64,000 nucleotides of DNA from Anolis carolinensis (Eukaryota): assembly GCF_035594765.1 (NCBI RefSeq), contig NC_085842.1:260137749-260201748 (forward strand), read 5' to 3'. Position numbers and translations under genes: made by a program. The notes beneath the pieces are model-generated. The model was not told the origin of the DNA. It made no database searches and saw only the letters and a list, made by a program, of their open reading frames with translations. This document shows, piece by piece, positions 1 through 64,000 of this stretch (positions are counted from its first letter, which is position 1; every line of letters starts with the position of its first letter).

Positions 1-2
1 CT

Positions 3-980
3 TTCGATTTGCAAGAAGTAGACTTCCTGGGGTACCGCGTCTCGCCACTGGGGCTATCCATGGACCCGGCAAAAGTATCAGCCGTACTAGAATGGCGAGC
101 GCCAACCAACAAAAAGGAAGTACAACGCTTCTTGGGGTTTGTGAACTACTATCGCAAGTTCATTCCAGATTTTGCCTGCTGGACTGATCCAATCACCAGC
201 TGCATCTGGGGAAAACAACCTTTCTGCTGGACTGAGCAAGCTGAGAAAGGATTCCAAAAACTGAAACAGTTATTCACGACCCAGTCAATCCTGCCACATC
301 CTGACCCCAAGACCCCCTTTGTAGTCCAGGCGGATGCCTCGGACGTGGCGGTGGGAGCTGTACTAATGCAACCAGTGGGAGAACATCTCCATCCATGTGC
401 TTATTATTGACGTCAGCTAACAGCTCCGGAGAGAAATTATACCATCTGGGAAAAGGAACTCTTAGCCATAAAGACAGCCTTCGAAACTTGGAGGCATTGG
501 CTAGAAGGAGCTAACTTCCCTATAGAGGTTCATGCCGACCATCGAAATCTGGAGCACTTAAGGACCGCACGGAAGTTAAACCAAAGGCAACAGCGCTGGG
601 CTTTGTTCTTTGAGCGTTTTGATTTCCGGATCCACTATGTGACTCCTGCCCAGACCAAACAAGCAGACGCCCTATCACGGAAGCCAGAGTATGCAGCAGG
701 GCGTAAAGACATCTCAGAGACCCATTTGTTACAACCGGAAAACTTTGCCACACTCACGGTGGGAAATATCAAATCTACTCCAGTTGAGCCAGCTTCACCT
801 ATTCCGGAATCCACAACCACAGACTCTCTTTTTACCCAGGAAATCAGGGCCAGTCAGCAGGCAGATGCTTGGGCCCAAGAACAGATTCGACAGGGACTAC
901 GTTTCCCATTTTCGCTAAAAAATGGGTTATTGTGTTACAGGAATCATGTTTATATTCCTCCGGGGCCTGAGAGGGGAAAG
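3..980 (+). pseudogene. pol: pol: RT C-terminus/connection and RNase H, disrupted
   Basis: Motifs [70 protein letters not shown]. In-frame TGA at 408-410 (HPCAYY*RQL, where S is expected). One-base frameshift near 975-980 into the IN frame. Confidence 0.93.
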
Positions 981-988
981 CTCTCAAG

Positions 989-2572
989 TTGTGTCACGAC
1001 AGCAAGCCTGCTGGACATTTCGGACTGTTTAAAACTATACATTTGATCTTGCGAGATTTCTGGTGGCCCAGAATTCGTAAAAATGTGGAGAACTATGTCG
1101 CCACCTGTCCTACATGTCAGCGTTCCAAGACACGCAGGGAAAAGCCGACAGGACTTTTGTACCCCCTTCCCACACCATCTCGCTCGTGGGAGATAATCTC
1201 CGCAGATTTCATCACGGACCTGCCGCCGTCTCTTGGATTTACCACGATCCTAGTAGTGGTGGACCTGTTCACCAAGATGGCCCATTTTATCCCCTGTGAG
1301 GGGCTTCCTACAGCCAAGGAGACCGCAGACCTATTCCTTCAGCATGTATTCCGATTACATGGCCTGCCCAAGAGTTTGGTCACTGACCGGGGAACTCAAT
1401 TCACCTCTCGCTTTTGGAAAGCTCTTCAAAAACTATTGGGCATTGACTCACGTTTATCCTCAGCTCACCACCCTCAAACGGATGGACAGACTGAGCGCAC
1501 CAATGCCACTCTAGAACAATATCTTCGCTGTTATGTCAACTACCAACAGGACAATTGGGCGGCCCTGTTACCTCTTTCGGAGTTTGCTTTTAACAATGGT
1601 GTCCAGAATTCAACCAAGGAAGCCCCATTCTTTGCAAACTACGGTTTCCACCCCCGTTTCTTTCCTCCCGTCGTAGAGACTTCGGAAGTTCCTGCAGCGG
1701 AGAATTGGCTCCAGGAACTCACAGTGGTGCAGGAGCTATTACACCAGCAACTCGATCAAGCCAAAAAGGACTACAAACGTCATGCTGACAGCCATTGCCA
1801 GCTTGGCCCTGAGATCAAGGTAGGAGAACGGGTATGGTTGTCCACTCGCTTTCTGCCCTCCCAACGTCCCTGCCGGAAGTTAGATGCCCGTTTCATTGGT
1901 CCCTACCCAGTAGTGGCTCAACTTAACCCCGTGACTTTCAAACTCCAACTTCCGCGTTCCATGCACATTCATCCGGTGTTCCATCGTTCCCTCCTCCTTC
2001 CGGCGGATGGTGTTCGTCCAGATGTGGGCCGGCCACCTCCGGCCCCTGCTTTGGTAGACGGAGAGGAGGAATTCGAGGTCCAGGACATTTTGGATTCTCG
2101 CCTACATCGCCGCCGTCTCCAATATTTGATTGATTGGGTGGGCTACGGCCCTGAAGAACGCTCCTGGGAAGATGCTTCCACAGTCCATGCCCCTGACTTA
2201 GTCCGTCGCTTTCACCGGACTTACCCTTCCAAGCCGCGTCCCCGCGGATCTCGAGGGGGGGCCCTGGATGAGGGGGGCCTTGGGAGGAGGGATAGTGTGA
2301 TGTCCCATGGGCCTTGGAGTTCTGATCCCAGCGCCATCGTGGTTGATGATGATGAAAACATGGGGTTTTTGCCGGTTCAGCAAGAGACGGAATTTTTCCA
2401 GATGCCTGTTGTTGATGATTCTACCCAAGAGCCCATTATAAAAGACCTTGAGCAGGCCTTTCCTAGTGCCTCCCCCCCTTTTGCTAGGAAACAGTCCTAT
2501 GCTGCGAGTCGGGGAGAAAAAGAGCAGTTTCGGAGAAGCTTGAGATTAGCAGCTAAACAAGACGTTAATTAG
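989..2572 (+). CDS. Integrase + chromodomain + LTR-encoded C-terminal extension (open part of disrupted pol)
   Basis: HHCC (CHDSKPAGH...CPTCQ), DDE core ([24 protein letters not shown]), GPY/F motif (FIGPYPV). Chromodomain ~2066-2227 ([10 protein letters not shown]...[16 protein letters not shown]). No internal stop until TAG 2570-2572. Normally part of the Pol polyprotein. Confidence 0.92.
2282..2295 (+). promoter_or_regulatory. Polypurine tract (plus-strand primer)
   Basis: GGGAGGAGGGATAG immediately upstream of the LTR-start TG at 2296. Confidence 0.85.
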
Positions 2573-3159
2573 CTATGTTCCCCTGGGAAATTCTAGGGAG
2601 GAACGCATCTGGAGGGAGATGTGTTTCGCTTCTCTTTCCCTTGGGAAAGGAAGCTCTAGACACCTGCTTTGCAGGAAGATGAGACTTAGTTAAAAGTGCC
2701 CGAGTCAACAGATCAGCTTCAGGAGTGATTTCGTGTTCCCAGCCAAGTGTAGACTTCGTAAAGTCTGCAACTCCAGTTCCCTTGCCTTGCCTCACCTAGC
2801 CAAGTATTCAAGAACTATCTTGCCGTGTTTCCAGCCTTGGACCTTGTTTCTAGTATCAAGCCTTGTTCCCTGTTCTTGCCGTGGACTTACTTTAAACTTT
2901 GGAAAGATCGTTGGACGCTTCCCCACTCTATTGTTTGTAAATATTGTTTGTTTCGGTGTGGATTTATAACTTTGGACTCTAATATAAAATATTGGACAAT
3001 ATAGATTTGGACTATAATTGACCTTCCCTGAAAGGTCTTTCACTGGACTACATTTCCTACTTGTTTTTATTATTCTTATATATTTCCTTAATAAAGATAT
3101 TAGATAGTTTTTGGCCTCCGTGTGTCGGTTCTTAGTGCTCCGTTGCCTTGGGCGTGACA
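2296..3159 (+). repeat. 3' LTR (864 bp)
   Basis: Starts TGTGATGTCCCA after the PPT and ends TGGGCGTGACA (imperfect inverted termini). AATAAA at 3090-3095. The partner LTR is outside the window. Confidence 0.85.
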
Positions 3160-5807
3160 AATAAGTTGTTGCTTCCTCCCTTGATGCTCATGAGCAGCTG
3201 AAATGAACCCAGGTACTCCTCTGCAGCCAATACGCGGTAAGAAAAATGAACTGCTCCCGGCAACCCCAGGATGTTGTTGTGCCCCAGGATGGGGCCTATA
3301 AGTAGGAGGTACTAGATAATCTTGCACCATGACACCCTCCAAAGTGTGTGCGCAAATGTTACTCCAATCATGCCCAAATACATTGCCATCTGGACACCAG
3401 CCTGAGTCTGTCTTCTTTTCCCAAAAAAGTGCAGCTTCTAATGTAGTGGACCAACAAATTCTGGCCATAGCTTAAGCTTCCCAAAGTGGCTGACATCTCC
3501 TACTGAGTTATTAAAAAAAATAATACAATTTTCAGTACCTCATTATGGATTAGTGAAAAACTCTAATTATTTGGATGAAATGATTCTTTTGTTTCAGGGT
3601 GTTCTTGAGAAAGAACATCTGTCTTCTTGGGATACTTCCCATGCTCTTGTTTGCCCAGTGAACCCCTCTCATGGGAAGCTGCCATGTGGCTATGCTGGGA
3701 GTAATCATATGCCATTTTTAAAACAAATTAAAAGGATGTGAGTTTTTGACAGTATGAACACTGGTTGACAGGGTTTGAGTCCTCTTGGCTGCTACTGTGA
3801 ACTACATAGCATACAACTGTGCTCTTGTTGAGTTTCCCACTCCCCTCTGCTGAAGGCTGCCATACACAGACAAAAGTGTTTGAGTAATTCACTGGGCCAA
3901 TTCTAATTTCCTTGGATCTGAAGGATTGCATTTGGTAAGAAGAAATCTGTACAGCCATTTTAACCCCACTTTTTGGACTGGACCAGGGCGGGTGCGGGTG
4001 GGGAATAACAACTTGGAACATATGTGAGTCGAATGTAAGAGTAAGCTTTCACTGACTTGAGGTTTTGCAATAAACCAAAGAGAGGTTGGGGGATGGGGGA
4101 GCTCAAATCCAGTTAACTGTGCCTTGGTTGAAGTATTCCTAATTTAACTACTATTTTTAAATTTGGCCTAATTATCCAAAGAACATCCTGGAATCAAAGA
4201 TAATGTGTGGTCCTGTTCAGTCTCTAGAGCTGTATTTGTTTGTGCCAGTATGAATCTTAGCTTTGGGTGCTGATAGAAGCCATTCTCCCCCTTCCCATTC
4301 CCCGCTAGATTAAGCAGTTGAATCTGTGCCTAAAATGCCTGAGGTTATTTGGATGCATTGATAGAGGCATGCAGTGATGATTGAATTTGAATCTGTTATG
4401 AGAGCAAGTATTCGTGCATTTGCCAAAGAGCAGAAATAACTTAAACCTTCTGAATGTGTGGTACTTTGCACACATGGTGATGGAGCTGTTGCTCTTAAAA
4501 GAGAAATTTCAAGTCTCCTGTTGTTTTTTTTCTTGCAAATGCAGTTGTATGGAACATGTGTGTTACCCTCAAACAGGCTTTGAAAAGCATTCTCTCTCTG
4601 TTTCTGCCCTGTCCACCTTCAAAGAAGATTTTAGGGCACATTAAACTTGAAGGAAAAGCATCCTAGGGCAAGTGACCTTTTTAGTTTAAATTTAAAATCC
4701 ACAGTCTCACTCCAGACTGGTCAGATGACCTAGAATAGCCTGCTCTTTCTGAAAGCACTTTGGGAAATGGAAACGTATTGCTACAGAAAAAAGCAGGGCA
4801 TCACACCTGTTCCACTGAAGGATGTCACAGGCCTCGTGTATAGGAACATCTTTCTTTAAATGAAAGAAGAACAGATTGACTTAGGAGTGATTGACCATGA
4901 GTGCTTTTCTCTTTGCCACCATGATAAAACCAAAGTACACATCTGTCTTGCTTTATTCTTTCTGGGAAACTATAGAGTTGAAGCCTGTTACGGGGTAACA
5001 TTCAGATCCCCCTGGGAAAACGTCAATTTCGCAACCCTCTAGCTCTACTTTTTTTTTTCTAGATAATGTAGAGAGCAGCATCAGTGTAAGTTTTCTTATG
5101 GAATGATGTGAAGATAAAATTCAGTGACCTAATAAAATAGAAATAAAAAATCCATTGGAGTTTGAAACTGAAAAAAGAGAAAGAAAATAAAACTTGAGTT
5201 AGTTATCAAAAGCTCTTGGGAACTGGAAGTTAGAATCCCTTCTGATCCTGTTTTTGTTCTAATCTTGATCCAAGTGAACCAGTATCATTTTTCAACGTTA
5301 GACTAAGATTGGAGAGACCCAGATTCTGGTCCCCATCTGCACAGGATTCTGACTCATTGCCTTGAAACCACTTGGTATCTTTTAGCATAACAGTCTTTTG
5401 TGGCATGTTGTGACGATAGAAACGGAGAAGAGGGTTGTCTGTTGTCTTGAGCTCCTTGTAGGAAAAGTGGGATATTTATATAAGCGAATATATTTGCCAT
5501 TGGAAAAATAAAATTAGTTGTATCAATTCTTCCATGACCTTTACTCATATAATGGAGTACTTTATGTTCTTGGGTTCTCTTTCTTTCACCTGGGCCCTTG
5601 AATGCCATTTTATAGACCTAAAGGATTTTTGATTATAGCTTGGTAAATGATGAAGAGGATTGGAAGAAGGAGGAGACCCAAGGTGACTATGTGTCCAACC
5701 TGATTGACAATAGCCCTTGGGGACTCTATTATTCAACTCTGATGTAAAGATAAAGAGTTTTAAGAAAGGGAGAGTAGAAGAGAATCTGAAGTTTTGTGTT
5801 GACATTA

Positions 5808-6046
5808 GTATCTTGGCACAGCCTAAAGACACCAGATCTCTTCTGATTTTGGAAGGTAAGCAGGTTCAGCTCTGGTTAGTACTTGGATGTGAAGAAACCA
5901 ATAAATACTGGTTGCTATAGACTCTACTTTAGAGGAGAAAACTGGCAAAACCACCTCTGAGATTGTTTACCTAAGAAAATCTTATAAAATTCTTGAGATC
6001 ACCATAAGTTGACAGTTTTACAGATTTACACATGCACACACACAAC
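5808..6046 (+). mobile_element. 5S rRNA-derived SINE (SINE3 type), decayed, with RTE-type tail
   Basis: gatctcttctgattttggaaggtaagcaggttcagctctggttagtacttggatg aligns to 5S rRNA GATCTCGTCTGATCTCGGAAGCTAAGCAGGGTCGGGCCTGGTTAGTACTTGGATG. Followed by ggcaaaaccacctctga...caccataagt, shared with other SINE tails here. Confidence 0.85.
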
Positions 6047-7377
6047 TGAACAACTGACTGAATAGCTACTCAAGTCAACTAGGCAGTATCTTTCCCTTCT
6101 TTGGAGAGTTGTATTGTATTTTCTGTTTAAATTATAGTGTCTATACATGTTAATCTTGATAAAAAATATCCAAATATCTCTCTTTTGTGCATCCTCTGTC
6201 TGTATTTGTTCACTTTTATGATGATATGTGAAAGGCTTTTCTTCATTTTTTGAAGCCTCTACTGGATCTTAATCCCCTTTGTCCATAGAAGATGTCCATG
6301 TAAGGACAGAAGTTACCTTTCATTCATGGAAGATAATCTTTTGGATACAACCCATTTTCCCTACTTTAGAATAGACATCTGAATTCTCCAGAATAGATTA
6401 GTAACATCCATGTATCTTTTTCATTCAAAACTAACAAACTGATAAAAAGTTTTGCTATCTCTTCTATGCAGTGGGAATATTGACTACTCTGTAAGGTGGG
6501 ATAAAATTTGATTTAAAAAGTCTGCCCCCTTTCCTTGTGCTTTGGGAACAAGTTGGATTATGAATTGAAATAGATATTTTGCAGATAGACAAATGTACTT
6601 CCATACATGTAGCTGTTTATTTGCAGGGAAGAAAGTTTAATATTTTCATGATGATGACTGCAATAATATACTTTTTCCACTTGAAGTGTGAAAGAGAAAT
6701 TATTGTTTTCAGAGTTGCAAATGACAGTAGCAGCTGGATTTATTGCTGCAGGTATGTCAAGATGATTACTTCATGAGTACACGTCTTCTAACCCAGACTT
6801 CTACATCGAGAAATGTCTCTGTAACCAATTAGTTGTTTTGACCTTTCCCGGGTTCTTGTATTGTCCTCGGTCATAAAAATAGACAGCTGCAGTCGTTGAC
6901 TAGAGGCATGTATTGTTGAGGGGAAAACTCTGTGTCACAATAGATGAGGGTGACAAAGTAGGAAAAACTGTTCAATCAATTTAACAGGCTCTGCTCCCTT
7001 AGGGAAGGCAAAGGTTAGAAAGCTGGAAATGTCTGTGTCATTCATTTCAGATACAACTGTGGACAGCCTCTTACTTAATGATTTTATACTTGAGTATAGA
7101 TTCACTAATATGAAGTACTTGGGGAAAGCAAAGGACTCTTTAACATGAAGAACTGTGCTTCCCTTGAAAATATATAGAGTTGACTGGGATTCTTTCTCAG
7201 TTACCACTTCTGGATATATTATTATCAAAAGTAAGATCATCACATGCACAGATTCTTTCTTCATCTGAATTCTTGAAAACAAAATGCAGATCTTTTTTGG
7301 GAAGGGAAATGTATTTCAATACATCCTTCAGAGTTGATGTAGATTGGGCCAAATACATTTGCACTGTTGTCTCTGCT

Positions 7378-7582
7378 GCATCAGTGTGGTGAAGTGGTTT
7401 GAATGTTGGACTACAGCTCTGGAGAACAGGTTTCAAATCTCCCCCTTCAGCCAGGGAAACGTAGTCAGTGACATTGGACAAGTCATATGCACTCAGGGGA
7501 ACACAAATGCTAGTTCCCTATGAATAAATCTTACAAAGAAAACACTATGATAGGGTTGGAAATGTCTATGGAAATAATAACA
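7378..7582 (+). mobile_element. Old tRNA/CORE-type SINE (MIR/Squam3-like head)
   Basis: A-box tggtgaagtgg, B-box-like gtttcaaatc, CORE-like gtgacattggacaagtca; homologous to the copy at 61389. Confidence 0.75.
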
Positions 7583-9629
7583 CTGAATTTTATATTGCAC
7601 AATGGTCATATTCTCAGGAATGACAGAAAGGTATAGCTATATCATTGAGAGAATTGGGCAAGCAGAATTTGCAGCATGTTGCATAGCATGTTTTCATGCA
7701 CATCTTCTCCCATTGCTCAATATGAGCCACTACTGCCCAATGACATCCCATAGTTACAAGAGGGCAACTTGTATGCTCACCAATTCTATAAAGTTCCTTG
7801 TAGGGTCACCAATAAATCAGAAAATACTTGAAAACATACAACAAGTAACTGTGACCATTACTTTGCCTCTCCATAAATTTTTAAATAATGGACAATGAGG
7901 AAATACTGGGTTGCGATCCTGGGATTACTTCTATTATGGTACCCCAGTCGGAATTACATCCCCAACAGAAACCTACTATTTGCAATGGTGAAAAGGTCCC
8001 ATTGACATCAATGGGAAATTTCCTTCCATTGGGAATTGTAGGGTTAGAGTGAACCATTATGAAGGGGACCATGAGGCATGTTTAGGAAAGGCTTAAAGCT
8101 TCCCCTCATACTGCTGTCCTAATCCACCACAGTCCTATAAATATACAAATTATTTATTCCAAGTCAACTACAAAGGAAAAGCGACATGTCTAGTTTGGAT
8201 CAGAGAGGCTAATTCCAGTGGGTCTCTCCTTCCTTCAGCTGTCATTTAGCAGCAGCCATTCCATCTGGCTACTGCTAAATGTCACCTCCAAATTACCTTT
8301 AAAATAACCTTCTGTTCTGGCCACTTCTGTTTTAACAGGGGATAGCTGATGCAGCTTGCAGTATATTGGAATGATGGAAATAAATCCCAGAGTAGTTTAC
8401 AGAATGTTAATAACAAACAAGACAGGCTCTGCCCAGAATCATATAGCAGAAAAGACGCAATACAGAAGGAAAAATATATGCAGAGGAAAAGGGAGATAAT
8501 GAGAAGTAGTAGCTGTTGTGCCCCATGTGTTGAAGAAGAGGAAGAGCTGAATTGAGCTAGTCTTTCGAAGAGTAACATTGCTATATTAGGCCCCTGGCAA
8601 AAAGACAGATGAGCCACCTGGAAGCTTCTGGAAGAATGGTTTTCCTTTTTTTTTGTCAGAAATAAGAAATAAGATACACATCAGCAGTTTTGTCTTCTTT
8701 TTTGCCCTTCAGTAAGAACTACCATATGATGCCAACCAGTTCACATATTATATTTCTACATACTGTCTCATAATTAGGCATGACCAGGAGAGACCTAAGA
8801 GAAAAACATAGAGGGCTCCTTTGATATATTCAATTTACCAAAGATTTATTCAATTAAAGAAAAATAATAAATATGGGGAAGAGAAGGAGGTGAAATCTCT
8901 AGAAGATTTCATTGAAGAATAATCTTAGATGAATTGTGGTGGTAAGTTTGGTTCTGGGACCATCAGGTTATCGGTATGGATACTGGAAGAAGAACACTAA
9001 CCTTTCTATTGTATGGAATTCAGACATTTTCCGTTGTATGACAGCTGCCAGGTGCACATTGGCAATTCAGTGGCTGCAGACAGAGTGGAATTCAAGTTCC
9101 TGCATTTGTTATTTTTGTCACCCTATTGTCATGGGAAATTCCTTATGTAACTTGAAAAAGTTCTATTCACGGGGTCTTGAAATCTGAATAGTTGACAAAT
9201 CAGGGAAGCTTTAAAAAAATGATATGCAGCCCTTGTACTAAGATAGCTTAAAATTAACTGGAGAACCTCCCTGGTTTTTTGTGTGTGCATGTGACATGAA
9301 GAATAATTGCTTTAATTATCCTAATACATAATCTATATACATTGAGTTATGACAACTGTCCGAGATGGCTCTGGTGATGATAAGGAGCTTAGGAAAAATA
9401 GCATTGGCTCTAAAAATAAAACGTTGCTGTACCATGTAAACAGTCATGATTGATTTCTGCTTCAGTCATTTCCTGCTCCGTGATGCCAAGAGGCTGGGAC
9501 CACATGGCCAAATTTGCTTACTGTGATAAATCATAATTCAGAAGGAGGTCAGATAAATGTGTCCAGTTTTTTTTTTTTAAAAAAAATCTAAGTGCAATGG
9601 GTTTAAAAGTTTTCATTTTCAATTTGTTT

Positions 9630-10095
9630 ACAATCAGCTCTCCACATTCACTGGGTTTAGGTGTGCAGGAGTCCTGCAAAAGTGGAAAAACTGAATTAGA
9701 AAACCTATGCTAAGACCTCTAGAAATATTTACGTTCTTTAGTGCAATTTTATGGTCAACTTCTGTTATAAATTGACCACATAATCTCATTGGAGAGCCTA
9801 TGAATGCCTAGAGAAGTGTTCTATCTTGAATTCTCTAGATCCTCTATGGAACTCTATCTTGACATCCAACAGAAGTTGACCATATCAGGCATAGGGAAAC
9901 TTCAGCCCTCAAGGTGTTTTCAACTTCAACCATTGGCAGTTAGGAATTGTGTGTGAAGTCCATAACATATGGATGGCCAAAGTTTGTCCATGCCTGATAC
10001 AAATACACTAGACATTCCTACAGGGAACATTTTAATCAAATCTGCAAATAAAAAATCTGCAAAAATAAAACCTGCAAATGTGGATGGCTAACCTT
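9630..10095. mobile_element. Old pogo/Tigger-like non-autonomous DNA element with nested hAT MITE (9886-9996)
   Basis: Degenerate inverted ends (ctccacatt / aatgtggatgg). The nested element has CAGGCAT...ATGCCTG TIRs, same family as 40729-40861. Confidence 0.55.
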
Positions 10096-10546
10096 ATATA
10101 AAAATGAATGTTCCCTTTGTGACCAGAATTTTCAGGAGTCTCTGTGTCTTACGAATCCCAAACCTGATCTGTTTTGATCGCTGACTTATATGATGAGGTG
10201 GCCATATCCGTTCCAATGGTAGAAGCTGATTGGACAGGTCTGATAGCTGAATTTTACTTCAACAATGAGAATGGAACAACATCATGTATGATACCTGAGG
10301 TCATCAGGTGGTATGAAGACACACAGGCCAAACTATGTGGTACAAATACCCCCAAGAATTCCACTGCCCAGTAGCATTAGTCACATCTTCACCTGCTCCC
10401 AAAGTAGTCAATTCATTCATAGGGCTCAGTCCTAGTCCTATGACAACTGTTCATGACACTGGGAAAACTCATTAATGCGAGTGGAATTGCTCACTGTAGT
10501 GACCTCTGAAGTCATATTTCACAGAGCAGTAGCCTTAATGCGGATG

Positions 10547-10627
10547 AGGGCACTTCCACACAGCCATATAATCCAGAATATCAAGGCAGATAATGTGGGA
10601 TTTTATAAAGCTGTGTGGAAGGGGCCT
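10547..10627. mobile_element. Short palindromic PIF/Harbinger-like MITE
   Basis: Inverted ends ggcacttccacacagc / gctgtgtggaaggggcc; internal tataatccag motif shared with the MITEs at 21956 and 41358. Confidence 0.65.
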
Positions 10628-10647
10628 GTGTCTTCCTTTGTGAACAA

Positions 10648-11113
10648 GGGGCCGGGCTGTGGCGCAGCTGTTGAGCAGCTGCCTTAAATCACTCTGACCA
10701 TGAGGTCATGAGTTCGAGGCCAGCCCGTGGCGGGGTGAGCACCCGTCAATTAAAAATAAAAAATAGCCCCTGCTTGTTGCTGACCTAGCAACCCGAAAGA
10801 TAGTTGTATCTATCAAGTAGGAGATAAGGTACCACTTATAAGTGGGGAGGCAAGATTAACTAATTTACGACCAGGAATGAGGAAGTGCCGTCAGTGTGGA
10901 TGATGAAGCAGCTGCTCCCCCCTGTGGCCAGAATCGAACATCCCCTCAGAAGAAGGTTAACTTGCCTCTGCGTGTGTCTCTCAGTCTCTGTTTGATGTGT
11001 TTATGGGCATTGAATGTTTGCCCTATGTGTGTTATAATGTGATCCGCCCTGAGTCCCCTTCGGGGTGAGAAGGGCGGAATAGAAATACTGTAAATAAATA
11101 AATAAATAAATAA
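10648..11113 (+). mobile_element. Full-length tRNA-derived SINE with L2-type 3' end and (TAAA)n tail
   Basis: A-box tggcgcagctg, B-box gttcgaggc, 3' ccgccctgagtcccc...gagaagggcgg, (AAAT)n tail. CpG-rich, so young. Confidence 0.88.
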
Positions 11114-12452
11114 GATCATGTTTTCTAGTCATGATTCTTGCTGAAGAAAAAGCATTTTGCATGAATAATTTTTCTCAATTTAAGTTTAAGATAGCACTTT
11201 CTAAGCTTTGTTGAGTATGGCGCTACTTAAACTTTGATAATAGTCCCACATTATGTGTCACCCTGCCTGTGCTCTACTCATCTTACCTATTGCTTACTGA
11301 ATACCTTTAACAATGCAGTAAAAGGTGCAGCTGAAATATGCAAACAGCAGGAATTAATTTGCTGAATCTTTTAGTGCAGAGGTTGGCCTGCTGGAAATAG
11401 CTCTGCAGGCAAGGAAGTTGTGCTGCCCTAGTTCTGTTTTAGCAATTGATTCGATGAGCATGACAACACAGGGCTCTGCTGCCAGGTAGTCTTGTTGAAA
11501 TGGAAGTACACTCCAATTAGCATTGTAGCTTTACACCTGCAGAAGGAGAATCATAGAAATGCTATACTCTCATAATACAGATCAATAATATTCCTGCACA
11601 GAGGCTTATTATATGTTGATTTCTCTTGGCATCGCAGGTGTGAAACGCATTGCACAGAAAGTCGACAATATGCACTGGCTCATTAAATAGTGGCTTGTGT
11701 TTTTATGTGATCCAGATGGCCTATAACAAGAATGGCTGTTCCCCCAGTCACTTTCCACTTCACCTCGACGCTCTCCCTTTATGGTTCAAGCAGATGCATA
11801 GAGAATATAGCGGTGGGGGAGGAGGTGGGAGAAACTTCCCTTGTGATAGCCTCTCATTTAAAGATACCATTAATTAATTTAAATGAATCAGAGAAAAATG
11901 CAGCCACTGCACCTGTCCACTGTCATCTTGATGATCTTTCAGTAGTGCTTCTGTTTCAGGGTGTCCCTATTTCCATAAATTAATTTTGTTTTTCTGAAGG
12001 GGTTTTCCCTTATGATGGACAGCCATGTTGAAACCGTTGTGTTTTTTTCCTGGGAGAAAGGTTTCTAACAGCAAGGCTTTTAGAAGGGAAGAAAAGCAAA
12101 GCTATTCCTCTCTGTCCATTATCATATGGATGCCATATCACACATTGAGCTGGCTTTGAGCTTTCCAAAGTACCCTGGGAGAGATAAAATGCAGGTGGGA
12201 TGATAACCAGGCAGCTTTGTCTCATCATAACTGAATAGCCCTGTGCAGACATTTTTCCCATATAATTTTTATTGCAAAGTATATGAGAAGTTGGGAAGGG
12301 TACAAGAGTGGATATAGAACAGGGGCATTTTTAACATCTTACACCTTCATCTTCTTCCATTGTCATCCTATACAAAAATGTTTCTATGATATTAAAAAAA
12401 AAAGGGCGGGGGGGAGAAAACATTTTTTTTTCCTCATCTAAAACAGAAAGAT

Positions 12453-12732
12453 TTTTTTGTGTGTGACAGGAGCAACTTAAGAAACTGCAAGTCTCTTCTG
12501 GTGTGAGAGAATTGGATGTTGCCCAGGGAACGCCCGGATGTTTAGATGTTTTACCATCCTTGTGGGAGGCTTCTCTCATGTCCCCACATGGAGTTGGAGC
12601 TGACAGAGGGAACTCATTTGCGCTCTCCCCGGGTTGGATTCGAACCGGCAACCTTCAGGTCAGCACCCCTACCTTCAAATCAGCAGTCTGCTGGCACAAG
12701 GGTTTAACCCATTGCACCACTGGGGATTCCGC
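12453..12732 (-). mobile_element. tRNA-derived SINE with Vingi-like 3' end
   Basis: On the minus strand: A-box tggtgcaatgg, B-box ggttcgaatcc, A-tail. 11-bp TSD aacagaaagat at 12442-12452 and 12733-12743. Confidence 0.85.
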
Positions 12733-12794
12733 AACAGAAAGATAGAAAAGTGGGTGCGGACTCACAGGTTGAAAACCACTGTATTAGTCCGTAG

Positions 12795-13240
12795 CATCAT
12801 GTGAATTTAATCTTTGTCCACATCTCTTCCAATTTGTCCAGGTTGATATTATAGCCTACCTTCCTTGGCCATTGAATCATACAATCTTTGATTAGATATA
12901 CTTCTGTGTCTAATTTTAATAACATTTTATAGGCTTTTGCAAGTTGTTTTTCCTTGGACTGGAAGAAAGTATTATCTATTTTATTGTCTTTCCAAGTGAT
13001 GCCTATCTTTTTATTCATTCGGTGTCTTTCTTGTAGTTGTCTATATTGAAACCATGAAAATTCATGCCCTCTTGTTGTAGTTGGCTTGGATTTTTTAGAT
13101 GAGCTTCATTTTTTTGTCCAATTAATACCTGTTTATTGGTGGGCCATTGGTCTCCCCCCATCTCTGTCCAATGAAAGGCTGTTTTAGTAGATGTCCACAA
13201 AGGTGTTTTTAAGTAGAGTCTTGATTTGCACTTTTTCCAC
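12795..13240 (-). mobile_element. L1-clade LINE ORF2 C-terminal fragment, decayed
   Basis: Lys/Trp-rich translation (...AKAYKMLLKLDTE...IKDCMIQWPRKVGYNINLDKLEEMW) typical of post-RT L1 ORF2; frameshifted. Confidence 0.7.
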
Positions 13241-13477
13241 TTTTAAAAAATACTTGTAGTAAATGTGGTTAATGGAGTGGATGAAAATGATTTAAAATTC
13301 AAACTGCTATACCGAGAAATGTGGGTATCAAATGTGGAATCTTCTTTTTGCACACATTTTCTCTGTTTCTCCTGACTTTCAGGGAAAAAAAACTTAAGAT
13401 GTGACTTTGAGACCAAGCTTTTGACAAGTAATTGGAGCAGTGCAATAAGTAATCAAGAATCAAAGTGATTGACAAAT

Positions 13478-13686
13478 GGAACGGCCCAGGATAATGATTT
13501 GGATGGTGTGATTTTAATTGTTGTTTTAATAATGTATGTTTTAATTGTTTGGTTTTAATTGTAACTGTTATTTTAATATATGTATGTATGATATCAAATT
13601 GCTGCCTTGTTGTAAGGCCACCTTGAGTCCCTTCTGGGGTGAGAAAGGTGGGATACAAATATGGCAAATAAATAATTAATGAATAA
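13478..13686 (+). mobile_element. L2-type LINE 3' end
   Basis: T-rich 3' UTR then tgtaaggccaccttgagtccc...gagaaaggtggg...aaataaataa. Confidence 0.7.
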
Positions 13687-14930
13687 ATTGGAACATTAAA
13701 AAATCTTATGTTTCACCTGTTTATGTCCACTAACACCAATGGAAAAAAAGTTTGCTTCTGTTCCAGAAAAGTAAAGATAGGATGATATGTCTAATAAATG
13801 TCATCTTGAATATTCAAGTGGCATCTAAAACAAATGCATGTAATGCATTCAATGTCTGGCAGGGTCCCAGCAAGCCAATCTCACTCTCCTGCCTACTATT
13901 TCATATTTTTGCTGTTGTCTACATATCACCTCACTGATCTGTGGTCTTGTTTGGGCTTAGTACTTGAGCTTGTTACTAGGAGGATTACTAAGCAGATCAT
14001 GCACAATCTGGGTCACCAGGAAATCGCTGTAGAAAGAGATACAATAATTAAACTAATAAACTAAGCATTAATTGTGGGGTTGGCTCCAATCTTGGCATAT
14101 TGACACTAGATGCTCTTCTTTTTGAATTTTTTTTCAAGTATTCAGTCACTAAAAAGTATAATACTTATGTATCTCAGATTTAAATAGCACATTTTGTAAT
14201 GCCTATGAGTTAAGGAGGTTTAACTCATAGGTTTTCAAAAATATAACCCGTCTTAATTTTTCACCATGTTAGCTCAGTCATCACTCATGATTTTACTGGA
14301 ATTGCCATGGAGGTTACATCCAAAATGTGCCAGATGAAGGAAAATCTTAGACAATGTGTTGTTGTTCTGCACACTTCATTCTTTGACAGGTCAGTTACTT
14401 CATTCTGCTCTTCTGCTTTCTTATTACTTTGTGCTGATTCAGTTGGCCAATTCATTTTCCAGTGTTTCTCCCTATCATAGATGTGTATGATCATATACTG
14501 GGCTTAGATGAAATAAGTTGAAGTTCTTAAACTGTTTTAGGTATATCTATATGCCTGTATCCCTGATATGTGAAGTCACATCATCTCTTTGTACTATATA
14601 CAGGCTTTTTTCTCCATGTCATATAAATTATATTTCTTTCAAATAGGACAGGTTTCGACCATTTTCCTTCAAAATTGAGCTGCGTAAACTCACTTCCATC
14701 AGAGTGTTCTGATTAACATTTGACCCTTGGTTAGACTCTTCATTCCAGCAAAGTACAAAATCTAAAAGAATATTGAACACATGTAGTGTGATACCACAGC
14801 TCCCCTAATTATTAGAGGATTGTGAAGTCAGGCCAGGTAAGTCATAAATTGGCTCACCGTTCCTCCAATATTTCAAGCTTCTACCATCCCTTTAAGCTGC
14901 ATAAGATGTAGCACAATGATGTACAAATCA

Positions 14931-15136
14931 GGGCACATCTAGAATTAATGCACTTTAACTGCTATGTCACAATGCTATGGAATCCTTGCACTTGTAGTAT
15001 GGCAAGGCATGAGCAGAGAAGGTATTGTAAAACTACAACTCCCATGATTCCATAGCAGTGAGCCATGGAATTTAAAGTGCAGTTCTAGATTCCAGTTAAG
15101 TGTCAAACTGCATTAATTCTGCAGTGCAGATGCTCC
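14931..15136. mobile_element. Palindromic PIF/Harbinger-like MITE (family A)
   Basis: Internal palindrome gaattaatgca...gctatggaatc / gattccatagc...tgcattaattc; same family at 32783, 40119, 43690 and 54014. Confidence 0.75.
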
Positions 15137-15546
15137 TTTAGTTGTGTTGTTGTTGCACAGAATAGGAGTTGTGCAGTTTTAGAAGCACACGTATATTACT
15201 AAGTGTGCTGTGGCATTGCAGGGGATCTTATATCATCATCATTTGTACAAAAAGGGCCATAGTTTGGGGATAGCCAATACAGGTCTACATTAAATTGCTA
15301 GTCTGAATTAAATTAGCCCCGTTGGTGTGGTTTATATAGATGTTGATTTACTATTGAATGGTTTTGGTGCAATTGGAATTACTAATTGGATTTAGGTCCA
15401 TATAATCTTGGTTCACTTCTTTAAAAAAAACAAAAATGGTGGTATTTCTGAGATAAACGCTAATGTTATTTTAAAATGTGTAAGTGATACCTAGAATGCT
15501 GCTGTGTATTTAATCTCTAGCTGCTGTGTTGGGTTGGAGATTCCGA

Positions 15547-15696
15547 GGCCCCATCTACATTGTCATATAATGCAGTTTCCTAATGCAGTTTAATTGCATT
15601 GAGCTGCATTATATGGCAGTATAAACTCATATAATGTAGTTCTATGCAGTTAAACTGCAATATGAAACTGCATAATATGGCAGTGTAGATGAGGCC
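15547..15696. mobile_element. Palindromic PIF/Harbinger-like MITE (family B relative)
   Basis: TIRs ggccccatctaca / tgtagatgaggcc; internal tataatgcag repeats. Confidence 0.8.
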
Positions 15697-16705
15697 TGGG
15701 AGTTACCATGATATCTTTTTTAAAGGAGGATTTTCAAGCTCTGTCTCAAACATGTAATGGTTAAGCTCCCATATCTATAAAGGTTGTTAGCTAGGAGTGG
15801 GTGAAAAATTACCACACTTTACAAAACAGCTCAGATGTAAGATAGAAACAAACTAAAGGTTATAAGAAATTGAATGTCCAAGAACCTAAGTGACAGGTCT
15901 GTCCGTTCAGTTCCAAAGTGTGAGGGAGCTTAATTTATCATCCAGGTTTTAATCCTCATGTATTCAAGCATGCTATTGCTGAATTAAGTGTCAGCTCTTT
16001 TTTTGGGTCTGTTTAGTATATTTAAAACCAACATGCCACATAGATAGAACCTCTCTAGGAGTTCTTTAGATCATCCAGTGGGACTGTATGTTAGCTGTCG
16101 GCAGTGGTTTCAGTAGGGTTCACAATTATCTACAGTTTCCTGTTTCCATGGTAAGTTCAGGAACATAACCTCTATGGATATGAGGGGTCACACTATATGC
16201 AAATGTACAATATGCCTTTCCAATATATGTGATCATTAATATCTACAAAGTATTATACTTTCTTATAAGGTAGGACAATATTATTATCCCTCATGCAGCA
16301 ATTTCTCTTCCTTTATTTCTCTTGTAACTTAACATTGTCTACCATCACCCATGCCTTCTGCATGATTACTTTGGAGTGCCAGTACAGCATTTTTCATTAG
16401 CATGCTCAGGCCAGCATGCAACTATAAAATCAACTCCATGCTCCATAAATTATCTTAGATTACTATGACTGCAGCGTCCCAATATGTCATGCACCAGAAA
16501 CTCTGACAATTCCTGCAACTCAGCTTGATGAATTATAAAGTTTTTATAGGCAAACCCCACTATGTTCAAATTCTGGCAGATAGACGAGAGCTCAAAGGTC
16601 ATTTGGTCCAACCTTGTACTGATGCAGAAAATCCACTCAAGCTTCGTTATTCTTATACATTTGGAAAAGATTTGTAAAATGTCTAATAAAATGTAAATGT
16701 AAATA

Positions 16706-17036
16706 GGGGCCCCTGGTGGCACAGTGTGTTAAAGCGCTGAGCTGCTGAACTTGCAGACCGAAAGGTGCCAGGTTCAAATCCCAGGAGCGGAATGAGCGCC
16801 CGCTTTTAGCCCCAGCTCCTGCCAACCTAGCAGTTCGAAAACATGCAAATGTGAGTAGATCAATAGGTATGTACCGCTCCGGCGGGAAGGTAACGGCACT
16901 CCATGCAGTCATGCCGGCCACATAACCTTGGAGGCGTCTATGGACAATGCCAGCTCTTCGGCTTAGAAATGGAGATGAGCACCAACCCCCAGAGTTGGTC
17001 ACGACTGGACTTACATCAGGGGAAACCTTTACCTTT
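16706..17036 (+). mobile_element. Sauria SINE, full length
   Basis: tRNA-like head, body gccaacctagcagttcgaaaacatgc, (ACCTTT)n tail. 13-bp TSD taataaaatgtaa at 16684-16696 and 17037-17049. Confidence 0.93.
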
Positions 17037-17096
17037 TAATAAAATGTAAGCTTTGCAATGAAAATAATACAGCAGTGCCCTACGTTATATATATGA

Positions 17097-17526
17097 GTCT
17101 GGAGAACAAGCCCTATGAGGAGCGGCTTAAAGAGCTGGGCATGTTTAGCCTGCAGAAGAGAAGGCTGAGAGGAGACATGATAGCCATGTACAAATACGTG
17201 AAGGGAAGTCATAGGGAGGAGGGAGCAAGCTTGTTTTCTGTTGCCCTGCAGACTAGGACACGGAATAATGGCTTCAAACTACAGGAAAGGAGATTCCACC
17301 TGAACATCAGGAAGAACTTTCTCACTGTGAGGGCTGTTAGACAATGGAACTCTCTCCCCCGGGCTGTGGTGGAGGCTCCTTCTTTGGAGGCTTTTAAGCA
17401 GAGACTGGATGGCCATCTGTCGGGGGTGCTTTGAATGTGATTTCCTGCTTCTTAGCAGGGGGTTGGACTGGATGGCCCATGAGGTCTCTTCCAACTCTAC
17501 TATTCTATGATTCTATGATTCTATGA
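17097..17526 (+). mobile_element. CR1 LINE, 5'-truncated 3' end
   Basis: ORF2 C-terminus ([23 protein letters not shown]...[16 protein letters not shown]) and (ATTCTATG)n tail. Confidence 0.95.
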
Positions 17527-17638
17527 GTTGATATGTTGAATAATTTTGAGTCAGGGCCACGTTTTCTTCTAACTGCAGTTATAGGATGTTTTAGCACTGA
17601 TGTTTTCTAATTATATGAGTACATTAATATTACCTCTT

Positions 17639-17808
17639 GTGCCACATCCACAGTGGAGGACCTTCTTACAGCAACACCAGAGGCACTCAAAGTGGCCAGC
17701 TTCTGGTCAAAGGAAATTTAGTATAATACCAAGTTTTTAACTTTGTTTGTGGTTTTTCTGTACATTGTAATTGTATTCTCAATTTGCTTTTGACACGATA
17801 AATAAATA
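17639..17808 (+). mobile_element. Vingi-like LINE 3' end
   Basis: Encodes ...TVEDLLTATPEALKVASFWSKEI*; ends gcttttgacacga(TAAA)n. 7-bp TSD acctctt at 17632-17638 and 17809-17815. Confidence 0.8.
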
Positions 17809-18145
17809 ACCTCTTATTTTTGGTATCTGTATGAGCAATAGGAACAACCCAGGATGCTTCGTTGCCAATTAATGTGCGTAGTATCCAAGGTGGGTCAAAT
17901 CATATTTGCATCTCAAACAGATAATCCCACAAGTGTATCTCACCTTCTCTGGAATTTAGATATGCATTTAATTAATTCATCTTTCTCCCAGTACAGGCAC
18001 CAATGTGCCTTACAATAAAATAAATACAGCTGACACTCATTTGATACAAAGGTTAAACTCTATTAAATAAACAATTCTGGGGAAAAGAAAAAAAATTAAA
18101 GCATCAAAACATAGTAAAATATAGTAAAAATGATACAAGTATAAA

Positions 18146-18375
18146 TGTTGTTTTTGTTATTGTATGCCCTCAAGTCATAGGGTCAATGAAAACTCTATGA
18201 AACAGTTTTCTTGGCAAAATTTTGTTCAGAAGAGGTTTGCCACAGCCTTCCTCTGAGGCTAAGAGAGGTTGACTTGCCCAGAATCACCCAGTGGGTTTTA
18301 TGACCAAATGGAAATGTGACTCCTGGACTCCAGGGTCATAGTCCATCACTGAAACCATTACACCATACTGGCTTC
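18146..18375 (-). mobile_element. Old tRNA/CORE-type SINE
   Basis: Reverse-complement match to the SINE at 61389 (gacttgccc...cacccagtgggttt, aaccattacaccatactggct). Confidence 0.8.
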
Positions 18376-18388
18376 TGAAAGTATAGTA

Positions 18389-18718
18389 GTAAAGGTAAAG
18401 GTTTCCCCTGACATTAAGTCCAGTCGTGTCCGACTCAGGGGGTTGGTGCTCATCTCCATTTCTAAGCCAAAGAGCCGGCGTTGTCCGTAGACACCTCCAA
18501 GGTCATGTGGCTGGCATGACTGCATGGAACGCCGTTACCTTCCCGCCGAAGTGGTACCTATTGATCTACTCACATTTGCATGTTTTCGAACTGCTAGGTT
18601 GGCAGAAGCTGGAGCTAACAGCGGGTGCTCACTCCGCTCCCCAGATTTGAACCTGGGACCTTTCGGTCTGCAAGTTCAGCAGCTCAGCGCTTTAACACAC
18701 TTCACCACTGGAGACTCC
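18389..18718 (-). mobile_element. Sauria SINE, full length
   Basis: Reverse complement of 16706-17036; (AAAGGT)n at the left end. 13-bp TSD tgaaagtatagta at 18376-18388 and 18720-18732. Confidence 0.93.
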
Positions 18719-18732
18719 ATGAAAGTATAGTA

Positions 18733-18827
18733 CATTTGACTTGTACTATGGCAGGAGTGTCTTTTATTGAGGTGAAAGTATAGTACACCTCACTAAAAGA
18801 CACTCCTACCATAGTACGAGTCAAATG
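18733..18827. repeat. 42-bp inverted repeat with 11-nt spacer
   Basis: Arms 18733-18774 and 18786-18827 match at 39/42. Confidence 0.95.
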
Positions 18828-21119
18828 CTTGCCTAAATGAAAAAAGGTCTTTGCTTGCCAATAGAAAGAAAATTGATAGGGGGCTGAGCTGTCCCTGCTC
18901 CTATATAGGAGAAAATGTCAAAATCTGGGAGCAGTCACTTAGAAAACCCTTCCTTTTGTCCTCAGCAAATCCTCCTGTGTGGATAGAACCAAATGTTATT
19001 AATGAACAAATATTAACAAACAAATATCATTCCATGATTAACTTCCTAAAGTGTTGTCTAATGGTAGGCAGCATCCATAGTATGTTTTATTTTATGTCAC
19101 AATTCATTATATTCCATTCTACATTTATCACAGACTTTGGGCTGGTTAATATGTCCGCTTTTAGAGATCACTTGTCTAGATAGAAAAGAGCAATTAAGAA
19201 ATTATGTGTGCTTTTAAAGCAAAAATGTAGTAGCTTTTTTTCTTTCTGTCTCTACTGAAGGAAGACAGAGATATGAAGGTCACTGTCATCCACTACAGTA
19301 CTGATTCAGGTTTTGAAGTACCATTCATTGCTACAAATACTAAAGAATAACTGTTGGCACTGGTGTGATAAATCAAATCTGGAGCCCGAATTGAGTCCTC
19401 AGATGGCTGCTTTTCTAGTTTAGTCTTCCATTTGTGACAATGGAAGAAAATATCCCCATGATAGATTCAGAGTTAAACTAGACTATAATGTTTTCTTTCT
19501 TCTCCCAAAAGTGATATTTGGAGTGCTATGACAGCATGATTTGTGGCATTACGAATGTAGGGTTTTGCATCTAGCTACCTTTCCCTTTCTGCAATTGCCC
19601 TGGTATCCAATAATATTTTCCTCTCTTTCTTCTCTCTCTTCCTTCCAGCTTTGCAGTCAAGTGAAATTGATTATAGGTAGCAGCCGGAGCTTTTTGTTGA
19701 TTTCCATGTAGTCAATTTCACAAGTCCATTGACCTTTATGGGATTGTGGGAAGGCAGTGCAATTAGGAGTTATGAAAGGGAGAACATATTCTCTCTTGTC
19801 TTACCACCACTTCCCCCCAGCCTTATATTCCCCTCCCCTATTGCTTTTGTTCATTTATCAACCTGCTGATGCTGAATCTGGGTGAGTGCCATTGTCGAAT
19901 TGCTCTTTTTGTTCTACATAATCATCTCTACAAGGCCAAAGGCATCATTTACTGGAGGAGGTGCAAATGGAAATAGAGGGGAATGCAAATAAGAACAGCA
20001 GTTTATAAATACCACAGAAAGTAAACTGAGAAGTTAGCTTGGAAACATGTCAAGGCAGGATAAAGAATGTGATCTTTTCCAAATGTAAAATACTATGCTA
20101 CATTCATTTTCCAAAACGTTCTCTGCCTACCTACCCAAATGAGATCACACTGAGGTGTGCACTCTTTTTCAATCTGTCTCAGCTTTCTGTTATAGAAATT
20201 TATCTGATTGACTTAATATTAAAAAAAACAACACTAAAAGATCTTAGAACTAGATCTGTGAAACAAATAAAAAGTCATTCAGCATTAAAATGATAAATCT
20301 ATTTTTTATTTGGAAGTTAAAGCAAGTACTGTATTACGGACTTAAAACCTGTCTGCACAGACTTTTAAAAACAGGCTTTCACCTTGTAGGCACTCTGATC
20401 CTGAGAAATGATGTCCATGATTATTTGTTTGTAATGTGTTTATTTGAGCTTAAATCTGTTTTTTTTTAATTAAAAAAAATCCCTTTTACTGTGAAATTGT
20501 ACAGAAAATCCAGAAGAGGTTTTAGTGGTAGACGGAATTGCTTGGTAGGAAGTGAGCATTCCCATTGGGTTTTTTCCTGACTTCAATTTTAATGTGTCTT
20601 TTTAAGAATTGTGTGCACAGATACTCACATAACAGCATATTAGTATTAGTGCACCTCTGCTTAAATGAAAATGTGGTTATTTGCATGCCTGATGGAAAAA
20701 CAAAGAAAAGTGGAGCATCCATAACCTTGTGGCCAAAAATAAGGTGAAGAATTGGTAATGATGACTGCTTCCTAAAAAATGAAATGAGTTCACGACGACT
20801 AAAAATATTTGGCTAGTTATGGCAATCTCACTACAGTGTGTGTGGCTTTAACAATGTCGTTGCAGATCAAAGTAGACTGGGAAAATGCGGGGCCAAACAC
20901 ATTTTCTTTTAATCTGTGTAAACAAACCCTTAGTCAGGTGCTTAGATGATGACACTGAGAATGGAGAATTCTCGTTAGGATGCCAACATAGAGCTGGAGA
21001 ATCCCAGTCAGGATGCTAACATAGACTAGTCCCTCGCTTAACTTTGGAAGGCAGAGAACTTGAGGAAAAGCCTCCAAAACTACTTTAACTGTAAAGATAG
21101 CATATGTGGGGAAAGGTTC

Positions 21120-21352
21120 TACTTTACTGTCAGAACTTAAAATGCAATTGAAGACTCATCTCTTCCGTCAGGCCTACCCAGTCAATTTTCAATTATGCAT
21201 TTTGATTTACATTCTATTGCTACTATATGTCAATTTTTTATCTATGTTTGGTGCAAGCTTTCTTTTATATTTTTGTATTTTTGTCTATGTAATTTATTGT
21301 ATATATTTTATGTTCATGTATTTTTGACTTTGTTTTACCCTGCCTTGAGCCA
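21120..21352 (+). mobile_element. L2-type LINE 3' fragment
   Basis: LKTHLFRQAY ORF2 end, T-rich UTR, then ccctgccttgagc. Confidence 0.65.
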
Positions 21353-21955
21353 TATCTGCCATAGCTTCATTCACCATTCTCTTTTGAAGTTAAATTGTTG
21401 GATACAGTATATGCCTCCTACAGACCAAAGGCCTTCTTCTGACCTGAGGGAGAAATCTTGCTGATGAAATTGAGAAGGGGGGGGGGGGTATTTTGATAAT
21501 TCCTCTCCATTCGCAAAGGGCCATGACACATAATCAAGAAATTACTGGTTTTAACAGATTTGAAAAAAAGGAATGGGAGTTTCTTGATAAGCATTTAAAA
21601 ACTCCTTCCCATCTGAAACACATACTTTCCATCAGGTTATTAATGCCTGCAGAGCAAATATGTAATCATTATCTGAGATTCAGTGAAACTAATTTGGTGC
21701 AAAACATATTGTGTTCTGAAATGAAACTAATCAGTAAAAAAGAGCCAAAACACACTCTGGGCAGTCTGAACGCATGGCAAGGGTGGGATGGGGATCAAAC
21801 AGAAATAATCCTTCCCAACACCATCTCGATTAGGGATGCGATTCAGGTGGATGAAAAGGAAGTTTAACCTTTTTCCCATGCTGTAATCTCCCTCCTCCCC
21901 ATCTGATGTTTTCTGTTAGATGTGAGCTGCTGTGAGCATGTGTAAGGTTCTTTGA

Positions 21956-22105
21956 GGGCCCATCTACATGGCCATATAATCCATTTTCTGAATCCAGATT
22001 ATCTGCTTTGAACAGGATTATATAGCAGTGTAGATACATATAATTCAGTTCAAAACAACTAATCTGTATTCAAAAACTGGATTATATGGCTGTGTAGATC
22101 CAGCC
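21956..22105. mobile_element. Palindromic PIF/Harbinger-like MITE (family B)
   Basis: gggcccatctaca...tgtagatccagcc; 3-bp TGA duplication; homologous to 41358-41507. Confidence 0.85.
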
Positions 22106-22154
22106 TGAATCTCAATTCTGGGAAGAAGGCAGAACACTAAAACTACTATTACTA

Positions 22155-22477
22155 CAGTAGAGTCTCACTTATCCAAGCTAAACGGGCCAGCAGAAGCTTG
22201 GATAAGCGAATATCTTGAATAATAAGGAGGGATTAAGGAAACGCCTATTAAACATAAAATTAGGTTATGATTTTACAAATTAAGCACCAAAACATCATGT
22301 TATACAACAAATTTGACAGAAAAAGTAGTTCTATACGTAGTAATGTTATGTTGTAATTACTGTATTTACGAATTTAGCACCAAAAGATCACGATATATTG
22401 AAAACATTGACTACAAAAATGGCTTGGATAATCCAGAAACTTGGATAAGTGAGGCTTGGATAAGTGAGACTCTACTG
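22155..22477 (+). mobile_element. Tc1/mariner-pogo type MITE
   Basis: 24-bp TIR CAGTAGAGTCTCACTTATCCAAGC, TA on both sides; second copy in opposite orientation at 49319. Confidence 0.93.
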
Positions 22478-22959
22478 TAATTATTTTCATCTATAAGGAA
22501 ATTGTGGGGTGTGGGTTCCTGGTGTATCTATAGACTTGGGCCCTTCATTACTTCTCTATGCCTTTCTGTTTATGGAAAAGACTCAAGCCTACTGGAGCTT
22601 CCTGCTTGTGGAAGAAGAGGAAGATGCAATTTTTGCTATTGCCCTCTCTCTTTGCAACATCACTTCCATGTTGTTTTAGTATTCCTCAACATCCCACAGT
22701 AGACATTTAGAAGTTACAAGAGACTGGGGGACAGGAAACATCTGCAAAGTTCTCTTCATCTTTAGCTGGCGCTTCCTACGAACCAGGGATGGGAATAGCT
22801 GGTCCTCCAACAATTCTTGTGCATCAACTCCCCTCATTCTTTTTCATTGGCTTTCTGCAAAGGGCCACACATCCCCCTTGTCTCAGAAAAATGCTTTTAG
22901 ATTCAAAGCATTTTACTTTATTTGCATGTAGTATAAGATATATGCAAATAAACATGATA

Positions 22960-23095
22960 ATACTTGATTATATGTACTGTTTTTGTTTTATTATTATGTT
23001 TTTGGCATTAAATGTTGCCAACTGTTGTAAGCCGCCCTGAGTCCCCCCGGGTGAGAAGGGCGGGGTATAAATGCTGGAAATAAATAAATAAATAA
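22960..23095 (+). mobile_element. L2-type LINE/SINE 3' tail
   Basis: tgtaagccgccctgagtccccccgggtgagaagggcgggg...(AAAT)n. Confidence 0.75.
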
Positions 23096-23843
23096 TACAA
23101 GAAAAGGAATGGCAGTCATAGAAGAGACTATCAGAACTGTTCTAGTTGCTGTTCAAAGCAAGCCATCTAATGCTAACACGTAATATGAAAAGCTTAACTG
23201 CCTGCACCGGGTAAATTTTGGAATTGCAGATAAAACCCTTGTACTCTTGCCAATGTGATTTACAGGCCAGTTCTATCACCTCCACCATCACCCTTTTCTG
23301 TTATGCTTTCTGGTTTCAGTTGCTTGATCAGTACTCTTGGTCTCCTGCCAGTCGTTTACACTGAAGCCAGAAGCCAAAGACAAGAGGACTTTCTGCCAAA
23401 CCAAGGCTAATGCCGTGTTGGTTTATCCTGTTTTTACAATTTACAAGCTTTATCTGGCACTCATTTGTGGACATTTGACACATCTGCTCTATTACTTGAT
23501 GTGCATTTTAAAATATATTTTCAAAGAACTATGGTAATGAAAATGTAGACATCTGGGTACCCATGTTTCTTATTCTAAAAGAAAAGCCACAACTTTGATC
23601 CAATCTGCTTATCTAGGACCCTAACTTACCTTCTGGTTAAGGAAGGGTAAGCATTAGTCAGTAGCTTTGTATCCTATTTGTATCCATCTTGGTTCTCAGC
23701 CAAGATAGTTGCAATTCCAGCTGTATGGTAGTAGGCTGCACTATGTGGTCATGTCAATCACAGGACAAAGATGTGTGCACAAGAGGGATTTCTAAATATC
23801 ATCTCTCCACTCCCAACTCATGAAGCCCCAAGTCTCTCTTGAG

Positions 23844-23978
23844 CAGTGGTTCTCAACCTGTGGGCCCCCAGATGTTTTGGCCTTTAACTCCCAGAAATCC
23901 TAACAGCTGGAAAACTGGCTGGGATTTCTGGGAAATGAAGGCCAAAACACCTGGGGACCCACAGGTTGAGAACGATTG
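23844..23978. mobile_element. hAT (Charlie/Buster-type) palindromic MITE, ~135 bp
   Basis: TIR CAGTGGTTCTCAACCT; 8-bp TSD ctcttgag/ctcttaag. Confidence 0.9.
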
Positions 23979-25145
23979 CTCTTAAGGATCAGAAGCGTTG
24001 GCAGATAAGACCTGGAGGAGGTTCCAGTAAGTGGCAAATGGGATGGAAATTTGCAAGGCTTGGAAATTTTACTTTTGGGACTACTACTTTCACGGTTATG
24101 ATCCAAAAAAAGAAACATTTCCAAATTCCTGGAAATTGTGTAGAGGCATCTTGTTTAAGTGAATGTAAAAAGGGTGGTGACTGAAATCAAAGAAGCTTTG
24201 TTATATAAACTGTTGTATAACCAAGATTTAAAAAAAAGCTATAAAAGATAATCTCCACAAAGGACAATAAAGACTCAAAATATTGAGTAAAATAGCTGGA
24301 AGATTGAAAAAGGTGACAGTGAAACAAGATGGGACAGAAAGGCCAAGGCAGAAAATAAATAAACTCAAGCAGGCTGACACTAGCTGATTCGGATTTTATC
24401 CAGTGTTTTGATGCAGTGGCGAGAATATTGAAAACCAGAGTTCAAACTCCTTCTCAGACATTCAGCTTTCTGGAGCAGTTTTCAGCCATTATGCACTCTC
24501 TCATCCTCGCCCTGAAGTATCCCAAAAGGTTGTAAAGAAAAAGCAGGTTAACCAACCTCATTTGATGTTGTACTAAGCATAAAAAACATAATGGGATATG
24601 AATGTGAAATAAAGAAGACCTCACAATAGCGTGTTAAGTGTTATACAGATAATAAGTAAGCCAAAAGAACCACCATTAAAAGAACACCATTTGTTACATT
24701 TATGCCCTTTTTATGAGAAGGAAGGAACAAAAAGGAAACAGTTACCTTGAAATGTTTTGATAGCTGAGATATAACATGTAAACAGATATACCACACAGAA
24801 ATGCAACTTGTAGAAAATCAAACACTAACAACTCACTTTAGCCTTTTACACTCTTTAGTCAGTAATTAAAAGGGCATCAATTAGGTCAGTTCTCTGCCCT
24901 CCTCTATACATTTGTGGCCCAAAATTAGACACAAGGTTGATCACAGTAATCAGAAAACCAAAAGAAAAAAATCAATATATAGAACATGGAAATGTTTCTT
25001 TCTTCAGTTGTCAGTGGTCTAGCTGGCTGTGAATTCTTCAAGTTGTAGATTTTAAGAGTAATGTTTCAAAACATGGACAATACAGCCCATGGAATAGCAA
25101 TTAAAAGTATGGCAAATAGTGACAAATAATTGTATTTATCTAGGC

Positions 25146-25834
25146 CAGGGGTCCCCAAACTAAGGCCCGGGGGCCGGATGCGGCCCTCCAAGGTCATTTA
25201 CCTGGCCCCCGCCCTCAGTTTTATAATATAATATTTTATATCATTTTAAATAATATAATATATTGTATATACATATAATATTGATAATAATATAATGTTA
25301 TACAATATAATACTAATAATACCATATAATAATATTAATTATATGATATATATTACATATAATATTACAGTATAGTGGTATAGTTCAATATAGTAATATA
25401 TAATGCTAATATTGTGCTATGCTAATAATATAATATATTGTATGTACATACAGCTGCTCTGAGTCCCCTTTGGGGTGAGAAGGGCGGGATATAAATGTAA
25501 TAAATAAATGTAGTAAATGAATAAATAAATAAATAATTTTAGACTTAGGCTCGCCCAAAGTCTGAGATGACTTGAAGGCACACAACAACAACAATCCTAA
25601 TTAACTTGACTATCTCATTGGCCAGAAGCAGGCCCACACTTCCCATTGAAATCCTGATAGGTTTAGGTTGGTTACAATTGTTTTCATTGTTGTTGTTGTT
25701 TTGTACTACAAATAAGACATGTGTAGTGTGCATAGGAATTTGTTCGTCTTTTTTCCTCCAAATGATAATTCGGCCCCTCCACAGTCTGAAGGATTGTGGA
25801 CCGGCCCTCTGCTTTAAAAGTTTGAGGACCCCTG
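25146..25834 (+). mobile_element. Non-autonomous hAT, OC1 (OposCharlie1)-like ends, composite interior
   Basis: TIR CAGGGGTCC(C/T)CAAACT; perfect 8-bp TSD atctaggc. Interior has an AT-rich array and retroelement tails. Confidence 0.9.
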
Positions 25835-26459
25835 ATCTAGGCCAATCCGATATTTGTTTCTGATCATGGCTCTTTAAAGACTCCTTCCATTCTGCTTTCT
25901 GAGAGTCTCAGTCTAAACCTGCTTAAGATACCAAACTCTTGCACTGGGATAAGACACATTTGGTCATCCTGACTTTCTTCTGAGTAGATGTGTTTTAGAT
26001 CACATTTTGTCCAGCTAACTCTGAGTTAGGAGATTGTATTCAGTGTGTTTTTAAAGGTATTCTTCATTCTTGACTGCTTATTTTTTTAACAAAATCTTAA
26101 AATATTTTCATCAAAGAAACCTCTGCTGGCCTTTTGTGTTGGAAACACAGTTATTGGCCTTGGCTGATGAGCTTTTTGTTCCACAGCATGTCCTGGAAAA
26201 AGAGTTAGTCAAGAACATTAAGGGCAGCAATTGAAATCAAAGCAAGAAGGTGACACAAACAGTTGTATAACCAAGAATCAGCACGAACAAAGAAAGCAGA
26301 AAAAGGAGAGTAATGAAAATATATTTCTTTAAAACTTGAGTTTTCAAAAGGAATTCTAGGTTCTGATTCTAGGTATCCTTAATGTGACTTACTTCAGAGT
26401 AGACATGCAGAAGATTCTGCTAAAGCTATAGCTTTACAGTACATTCGGTTCTTCTAAAC

Positions 26460-26593
26460 CAGTGGTTCTCAGCCTGTGGGTCCCCAGATGTTTTGGCCTT
26501 CAACTCCCAGAAATCCTAACAGCTGGTAAACTGACTGGGATTTCTGGGAGTTGTAGGCTAAACCACTGGGGACTCACCGGTTGAGAACCACTG
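26460..26593. mobile_element. hAT palindromic MITE, ~135 bp
   Basis: CAGTGGTTCTCA TIRs; TSD ttctaaac/ctctaaac. Confidence 0.9.
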
Positions 26594-28579
26594 CTCTAAA
26601 CCATGAATTGCAAAATTAGCCTGCTGTCCTCTTAAGGTTGTTAGACTCCAGCTCCCATCATCTCCAGGTGTCATAACCCATAACTACAGATTATACAAAT
26701 TGTCACTCAACAATATCTTGATATTCCCTGCCTATGTTTAATTTCTTCCAAAAAAAAACCCACACAAATTGCTCTACCTCTTTCATACTCCATCTGTTTA
26801 ATTTATCACTTATGGAATATTGTAACTTCTTATAAATCCCATATTTATCCAGTGTGAGATACTAATATTTTTGCTATTGGCTTCAAAACTCCTTTGTTGC
26901 ACACACAGTTCTGCAATAAATCTGCCAATTCTCCTCCTCCTCTTCCTCCTCTAGTTCATGATTTTCTATTTAACACAGAAATGGGGGAACTGTGGCCCAC
27001 AAAGAAAGAAGGAAGGTCAGATGGGTGAACTAATTATGGATGGAATCCTGTGGCAAAGCTATGACTTGAAGGCATCCAATAGCAACAACAACTCAAAATT
27101 CTTGTTTAAAGATTGACAAGAGTAGCCTTCCAACCTGTTGTTGGACTCCAACACCACCTACCCCAGATACCCTGCCAATGATGAGTGTTGTCAGCTACCA
27201 ATTAGAGGATCCCAGATCCCTTTCTCTCATGGTCACCATTGTATATCCTGGCTAGAGCTGCTGGAAAATTCAATTCAGTAACAACTGGATTCCTCCCTTT
27301 GTTCTGTAGGCATAGAAGAGCTCTGTCTTCTTTTGTCCATCCCTGGAAAAATTCCACTGTCTTTCTTTCATCCTAATTATATGTGAATACTTTGCAGAGG
27401 TAAAACAGCGAACAGCATCTGAACCCTGCTGACTGCTCAGGGCTTGGGGCAGCTTCCCTTTTGAAAATCCTTCCAGCTAGATCTGTCTGTCTTCATTATG
27501 CTCTTTGGGATCATTTGGGTGGTACTCATACTGAATCAGGTCAGTATAGCTTTGCTCTTCTGAAGATCTGTGGCTGGCAGAGGCTGAGGTTGTTCATAGG
27601 AAAAGTGACACCAATAAAGGGGAGCTGTGATGGATGAATATGGCAGATTTTCATGAGTTGCAAGATTGGAAAAATTGTTTTAGGTATGGTGAATGGATCC
27701 TGCAGATCTTCTGATGTTAATGTGAGCCCACTCACTCCTCTGGAAGAGTCTTGGGCCCTTTTGTGAGGCATTTAAGGATGAGCTTCTGCTCTTTTGCATA
27801 TTGAAAGTCAATTTAGGTTAATTTGAGAACAGAAGGTCTGCGCAGACTAGGCACTTCGTTATCACAATGACATTTCAGGATCTTCTTGGGCAGTCACAAT
27901 GGATTAGCTGAAATACCAGCTCAGCAGAGATCCATTCTGCTGCATGAGGATACACTTCAGAGCATGGCATTTGGGTCATGCAGCTGGATGTACTTCATAA
28001 AAGTCACTACCATATGTGCTGGCTCAGCGGCTAAAGTGTAAAAACTGTGAGCTTAAAAGGAAAGCAGGGAAATGGGAAAGAACCTGTACCTTCTGTCCAA
28101 AAGCTAATTCTAAAAGCAGTTTACCTGGCTAATAAAATGTATTAGTGCATGATGATGAAATAGGTAACCCAAAGTTGACTGTGTTAGTTGATATCACCTC
28201 TTACTAATTGTATGTACTCATAGACACCTTAGGTAAAGAATCAACTCAAAAAGACACGTGCATCCAATAACTCTTATAAAAAAGGAACTATCCCTTTCTT
28301 TGAGTACAGTGATGAAAGATGAGATCTTAGTTCATCCCATGAGAACCTTAAAGAAGCATTGGAGGCTTTCGTACCTCCCCTCATAGGAGCGTAGAGAGAG
28401 TAGATAGGGTTGAAACTTCTTTTAGGTTTTCCTGAGACAGACTAAGCTTTTGCATTTCGCCATCCAGAGAAGAGATTGGTTCCTTTACAAAATAATGCTG
28501 TACCTTATCTCTTATAGAAAAAGAACCACCTGCTTCTCTGAGTAGAGTGAGGAAAGGCCTTTCTGAAGCTGGGCCTTAA

Positions 28580-28674
28580 AGCGGGAGCTCACCCTGCCCC
28601 CGTATTCGAACCACCAACTTTTCGGTCAGCAAATTCAGCAGCTCAGTGGTTTAACCCTCTGTACCACCGGGGGA
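28580..28674 (-). mobile_element. Sauria-type SINE 5' fragment
   Basis: Homologous to 18620-18718 (ttcagcagctcag...tttaac). Confidence 0.7.
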
Positions 28675-28957
28675 TCAGACTTATCAGTAGGTCATATAAA
28701 AATCCATAATTTGACCCCAAAACCTGCCCTCAACTTATACATGGCATTGACTACAGTACTTATTGAATACACATTTAAATCCATTTAAATCTTTAATGCA
28801 AACCTACGTCATTTCACTACTATTTCTAATGAATACCAAGGGTCTGAAGCAAATGCTTTTGGACTCTCTTCTGATGTTAAGCATTCTAGTTGAGATAACA
28901 AGTCCAAGTCCTCCCTTTGCATGTTTGGAGCTACCTCCCTCCTATCTGCCCCAATCA

Positions 28958-28979
28958 GTGTGTGTGTGTGTGTGTGTGT
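28958..28979. repeat. (TG)n microsatellite
   Basis: Direct reading. Confidence 0.9.
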
Positions 28980-29920
28980 CACATAGATTGGGGCAGATAG
29001 ATAGATCGATCGATCAATATCATGTCAGCAGTAGTGAGAGGAGTACTCCAAACAGCTGGAGGATGTCAGTTCAGGAGCGGCAATAAATGTAATGCTGGCT
29101 TTTTTCTGCACTTATAGATTAACAAGTCATTCTAGACTTCTACATTCCAGAAGATGCTCTCCTATATTTCGCCAGGATAATCCAGAGAACATCCAGCTTT
29201 ATGCCCTCTAACTACGTTAGCTCTGGAAAGTGTTCATTTCTCAAATTATGAATATTTATGACTCTGCCAACCAAGCACTGTGCACATTTGCTTTCCATCT
29301 AATTAAGAAAGAGTATTTTTCTCGCTAGATATGGAATATCTTAATAGCTGGATCCTATGCATGTTTATTCAGATTTAAGTCCCACTTTGTTCAGTAGTGC
29401 GCAGTTAGTGTGCACAAGACTGTTAGTTTAGCTTTAATATATGAACAGATATGTATAGGGAAAGCCAAAGAGGAAGATTTGGCTATGCAGATGTCATCCC
29501 GCAATGGAACCAAATCATTTGAAGGTTCTGTTGAGTTTTAAATTTGATTTGATTGTTACAGCAATGAAATTAGAATCTTTTTTTCTAAATTCCAGGGATG
29601 GTAGCAATTTTAAAATGGAAAATTTTGCAAATTGCTTGTATCGCCTTCAGTGAGCCTATGCCGTGGAGAGCAGTTCATTATATTGGGCTTTGAGAACCAG
29701 CTGCTTCATCAGTTATTTTGAAGAACTTGTAAAAATAGTTTCTTGGACTTCAGATCACAAAATGCTAGTAACCTAACCATATTGGCTGGGGAATTTTAGT
29801 TCAAAAGATAATATCTCCCATATTGCATTTTTATGTTATACACAGTTGCTTACAGCTTTCTCACAGTTTTAAATGCATAGAACACATTGATAGCAATGGA
29901 GGGAGGATGGAATATTGATT

Positions 29921-30109
29921 ACCTCCAAGTCGTTTCTGACCAATGCATTTTCTTGTCAGTAATTGTTCAGTGTGGTTTCTTTTGCCTTCCTCTGAGGCTG
30001 AAAGTGTGTGAATTGCCCAGGGTAATGTAGCGGGTTTCTATGACTGAGGATTCAAACCCTGGTCTCTGGTCATAATCCAGCGCTCAAACCGCTATACCAT
30101 AATAGCTCT
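29921..30109 (-). mobile_element. Old tRNA/CORE-type SINE
   Basis: Same motifs as 18146-18375 (gccttcctctgaggctg, ttcaaaccctggtctc, ctcaaaccgctataccat). Confidence 0.75.
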
Positions 30110-30269
30110 TATAACAGAGATAGAAATTGCTTAATTCTTTCACCACTCTCATTGCCCTGCCCAAGCTGCTGTGTTGTTTGTCGTTGTCAGTATAGCCTCA
30201 CCTTCTAAGGGTGATACTGAGCAGAAACCATGATAAAAATGGTGGTAAATCAATAAAACAGTAAAAGAA

Positions 30270-30900
30270 AATTTACCTTCTCCTTACTCTCTCCAATTTT
30301 GTAGGAAGCCTTTCCTAGTCATTATGAACTCAAGATACTTCCGACCACTGCACTGTTTTTTGGTTCCTACTTTTCAGCTCCTCCCTCTCTTCATTTGTTG
30401 CCAGTTTCTAATTTATTTCCCAACAATCTACCTTCCACCCTCCCCCCTTCTGCTGCTCTCCATCTGGCTTTTTGTGCCTTGCCAATAATTTTTATTCACA
30501 CCCTAATCTTTTCTTTAATTTTGGAGTCTTTCAAAATAAAATCATTCATTTCCCAAGCTTTCCTTTCCCATCATCCCCCCATTTAGCTTTAACACTGGAT
30601 AATGATCAGAGAACAAGCTCGGTAATATTACCACCTTTTCAGTATTTATAACCAGCCCTTTTGTTATGAAGATATAATCAATTCTGGATGAAGTCCCATA
30701 TCTGTGCGAATAAATATGTACTCTCTTCTGTCTAAATTGCATAACTTCCAGATATCATAAAGCTCCCATTGTTGTAACTCTCCTTTCAGTGCCCCTGGAA
30801 GTGTCCCTTCTTTTATATCTTTGTTCTTTTTAGAGTTCCTATCCATTTTTGGGTCCCTTACCCCATTAAAATCTCCCAACCAGAAAACAACTTTTTTGAC
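30270..30900 (-). mobile_element. L1-clade LINE ORF2 APE endonuclease fragment, frameshifted
   Basis: GDFNGVRDPKMDR, YDIWK, SRIDYIFI and SDHYPV motifs across two frames. Confidence 0.9.
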
Positions 30901-32520
30901 CCCATTTTCTTAAATGTCTTCCCCTTATGGAGAGTCAAAAAGACATTTATTTTCCCAAGCTCTGGGAAAGTGAGGTTAAACGGCCACATCTTGTTGCAGA
31001 TTCCACTTCTAAAGTTCAGATCCTAAAATGGCTTGGCAATTTGCAAAGGGCGCTGGCTTGATTTTTTTTCAGGTGAGTTCTTTTCTTGCACAGCTTATCT
31101 CAGTGGCTGATAACATACTGTTGAGCAAATACACAAGTTCAGGCATTTGGGATTAAAGGAAGAGTCTCACAGAAGAAACTGTTAAAATGTTTGGATTCAA
31201 AGATCACCCTGATAGGATTACAAGGCAGCAACCCTGAAATTGATGCTGTGCCATGGCATTCTCTTTTGTGCCCTGTGCAGACCTGAGAGGTTCCTTGTTC
31301 CCTGTTTTCCCCCTCCCTTTCCGGCTCTTCCTTGCATCGATCTAATTTCTGCTTGCTTCATTGAGGTAGAATCCAGATGCGTATTCAAACAAATGGGATC
31401 TCTGGTGGGAGGAAATGGAAGGGAGAAATAAGAATGCCTCACCTCTCACTCCACTGGGGAACTTCTTGGAGTGATGGCTGCAATTTTGCAATGCTTCTAC
31501 TGCTCAAGAAAGTGGCAGACACAGAAATCAGCACCAAGGAAGATGAAGAGCTATTGCTTTGCTTTGACACACTTGCTGACTAAGGAACTCCAAAGCAGAG
31601 CCCATCATGTTACTTTTTAAAAGTAAATAGTTACAGGAAGAGCTTGAGGTCCCAAAAGGAGTTAGTTGTTTTTTGAGGATTTTTTAAAGGACCACTTTTT
31701 GTTTACTAAAATAAATAAATCAAGATAACACAAAATGATGACCTAAAACACGCTAAACTACTGAAGTCACACATTCTTGGAGCTGTAAAATAGTTGCAAG
31801 GACACCAAAACAGAATGACGTTATCTTTTGTTAATTACAGTCATGCTGTGATTTAGTTGTGCTTTACTCATTGCAAAAAAGAATAAATTACAAATGGTGT
31901 TTCATATTTATTCTGTGTGATAGATTTGCTAATATATTGTCCATCCACTCATGTTTCCCCCATCCCCCTTCTCCTGTGACCCATGAATGCTGGTCATGGC
32001 ATCTTCCTGTATTAATAATGCAAATTTTTGCTTCTTCTGGTCAGCCTGATGCTTAATCAGTCTTTGGTAGTAATTGGTGGTGGGAGTTATGTTGCAATGG
32101 AGGCATTAATTTTCTAGGGCTGTGAGAATCTTTCTCCTTTTACAGCTTCTTTGCCAGCTGTGCCATCAAGTAGTTCCTTTAATGGATGTTGCACATCTAA
32201 CCCTTAACAGCTGGAAGAAAAATGGCTTTGTTAATGGCCAATGCAAGATTAGGCATTGCATTTGAAGTAGATCTGAAAAATTAAGTGGTGGATAAGGTGC
32301 CAGCTCTTTGCATGATATCAAGACTACAATACCAAGCCTACCACTCGCAAGTGGATCTTAAAGGTGGATTAAGATAGATGTTAACCTATGTTCCGTTAAT
32401 CAAGATGTTTTCAAAAATTGGTAGCTAACAGGCATGAATTCCTTTTCCCCTCAAAAGGTGTTTGTATATTTTTCCTAAGGGAGCATATGCTTAAAGTTTA
32501 ATAAAGGGAACCCTGTCATG

Positions 32521-32994
32521 CAGTGAGCCTGTGACATCCACTGGGGGTTGGTTCTGGAAATACTTGTGGATACCAAAATCCATGAATGCTGAAGTCCCAT
32601 TATATGCAGTGACATAGTAAAACAGCACCCCTTTGATGAAATGGCAGACAAATGAGTGCTCGAGGATCTGTGAAATGGTGGAAGGTTACAGTACATGACA
32701 AAATAAAATTTAAATTTTTGAATTTTTTTCCAAATATTTTTTTAATTTAGTTGAATCTGTGGATGCCATATCCATGGATGTGGGGTGTATCTACACTGTA
32801 GAGTTAATGCTGTTTGACACCACTTTAACTGCCATGACTCAGTGCTATGGAATCCTGGAATTCGGTGCCTGGCAAGGCGAAAGATCTTGTAACACTGTAG
32901 TTCCCATGATTCCATGACACTGAGCCATGACAGTTAAAGTTATATCAGACTGCATTAATTCTACAGTATAGTTACGCCCATGGAGGGCCAAATG
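32521..32994. mobile_element. pogo/Tigger (MER2-like) MITE with nested family-A MITE at 32783-32979
   Basis: gtggataccaaaatccatg; right end ggatgtg|atggagggcc is split by the gggtgtatctacac...acgccc insertion. Confidence 0.7.
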
Positions 32995-33289
32995 TATTCT
33001 TGCTAGTGTTTAACTTGCATATAATCCTTAAATTTCCCTTAAAACTATGGTGTTGGGAATAAATTCTGTCAGAGGGATGCTCTCCGTTACCTGGAAACTG
33101 ACAATGAAAACCACACAGTTACAGAGAAAGGTTTTATCTTGCCTTCTCACCATATCGATATCACTGAATAAAAGTTAAATGCAGCTTCATCAAGGTTGAG
33201 TCAAGGGCATTGAAAGCTACTTCTGAGAGTAATTCATTTCTGTTATTTGTTAAAGTATCTGAAGAACAGCTCATTGTAATGTGACACTT

Positions 33290-33790
33290 CCTTTTAGAGA
33301 CAGAGTGTCCAAACTGGGGGAGGGGGCTGGGCCAGTGGGAGGGTAAGTGGGCAGGCCAGTGGGCAAGTAAGCAGGGGGTAAACGAGCAGGAGGAGTGGGT
33401 GAACAAGCAAGGGTAGGCGAGCAAGTGGGGGCGGGCAGGGCCAGGCAAACAAACAGGGGCAAGCGAACAGGCAGGCGAATGGGGGAGTGAGCAAGGGAGA
33501 CGAACAAGTAGGTAAGCAATTGGGAAGTGTGCGAGCAGGCAACCGGGCAGCAAGCCAGCGGTTGGGTGATGGGCGAGCAAGTGCGTGGAAAGTGGGAGGG
33601 CAGGGCGAAGCAAGCAAGCAAGCAGGGGGCAGGCAGGCAGCAAGTGAGCAAGGGGGCGGGCAAACAGGCACACAAGCAAATGGGTAAGTGGGGGCAGGAT
33701 GGTGAGCAGGGGCGGGTGATGGTGCACGTGCCAGGAGAGAGCGCAATGTGCGCCCCTTCTGACACACATGACATAGGTTTGCCACCACTG
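33290..33790 (-). mobile_element. Non-autonomous hAT with G/A-rich degenerate minisatellite interior
   Basis: Minus-strand start CAGTGGTGGCAAACCTATGTCATGTGTGTCAG. Other end tttggacactctgtctctaaaagg lacks an intact TIR. Interior of gggcaag/gagcag units. Confidence 0.75.
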
Positions 33791-33794
33791 ACCT

Positions 33795-33980
33795 AAAGCA
33801 ATCCTATTACTGGGTTTTCTTGGCACAATTTTTTTCAGAGTGGAGTTGTCCTTGCCTTTTTCTCCAAGAGAGTGACTTGAACAAGGTTATTCATCGGGTT
33901 TTCATGACCAAGCAAGGCTTCAAACCTTGCTGTCCCACAGTCGTAATCCAATGTTCAAAGCACTATACCATGCTGGCTCT
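33795..33980 (-). mobile_element. Old tRNA/CORE-type SINE
   Basis: gggttttcttggca, gagagtgacttg, cactataccatgctggctct. Confidence 0.7.
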
Positions 33981-36508
33981 TACACTTTGCTGGCTTGTAC
34001 AATTTTTCTAAAACTCATTTTTTATTCCTTCTCATATTGTTTTTCACTTTCTTGCTAACTTTATATTATGGGGCCGGGGGGGGGGGGGGGGGTTGGGGAT
34101 CACTTAGGAGTGATAATAAAGAGATAATATTTGACAGTCCCATTAGAAATGATTCTAAAATGGCCAAATATACTATAATAAATAACGAAAAAGCCTTCCT
34201 TTGTACATCAATACATTCTTTAGCTGTTACTTTTGGAACGTTACTTATTTTGAACCCATTACATAAAATTAACACCTTACAGTTTATAACTCATTTCCCA
34301 GTTCTGGTCTGATCTGAATGCAAAGTGTAGGCAAGAGTAAACTTCATATGAACATTTGCAGAATAGAAATCTGGGGAACCAAAATTTACCTTTTTAGGAA
34401 TATTTTAATTAGTTGCTTCATTTTACACTTCTACAAGAGTATTGTGATCAGAATCCCCTCGCAAATCTACCCTTAATGGGAAAAAAACTTGCTGTGCAAA
34501 CAGCTAAGTAACTCTGTGATGCAGTGGAGCAGTTCAAGAAGTAATTGGACACTTCCTTAAAAGATTCAGTTATTAGAAGAATAACCATAATTGCCTGTCA
34601 TTAAATTCATTCCATTTCAAAAGGGTTATATGCAGTAAAATTTTATGAATACAATGAGCTCAAATATCCGATAGTTATGGAGATCAGGGAAGAAAAGAGC
34701 ATAGTTGGCTCTCAACATGCAGTTGTGAGTTTTCCAGATTCTTTGTTTGTAAAAAGCATCAAACATAATTTTAGTTTGGTATATACACTTAGAAGAAAGT
34801 GTGTATATAAGAAAAATCATCTTCATGTTTCTGTAGGACACTAATAGAACAGGTTTCTGGTTTATTTGAGGAATAAGAGAAAGAACAAAACAAGGATGCA
34901 GTTTGCTTTTATTTTTTCAACAGGAAAACAGCAATGTAAAATTTTTGGATTATGCCACTAGAGAGAGAGAGGACTAGTCTTGATTTATTTTGAATGCCAA
35001 TAATCTTCAAATTCATAGTATGACTGCAGGAATAGCAAACACAACCTCAGTAACCTGTTGTCTGTCCTAATGTGTTTTTGGTAACCAGAAACTGAAAAAT
35101 AGAAAGAAAGATAATGCTATACTAACTTAAAGAGTGAAGCATATTTCTGTGACAAGTATGGCAAATGTGGGGGAATCACTCTCCACAAGAGCTTCAATGT
35201 GGAATTGCTGTGACTAGCTGAAAAAATATTCAAGCGAATTGATCTGAAAAATCATCTGCTATCCTAAATTATACAACAAAGTGAAACTTCAGAAGGGAAA
35301 AGTTGAATAACACTTTTTATATAGAACTGTTCCATTTCCAGGAGGGAAAAAACAGTGTCTGGAACTTGGTATTTTTCCTCCTTGAGGTTAGTGGACTATT
35401 ACAAGTTTTAAGCTTTTCGAACCTCATTATTTAAGTATTCAATTTCATCAAGTGCTTAGTCAGTTAAGGAAAGTTGAAAGCAGATCAGATACATGTAATC
35501 TGTTGCTGATGAAGTGAAGTTTTTAAAATTCAGTTTAAATAACAGGGGTGGTCCTGGGAAGTACATTTGCTTTCCTAATTTTATACATTTTCTTGTGACT
35601 ATGTAATCAAATTTTGGAAGCAGGAGATGTAAGGTTTTTCTCTAACCAGTTAAAAATACTCTTCATATCTCCTTCCTTTCCCAGTGCCATGAAATTAACT
35701 CCTTCCCCTGGAAAGACCCCTGCCCCACTAATATTGGTGCTGTTACTCTCTTCTTCTTTTTTTTTTTTTTTTACATTTTAGCAGGAACATTAATATTTGT
35801 AAAAGGGGATAGAATAGCATAATTTGGGGCAAGGAAGTAACAAGAAAAATAACAAGTAAATGTTACTTGTTACATGAAGAAATAAAGATGTTTTAATTCA
35901 TTATGATATTTTGCAAACATATATATGCCTTCATTAGCCCAGAAATTAATGCATTAACCATAACCATTGCTACCAAACTCTAGCAAAGATTTCCCTTAAG
36001 TTTCTATTGAGTGCTGTGTACATTAAGTTCATATTGAGTGCTGTGAAATCTTCCAACATTATTTTCATCTATGACCAATTTCTCCCTTCCTCTTCTTAAG
36101 CCTTCCAATTTTTCCACATACCTCTGGCATTGTGAGGATTGGTCTTTTCACCACAGGGCTATGGGTTGAGTGTGACCATGCTTCAACTTCATTGCATTTT
36201 GAAGTTCCTTTCCTGCTGAGTTTGAAATTGGATCACTGTGTCTCTTTGGGAATGTTATATGGTTCCGAAGACTATTTGTTAATTTTGTTATATTTGTTAT
36301 CCCATGTTTACAGAGCTCAAAAGAACTTGCATGGTTTTCTCTCCATCTCCTTTACCTTTACAACCAACAACTGTGAAAGGAAGACAAGGAGAGGGGGAGA
36401 ATAAGAGAGAAAAACTGTGAGGCAGAAATGTGTCTAAAATCTATCCCAGACCAGCCCCAGATCTGGCATGTTTATGCCGAATTCAGGGCTGTTGTCCATC
36501 CTTTCCAC

Positions 36509-36609
36509 TGGCCTTCAACTCCCAGAAATCCCAATAGCTGGTAAACTGGCTGGGATTTCTGGGAGTTGTAGGCCAAAAACATCTGGGGACCCCACGTTGA
36601 GAACCACTG
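36509..36609. mobile_element. hAT 135-bp MITE, left end missing
   Basis: Matches the interior and right TIR (gttgagaaccactg) of 26460-26593. Confidence 0.85.
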
Positions 36610-36782
36610 CACTGGAGCAACCTGCATCTCATCTTTTCTGTGCTGCCAACTGCTTCTAGTTAGCCATGACTCTTTGCCCAAGCTCCTGATTGTCATGGGT
36701 ACCTCTGCTGATGTTAGAATGGGGCACCCTTGCTGCCTGGAAGAAGGGGAGATTGCTCCTTCTTACTGTTTGTGCAGGCGCC

Positions 36783-36969
36783 CAGTGCCAGATTTACTAT
36801 TGTGCTTAGGTGTGCTTAAGCGTAGGGCCCTGTTGGCCAGGGGAGCCCATCTTCCTGATAGAGTTGATAGACTATGGGAGTGTGCCACAAAGCAGGCAGA
36901 GTAGGCCTATTAGGCCTATCTCCATCAGGGTCCAAGTGAGGGGCCTCATTTGTCCTAAATCCAGCACTG
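36783..36969. mobile_element. Old hAT MITE (Tip100-like TIR)
   Basis: CAGTGCCAGATTTA...TAAATCCAGCACTG; TSD caggcgcc/caggttcc. Confidence 0.65.
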
Positions 36970-36993
36970 CAGGTTCCCCATTCCAACATCAGT

Positions 36994-37828
36994 AGAATTC
37001 AAACGATCTTGACAGACTAGAGAAATGGGCCGAAACTAACAAAATGAAGTTCAACAGGGACAAATGCAAGATACTTCATTTCGGCAGAAAAAATGGAAAT
37101 CAAAGATACAGAATGGGGGACGCCTGGCTTGACAGCAGTGTGCGAAAAAGACCTTGGAGTCCTCGTGGACAACAAGTTAAACATGAGCCAACAATGTGAT
37201 GCAGCAGCTAAAAAAGCCAACGGGATTCTGGCCTGCATAAATAGGGGAATAGCGTCTAGATCCAGGGAAGTCATGCTCCCCCTCTATTCTGCCTTGGTCA
37301 GACCACACCTGGAATACTGCGTCCAATTCTGGGCACCACAGTTGAAGGGAGATGTTGACAAGCTGGAAAGCATCCAGAGGAGGGCGACTAAAATGATTAA
37401 GGGTCTGGAGAACAAGCCCTATGAGGAGCGGCTTAAAGAGCTTGGCATGTTTAGCCTGCAGAAGAGAAGGCTGAGAGGAGACATGATAGCCATGTACAAA
37501 TACGTGAGGGGAAGTCATAGGGAGGAGGGAGCAAGCTTGTTTTCTGCTGCCTGCAGACTAGGACACGGAACAATGGCTTCAAACTACAGGAAAGGAGATT
37601 CCACCTGAACATCAGGAAGAACTTCCTCACTGTGAGGGCTGTTCGACAGTGGAACTCTCTCCCCCGGACTGTGGTGGAGGCTCCTTCCTTGGAGGCTTTT
37701 AAGCAGAGGCTGGATGGCCATCTGTCAGGGGTGCTTTGAATGCGATTTCCTGCTTCTTGGCAGGGGGTTGGACTGGATGGCCCATGAGGTCTCTTCCAAC
37801 TCTACTATTCTATGATTCTATGATTCTA
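36994..37828 (+). mobile_element. CR1 LINE, 5'-truncated (~835 bp)
   Basis: ORF2 end ([42 protein letters not shown]) with small frameshifts; (ATTCTATG)n tail; possible 3-bp TSD agt. Confidence 0.96.
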
Positions 37829-40131
37829 AGTGCCCACAATGGCTAGGATGGAGTTCCAAAGCCAATTAGAAGTGGCGGCAACAGCAGCAAAATCCATTTT
37901 CCTTCTCAGCAGATCTCTGCATTAATGAGCACAGGAAAAGGATGATAGTGCAGTGTCCAGTTTGAACAGTAGATCAGACCAAATTAAACCCGATCATCTT
38001 TTCCAGATTGTTCTGAAATCCAAGAATTTCCACCAACTTTGCTAAAAGACTATTTAAACTGTTAAGATACCATGATACTTACCGGAAGTAGCTGCTCATC
38101 AAGAAGTCAATCAATGATCCGTTCAGGGTTTGGGGCTTGTGTAGAAGCCTGGAGAATAACAGATTGACTGATTAACTTACCAAATATCCTAAAGCCCTAT
38201 CTGCACTGACAACGAACACCAAGGAAAGCATGATTAAAAAATCCTGAATGCGCATTAGTGCTCTGTGGTTTGTGTAATCACTATCCAGGCCTCAAACTGT
38301 GCAGTGAAACCACTTTCTTCAACATTGGTTTGAGACTGCATTAGATGGTCAGTGTTGATGAGGGCCAAGTAAGTATCACAGTTCAATCAGTGTTTGAACC
38401 AGGATCTCCTTAGTCCACCAAGTCCAGCACTCTATTCACCGTACTGCACTGACTTTTCTTCTTCCATTCATCCTCGTTCTATGAGAGGATGCAGTATTTT
38501 CATTTGGGGAAGAGGGAGTACTTGAGGTTGCTCTCAATTGAATCTCATTTCCACAATTTTATTTACAGTTGAGCTGGGAATCATATGATCCAACAGATGT
38601 TATAGCTCTACCATAACCATACAAAACCATCACTTTCTGCATCCTTCACCACAGGCTTTGCTGGCTAGAGCTGCTGGAGCTTTCAGTCCAACACAACACC
38701 ATCATTCCTATCCCTGCTTTATTGTACTGGTTATAGAAATAGATATATTTTTATCTAGTAGACATTGTGATTGAATGACACTCTGTTTCTCATGAGTAAT
38801 CTGTCAAATGTGGGTTGTTCTTTCTTCCGTGTTTCTATCCTATTCATGCTTGTGTGTTATACATGTATAATACCAAAAGATAACAAAACGGGCAGGGAGC
38901 CAGCCTGTTTTTACATAAATATTGGATTTCTTTCAAAAGGGTCAATGTGATACCTACTATAAATGTTCCATTCATCTACACTTAATAGGTCACATTCATT
39001 TAAATCATTCAGCCCTGAGGCTAGTGGGTACTTCAGGGTTTTGGGAGGTGAGGGGAGCTTTTCTCCATCCATCTTTTTTCTGTGCTTCTCTTCAGAAATA
39101 GAGAAAAAGACACAAGTATTTGACAGGGTAGTTTAAAAATGTTCTATTTCATCAGGTAATGGAAAAGTTAGGGGAAGAAATAAAAATATACTGGTCCATA
39201 GAGTAATCTGGTACCAAGTTCCCAGGAGTGTTCCTTTGGTGTCAAACTGGATTAATCCTACAATGTAAACAAACCTTCAGCCTACTTAGTCTGGGAGCCC
39301 ATTTACATGAGCACTTACTCTGGAATCAGTCCCTAGTGGCATTACTCTAGACCAGCCCTGGGGTTGGCTACACTGCCATAGCAGTTTAATTGATACCGAA
39401 CTGCATTAATTCTACAGTGTAGATGCACCCCGTGTTGCCTTCTGAGATAATCACCTGTTTTCTTTCTGCCTCTACAACCAAACGATCTCTGAGAAGGGAT
39501 ATAATCCCATAGACCCAGTTCTAATTTGTTCTCTATTTGGACTGTAAATATAACATCTCAGTTGTTTATCAAGTTTAAATTTGAGTTGTCAAAGTGAATC
39601 ATAATCATTTCCCCATTTCTGTCTCGCTTGGGGTAGGGTTTCTATTCATGCACTGTTAGCACTGTTTCAAATCTGTTTGAAATGTTCCTATCTGCAGCAG
39701 GTTCGAAATGTAAAGCCATCTCAGCTTACGTGGGTTTTCTTTTTTCTTTAAGAAATCTAAATTCCCCTTTTATCGTTATTTAAATTATAGAACTGTTGCA
39801 GTAATAAATGCTGACTTCCTGTCTGTTGGTGTGTTTTCTGGTATCTGGCTATGCGATAGCAGGTTGAAAGAATAAATTTGAAAGGAAAGGAAGTGCTGTT
39901 TCCACATCAACCCAACCATATCTATGTCGTTTGTTATTTGTTTCCTTCCCCCTCAAAGAAATGATTTGCAGTTTCTCTTTGCTCACATGGGGGAACAGAG
40001 CAAGCAAGAGTACATAAGTATATTTTTTAAAAACCTATAAAAATAAATACACGAGTTAATATGTGATTTTTCACTATTTTTCATGAACAAGCAAGTGTAT
40101 TCCTAAGAAGAATCAAAGCATGCATCAACAC

Positions 40132-40529
40132 CAGTGGTTCCCAACCTTCTTTGACCAGAGACTACTTGATCAGGGACCAGTCTCCAACATTAGTACGAAA
40201 AGGGTTACAAATCAGTTTTGGGTCAACTTTAGATTCAGTTTAGTTATGTTGGGGTGCTGATTCAGAAGATTGTATTGGATAGACCACATCAGCTCTAGTT
40301 TCTGATACAGAACATATGCCACCCAGTAGTCTCCATCTGCTCACCCACAGAAAACCATATTTAATAATCTAGAGCTGATGTGGTCTATCCATTGCAATGG
40401 TCATCTCTGTGGAAAGGAGCGGAAATAAAATTAATAAAATAAATAAATAAAGAGGAAGGAGGTCCGTGGACCAGATTTTCGTTCTTGTGACCCACTGCTG
40501 GGCTGTGGCCCACTGGTTAGGAACCACTG
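40132..40529. mobile_element. Non-autonomous hAT (~400 bp)
   Basis: CAGTGGTTCC...GGAACCACTG TIRs; TSD atcaacac/gtctacac. Confidence 0.85.
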
Positions 40530-40728
40530 GTCTACACTAAGGATTAAATGAAGTTTGACTTTACTTTCACTGCTATGGCTCAATACTATGGAATCCTGGG
40601 ATTTGTAGTTTGGAGAGGCACTAGCACTCTTTGGCAGAGATGGCTAAAAATACAACTGCTGTGAATTCATAGCATTGAGCCATGGCAGTTAAAGTGGTGT
40701 CTAGCTTCATTAATTCTACAGTTTAGGT

Positions 40729-40861
40729 CAGTCATGGGCAAACTTTGGCCTTCCAGATGTTTTGGACTTCAACCCCACAATTCTTAACAGCCTTCCTGCT
40801 ATTAGGAATGGTGGGAGTTGAAGTGCAATACATCTGGAAGGTGGAAGTTTTCCCATGCCTG
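40729..40861. mobile_element. hAT palindromic MITE (CAGGCATGGG type)
   Basis: cagtcatgggcaaact...agttttcccatgcctg; TSD gtttaggt/gtctagat. Confidence 0.85.
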
Positions 40862-41357
40862 GTCTAGATGCACCTTTAGATAGCCTTCATTCTATATCAT
40901 TGGTATCTTGGTTATAATTTTAAACCCACAATCTGAAGTGCCCAATGGAGCATTTTGAGTCCCTATATCAGGAGAAAGGTGGGATAAAAGTAAAGTAAGT
41001 CAATTGTGAATAATACATCTTCTCTGGAGCACTGTGGGTTTTTTTTAATAGTGGATGGATTCTAGACTCGCCTACCTGTCACTGTGAACTCAGGACCAGA
41101 ATCGATAGTGAGCTTGGCCATGACATTTGAGCCCTAGCAAAAATTTGTATCCCAGAGATTTTATCCTATATAAACTATTGCAGTTGAATCCTAGTTCCTA
41201 AAAGTGCAATAATCTGGAAATATGACTTTAACCTTCTTCAGATGTTCACAAGAAAAATTGAAGTGAAAACGGGAGAAAGGAATCATTCTATCCCCACTTC
41301 TGCAATTATTACTGTTCAAGTGTGAAGAGAAACTGTGAAGAAGACAGGGCTTTCTAT

Positions 41358-41507
41358 GGCCCCATTTACACTGCCACATGATCCAGTTTCTGAATCCAGA
41401 TTATCTGCTTTGAACTTGATTATATGGCAGTGTAGACTCATATAATCCAGTTCAAAGCATATAATCTGAATTCAGAAACTGGATTATATGGCAGTGTAGA
41501 CCCAGCC
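41358..41507. mobile_element. Palindromic PIF/Harbinger-like MITE (family B)
   Basis: ggccccatttacactgcc...ggcagtgtagacccagcc; TAT duplication. Confidence 0.87.
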
Positions 41508-42036
41508 TATGTGGAGTCTCTCTGTGTGTTGCTTTTCCATTCATCTGTGTGCTTTCATATTTATAACACAGTGAGAGAGAGGAAGAAAGATAATTTCACT
41601 GCTTTGAGTCTCTTTAAAAGAGAAAAAGCAGTACATAAATAATATCAATCAAATAGTCATTGATGGAAGATCACAAACCAGGCCTGTCAATAGAAACAGC
41701 AGGGAGCATTATCTCTTTTCTAGATGAGCAGAACCTAAGGCAGTTGTGAAACAGGTCGATTCCAAACTTGCTAGAGGGAGGGACCTGAGCCCTATTTTGC
41801 CAACTATCTGTATGAATCAGGAGATATGTTATATAGTACAAACTCAAATTCAGTGCTGTGACTAGTAATTAAATTTAGAATGTAAGGGTTTATTGTGGGT
41901 GAGTGTGTTGATTTATTAAGATTATACAATCCTAGACCAAAAATAGGAAGAAAATGTCAAGCAGCTGGAAATTACAAAACACAGCTGATGCTTTGGTTTT
42001 GATGGGTCACAAGTCACACACGGTTGCTCTATAAGG

Positions 42037-42211
42037 TGTTGTTATGTGTCTTCCAGTTGTTACTGATTAATGGCCACCCAAAGGCAAACATATCACAGGG
42101 TTTCTTTGCCTTTCTATGAAGATTTGCCCAAGGTCACCCAGTGGGTTTCCATGGCTGAGTGAGGATTTGAACCATGGCCTCCCATAGTCCCAACATTATA
42201 TCATGCTGGCT
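42037..42211 (-). mobile_element. Old tRNA/CORE-type SINE, internally deleted
   Basis: ttgcccaaggtcacccagtgggtttccatggctgagtgaggatttgaacc. Confidence 0.75.
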
Positions 42212-43689
42212 ATGTATAAATATTGAACCAGAATAAGAATGCTGGGGGTTATGATGAGCAAGGACCCATTGCTTTCATAGCACTGAAGCATACTTTGAAG
42301 AGGATTATAACCTCTGCAACGCTGCTGTCATATGGGCACAGCATGTGAAACTGTTAGTTATGCTAAACTGCAGTAGTGCTACAGAGACAATTAGGATCTT
42401 AATAAATTTAAAGTGCAATTATAGTATTACCAGCTCTAGACTTTGCATTATATTGTAATAGGGAGCGCCTTGGGATGCAATTATTCAGAAGTCTAAAATT
42501 CTGTAATAAAAAAGTCATATTTGTGCAATGTTGCCCGAGGGGAGCGAATCATGAAAGGTAAATATTGAAATATATAAACAGCTCAAAAAAGGTTTCATAA
42601 AGCATTTGTGAGTGTGAGAATAGTAAGTCAGATAAATCCCAACAGGGGACTGGTTCGAGGACACACACAAAAGTGAATGTTAAAATCCTTATTTAAAATG
42701 ATGGTGGGGAGCAGCACAGGTGACAAAAAGATAGATACAACATAAAGCACACATTCTTTGGGGTTCCCCACCTCAAGGGAACACACCATCTGCCTGCTTC
42801 TACCTTCATTGGACAAAACATACCATGTCCAATGAATTTTCTGGGTGATTTTATCTATACTATGCTTCTAACAAAAGTTGCCCTTGAAGAACTAGCAAAT
42901 TCCTAAAATTGAAAACTGGGGAAATCTGGTGGGAGTAGTTCATTTAGTTATCTATGGTTTCCTGTTTCTGCAATAATTTTAGGAATGTATTCCCTAGGTC
43001 AGGCACAAAATAATAAGAGGTGGAAAGGAAGGCAGTAGGAAAAGAGGAAGGTCACAGCATAGGTGGGTAGATTCAAATGAACTAAGCAATAGCTCTTAGT
43101 TCAAAGGCTGAAGTGGTCAGTTATGGGTGCCCTGGAGGACTCTGATAGTCTTGTCATAAGATTAAGTTGACTTGATCATGATTATGGGAATGATGCCTTG
43201 TATCCTGACTTGGTTGTATTCAAATGAAATCATTGTAACATGACATTTACCTGTATTTAAACCAAACCTTTAAAAAGCAGAATTCAAATACAAATGCAAT
43301 GGAGTTAGTAAGAATTAACCCACTTCTTACTAACTTGTCCCATTTATTTCAATGGGTCTACTCAGAACACTCACAGTGCTGCCTGTGCTTTCTTAGGTTG
43401 ATGGGAGTTGCAGTCCACATATTCTCCATTCCTGCAGGAGGCCATCAGTAATGTGTAAGTTCTGACTATAACATGCGTCCAGTGTCTGTTCTCAGTATTG
43501 GTTCTGGAATACCCAGAAACAGTGATAATGGCACCTTCAAAACTATAACATGGAAATACTGTGTTTACACATTGATTTCTTTTAAAGTAACAAGTGGTAA
43601 CATTAGTATATTTTAACACCTTAAAAACTGAGAGAACATAGGTGGTAGTATAAGTTTTCGTAGACTAGTCTACTTACTCAGATGACTCA

Positions 43690-43868
43690 GGATGCATCGA
43701 CACTATGGAATTAAGGCATTTTGATAGCTCTTTAATGCCATGGCTCAATGCTATGGAATCATGGGAGTTGTCATTTGGTGGGGCACCAGAACTCTTTGGC
43801 TGAGAAGGCTAAAGGCCTTGATTCTATGATTCCATAGCATTGTGCCAAAACAGTTGAAGTGGTGTCAA
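43690..43868. mobile_element. Family-A MITE lacking right TIR
   Basis: ggatgcatcgacac...gtggtgtcaa, then an abrupt switch to non-MITE sequence. Confidence 0.8.
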
Positions 43869-44052
43869 GTCCCTAGTGGCATTACTCTGGACCAGCCCAG
43901 TGGGTGGCTACACTGCTTACCTCTGGACCAGCCCTGGGGGTGGCCACACTGCCTACTTCTGTCACAAAACCAATTCTCAACTGCTTCGGGATATATTTCC
44001 CATGTAGATATGCCCTATCTATTTTATGCTACCAACTTGGATTTCTCCGTTA

Positions 44053-44411
44053 GGACCTCATCACATTGACAAATTTCCCAGTCCTAGAACAGTTTGCTGA
44101 TGCAGCCAGCACAAAGCTGGCCAGATCCTATCACATGACACACAGCTTCTTCCGGTGGGGCTCCATACTGACTGCATAAGCGAACTGTTCTAGGACAGGG
44201 AACTCTAAACATGGGAGACTACCCATGTTCAGATTGAAAATGCTGGGGACAGCGTGGGAGCAAGTCGGAAAAGTACACTTTCTGGCATGTGATAGGCAAG
44301 TGTGTGATGGGGTGATGCGGGACACTGGGCAACATATTTGATCCACTGCCCCACGATTTGCCCCATGCCCTACGGATTCCCTGCACCAAGGACCTCCATG
44401 TGATGAGGTCC
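44053..44411. mobile_element. PIF/Harbinger MITE
   Basis: TIR GGACCTCATCACAT / ATGTGATGAGGTCC; TTA on both sides (44050-44052, 44412-44414). Confidence 0.88.
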
Positions 44412-47400
44412 TTAGTCTCTAAGGTGCTATTAGATCCTGGTGCATATTGATGTACCAGACCAACATAGCTATGTAATTGAATTCTATTAGTTAAATTCTT
44501 ACTTTGTAACACTATAAGAACAGCATAAACATTACAGGTTTTGTGTTATTTGTACTTGTTTACTTTTTGCAGGATTACTTTTGTGTTAGGAGTGATCTGA
44601 GAAACTGCAATGATAGAATGATATAGGAACATTTTAGTGATTTTTGAATTAGTTCTTTTCTTTAAAAAATGACAGTAAAACACTAATAATTCATTATGTT
44701 ACTTGTAATAGGTTTTTTACTTGTAAAATAAAAATTAAAGGAAAAAGAGTAATTCGAATAACAAGGAGCAATGTGCTCAGTCTCTTTGATTTTTGTAAAG
44801 TCTCCAACTTCTTAACAGCACCCCAAAATATATTTTGGTTTTGCCTTTCCCCACACTGAGGAACTACCATTTTCCAGACAGACCACATTTCCTTTTTCTG
44901 TGAGAAAAATGGATGTGGCTTGCGCAAACCTCTCTCATGTCTGAGCTATGGGCAGCAGTCAAAGGGCAGCCAGAAATTGTGCCAAGGAGACAGAACTAGG
45001 CATGTAAATCCTCAACTATTTCACCCTTGTATATGGGCACAGATAATTATAGCTGTTTTCTCTCTGCAGCAAGAGAAAATGAATATTCTTCTGCAGTATT
45101 CCTCCTGCATTTGAATGACCTAAAATGTTGTGGGGGAATTATGCGGTGAAGAACGAGACTGCATGAAAGCCCTACTGTCTTTGTGTGCACAAAACAGATT
45201 TCCTGTGCAGGAAAGTGTTTTTTGCACAGGAAAGAAGGTATTTGTGCTAGAACTCCCTGTATTATTCTCTGCTGATGAACTTTCACCATCAAATCCCAGA
45301 AGGAAATTGCACAAAGTTACACTGGATTATTATCTTTCCCTAGGGGTTTTTCTGTGAACAAATATTGTTTTCAACCTTGAAATAAGTACTTATGAATATT
45401 TGCTCCATCCCTAGGCAAAACCAATTATTGTGCCACAAGCTGGAGCCATGCAAGACACTAAAACAAGACAGAAGAGCTTGGGAGGCTATGTTTGCTCTAG
45501 CAAAAGTCTGCCCAAGTAAGTAGCCTGTTGGGTGAGGAAAGTCAGTGTAGCCCTCACAAATTATTCAGTAGCCCAGAAGGACACCTGAGATTGACGTGTC
45601 CTTCTCATTATAAAAAGAAGGTCTATTTATTTCCCTAAATTCCTGGTTCTAGACCTTGATGGCTGATGAGAACTTTGCAATTTTCAATGTCAAAAAATCT
45701 CATTTTTATGAGATGTTGAGGCTGAATTGATTTAGATTACAGTACATTGTCTACATCTGTGGGACCCACAGTTTCAATTATCTACTTCTGACACAATATG
45801 GCCTCTCTGGGCATTTTCTAGGTCCTCTACTGCAACTCCATGGTATTTTTGGGCCAAAAGTCCTTAATTTTGATAGGGTTCATTCATTATTAATCACAAT
45901 TTCATGTATTTCATGCAGAGTCCAGGAATGTTTCCTCTACAGATACTGAGGTTGTACTGGATGTGTTTGTAAATTGCTTGTGTTTTTCAACCCCAACTAA
46001 AATCCACTCTTTGGTATATTTAAAAGATACATTTAAAAACAGTATGTTCCATATTTTGTTTTTGTTATTATATTTTGCTGTTTTTAGTAGTCAGTTTCAA
46101 AACCCAGTAACTGAATAGCTGAGAGAAGTATTATTATATCCTTGGCACACAAAAAGCACTTTATGCACCTGACAGAATTAGTGAGGATAGAGAAAGGGAG
46201 GGAAAGGTGGATTACCATCTCAGTCACATTATTGCCAGAGATATTAAAAAGAGAAGGGAACCACAGACAGCTTTTCTTAATGCTTTTAGAGAACCAGTTT
46301 TAAGTTCATACTTTTTCTCAGGGCTGTGTAGAGATGTAAAATCCTTATTAACTCATAGCTATTGTTTCTGAAAGTTCTGTGTTAGCAATCAGAATTTGCT
46401 GTACAATGGAACAAACCTTGGTTGGGGTCAGTGGAGAGGATAATAGTAGTAATAAATAGAAGACCTGGAAAAAGAAGGTGCTGCAGCAACTGGTGTTACT
46501 TTCATATGTGAGATGAGCCAAGCTAGCCTAAATCACTTTGTCCTCTGAGACAAAGGAAGAGAACGTCTCCTTAGATTCAATTCCACATACAGGAGCCAAC
46601 TCAGCTTCCTTCAACACTGATAGCTAGACAACATCCTGTGCTATATTTGAGAATGGGAGAGGCAGATCCATGAGGCAAAGGACAAGATCCACATACCAAC
46701 TGAATTGGCAGTTGAATCTAATGTCCACATTGACATCCAAATAACACACTCTACTATGTTTAAGAGTAAAAGACTACCTTAATGGGCAAAGACAAGCAGA
46801 TCCTGTGGCACATATGTCTTTGTCCTCCAGACTGTCAGTATCTTCTCTTTGAGATGGCTGCTTCACTTTGCCCGATGGTACAGTTGGCACTAAAAAATAT
46901 CTGTCCCTTTCTTCTGCCACATAATATCATTTTTGTATTATCATCTGACAATTTGCATTTTACTCCTACAGACAATAGGTGATGGATAGATTTGTCATCA
47001 CAATCATTTGCTGTAACTCTCATTATTCAGATAGTGATAAAGAACGCCACCCAGTAATTCTTTATTGTGATGTTCACATGTGGATGAATGTTTACATGTG
47101 GATGAAATAGTTTGGGGCAGCAATTATCAACTATCATCCAGCAAAAAAAGAAGAAGAAAAGGATGATGCCACTACAACATGAGTGCTTTTCTGTCACTTC
47201 CCTGTAAAGCAAATGTAATGTAATGTCAAAAGACAATCTACAGACTTTGGGAGTTGAAATAAAGGTTTGTAGGGGGGTTGTCTTGGCTCATATCCAATAA
47301 ACTGGTTCATTTCAGAGACAGGACATGAAGTCCAGTTATCTAATTGCCTATCTGATGTTCTTGTGACTCTATACAATGCCTTTCAAATAGCTCTTCCTCC

Positions 47401-49318
47401 ATAAATAATTCATGATTGAACTTTGTATTGCACAGAAATATTGTAGATACTAAAGGCACTAAAGACAAAAGCTTGTGTGACTTGGACACAGACTTTTTTG
47501 TGAAGATCAGGCACCAGGAAAAATCACGTGTCTCAATAGGTTTGAGAAAGCCAGGGTGCTTGAAATCAAGTTTTGGGGGAAATGAATGTAAAGAGTTTTG
47601 CCATTTTTGTGATAAGATCATACATAAGGGTCTCTTTTCTTCTTCTTTTTTCACATCAGCAGCCTGTATAAACTGCAGTATATGGCTTAGATCTCTAACC
47701 AAGGATGTTATTGATAGGCTTGGGTTATGTGTTATGATGTCTGTTGAGATTTGTTTGTTCAATGAAAGATTTTGTAACCAAACAGTAGTCCAAAATTTAT
47801 ACATAGTTTGCTTTCGCCGCTCTGAGTCCTTCAGTGAGGGAGAGATGGCAGAATATAAAATGAAGTAAATAAATAAATCTCAGTGGTACTTACTTGTGAA
47901 AAGATATGCAAAAATGTGAATGAAGGCATTAAAGCCCACAAGAAATGCTTTCACTACTAAAGGGGTTGGTGTCATGTGTCAGGATCAAGGCAACTATGAA
48001 GTGAGCATGATTTTTTTTGTCCTTCTGTAGATGGAGCTTAAGACAAACCAGTCTGGGTTTTTTTAATTGAGCTGATGGGGAAAGAATTTTTTCACAATGA
48101 TTCTCTCATCCTGTGACCTGACACTGAGGTAGTTAGAGATAGGCTGCCATAATTGCACCTTATTTATATAAGAGTTTAGTGACTTAGCAGTGAATGGAAT
48201 AAAACAACAGAATTCGCACCTAGAAATATAATGAGTAGAAGGCAGACCACCTCATGTACCTGAGCTATAGAGATTTAGCAGGTTAGACCTCCAAGAATTC
48301 CTTGAGCACTGCAGAGAGGCTACTTGAATTATTTGAGAACTTTCAGCCATTAGGGTCCTTGCTCTTTATAGTAATTGGTAGTTTATTAAACTGTGTGACC
48401 ACCAATAATGCTTCTGCTTAAGAAGGACAAAAAAGCAAAGTTGATAAAAGTTCCCATTTAATTTCATATAATGCAGTCATAGGCTATATTAGAGGAAAGA
48501 GGAAGCTGAATGGAAATGTGCTATATTGACCTCTTCTAACTTATAAGATGTCATTTTAACATTGTACCTGCTGAGGACAAAATTGCTGAGATAACTATTT
48601 TCAGGGTTTTTTAAAAAAAAAAAATTAAGATCACTTTGAACTGAAAGCCTCAAGCCACAGTGTCTTTTAGCAATTTCATAAAGTTTCCAAGCAAAAGAGC
48701 ATGTTAATGAAGTCTTAACTCATTTGTTTTAGTGTGTGTGTGTGTGTGTGCGTGCGGGGGGGGGGGGGATCTAGCTAGCAAAAAGTGCTTTTAGATTAAC
48801 TCTGAATGTTAAGCATTAACCTGATTTTAATTACGGAAGCCTACATCCAGTTGCAAGAGAGAAAAGCCACTGAAGTGATGGGATTCGTATGAGTTTTTCA
48901 GCTCTACTCTCATTGGGCCTATCAATTGGATTTAGGCTTGAGTAGTCTCAAAAAACATTAATCTTGGCTGGAATTTACAAAGAGAACACAACATTTAGTC
49001 AAGGAACTTCTTTAGCAATCTATATTAACTTTTTTTTAAAGCAGCCCTTTCTCTCCTATTGTTTTCTGACATTAGCTCCAAGTTAGGATTAAGGCTTTTC
49101 CTGAAATTATAGTTTATCTGATTGTGCAGATTTCCTTGAATCAGACTTTTGGCATTGCTTCAGGAAGCATTTTTGTTCTGAAGTTACTGCCTGTTTTAAG
49201 GATGATGAAAACTCCACATTCCATTTTCTAATTGACTGTGATTTTTATTTAGTCATGTTGCATCTTTTGTTGACCTGATTGATGTAAAGCACTATGCTGG
49301 ATCTGAGAGATCTATATA

Positions 49319-49641
49319 CAGTAGAGTCTCACTTATCCAAGCCCCGTTTATCCAAGTTTCTGGATTATCCAAGCCATTTTTGTAGGCAATGTTTTCAATA
49401 TATAGTGATATTTTGGTGCTAAATTTGTAAATACAGTAATTACAACATAACATTACTGCACATTGAACTGCTTTTTCTGTCAAATTTGTTGTAAAACATG
49501 ATGTTTTGGTGCTTAATTTGTAAAATCATAACCTAATTTGATGTGTGATAGGTTTTTCTTTAATCCCTCTTTATTATCCAAGATACTCGCTTATCCAAGC
49601 TTCTGCCGGCCCGTTTAGCTTGGATAAGTGAGACTCTACTG
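49319..49641 (-). mobile_element. Tc1/mariner-pogo type MITE
   Basis: Same TIR as 22155-22477, TA TSD, inverted interior. Confidence 0.93.
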
Positions 49642-49757
49642 TAGTTCTGTTCTGACATGGTCAGCCAAATGCCTCTGGGAAGCGTAAGTGTAACAGCAGT
49701 ATATTCTCACCAGCATTCCTTCACAAGTGGTGTACAAAGATCATGTATATTTTACAA

Positions 49758-49913
49758 TTTATTTATTTTGTGTCAAAAGCATTGCATAATAAATAAGTTT
49801 AAAAGTGATAAAATAAAGGAATCACAAGCAGCTAATTAGTTTTAGACCAAAACCGGGTAACAGCGACCTCATTGTCTGTAGCTTTAAACAACTCCTCCTC
49901 CGTACATGAGGCA
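49758..49913 (-). mobile_element. Vingi-like LINE 3' end (second family)
   Basis: Minus strand encodes ASCTEEELFKATDNEVAVTRFWSKTN*, then gcttttgacac-(A)TAAA tail. Confidence 0.78.
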
Positions 49914-50594
49914 ATGTACAATGCCTTCATACCTCAGCCATTTTGAGTCTTCATTCCACGCTTCTCCATTCCCTAGACATTAAAATCACATACTACTATG
50001 GGGCAAATCTTTCCTTTGGGCAACTCTTAGGAGTTGATCTGAACAAAGTAGGTCCTGAAAACTTCCATGATCATTGCTGTGAATCAGTTAGGTAGAGTAC
50101 AAAGCACTTTCCCATCAAGGCAGTGTCAAGTAGAACACAAGTGTAAAGTGACAGGGTCAGAAGAGGTAAAATGTTATTTAAATTCCTGCTGTTCCAAAAG
50201 ATAGTGCCACAAGACTACTACTTGGCCACTTAGCAATTACACAATGCACACTGCAGGGGATATATACTTTTAAACCATTACATCCTAGCTGGAGATCTCT
50301 TTTCCTATTAAGAACCTTTTGATTCACACAAAAAGTCAGGGGTTGCAGCCAGTTGTCTAATGGCATCAGACCTGATTATAGATGGAGCAAGAGCAAAATG
50401 TGGATGAAGGATCACAAAGTACTGCCTTCTTGGCCTGATAGATTTTTCAGAGTGCTATTATGTTATTAATTGTTCTCAAGTTTTCTTTGACTTATGTCTA
50501 CACTATGAATGAAAGACCTCTAAGACATCTTGCCATCAATAGCCCTGATCAGGACCTGCATATTCAGTGCTCTTGTTTCCTTGACTGAGTTGTC

Positions 50595-50613
50595 TTTGTC
50601 GTCATTGTCGTCG

Positions 50614-50646
<33 letters not shown>
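50595..50646. repeat. (GTC)/(CAT)n microsatellite
   Basis: Direct reading. Confidence 0.9.
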
Positions 50647-50647
<1 letters not shown>

Positions 50648-52011
50648 GAACAACAATAAAACACTAAGACAAAGGTTTTCCATTATTTGTTTCATTATCA
50701 TATATCTTATTGCATAGTCTTTGTAGAGAAAATAGATACTGGTTCAGACTTCTTTTGCATTTTGTTTGCTTTAATGAAGCTTTCCAAAACCTTGCCTTTG
50801 GGCAATCTTATGTATAATCCCTGAGAGTAGATCAATATTTGTTTTGCTCATGACAAAGTGAAGCTCTGGAAGTCCTTCCAATAAAAGTCAGAGAGAAAGA
50901 CTGGCACAAAGCTTCTTTCTCATTTCACATGCAAAACACTTTGTCTTCATACATCACCAGGGCAGATATCTGGCATCCCAGCTCAATGGGATGTCTGCTC
51001 CAAAATATGTATGTATGTCTGTATCTGAAAGGAGTGAAGGTAATGACTACATTCCTGTAATGTGAGTTTTATTTCCCTTTTACAGTCCTTTTCGGAGAGG
51101 ACCCAAATGTAATTTTGAGGAAGCCCTGAGGTTAAGGACTGTCCTTCCGTTACAGACTGTATGCGTCACAGGATTCCTTTAAGTCATCAAAACTTGGTGG
51201 AGGTTATTCTACAGTTGTACTGACTCTCATGTTATGGAGAAGTGATATAATTAGGAGATTAGTAGACACTTTTATCTTCTGAACTTGTCCATGTTGTTAC
51301 AATACTAGCCCTCATCTTGCTTGCAAGGAGGTGGTGGATTTTGTGGCAAAATGTTTTGGTGGAATATCTGCAGATAGTTCCAGTTCTTATGATATTCTGC
51401 TTTATGTCTAAGGGTGGCTGGAAGACAGTTACTCAAAAATGGTAAGTTCTCCAGTAGGTAGGCATGGAAGAAAAATGAAGCCAAAGCTCTAAATAAAAAG
51501 CAAATGATACACTGCAGCATTTTGATTTTTTAAAAATGTACCATAACTTCCAGAATTGTTCAGCTGGTCAAAAGAGGAACCTTTTCAACCCCTGCTCCAG
51601 GGCAAATCTTATTGTGAATAAAATAAGGCATAGTAGCTATATGGTTGCTGGCAATCTAACTCCTTTCCTAACCGCTGGACAATCCCATTGGTCGGGCATC
51701 AGAATTTGGGATGGGGTTCAGCCATGCTTCTCACTTGAGAAGCATGCCAGATGACTTGTGAGACTGTTTTCATAACTGCATAGTGGACATAGATACACTA
51801 TGAAGCTGCATAAACCAGGGACTGTGCAGTAATATAATTAATATGGTAGGGCCCACAAATATTAGATATGCTAATTTTTAGGCACATGGTGAAGACATAC
51901 TTATTATTGCTACAAGGCATTTGTAAACGTCACCTAGTGTAGTTCAACTTACCATAAACTTTATGGATAATTATGATAATGTCTGTTGTATGATTTCTGT
52001 ACACTGCTTTG

Positions 52012-52250
52012 AAATATATACCCTTGTATCCATGGGAGACACATTCCAAGACCCCATCCCATGGATACCTGAAATCATGGACAACAGAGAATCCTACATA
52101 TAAACTATACTTGGGCCATAAGTATACCATAGAATTGCACTGGAGAATCTAGGGAGGACCACAAACACTTCTGGGGCAGGGAGATTTTTTTGTAGCATGG
52201 ATAAGTGGAAATGTGGGTATCTAATCTGTGGATAAGAGTGTTGTATTGTA
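52012..52250. mobile_element. Old pogo/Tigger-like MITE
   Basis: cccttgtatccatggg...catggatacctgaaatcatgga...gtggataagagtgttgtattgta. Confidence 0.55.
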
Positions 52251-54013
52251 CTCACGGCACAAAAAGTAGGTGATGGTTACATCATCATATGGCATAGGAT
52301 TGCTAGTCAAGTGTGGCAAATTCTAAACATGAAGACCTATTCCAGATGGAGTGGATCCATTGAACTGATTACCGACTAGTACAAAAACACTTAGGTATAC
52401 CCTATTCATCCATTGGGTATATTCTAGTTGGATTGCACATTTGGGTTTAGACCTATTACCTTGCTAAGAAGAGTAAGTATGGTGAATGTATGGTAAGCAT
52501 GACGAATGTATGTATAGAATTACCAAGGCAGTTAGAACTGGTGTTACCCTAACAAATGATAATGAACAACAAGTTAGACAGTTATTATGGCAGTATTTTA
52601 TTCTGTTAGTTTCTCAAGGTCAAATTATTGTGCCACAGTACCCTCCTACGGTCAAGCTACCATAGCAGAAACCCATCTGCAAAAGTGATTATTGTTCCAT
52701 CAGTCATTCATTTATGCCACTATGACAACAGAGGCAATGCAGCATGTCAGAGGAATATTGTATAATAAAGTGCTTTGCCCTTTTATTTAACACTGATATA
52801 AGGCCGACACTGACATGGATTCAACCATGGCAAATGCACTTTTCTTAATCTTTATCTTTTTCACCTGTATGATAACAGAAGTACCCTTTAAAGCTGGGGG
52901 GTGGGATGCTGGTTCTTCAGGTGTGTTGATGTCATCTCCCAAAATCCGCAACCAACACGGTCACTGAAGGAGCTTTGTGGAACATGGAGTCCAGGACATC
53001 TGGTGGGCCAAAAGTTCTCCAACCTATTTTTATGTGATTAGTCAGTGTCAACTAAGCATCCGTTTGAGTTATTGGCAATGCACTTGCTGGGTGGCCTTTG
53101 GTATGCAACTGCTTCTCAGTCCCTGGAGGCTTCTTGCAATAATGATTACAAAGTTCTTTGAGCATTTTAAATATATGCTGTAGAAGTGCCAAGCTGCATT
53201 CAAAAGGGAAAGCATGCTGATTTCAAAGGAGCACTTTTCTGATGTTTTGATCTTCTGTTATAATTGTATGCTTTTACAAATTAATAGCCTGCATACAGAA
53301 CACTGGTTCTGTCATTTTCACTTGAAATCCACCAGCCGCTTACATCAGAGTAGACCTGTTCTTGTCTTCTGAATTGCCCTGGGATGAATAGCGGTGCCCT
53401 CTTTTGTTCAAGTAACTCTGATTGACAGAGGTGTTTATGTCTGGAGGCTTTCCTGCCAGTGGTAGCACACACACACAAGATTGCAAACATGCTCTAAATT
53501 TTGTCACATTAAAAATGTTGGAAGGCAGATTTGTTTACTCATGCCAGATGCTTTGCAAATCTGAGGGAGCTGATAACTGGCAGAGCATCACTGTCACAAA
53601 TCGGGAGGGAGGAGGCAAGCTAGGCATTTCGTTTTCTAAGTGCAGAAGAAAGGCATAACAATGCCATAAGGTCAGCCTGTCTTGTCATTTTAGCAGCTAA
53701 CAATATGTGTGACTGGTTCCAGTTTGCATGCCTCAATCTAGAAAGCTAGACAGTTTAAAAAAATGGAAACACAAACCCTTTGGTTATTAGGTTTAGGATT
53801 ACATTTCTGTGCATGTAAAGTTATTAAATTTACGGAGACTGACAGTTTTCAAATTTCTTATTTGTTTTCATCGTGATCTGAAGAAAATAATAAAGAATTC
53901 TTTTTTCAAACATTCAGAGTATTACACATATCTTTCCATCCTGAAAAAAGACCCCTGCGTGAATATGTTATATTAGAAGTTAGCCTTAGAGATTTTGGTC
54001 TGCATAAGACCTA

Positions 54014-54215
54014 GAGTGCATCTACATCCTATAATTAATGCAGTTTGACACCACTTTAACTGCCATGGCTTAGTGCTGTGGAATCCTGAACTTGGTGAGA
54101 CACCAATGCTCCTTGGCAGAGAAGGCTAAAACTACAACTTCTAGGATTCAATAGCATTGAGCCATGGCAGTTGAAGTGGTGTCAAATTGCATTAATTCCA
54201 AGTGTAGATGCATCC
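54014..54215. mobile_element. Family-A Harbinger-like MITE, intact
   Basis: gagtgcatctaca...tgtagatgcatcc with long internal palindrome; cta/tta flanks. Confidence 0.87.
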
Positions 54216-54601
54216 TTAGTGACTTTGCAGCAGAGGTGCAATTTCAAGCTGAAACATCATCTTGAGATCAGGGTCTTAGCCAATGTACAATACAAAATAA
54301 TGTTACAGGTTTATCCATCAGAGTGGTATAAATATGTGATTCTCCTGAATGCTGATGTCTGCATAATGAAGAATAGACCAAATGCTGATGCATCCGCTAT
54401 GCAATTCTTTAGTTTATGACAGAACTGAGAACATCACCTGCTGTTGCCCTCTGTAACTTAGCCAACCTGCACCTGGATTTTAAGGTCAAGGCAATGGTAT
54501 TAACAGAAATCATTGGGGATTAAGTCAAAGTATTAAAAAGTGAGCAGCAGTTTTCAGATGTAATTTTCACAAAACCATCCTGATCCATGCACACCCTACA
54601 T

Positions 54602-55345
54602 CAGCATTTCTCAACCTGGGGGTCAGGACTCCTGGGGGGATTGTGAAGGGGGTATCAGAAGGGGTCTTAGGAACCCCTTTGACAGAGAAAGCTGAAGATC
54701 TCTCCACCTGTCATGGGGGTTCTGTGTGGGAAGTTTGGTCCAGTTCTATTGTTGGTGAGGTTCAGAATGCTCTGTAGGTGAACTATAAATCCCAGCAACT
54801 ACAACTCCCAAATATCAAGGTCTATTTCCCCCAAATTCCACCAGTGTTCACATTTGGGCGTATTGAGTATTCATACCAAGTCTGGTCCAGATCCATCATT
54901 GCTTGAGTCCACAGTTCTCTCTGGATGTAGGTAATCTACAACTCCAAAACTCAAGGTCACTGCCCACCAAACCCTTCCAGTATTTTCCGTTGGTCATGGA
55001 AGTTCTGTGTTCCAAGTTTGGTTAATTCCATCATTGGTGGAGTTCAGAATGCTCTTTGATTGTAGGTTAACTATAAATCCCAGAAACTACAACTCCCAAA
55101 TGACAAAATCAATCTCCCCTCCAACTCCACCAGTAATCAAATTTGGGCGTATCAGATATTTGTGCCAAATTTGGTCCAGCAAATGAAAATACACTTTGCA
55201 TGTCAGATATTTACATTACAATTCATAACAGTAGCAAAATTACAGTTATGGAGTAGCAACGAAAATAATTTTATGGTTGGGGGGTCACCACAACATGAGG
55301 AACCGTATTAAGGGGTCGCGGCATTAGGAAGGTTGAGAACCATTG
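54602..55345 (+). mobile_element. SPIN-derived non-autonomous hAT with expanded interior
   Basis: 55204-55345 matches the SPIN/URR1 3' end as recalled (cataacagtagcaaaattacagttatg...cattaggaaggttgagaacca). Perfect TSD ccctacat at 54594-54601 and 55346-55353. Confidence 0.9.
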
Positions 55346-58300
55346 CCCTACATTATTTCCCAATAGTAGATAAGTTGAGAAGCATAGAGATAATAATTTA
55401 TGTTATACATTACTTGTCTCTCTATCGCACATATGGTGAAAACACTGCCAATTTTAATATTCCTTGTGTTTACCTTTTATTACAACTGTGACTCTTAACA
55501 GATTTCTGAAAATGGTGCATTTCAAGGGGATTATAAAACCAAAGTGCACTTCAAGCCAAGGGCAGCCTGCAAGTGTATTGACTATCCAAGCACTCATGTG
55601 TAGCAGAAAATTCCTCTTTTCAGAGCTGCAAAGTAAAATGCCTGGTTAGCCTTGAATTGCCACGGGCCTTTTATTGCATAAGTATTTGTATCTTAATAGG
55701 TGTCGTGGTTGCATAACAAAACAGTCTTGTCTCTGGGCAAGAGAATCAGCAACAGAAGCAAGCTGTAGAAAGGCTGCTATGTTTTAACAGGTGTATCAAG
55801 TTTAACATTTTTCCTGCATTTCATTCTTGTTAGGTCACTTACTGCCCTGGTAAGAATGCCATAATGCTTTCTATGCATGCACACTTTTTTTCTCTCCCTG
55901 AAGTGCAAGGTCATGCTTTATTGTTAGTTGTTTCTTAATTGAGAAAAACTGCAGTAGGGATTTACCACAACTGCAGTAAGTATCTTTATTAATAGTAAAT
56001 GTCATGCTCGCTCTCCGGTTGTGTGTGTGTGTGAGAGAGAGAGAGGGGGGGGATGAGCCTAGAAACAGGGAAATAAAAAGGAGTGCAATAACAGATTTAG
56101 GAATCATGAACCAAGAAGGTTTAGCTTCTACTAAAGGATATCAACAAATAGATGTTAATAGAAGATGACAGGAGGAAACTATTGTGATAGTTTGATGCAG
56201 TAACAAGGAGAAGAAACCAACACTGGGAAATTTGAAATCAACCAAAGAGCAAATGAAGATATGGGCATAATTGCACACTTGCCGTTATCTCATGTCATTC
56301 CTGCAGTATTGGATAGAAGCAACGTACTGTCACAATGATGGGAGGGTTCACACAACTGCTGATATTGCATGATTGTGATGCCAGGATATCACAAACTTCT
56401 GAGCGGGCAACATAACTCTGCCTTCTTTCTGTACCGCTTTCCCTCCCTGCTTTGAACCTTGAGAAGAGGCGGGTAAGAAATCAAATTTGTCGTCGCTGTT
56501 GTGCATTGCCGCTATCCCACATTGTAGGAACAGCAAGCACTTCACAATTGTAAAAAACTGCAAACCTAGTGGGTTGAGAAAATTTTAAAATGTTTTTCCA
56601 GTGGAGACCATGGAGATGAAGCATCAGACTCACCATACCAAGTAAATATTGAGACTGTGGTGCAATCAGGAGCCTTTGACAGGCTTTGCTCATCACTTTT
56701 CTCTGGCGGCTTCATTTAGGGGAGATAGCAGACTTACAATGAGTATCACATGACACCTTACAACAGAGACAGTCACCAAAGGTGGTGGTCTTGCTACTAT
56801 CCCTGTTCTCCATCTCTGTGTGATAAAATCCTCAATACCTTTAATTCCTCATTGCAGAACTAAGGGTGCATTGAAACAAACATATTCTTAATGTTTCAGA
56901 AGCCCTGAAGAGCTTCCATACTGTTTTGCCTGCCCACACTGATGAGACTGATGGTACAGTTGCATTTCATCACCAAAGAATACCACCAATCAAGGCTTAA
57001 AACCTGGAAGGTTGCTTGAAAAATACTGAAATGGAACAGGTTAATAACAATATATGGTGATATTCTCATTCAGTAAAACCATGAGTGAACTGTGGTTGGT
57101 TATTCAAGAAAAGAAGGGCTAGTGAGAATCCATCTTGAGAGTCCTCTCCAAACTAGATATGATAAGATGTACTTCTTTGGTTTGATCCAGGATTTGTGGG
57201 TGAGGATTAGACGTAGACTGCTGAACATTTACAGAGATCATACCATATAGATCGGCATTACTTCCTTGTATGGAAAAGCAATAGCAGATGGTGTCAAAAA
57301 GTGCCAGATTGGATGTACACACTTAGCCTACCATCCTGCTAGCACTGTACACATGTGTAAGTGTAGCTTAGACATACAGAAGTACTTTTGTGGGTGGGAT
57401 ACAGAGGGCTACTTATTTTTCCTATTCAAACACCTCCCATTGCCAACAGCTGTCAAACCCCAGGAGGGACCCCTGCAGCTGTTGCTTAGTGATGGAGAAG
57501 AGAGGGAGGAGGCAGCAATTCATGAAGATCTGAATCAGTCATAGTATGAGGGAACCATTGTGAAAAAAAATCATTTCAGAATACACCCTCTTGTCTTTCC
57601 TCCATGACTGAGCTGAGACCAGTTGCTGCTTTATGATCTGGATCATCTGCTTTTTCCCTTCCTCACCACCTGGTGGGCCATGGCTGGGGGAGAGAAGTGA
57701 ACTTTTCTAGGAGAACGAAGGGATCCTGTCCAACATAGTCCATACTACCACAGATTGAAGGTTTCTGGAAGTGGTGGTGGTGGAGAATGCCAAGCGTGAA
57801 CCTAAGAAGCAGGTTACACAGGAATTGTAAGAGATGTGCAATGGGCAATAGTCTGAAATGACCCAGAAACTAAGTTTTGTGGAAGAAGCTAAGAAGCAGG
57901 ACTGAAACGCAGGATCCTGGATCAGGATAAGCGGCAAAACCAATTCAAAAGGCTCTAAAATGCAGGAAGACTCAGTTGTCAGAATCTGATGCAAACGTTT
58001 ATGGTAGAAAATCTACAGATTTACAGAAGTTTTTGGACTCCCTTCAGCTCTTGTCAAAATAACCAGTGGGCAGCCTTTACTTCTAAAGGTTGCCCACACT
58101 ACCTAACATTATATAGGTTTTGATTTTATGCACTTTTTAAACCACAATGTCACTGTTGTCAGAATACTTGGCTCCTTTTGTCTGTTCTGATAATATGCTG
58201 TGATTTAATTGTTACAGGCTATTAGAGTATGCTATCAGCCTTTGTGTATCGCATCTCTACAATTCACCATGAAAAAGTGACATCATATTTTGGATAATGT

Positions 58301-61015
58301 ATTTGACTTTTAAACCATGGTGCTTTACTTCATGGCTTTCAACAGTGGTCGAGACTACTCATTCTATGTATGTCTTTTGAACACATTAAAACCACAGACA
58401 ACCTCGTGTACTCATTATTTCCTTCTGGTTTGGGGGAGAGTTTAAGCCCCACAATAGTCTCCGTGCACCAAAGCTTCACCTCATGTTATGTTGCAGCTTT
58501 GCTATTGTGTCTGGAATTCAACATTTCCTCCCTTCGCTTTCCCCCACCCCTGTCCGCTTCCCCAGCTGCAGATATAACGAACCTAGAAGGAAGGAATTAT
58601 TGGAAAGTATAAACTCTGGAGGAAACAATCTGCTCTACCAGAGCTGTTTTTGACAGACCATTAAACAAATTGACATCACATATGAATAACCCAGAACAAT
58701 GCCCAGATGGTGTGGGAACTGTAATTAACCAAGAGCAATTCAGCCAATCTCAACTGTGTGAATAGCAAACTTGAAAGAATTAAACTGCATTGTGGGTGGT
58801 TGCGGTATGGAGGGGCGGAGAGTAAGATCCTGATAATCCTACATACATGGGATTGCTGCCATGAAATGAAGATCTTGTAGTGATGACAAGTCCTCAATTT
58901 ATTAAAGGCCAGTTTATAATTATCTGTTTCTGCACCAGTGGTCTCATACCTCTGACATATTTGTACAGTTTGGTCTTTTCTCTTGTTGCCAACCTTTAAA
59001 AAGGTAGAGAAATATTGAGTGGTAAAAAGCTACTAAGAAGGGTTATTGGTTGATGTGTGGCTTTGGTATTTAGGCAGACCCACAGGCTCTGTTAAGCTCC
59101 TCTTGAAATGCTGTCACAATGTAATTTGCTTGCTGCCTCATTCCATTTCTAAGCTTGTTGGTTTATTCTATTTAGATTGTTCTGTGTTAGAGTTATTACT
59201 AGCAATATCCCTGAAGATTCAAGGTAGATATCACTTTTTATAAGATGCCACTTTGTAACTTTTTAAAAAGACACATTTATGATGGGTATAAACTTAAAAT
59301 ATTAATGTTTCAACTTTACATTTCATAGTAGTATTTTGCTTATTCTTGATCCACAAAGGCCTGTCAAAATAGTTCTTTTAAAAAAAGGTTTGCATGTTAA
59401 CTAAAATGGTGGTTCCCAAGTTTAATCCTCTAGCCTTTTAGACTCCCAGAAGCACTAGTAGCCGGTGATTAGTGGTCATAAACTGGGAGCTGAATTTCTA
59501 AATGTATTATTTGCAAAGATCCATTGCTTCGTCCAGGCTGGGCTTGTAAGATGTCTTGGACTAAATATAGATAATCCTAAATATAGATGGGAAAGAAACT
59601 ACAGAACAATAAGGCCTGTATCTTTTAAGTATCTGAATAGCCTACAGTCTTACATCTGAGAACTCAGGACTTGAAATGTAACACAAAACATCTTCATGGT
59701 TAAAAGCTGAGAACCTCTGATATAGAGCAGCCTACCCCAGCTTGATGCCCATCAGATCTGCAACTCTCATCATCTCCCAGGATTGGAGGATTGTGGGAAT
59801 TGTGTTTCAACATATCTGGAGGAGACCACATTGGGGACAGTTGCTCTACAAGTTCAGCGGTACAAGAATTCCAAGTTTAGAAAATGATGTGTGACTTATC
59901 CTACCTGAAATACATGGGTCACAATGAAGAGTTTGTACATGCAGAGAGACTACCTTCAAACGAATTCAGGAAATGTGTCATAAGTTCTGTGATGTATATG
60001 TGTGTGTGAAAAAATTGTCTTCCAGTATAGCTTTTATGTTTCCTATTGCAATCCTTTATGCATCAAGGCTGCTGGTTAGCTTTGGAAATTTCTCTATTCT
60101 ATATAGTATAACCATAGCCAATGAGTTCCTGCTTTGTGATTGCATAGGGTGCCAGTAGGGTTATAGTTTTGGACTGGGACTTGTGTAGGAAAGCCAGCCA
60201 GGTGCATCGTAGTTCAAACCATTGGCATTTCCTCGCCTGAGCTGCATGGTGAATGCCTTGTCACCTTCCCAATGTTTCTTTTGGAGTTATACGAATATGT
60301 AACTGCCCAGTTTTTCAATTCAGCCTGTAAATGTGAAAGTCAAACTGAGGTCAAACTTAGAGGAAAAGATGCACTATAGTAAATCAATGTGACATAGGAT
60401 CGAATTAAGCCTTCCCTCTTTTGGAAAAGCATTGAAAGTGAAGGATCTTTCCTCTGTACAGAGACAGGTCACAGTTTCAGTAGACTGCAGATTCTCAAGA
60501 CCTACTCCCTCACTGAAAAACAAAACAAAACAGGAAAGCAGCCTCCCAGACTCCTGGCTTAGCCACCCAGGCATTATATTATTCTGTGGCTTGTCCACTG
60601 ATAACAGAGATACAGCAAGATTCATGATTCAGTGGTGGGTGCTGCTTCCGAAGCTGTGAGATAACAGTTCATTACAAAGTGGAATTGACTTATTGTCAGA
60701 CACAAAGAACCTAGTGCGATTTATCCAAATATTACAGATCCCCTTGTAATTGACAGAAACTTCATCTGGAAAACAGCCAAAAGTTAAATCATGGATTGCT
60801 GAATGGTAGGGGTGTCTGCAGAACAACAAGCAGTGATATATTCATTTTTATATTAACAGCTACAGAAACAACAAGAGCTTGGGCGTGAAGGTAGTTTAAA
60901 TAAGTTCACAGAAGGAAAGCCTTTCATCTCCCTCTTGCCTCTGTAGTTGCTTGTGTTACTCTCCAAAGCCTTTTTGGAGGAGGGAGGGGTCAAGAGCATC
61001 TACCAAACATTAGAC

Positions 61016-61150
61016 CAATGGTTCTCAGCCTGCAGGACCCCAGGTGTTTTGGCTTACAACTCTCAGAAATCCCAACCAGTTTACCAGCTGTTAGGATTTC
61101 TGGGAGCTGAAGGCCAAAACATCCAGGAACCCACAGGTTGAGAACCACTG
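61016..61150. mobile_element. hAT palindromic MITE, ~135 bp
   Basis: Same family as 23844 and 26460; TSD cattagac/tattagac. Confidence 0.9.
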
Positions 61151-61388
61151 TATTAGACAATTTTTCTACTACTCCTCATATACACATACCACAGTAACCT
61201 CTTGCACCCCATGCTATGTTGATCAGAAGAGTCCTTGATCCTATGGGGAATAATTTTGGGAGGAGCAGATAGCTGCAGGAGGAACAGGGGCAAAGACGAG
61301 ACTTGTTTGATCTGTAAATTCTTATCACAGCCCAGTCTTGGACATAGAAGCATGTCCTATTGTATTTAATAAATCTTGTTACTGGGGT

Positions 61389-61608
61389 GGGAGCCTACGT
61401 GGTATAGTGGTTTGAGTCTTGAACTTAGGACACTGTGGGACCTGGGTCCACATGTAAACCAACTAGGTGACCTTGAGCAAATCACTCTTGCAGCCTCAAA
61501 GGAAGGCAAAGGAGAGAAAAAACCCTCTGAACAAATTCTGCCCAGAAAATCTCATGATGGGTCCCTTTTTGGGTCACCATAGATCAGAAATGACTTGAAG
61601 GCACACAA
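61389..61608 (+). mobile_element. Old tRNA/CORE-type SINE with RTE-type tail
   Basis: gtggtatagtggtttgag, ggtgaccttgagcaaatcac, gggtcaccata...gacttgaaggcacacaa. Confidence 0.8.
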
Positions 61609-62317
61609 TGACCATTCATAAGTAGTTGCATATACAATTACATCCTGTAAATATAGTTTATACTTCACTTGTCCAAGCCACCCTATTTTTGCATGGGATC
61701 TCAATTGGATCCTATCGAAGGGATTGGCTAGAATGGCATTTGCTTCTCTTCAGCATTATGAGCACTGCAGTCTATCATTTGTGATAACGTGTTTAATAAT
61801 CAACATAAAAATGACTAACTCTCTTTAAGTCTAAAAAAATAAGTAATCAATTTACTACCTTTAAAACCATGTTAGGGACCTTTTGGCTATCATTATTCTC
61901 TTTCTGTGTTATTGGGAATAGAGATGTTTTATTAGAAGTGCTTTTAACCAATCTTTCCACCATAAAATTTCAAAAATGCTCAGATAAAGCATTGTCAAAC
62001 TTTGGTTTTCCTTTTTTAAGAAATTAAGCAAAGTACAGCAGAATTAGCAGCTCAGACTTCCACATATCTTTTCAGTACTCAAGTGAAGTAAATCTTCCTC
62101 ACGCATAAGTGCACATTGATTTTTGACAGAACTTGGAAAAATGCTTTTAAAAATCTCTACCACTCCACGAATCCTCCTCAGTAATAACCCCCATTGTTTC
62201 TCAGGCTAGCTAAGGAATTGTCAGAGATGTTGGCCAAATAATCATATTTCCAAACTCTGGATTTTAGGGTAAAGCATGCATATCACTAAATGCTGTGAAA
62301 TGGTTGATCTAAATCTA

Positions 62318-62572
62318 TGGTTACTGCTGTCAAATTGACTTCAACTTATGGCAACCCTGTGAATAAGAGAGCCACAAGTCACCTTGTTACAAACAGCCCA
62401 ATGCAGGTATTGCAAACTCAAAGCCGTGGCTTATTTCATTGAGTCATTTCACTGTGAAGTATTCTTCCTTTCCTTACCAATGAGTCACGCCTTCTCATGA
62501 TATATCCAAAGTACAACAGTCTCAGTTCAGTCATCCTGACTTTTAGGAGGAGTTCAGGCTTGGTTTGCTGTA
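62318..62572 (-). mobile_element. RTE-clade LINE 3' fragment, internally deleted
   Basis: KPELLLKVRMTELRLLYFGYIMRRRDSL (RTE ORF C-terminal motif) and 3' end gggttgccataagttgaagtcaatttgac. Confidence 0.8.
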
Positions 62573-63966
62573 ATTTAATAAAGAAACATAGCCTGTCATT
62601 TGACATCTGTATTTCAATGCTCCATTCATTAATGGAAAGTGGGGCACACTTTAGACACCAGAGGACTCCACTGCCCATTTTTAACTCTACGGGTTACACA
62701 GTGTACCATGAAAGTATTATTTCTGTTTATCTGAAGGACAAGTGCATTGCACCCTATGGCATGTAGCAATTCTCAGTGGGAGTGTTGTTTTGTTAAGAAA
62801 GACTGGTGTGGTAAGGTACAATATTTAATGAAGCAAAAGTGAAGAAGTGTATTATATTTTCTCAGTTCAGGTTTTTTTTTCTATTTTATATTGCTTGCCT
62901 TTTTAAAAAAAAACCTGGTATTCTTACTAAAGTGTTGAGATTCATATTTGTATATCTGCAGTATTTGCATTTGAAAGGAAGGGCATAGTAATTTAGAGGG
63001 CAATCTGGAATATAGGAAGGGTAACTAGCACGCAAAAGGATATATATATCTGCAGACTCCCCAAACAAATTGTCTTAGCAAGCAAAACAAAATTTAATTG
63101 AGGTGTCATTGCATATATACGCATGTAGCAAATAATTTTCTCACTCTGTGGTTTTAAATTGTTTAATAACCAAAAAACCACAGTGAGATACTGTGAGATT
63201 CAAAATTAATAGCATTTACAACTCCAAATACACATTTTTGTACTTATATTCTGCTTTTATTATCCTTTCCCATTTTCTGTTCCCCTTTGTAGTATAATCC
63301 TTCAATAAACTCTGCATGTAATGAAATGCTGTTGCTAGCAAATGGATTTCATTATTCAGTTTTACAAGGCAATAAATGGTCATTGGCAGAGAGTGGATTG
63401 AAAATGAAATTAAGACATATTGAGAAGTGTAGTGACTCGTGGATGTGCGCTGAAAGTTTTAAAAGTATGCAATAAATTGAGGAAGAGTCACAGTGCATTG
63501 CCTTACCCCTTTATCTAAAGTTCAGAGTGATTTTTTTATTTTAAGGAATAGGGTGTCTCCCCCAGCACCCACCCCACGGTTGTATAGGCAAGTTATTACC
63601 GTATATAGATAGGCTCAGAAGCTAGTCTTTTCAGTCACTTTCAGACCAACTGAGCTGAAAATGTTTTATGCTCCAGAAGCCAACTTTCCAGGAAACATAA
63701 GCAAAAAACAAATTGAATTCCTTTTCGTTAGTGATGAAAATGGACTATAGATGTGTGTATTAAAAGACTATCCAATAAATATCTGATGGCAAGCATAGCT
63801 AAACAGTAAAGAAATGACACTTTCTTTTCTTAAGGAAATATTGAAGTAAAACCAGCACTAGTGCTCAACTGCAAGAAAAGAACCATACTCTGTCTAAATT
63901 TGACAGGGGCAGTCCAAATTAATCTTCTGCTGTTCTGCATTTTGCGTAGTTTTTAAAATATCCCAG

Positions 63967-63998
63967 TTTTCTCTCCTCCTTCTTGTCCTTTCTTCCAG
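63967..63998 (+). other. Candidate 3' splice acceptor at window end
   Basis: About 30-nt polypyrimidine tract ending TTCCAG at 63998; any exon would lie outside the window. Confidence 0.35.
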
Positions 63999-64000
63999 CT

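Follow-up and report, generated by a model that had tools for sequence, protein, structure and literature searches.

The coding sequences of HIV Nef and MMTV Sag overlap U3 of the LTR, and both products are separate proteins with their own mRNAs. The Anolis element described here shares the coding overlap with U3, but its open reading frame (ORF) there is the in-frame end of Pol instead. In plant CRM chromoviruses of group A, a targeting motif of the integrase, the CR motif, is coded in the 3′ LTR (PMC3059260). The CR motif replaces the chromodomain, whereas the LTR-coded motif of the Anolis element is added to an intact chromodomain. With its chromodomain present, the element is not of the CRM group A type.

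Chromodomains of type I are defined by three cage aromatics (equivalents of Y24, W45 and Y48), and the type I chromodomain of MAGGY binds H3K9me2/3 (PMC3350952). Nucleosome-binding motifs have been described in HMGN (RRSARLSA) and Dsup (RRSSRLTS), and cryo-EM of Dsup and HMGN2 shows these arginines bound to the acidic patch, the final Arg of RRSxR serving to anchor the motif at H2A E61/D90/E92 (PMC12487698). The Dsup segment straddles H2A α2 as a short peptide, and phosphorylation of the Ser in RRSxR is predicted by modelling to repel the acidic patch (PMC12487698). In yeast Dot5 (RRSARIAT), R6, R7 and R10 are required for nucleosome binding, and its acidic-patch binding was demonstrated by binding assays and mutants (PMC13347269). 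Within the literature covered, HMGN-type motifs have been shown to function only in HMGN, Dsup and Dot5.

Among retroelements, foamy virus Gag and probably MLV p12 use the acidic-patch surface as a tether (PMC12336834), and both tether integration complexes to nucleosomes (PMC12336834, PMC9040877). The retroelement acidic-patch tethers in the literature covered are Gag products. The Anolis candidate is likewise a short basic motif on a retroelement protein, as are the foamy Gag CBS, which acts via the acidic patch, and MLV p12; it differs in being on the integrase, coded by U3 and paired with a chromodomain. No prior description of an HMGN-like motif on a retrotransposon integrase was found in a survey of titles and abstract beginnings with few subscription papers or Repbase and Dfam entries. 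The read-through itself may already be on record.

The copy in the window

The window (the whole stretch of DNA that was analysed, 64,000 nucleotides of Anolis carolinensis) begins within a chromovirus of the Ty3/Gypsy type, as seen from the RT-RNase H-integrase order and the C-terminal chromodomain on the integrase, and also from the PPT, the TG...CA LTR and the 5-bp target-site duplication (TSD). Its features are as follows.

1..970, + strand: end of RT, RNase H and start of the integrase, in a 5′-truncated, broken chromovirus copy
971..2572, + strand: integrase frame of 533 aa, with H2C2 zinc finger, rve core, SH3, chromodomain and tail
2072..2218, + strand: type I-like chromodomain (Pfam PF00385, E 2e-10), aromatic cage F368, W389, Y392
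2282..2295, + strand: PPT, GGGAGGAGGGATAG, assigned from its sequence; the integrase reads through it in frame, and it is common to copies with attached internal sequence
2296..3159, + strand: 3′ LTR of 864 bp, TG...CA, its ends set by solo LTRs with 5-bp TSDs
2300..2467, + strand: acidic linker, U3-coded, net charge −11 over 56 aa, piN/piS 0.40–0.49
2471..2488, + strand: SPxFxR element (SPPF in 80/97 tails, SPVF in 13/97)
2531..2557, + strand: HMGN-like motif RRSLRLAAK, family pattern R[RK]S[LAT]R[LI]AA[KR]
2570..2572, + strand: integrase stop TAG within U3 (TAG in 68/69 aligned copies)
3090..3095, + strand: AATAAA, likely polyadenylation signal, 64 nt before the LTR end, in at least 61/69 copies

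Pfam domains in the frame at 971–2572 are Integrase_H2C2, rve, SH3_Tf2-1 and Chromo (residues 368–416). A UniRef protein of A. carolinensis has a tail that matches the genome searched at 100% identity. Sushi-like vertebrate chromoviruses share with the Anolis element the RT-RH-IN order, the SH3, a type I-like chromodomain and the PPT, and likewise have TG...CA LTRs with AATAAA near the 3′ end and 5-bp TSDs; AATAAA near the 3′ end is a feature of Sushi-clade LTRs (PMC3601003). By similarity only, the best non-Anolis matches are frog and fish Gypsy polyproteins.

A reading made earlier from the letters alone (the sequence-only reading) had claimed that the integrase frame crosses the PPT and stays open for ~92 codons into U3. 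This holds, as the frame is open over 971–2572 and stops at 2570–2572. The ATG at 2300 with its 90-aa ORF, the second ATG at 2360 (context AACATGG, in frame in the window copy) and the RRSLRLAAK motif are likewise present where that reading placed them. What it missed is that the window copy is dead, with a stop at 408–410, a frameshift near 970 and another stop upstream. Neither gag nor a 5′ LTR was found in the 8 kb preceding the window.

The LTR ends are fixed by 23 solo LTRs, selected by DNA similarity, which match 2296 to 3159 and of which 19 have an exact 5-bp TSD. At 864 bp, the window LTR lacks ~20 bp relative to the solo LTRs most closely related to it (~884 bp), and the difference is outside the ORF. 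The TATAAAA at 2983 resembles a TATA box but is not conserved, with AATATCATTTATT in most copies, and so the promoter was not located. Elsewhere, the window holds a 186-aa frame at 37048–37608, which we take to resemble the end of a CR1-type LINE RT, and many scattered palindromic MITE-like and SINE-like repeats.

Read-through and selection across the family

A DNA search of the genome for related copies gave 3,192 candidates, 40 of which were scored. From 150 matches to a chromodomain-plus-tail query, 70 loci were translated, as the best 30 and 40 hand-picked further down the list. In this sample, biased towards open frames because the hand-picked loci favoured long ones, 63 of 70 loci end 168–174 aa after the chromodomain start, and the other 7 have earlier stops or frameshifts. 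In a less biased sample, obtained with a fish query without the motif, 29 of the best 30 loci have the full tail of 174 or 179 aa. When 110 loci are pooled, the chromodomain is present in 105, of which 97 end at the equivalent position (165–182 aa), so that the frame stays open family-wide. The motif is also kept among the genomic copies, as 93 of the 105 match R[RK]SxR[LIV], 7 are off by one or two residues, and 5 are without it.

Selection was measured from only those codon variants that are common to at least three copies, which removes most post-insertion decay, and one tandem duplicate was dropped to give a set of 69 copies. Bootstrap ranges are taken over codons and ignore shared ancestry. 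With the 69 copies, the IN core and chromodomain have a piN/piS of 0.07 and the U3 ORF one of 0.32 (0.24–0.43). The value rises to 0.90 (0.60–1.41) in the 66 codons past the stop and is 0.63 further on. The remaining two sense frames of the ORF region have piN/piS of 1.41 and 1.24, with 4 and 22 shared-stop columns versus none in the ORF frame. In one of the antisense frames the signal is mirrored (0.48), which is also seen in the IN core, but shared stops occupy 10 columns of this frame. When 96 full-tail copies are taken, young sister subfamilies included, piN/piS of the U3 ORF is 0.43, or 0.42 without CpG codons. In this set the linker is at 0.49 and the eight motif codons (RRSxR[LI]AA) are at 0.12 (0.02–0.24), the motif window having been chosen after the motif was seen and most copies having been picked by protein similarity, which favours open frames. 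The U3 ORF (0.32–0.43) is more constrained than the LTR just past its stop, and few parts of the tail are as constrained as the motif.

The pattern of changes is that of a protein. Synonymous diversity is 0.43–0.50 in the ORF versus 0.30 in the IN core, and because it is no lower than in the IN core, the constraint on the ORF region is not at the DNA level. The Arg codons of the motif interchange (CGC/CGG/AGG/CGT and AGA/CGG/AGG/CGC), and Leu and Ile swap. ORF lengths step by three, being 261, 270, 273 or 276 nt in 61 of 69 copies, and dozens of shared 1–2 nt indels are found in the LTR outside the ORF. Over 17 clusters, whose tails are down to 30% identical, the R, S, R and A of the motif are 97–99% conserved. 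The P, F and R of the upstream SPxFxR are 94–100% conserved, and the tail residues HGPxS, NxGFxPxQxE and PxFxR are as conserved as the motif. All sampled copies are one clade, with an IN core 91–92% identical to sister families, and the depth of the conservation is thus modest.

An open frame could be a neutral by-product, or U3 DNA elements could be what is constrained, and it is true that LTR ends are constrained at the DNA level and that the sample is biased to open frames. On the other hand, piN/piS is well below 1 only in the ORF frame and its antisense mirror, synonymous diversity is high, no stops are shared and indels keep the frame. This explanation was rejected on the frame-specific piN/piS, the synonymous diversity and the indel pattern, and we leave it a practically negligible probability. 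The U3 ORF is under purifying selection as protein, and we are nearly certain that the LTR-coded integrase tail is real and selected.

The solo LTRs bear on a further claim of the sequence-only reading, namely that the ORF may be a microprotein spread with solo LTRs. In the 23 solo LTRs, the ORF has collected 31 nonsynonymous and 7 synonymous private changes (dN/dS ~1.4), where neutrality expects 24% synonymous (p 0.57 vs neutral). The ORF changes about as fast as the remainder of the LTR, and its 5 indels are all frameshifting. Once the LTR is solo, the ORF decays neutrally. As for the start codons, a free-standing product of 5′ and solo LTRs, comparable to Nef or Sag, is favoured by the first ATG being present in 95 of 96 copies. 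However, this ATG is part of the terminal att sequence TGTGATG (or TGTAATG), as the sequence-only reading had missed, and in most fish relatives the corresponding junction has SVT; the second ATG is replaced in 38 of 96 copies (by Leu in 34 and Arg in 4). In addition, 4 nt separate the start of the ORF from the beginning of U3, the poly(A) signal lies ~790 nt further downstream, and the conserved AATAAA at 3090 puts it at the far 5′ end of U3, so the ORF would be upstream of the point where an LTR transcript begins and absent from LTR-initiated RNA. Neither a conserved start of its own nor selection independent of Pol, as in a U3-encoded accessory gene of the Nef or Sag type, was found. The microprotein is thus largely refuted as a family property, and we consider it very improbable. 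Rather, the tail would be made only within Pol, translated from the RNA of the element itself, which includes U3 at its 3′ end, and 5′ and solo LTRs would carry the ORF passively because reverse transcription copies U3.

Some automatic gene models in Anolis splice or fuse host exons in frame to the LTR ORF (XP_062826559 and two Ensembl ATPase models), which could be taken in favour of a free-standing product. For XP_062826559, a search within 60 kb of the first exon did not find the LTR exon, and such models may be annotation artefacts or rare exonisations.

The HMGN-like motif and relatives beyond Anolis

The HMGN-like core, that is, conserved arginines and serine followed by Leu or Ile, is found in 93 of 105 copies. 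The variants include RRSLRI (53), RRSARI (17), RRSLRL (14) and RRSARL (3). At the x position, the 93 matching copies have Leu (68, of which 67 read RRSL), Ala (21), Thr (3) or Ser (1), and the copy in the window is one of those with Leu. None of 96 copies has Lys in place of the first or last Arg, while the adjacent basic positions swap K and R freely, and the Ser, Leu/Ile and Ala vary as little as the arginines do. The pattern R[RK]SxR[LI], chosen after the motif was seen, arises in 0.018% of 200,000 shuffled versions of the 90 aa, and a six-frame translation of the window, 127,996 aa in all, contains it once. The family-wide selection is stronger evidence against a chance motif than this shuffle test.

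The likeness to HMGN, Dsup and Dot5 consists of an RRSxR[LI] core within a long, probably disordered segment of the Anolis tail. The sister subfamilies with RRSARL or RRSARI match HMGN and Dot5 over six or seven residues, and RRSARIAA is identical to Dot5 RRSARIAT at 7 of 8. On the other hand, HMGN, Dot5 and Dsup have Ala or Ser at x, whereas the commonest Anolis variants have Leu. The Anolis motif also sits on a mobile-element enzyme instead of an HMGN protein, with predicted nucleosome binding. Pfam HMG14_17 does not match, and neither the 90-aa ORF nor 22 tails match any Pfam family, so the product is not an HMGN protein; the PDB likewise has no match for the tail. A complex prediction of anole H2A, H2B and a 40-aa tail scored 0.02, which counts neither way with the alignment unused and no controls; AlphaFold 3 also fails on HMGN2 with the nucleosome (PMC12487698). 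An AlphaFold2 model of the chromodomain plus tail (pLDDT 52, pTM 0.15) is unreliable, the chromodomain itself being unfolded in it.

The full tail was not found outside Anolis in 5.8 billion proteins or in a profile search of 1.84 billion. The 90-aa ORF alone has no longer homologue at E≤1, which is weak evidence. Only 1 of 150 profile matches has the motif, and it is itself an Anolis protein; the motif is in none of 24 mostly fish relatives. In related families, therefore, the motif is kept across Anolis subfamilies but was not found in fish or other squamate relatives.

Among the 24 mostly fish Gypsy polyproteins, 15 end exactly in SPx[FY] (SPEY, SPEF, SPAF). These ends are apparently coded ~20 codons into the LTR, whereas Anolis tails keep SPPF or SPVF internally. 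Counted from the PPT, the fish frames would run ~20 codons, as judged from GGGSV in the protein, in contrast to 88–98 codons in Anolis; the fish tails end in SPEY or SPEF with PRGRP past the chromodomain, and the Anolis tails end in RRSxR[LI]AA. RGRP stands directly past the chromodomain in 20 of the 24, and the Anolis clade is without it, having for example PRPRASG. RGRP in this place is, we presume, AT-hook-like. This suggests that one chromatin-binding element was exchanged for another between the fish relatives and the Anolis clade.

In single gene models from Rhineura, Vipera and Salvator, the chromodomain is followed by a GDSVM-like junction and then by an acidic linker that is likewise long, and the Rhineura and Vipera tails end in basic segments that differ in sequence and are without the motif. 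From the junction residues in the proteins, fish and squamate relatives appear to read into the LTR, too. Read-through thus seems general in the vertebrate clade, and a long tail that is first acidic and then basic seems general in squamates, while the motif seems confined to Anolis so far.

Candidate roles of the tail

All three cage aromatics of a type I (HP1-like) chromodomain are kept in the copies (F in 96 of 96, W in 95 of 96, F or Y in 96 of 96). With a selected tail, a constrained motif and intact cage aromatics, a two-part targeting module is the leading hypothesis, and a bivalent nucleosome tether is inferred from the motif precedents, the cage aromatics and the Gag and p12 tethers. 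The most probable reading is that the tail gives the integrase a second tether to chromatin by docking on the acidic patch of H2A/H2B, and we put this at slightly better than an even chance. In such a mechanism, the first 277 bases of the LTR would supply the last 92 integrase codons, whose RRSxR[LI]AA would dock on the patch. The chromodomain is predicted to read H3K9me2/3, and a linker of ~100 residues, acidic in its U3 part and presumably flexible, is predicted to span the nucleosome. The last Arg of RRSxR would enter the H2A E61/D90/E92 pocket, so that the chromodomain and tail together could hold the integration complex on chromatin. The tether could be turned off if the invariant Ser were phosphorylated.

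What is shown of this is the read-through, its family-wide conservation, the selection at the protein level, the intact cage and the neutral decay in solo LTRs. The tether is further favoured by the RRSARL and RRSARI subfamilies, with their likeness to HMGN and Dot5, and by the use of this nucleosome surface by foamy virus Gag and probably MLV p12. Against it are the Leu at x in the commonest variants including the window copy, the finding of the motif in Anolis only with a modest depth of conservation, and other tail residues that are equally conserved and unexplained. What stands of the interpretation given by the sequence-only reading is the family read-through, the selection on the U3 ORF and the constraint on the motif, and the LTR-borne microprotein has to be given up.

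The basic end of the tail could instead be a nuclear localisation signal or a generic DNA/RNA-binding patch, with the HMGN likeness incidental. The unrelated basic ends of squamate relatives without the motif (Rhineura ...RQKRGRPVSLRPKR; Vipera ...RRRRQTSR...RRHRETTP) would fit this, and Ty1 IN has a C-terminal nuclear targeting signal (PMC2490736). RRSxR is also repeated in the N-terminus of CMT2, a plant protein, within a region required for nuclear localisation (bioRxiv 2024.07.11.603080). However, the first and last Arg never become Lys although their neighbours exchange K and R, and the Ser, Leu/Ile and Ala are no less fixed than these arginines, which is more than charge alone requires. 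A signal of this kind is, in our judgement, unlikely. The selected unit could also be the whole 34-residue C-terminal module (SPxFxR...RG..E..RRSxR[LI]AA), binding a non-histone host protein. The partner could be a kinase, another part of the integrase or a domain that reads phospho-SPxF, for example a tandem BRCT domain; the SPEY, SPEF and SPAF ends of the mostly fish polyproteins resemble, we assume, C-terminal phospho-Ser ligands of tandem BRCT domains. This is in keeping with the conservation of P, F and R in SPxFxR, and with the SPEY/SPEF ends of fish relatives (15/24), by which the SPxF element may predate the RRS motif. Residues 149–170 also form one helix in a low-confidence model (pLDDT ~53–66), versus the short peptide of Dsup, but that model is unreliable (pTM 0.15). 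The module has no match in Pfam or the PDB, and it is compatible with the acidic-patch tether rather than exclusive of it. As the explanation of the selected unit, we regard it as quite unlikely.

More broadly, the start of U3 could be an exchangeable cassette for integrase tails in vertebrate chromoviruses, in which the Anolis clade independently evolved an HMGN-type arginine anchor, bivalent nucleosome reading shapes insertion, and an older SPxF/Y phospho-motif recruits a host factor. This is a tentative proposal that we place somewhat below even. If it is true, H3K9me would be read via the chromodomain and the acidic patch via the tail. To our knowledge, insertion-site choice by vertebrate chromoviruses is essentially unstudied. 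An integrase with a selected HMGN-like motif coded in the LTR would be a new carrier of such motifs, and RRSLRL, RRSLRI, RRSARI and RKSTRL make up a natural allelic series for inexpensive peptide tests. The finding that as much as a third of an LTR can evolve as protein code bears on dating, and also on the interpretation of LTR conservation as regulatory.

The Anolis chromovirus clade was recently active. Very young sister subfamilies are abundant, with many near-identical copies and pol frames of ~1256–1261 aa, and their copies often have a second LTR ~5.4 kb away. One solo LTR sits in a (CCCTAA)n telomere-type repeat.
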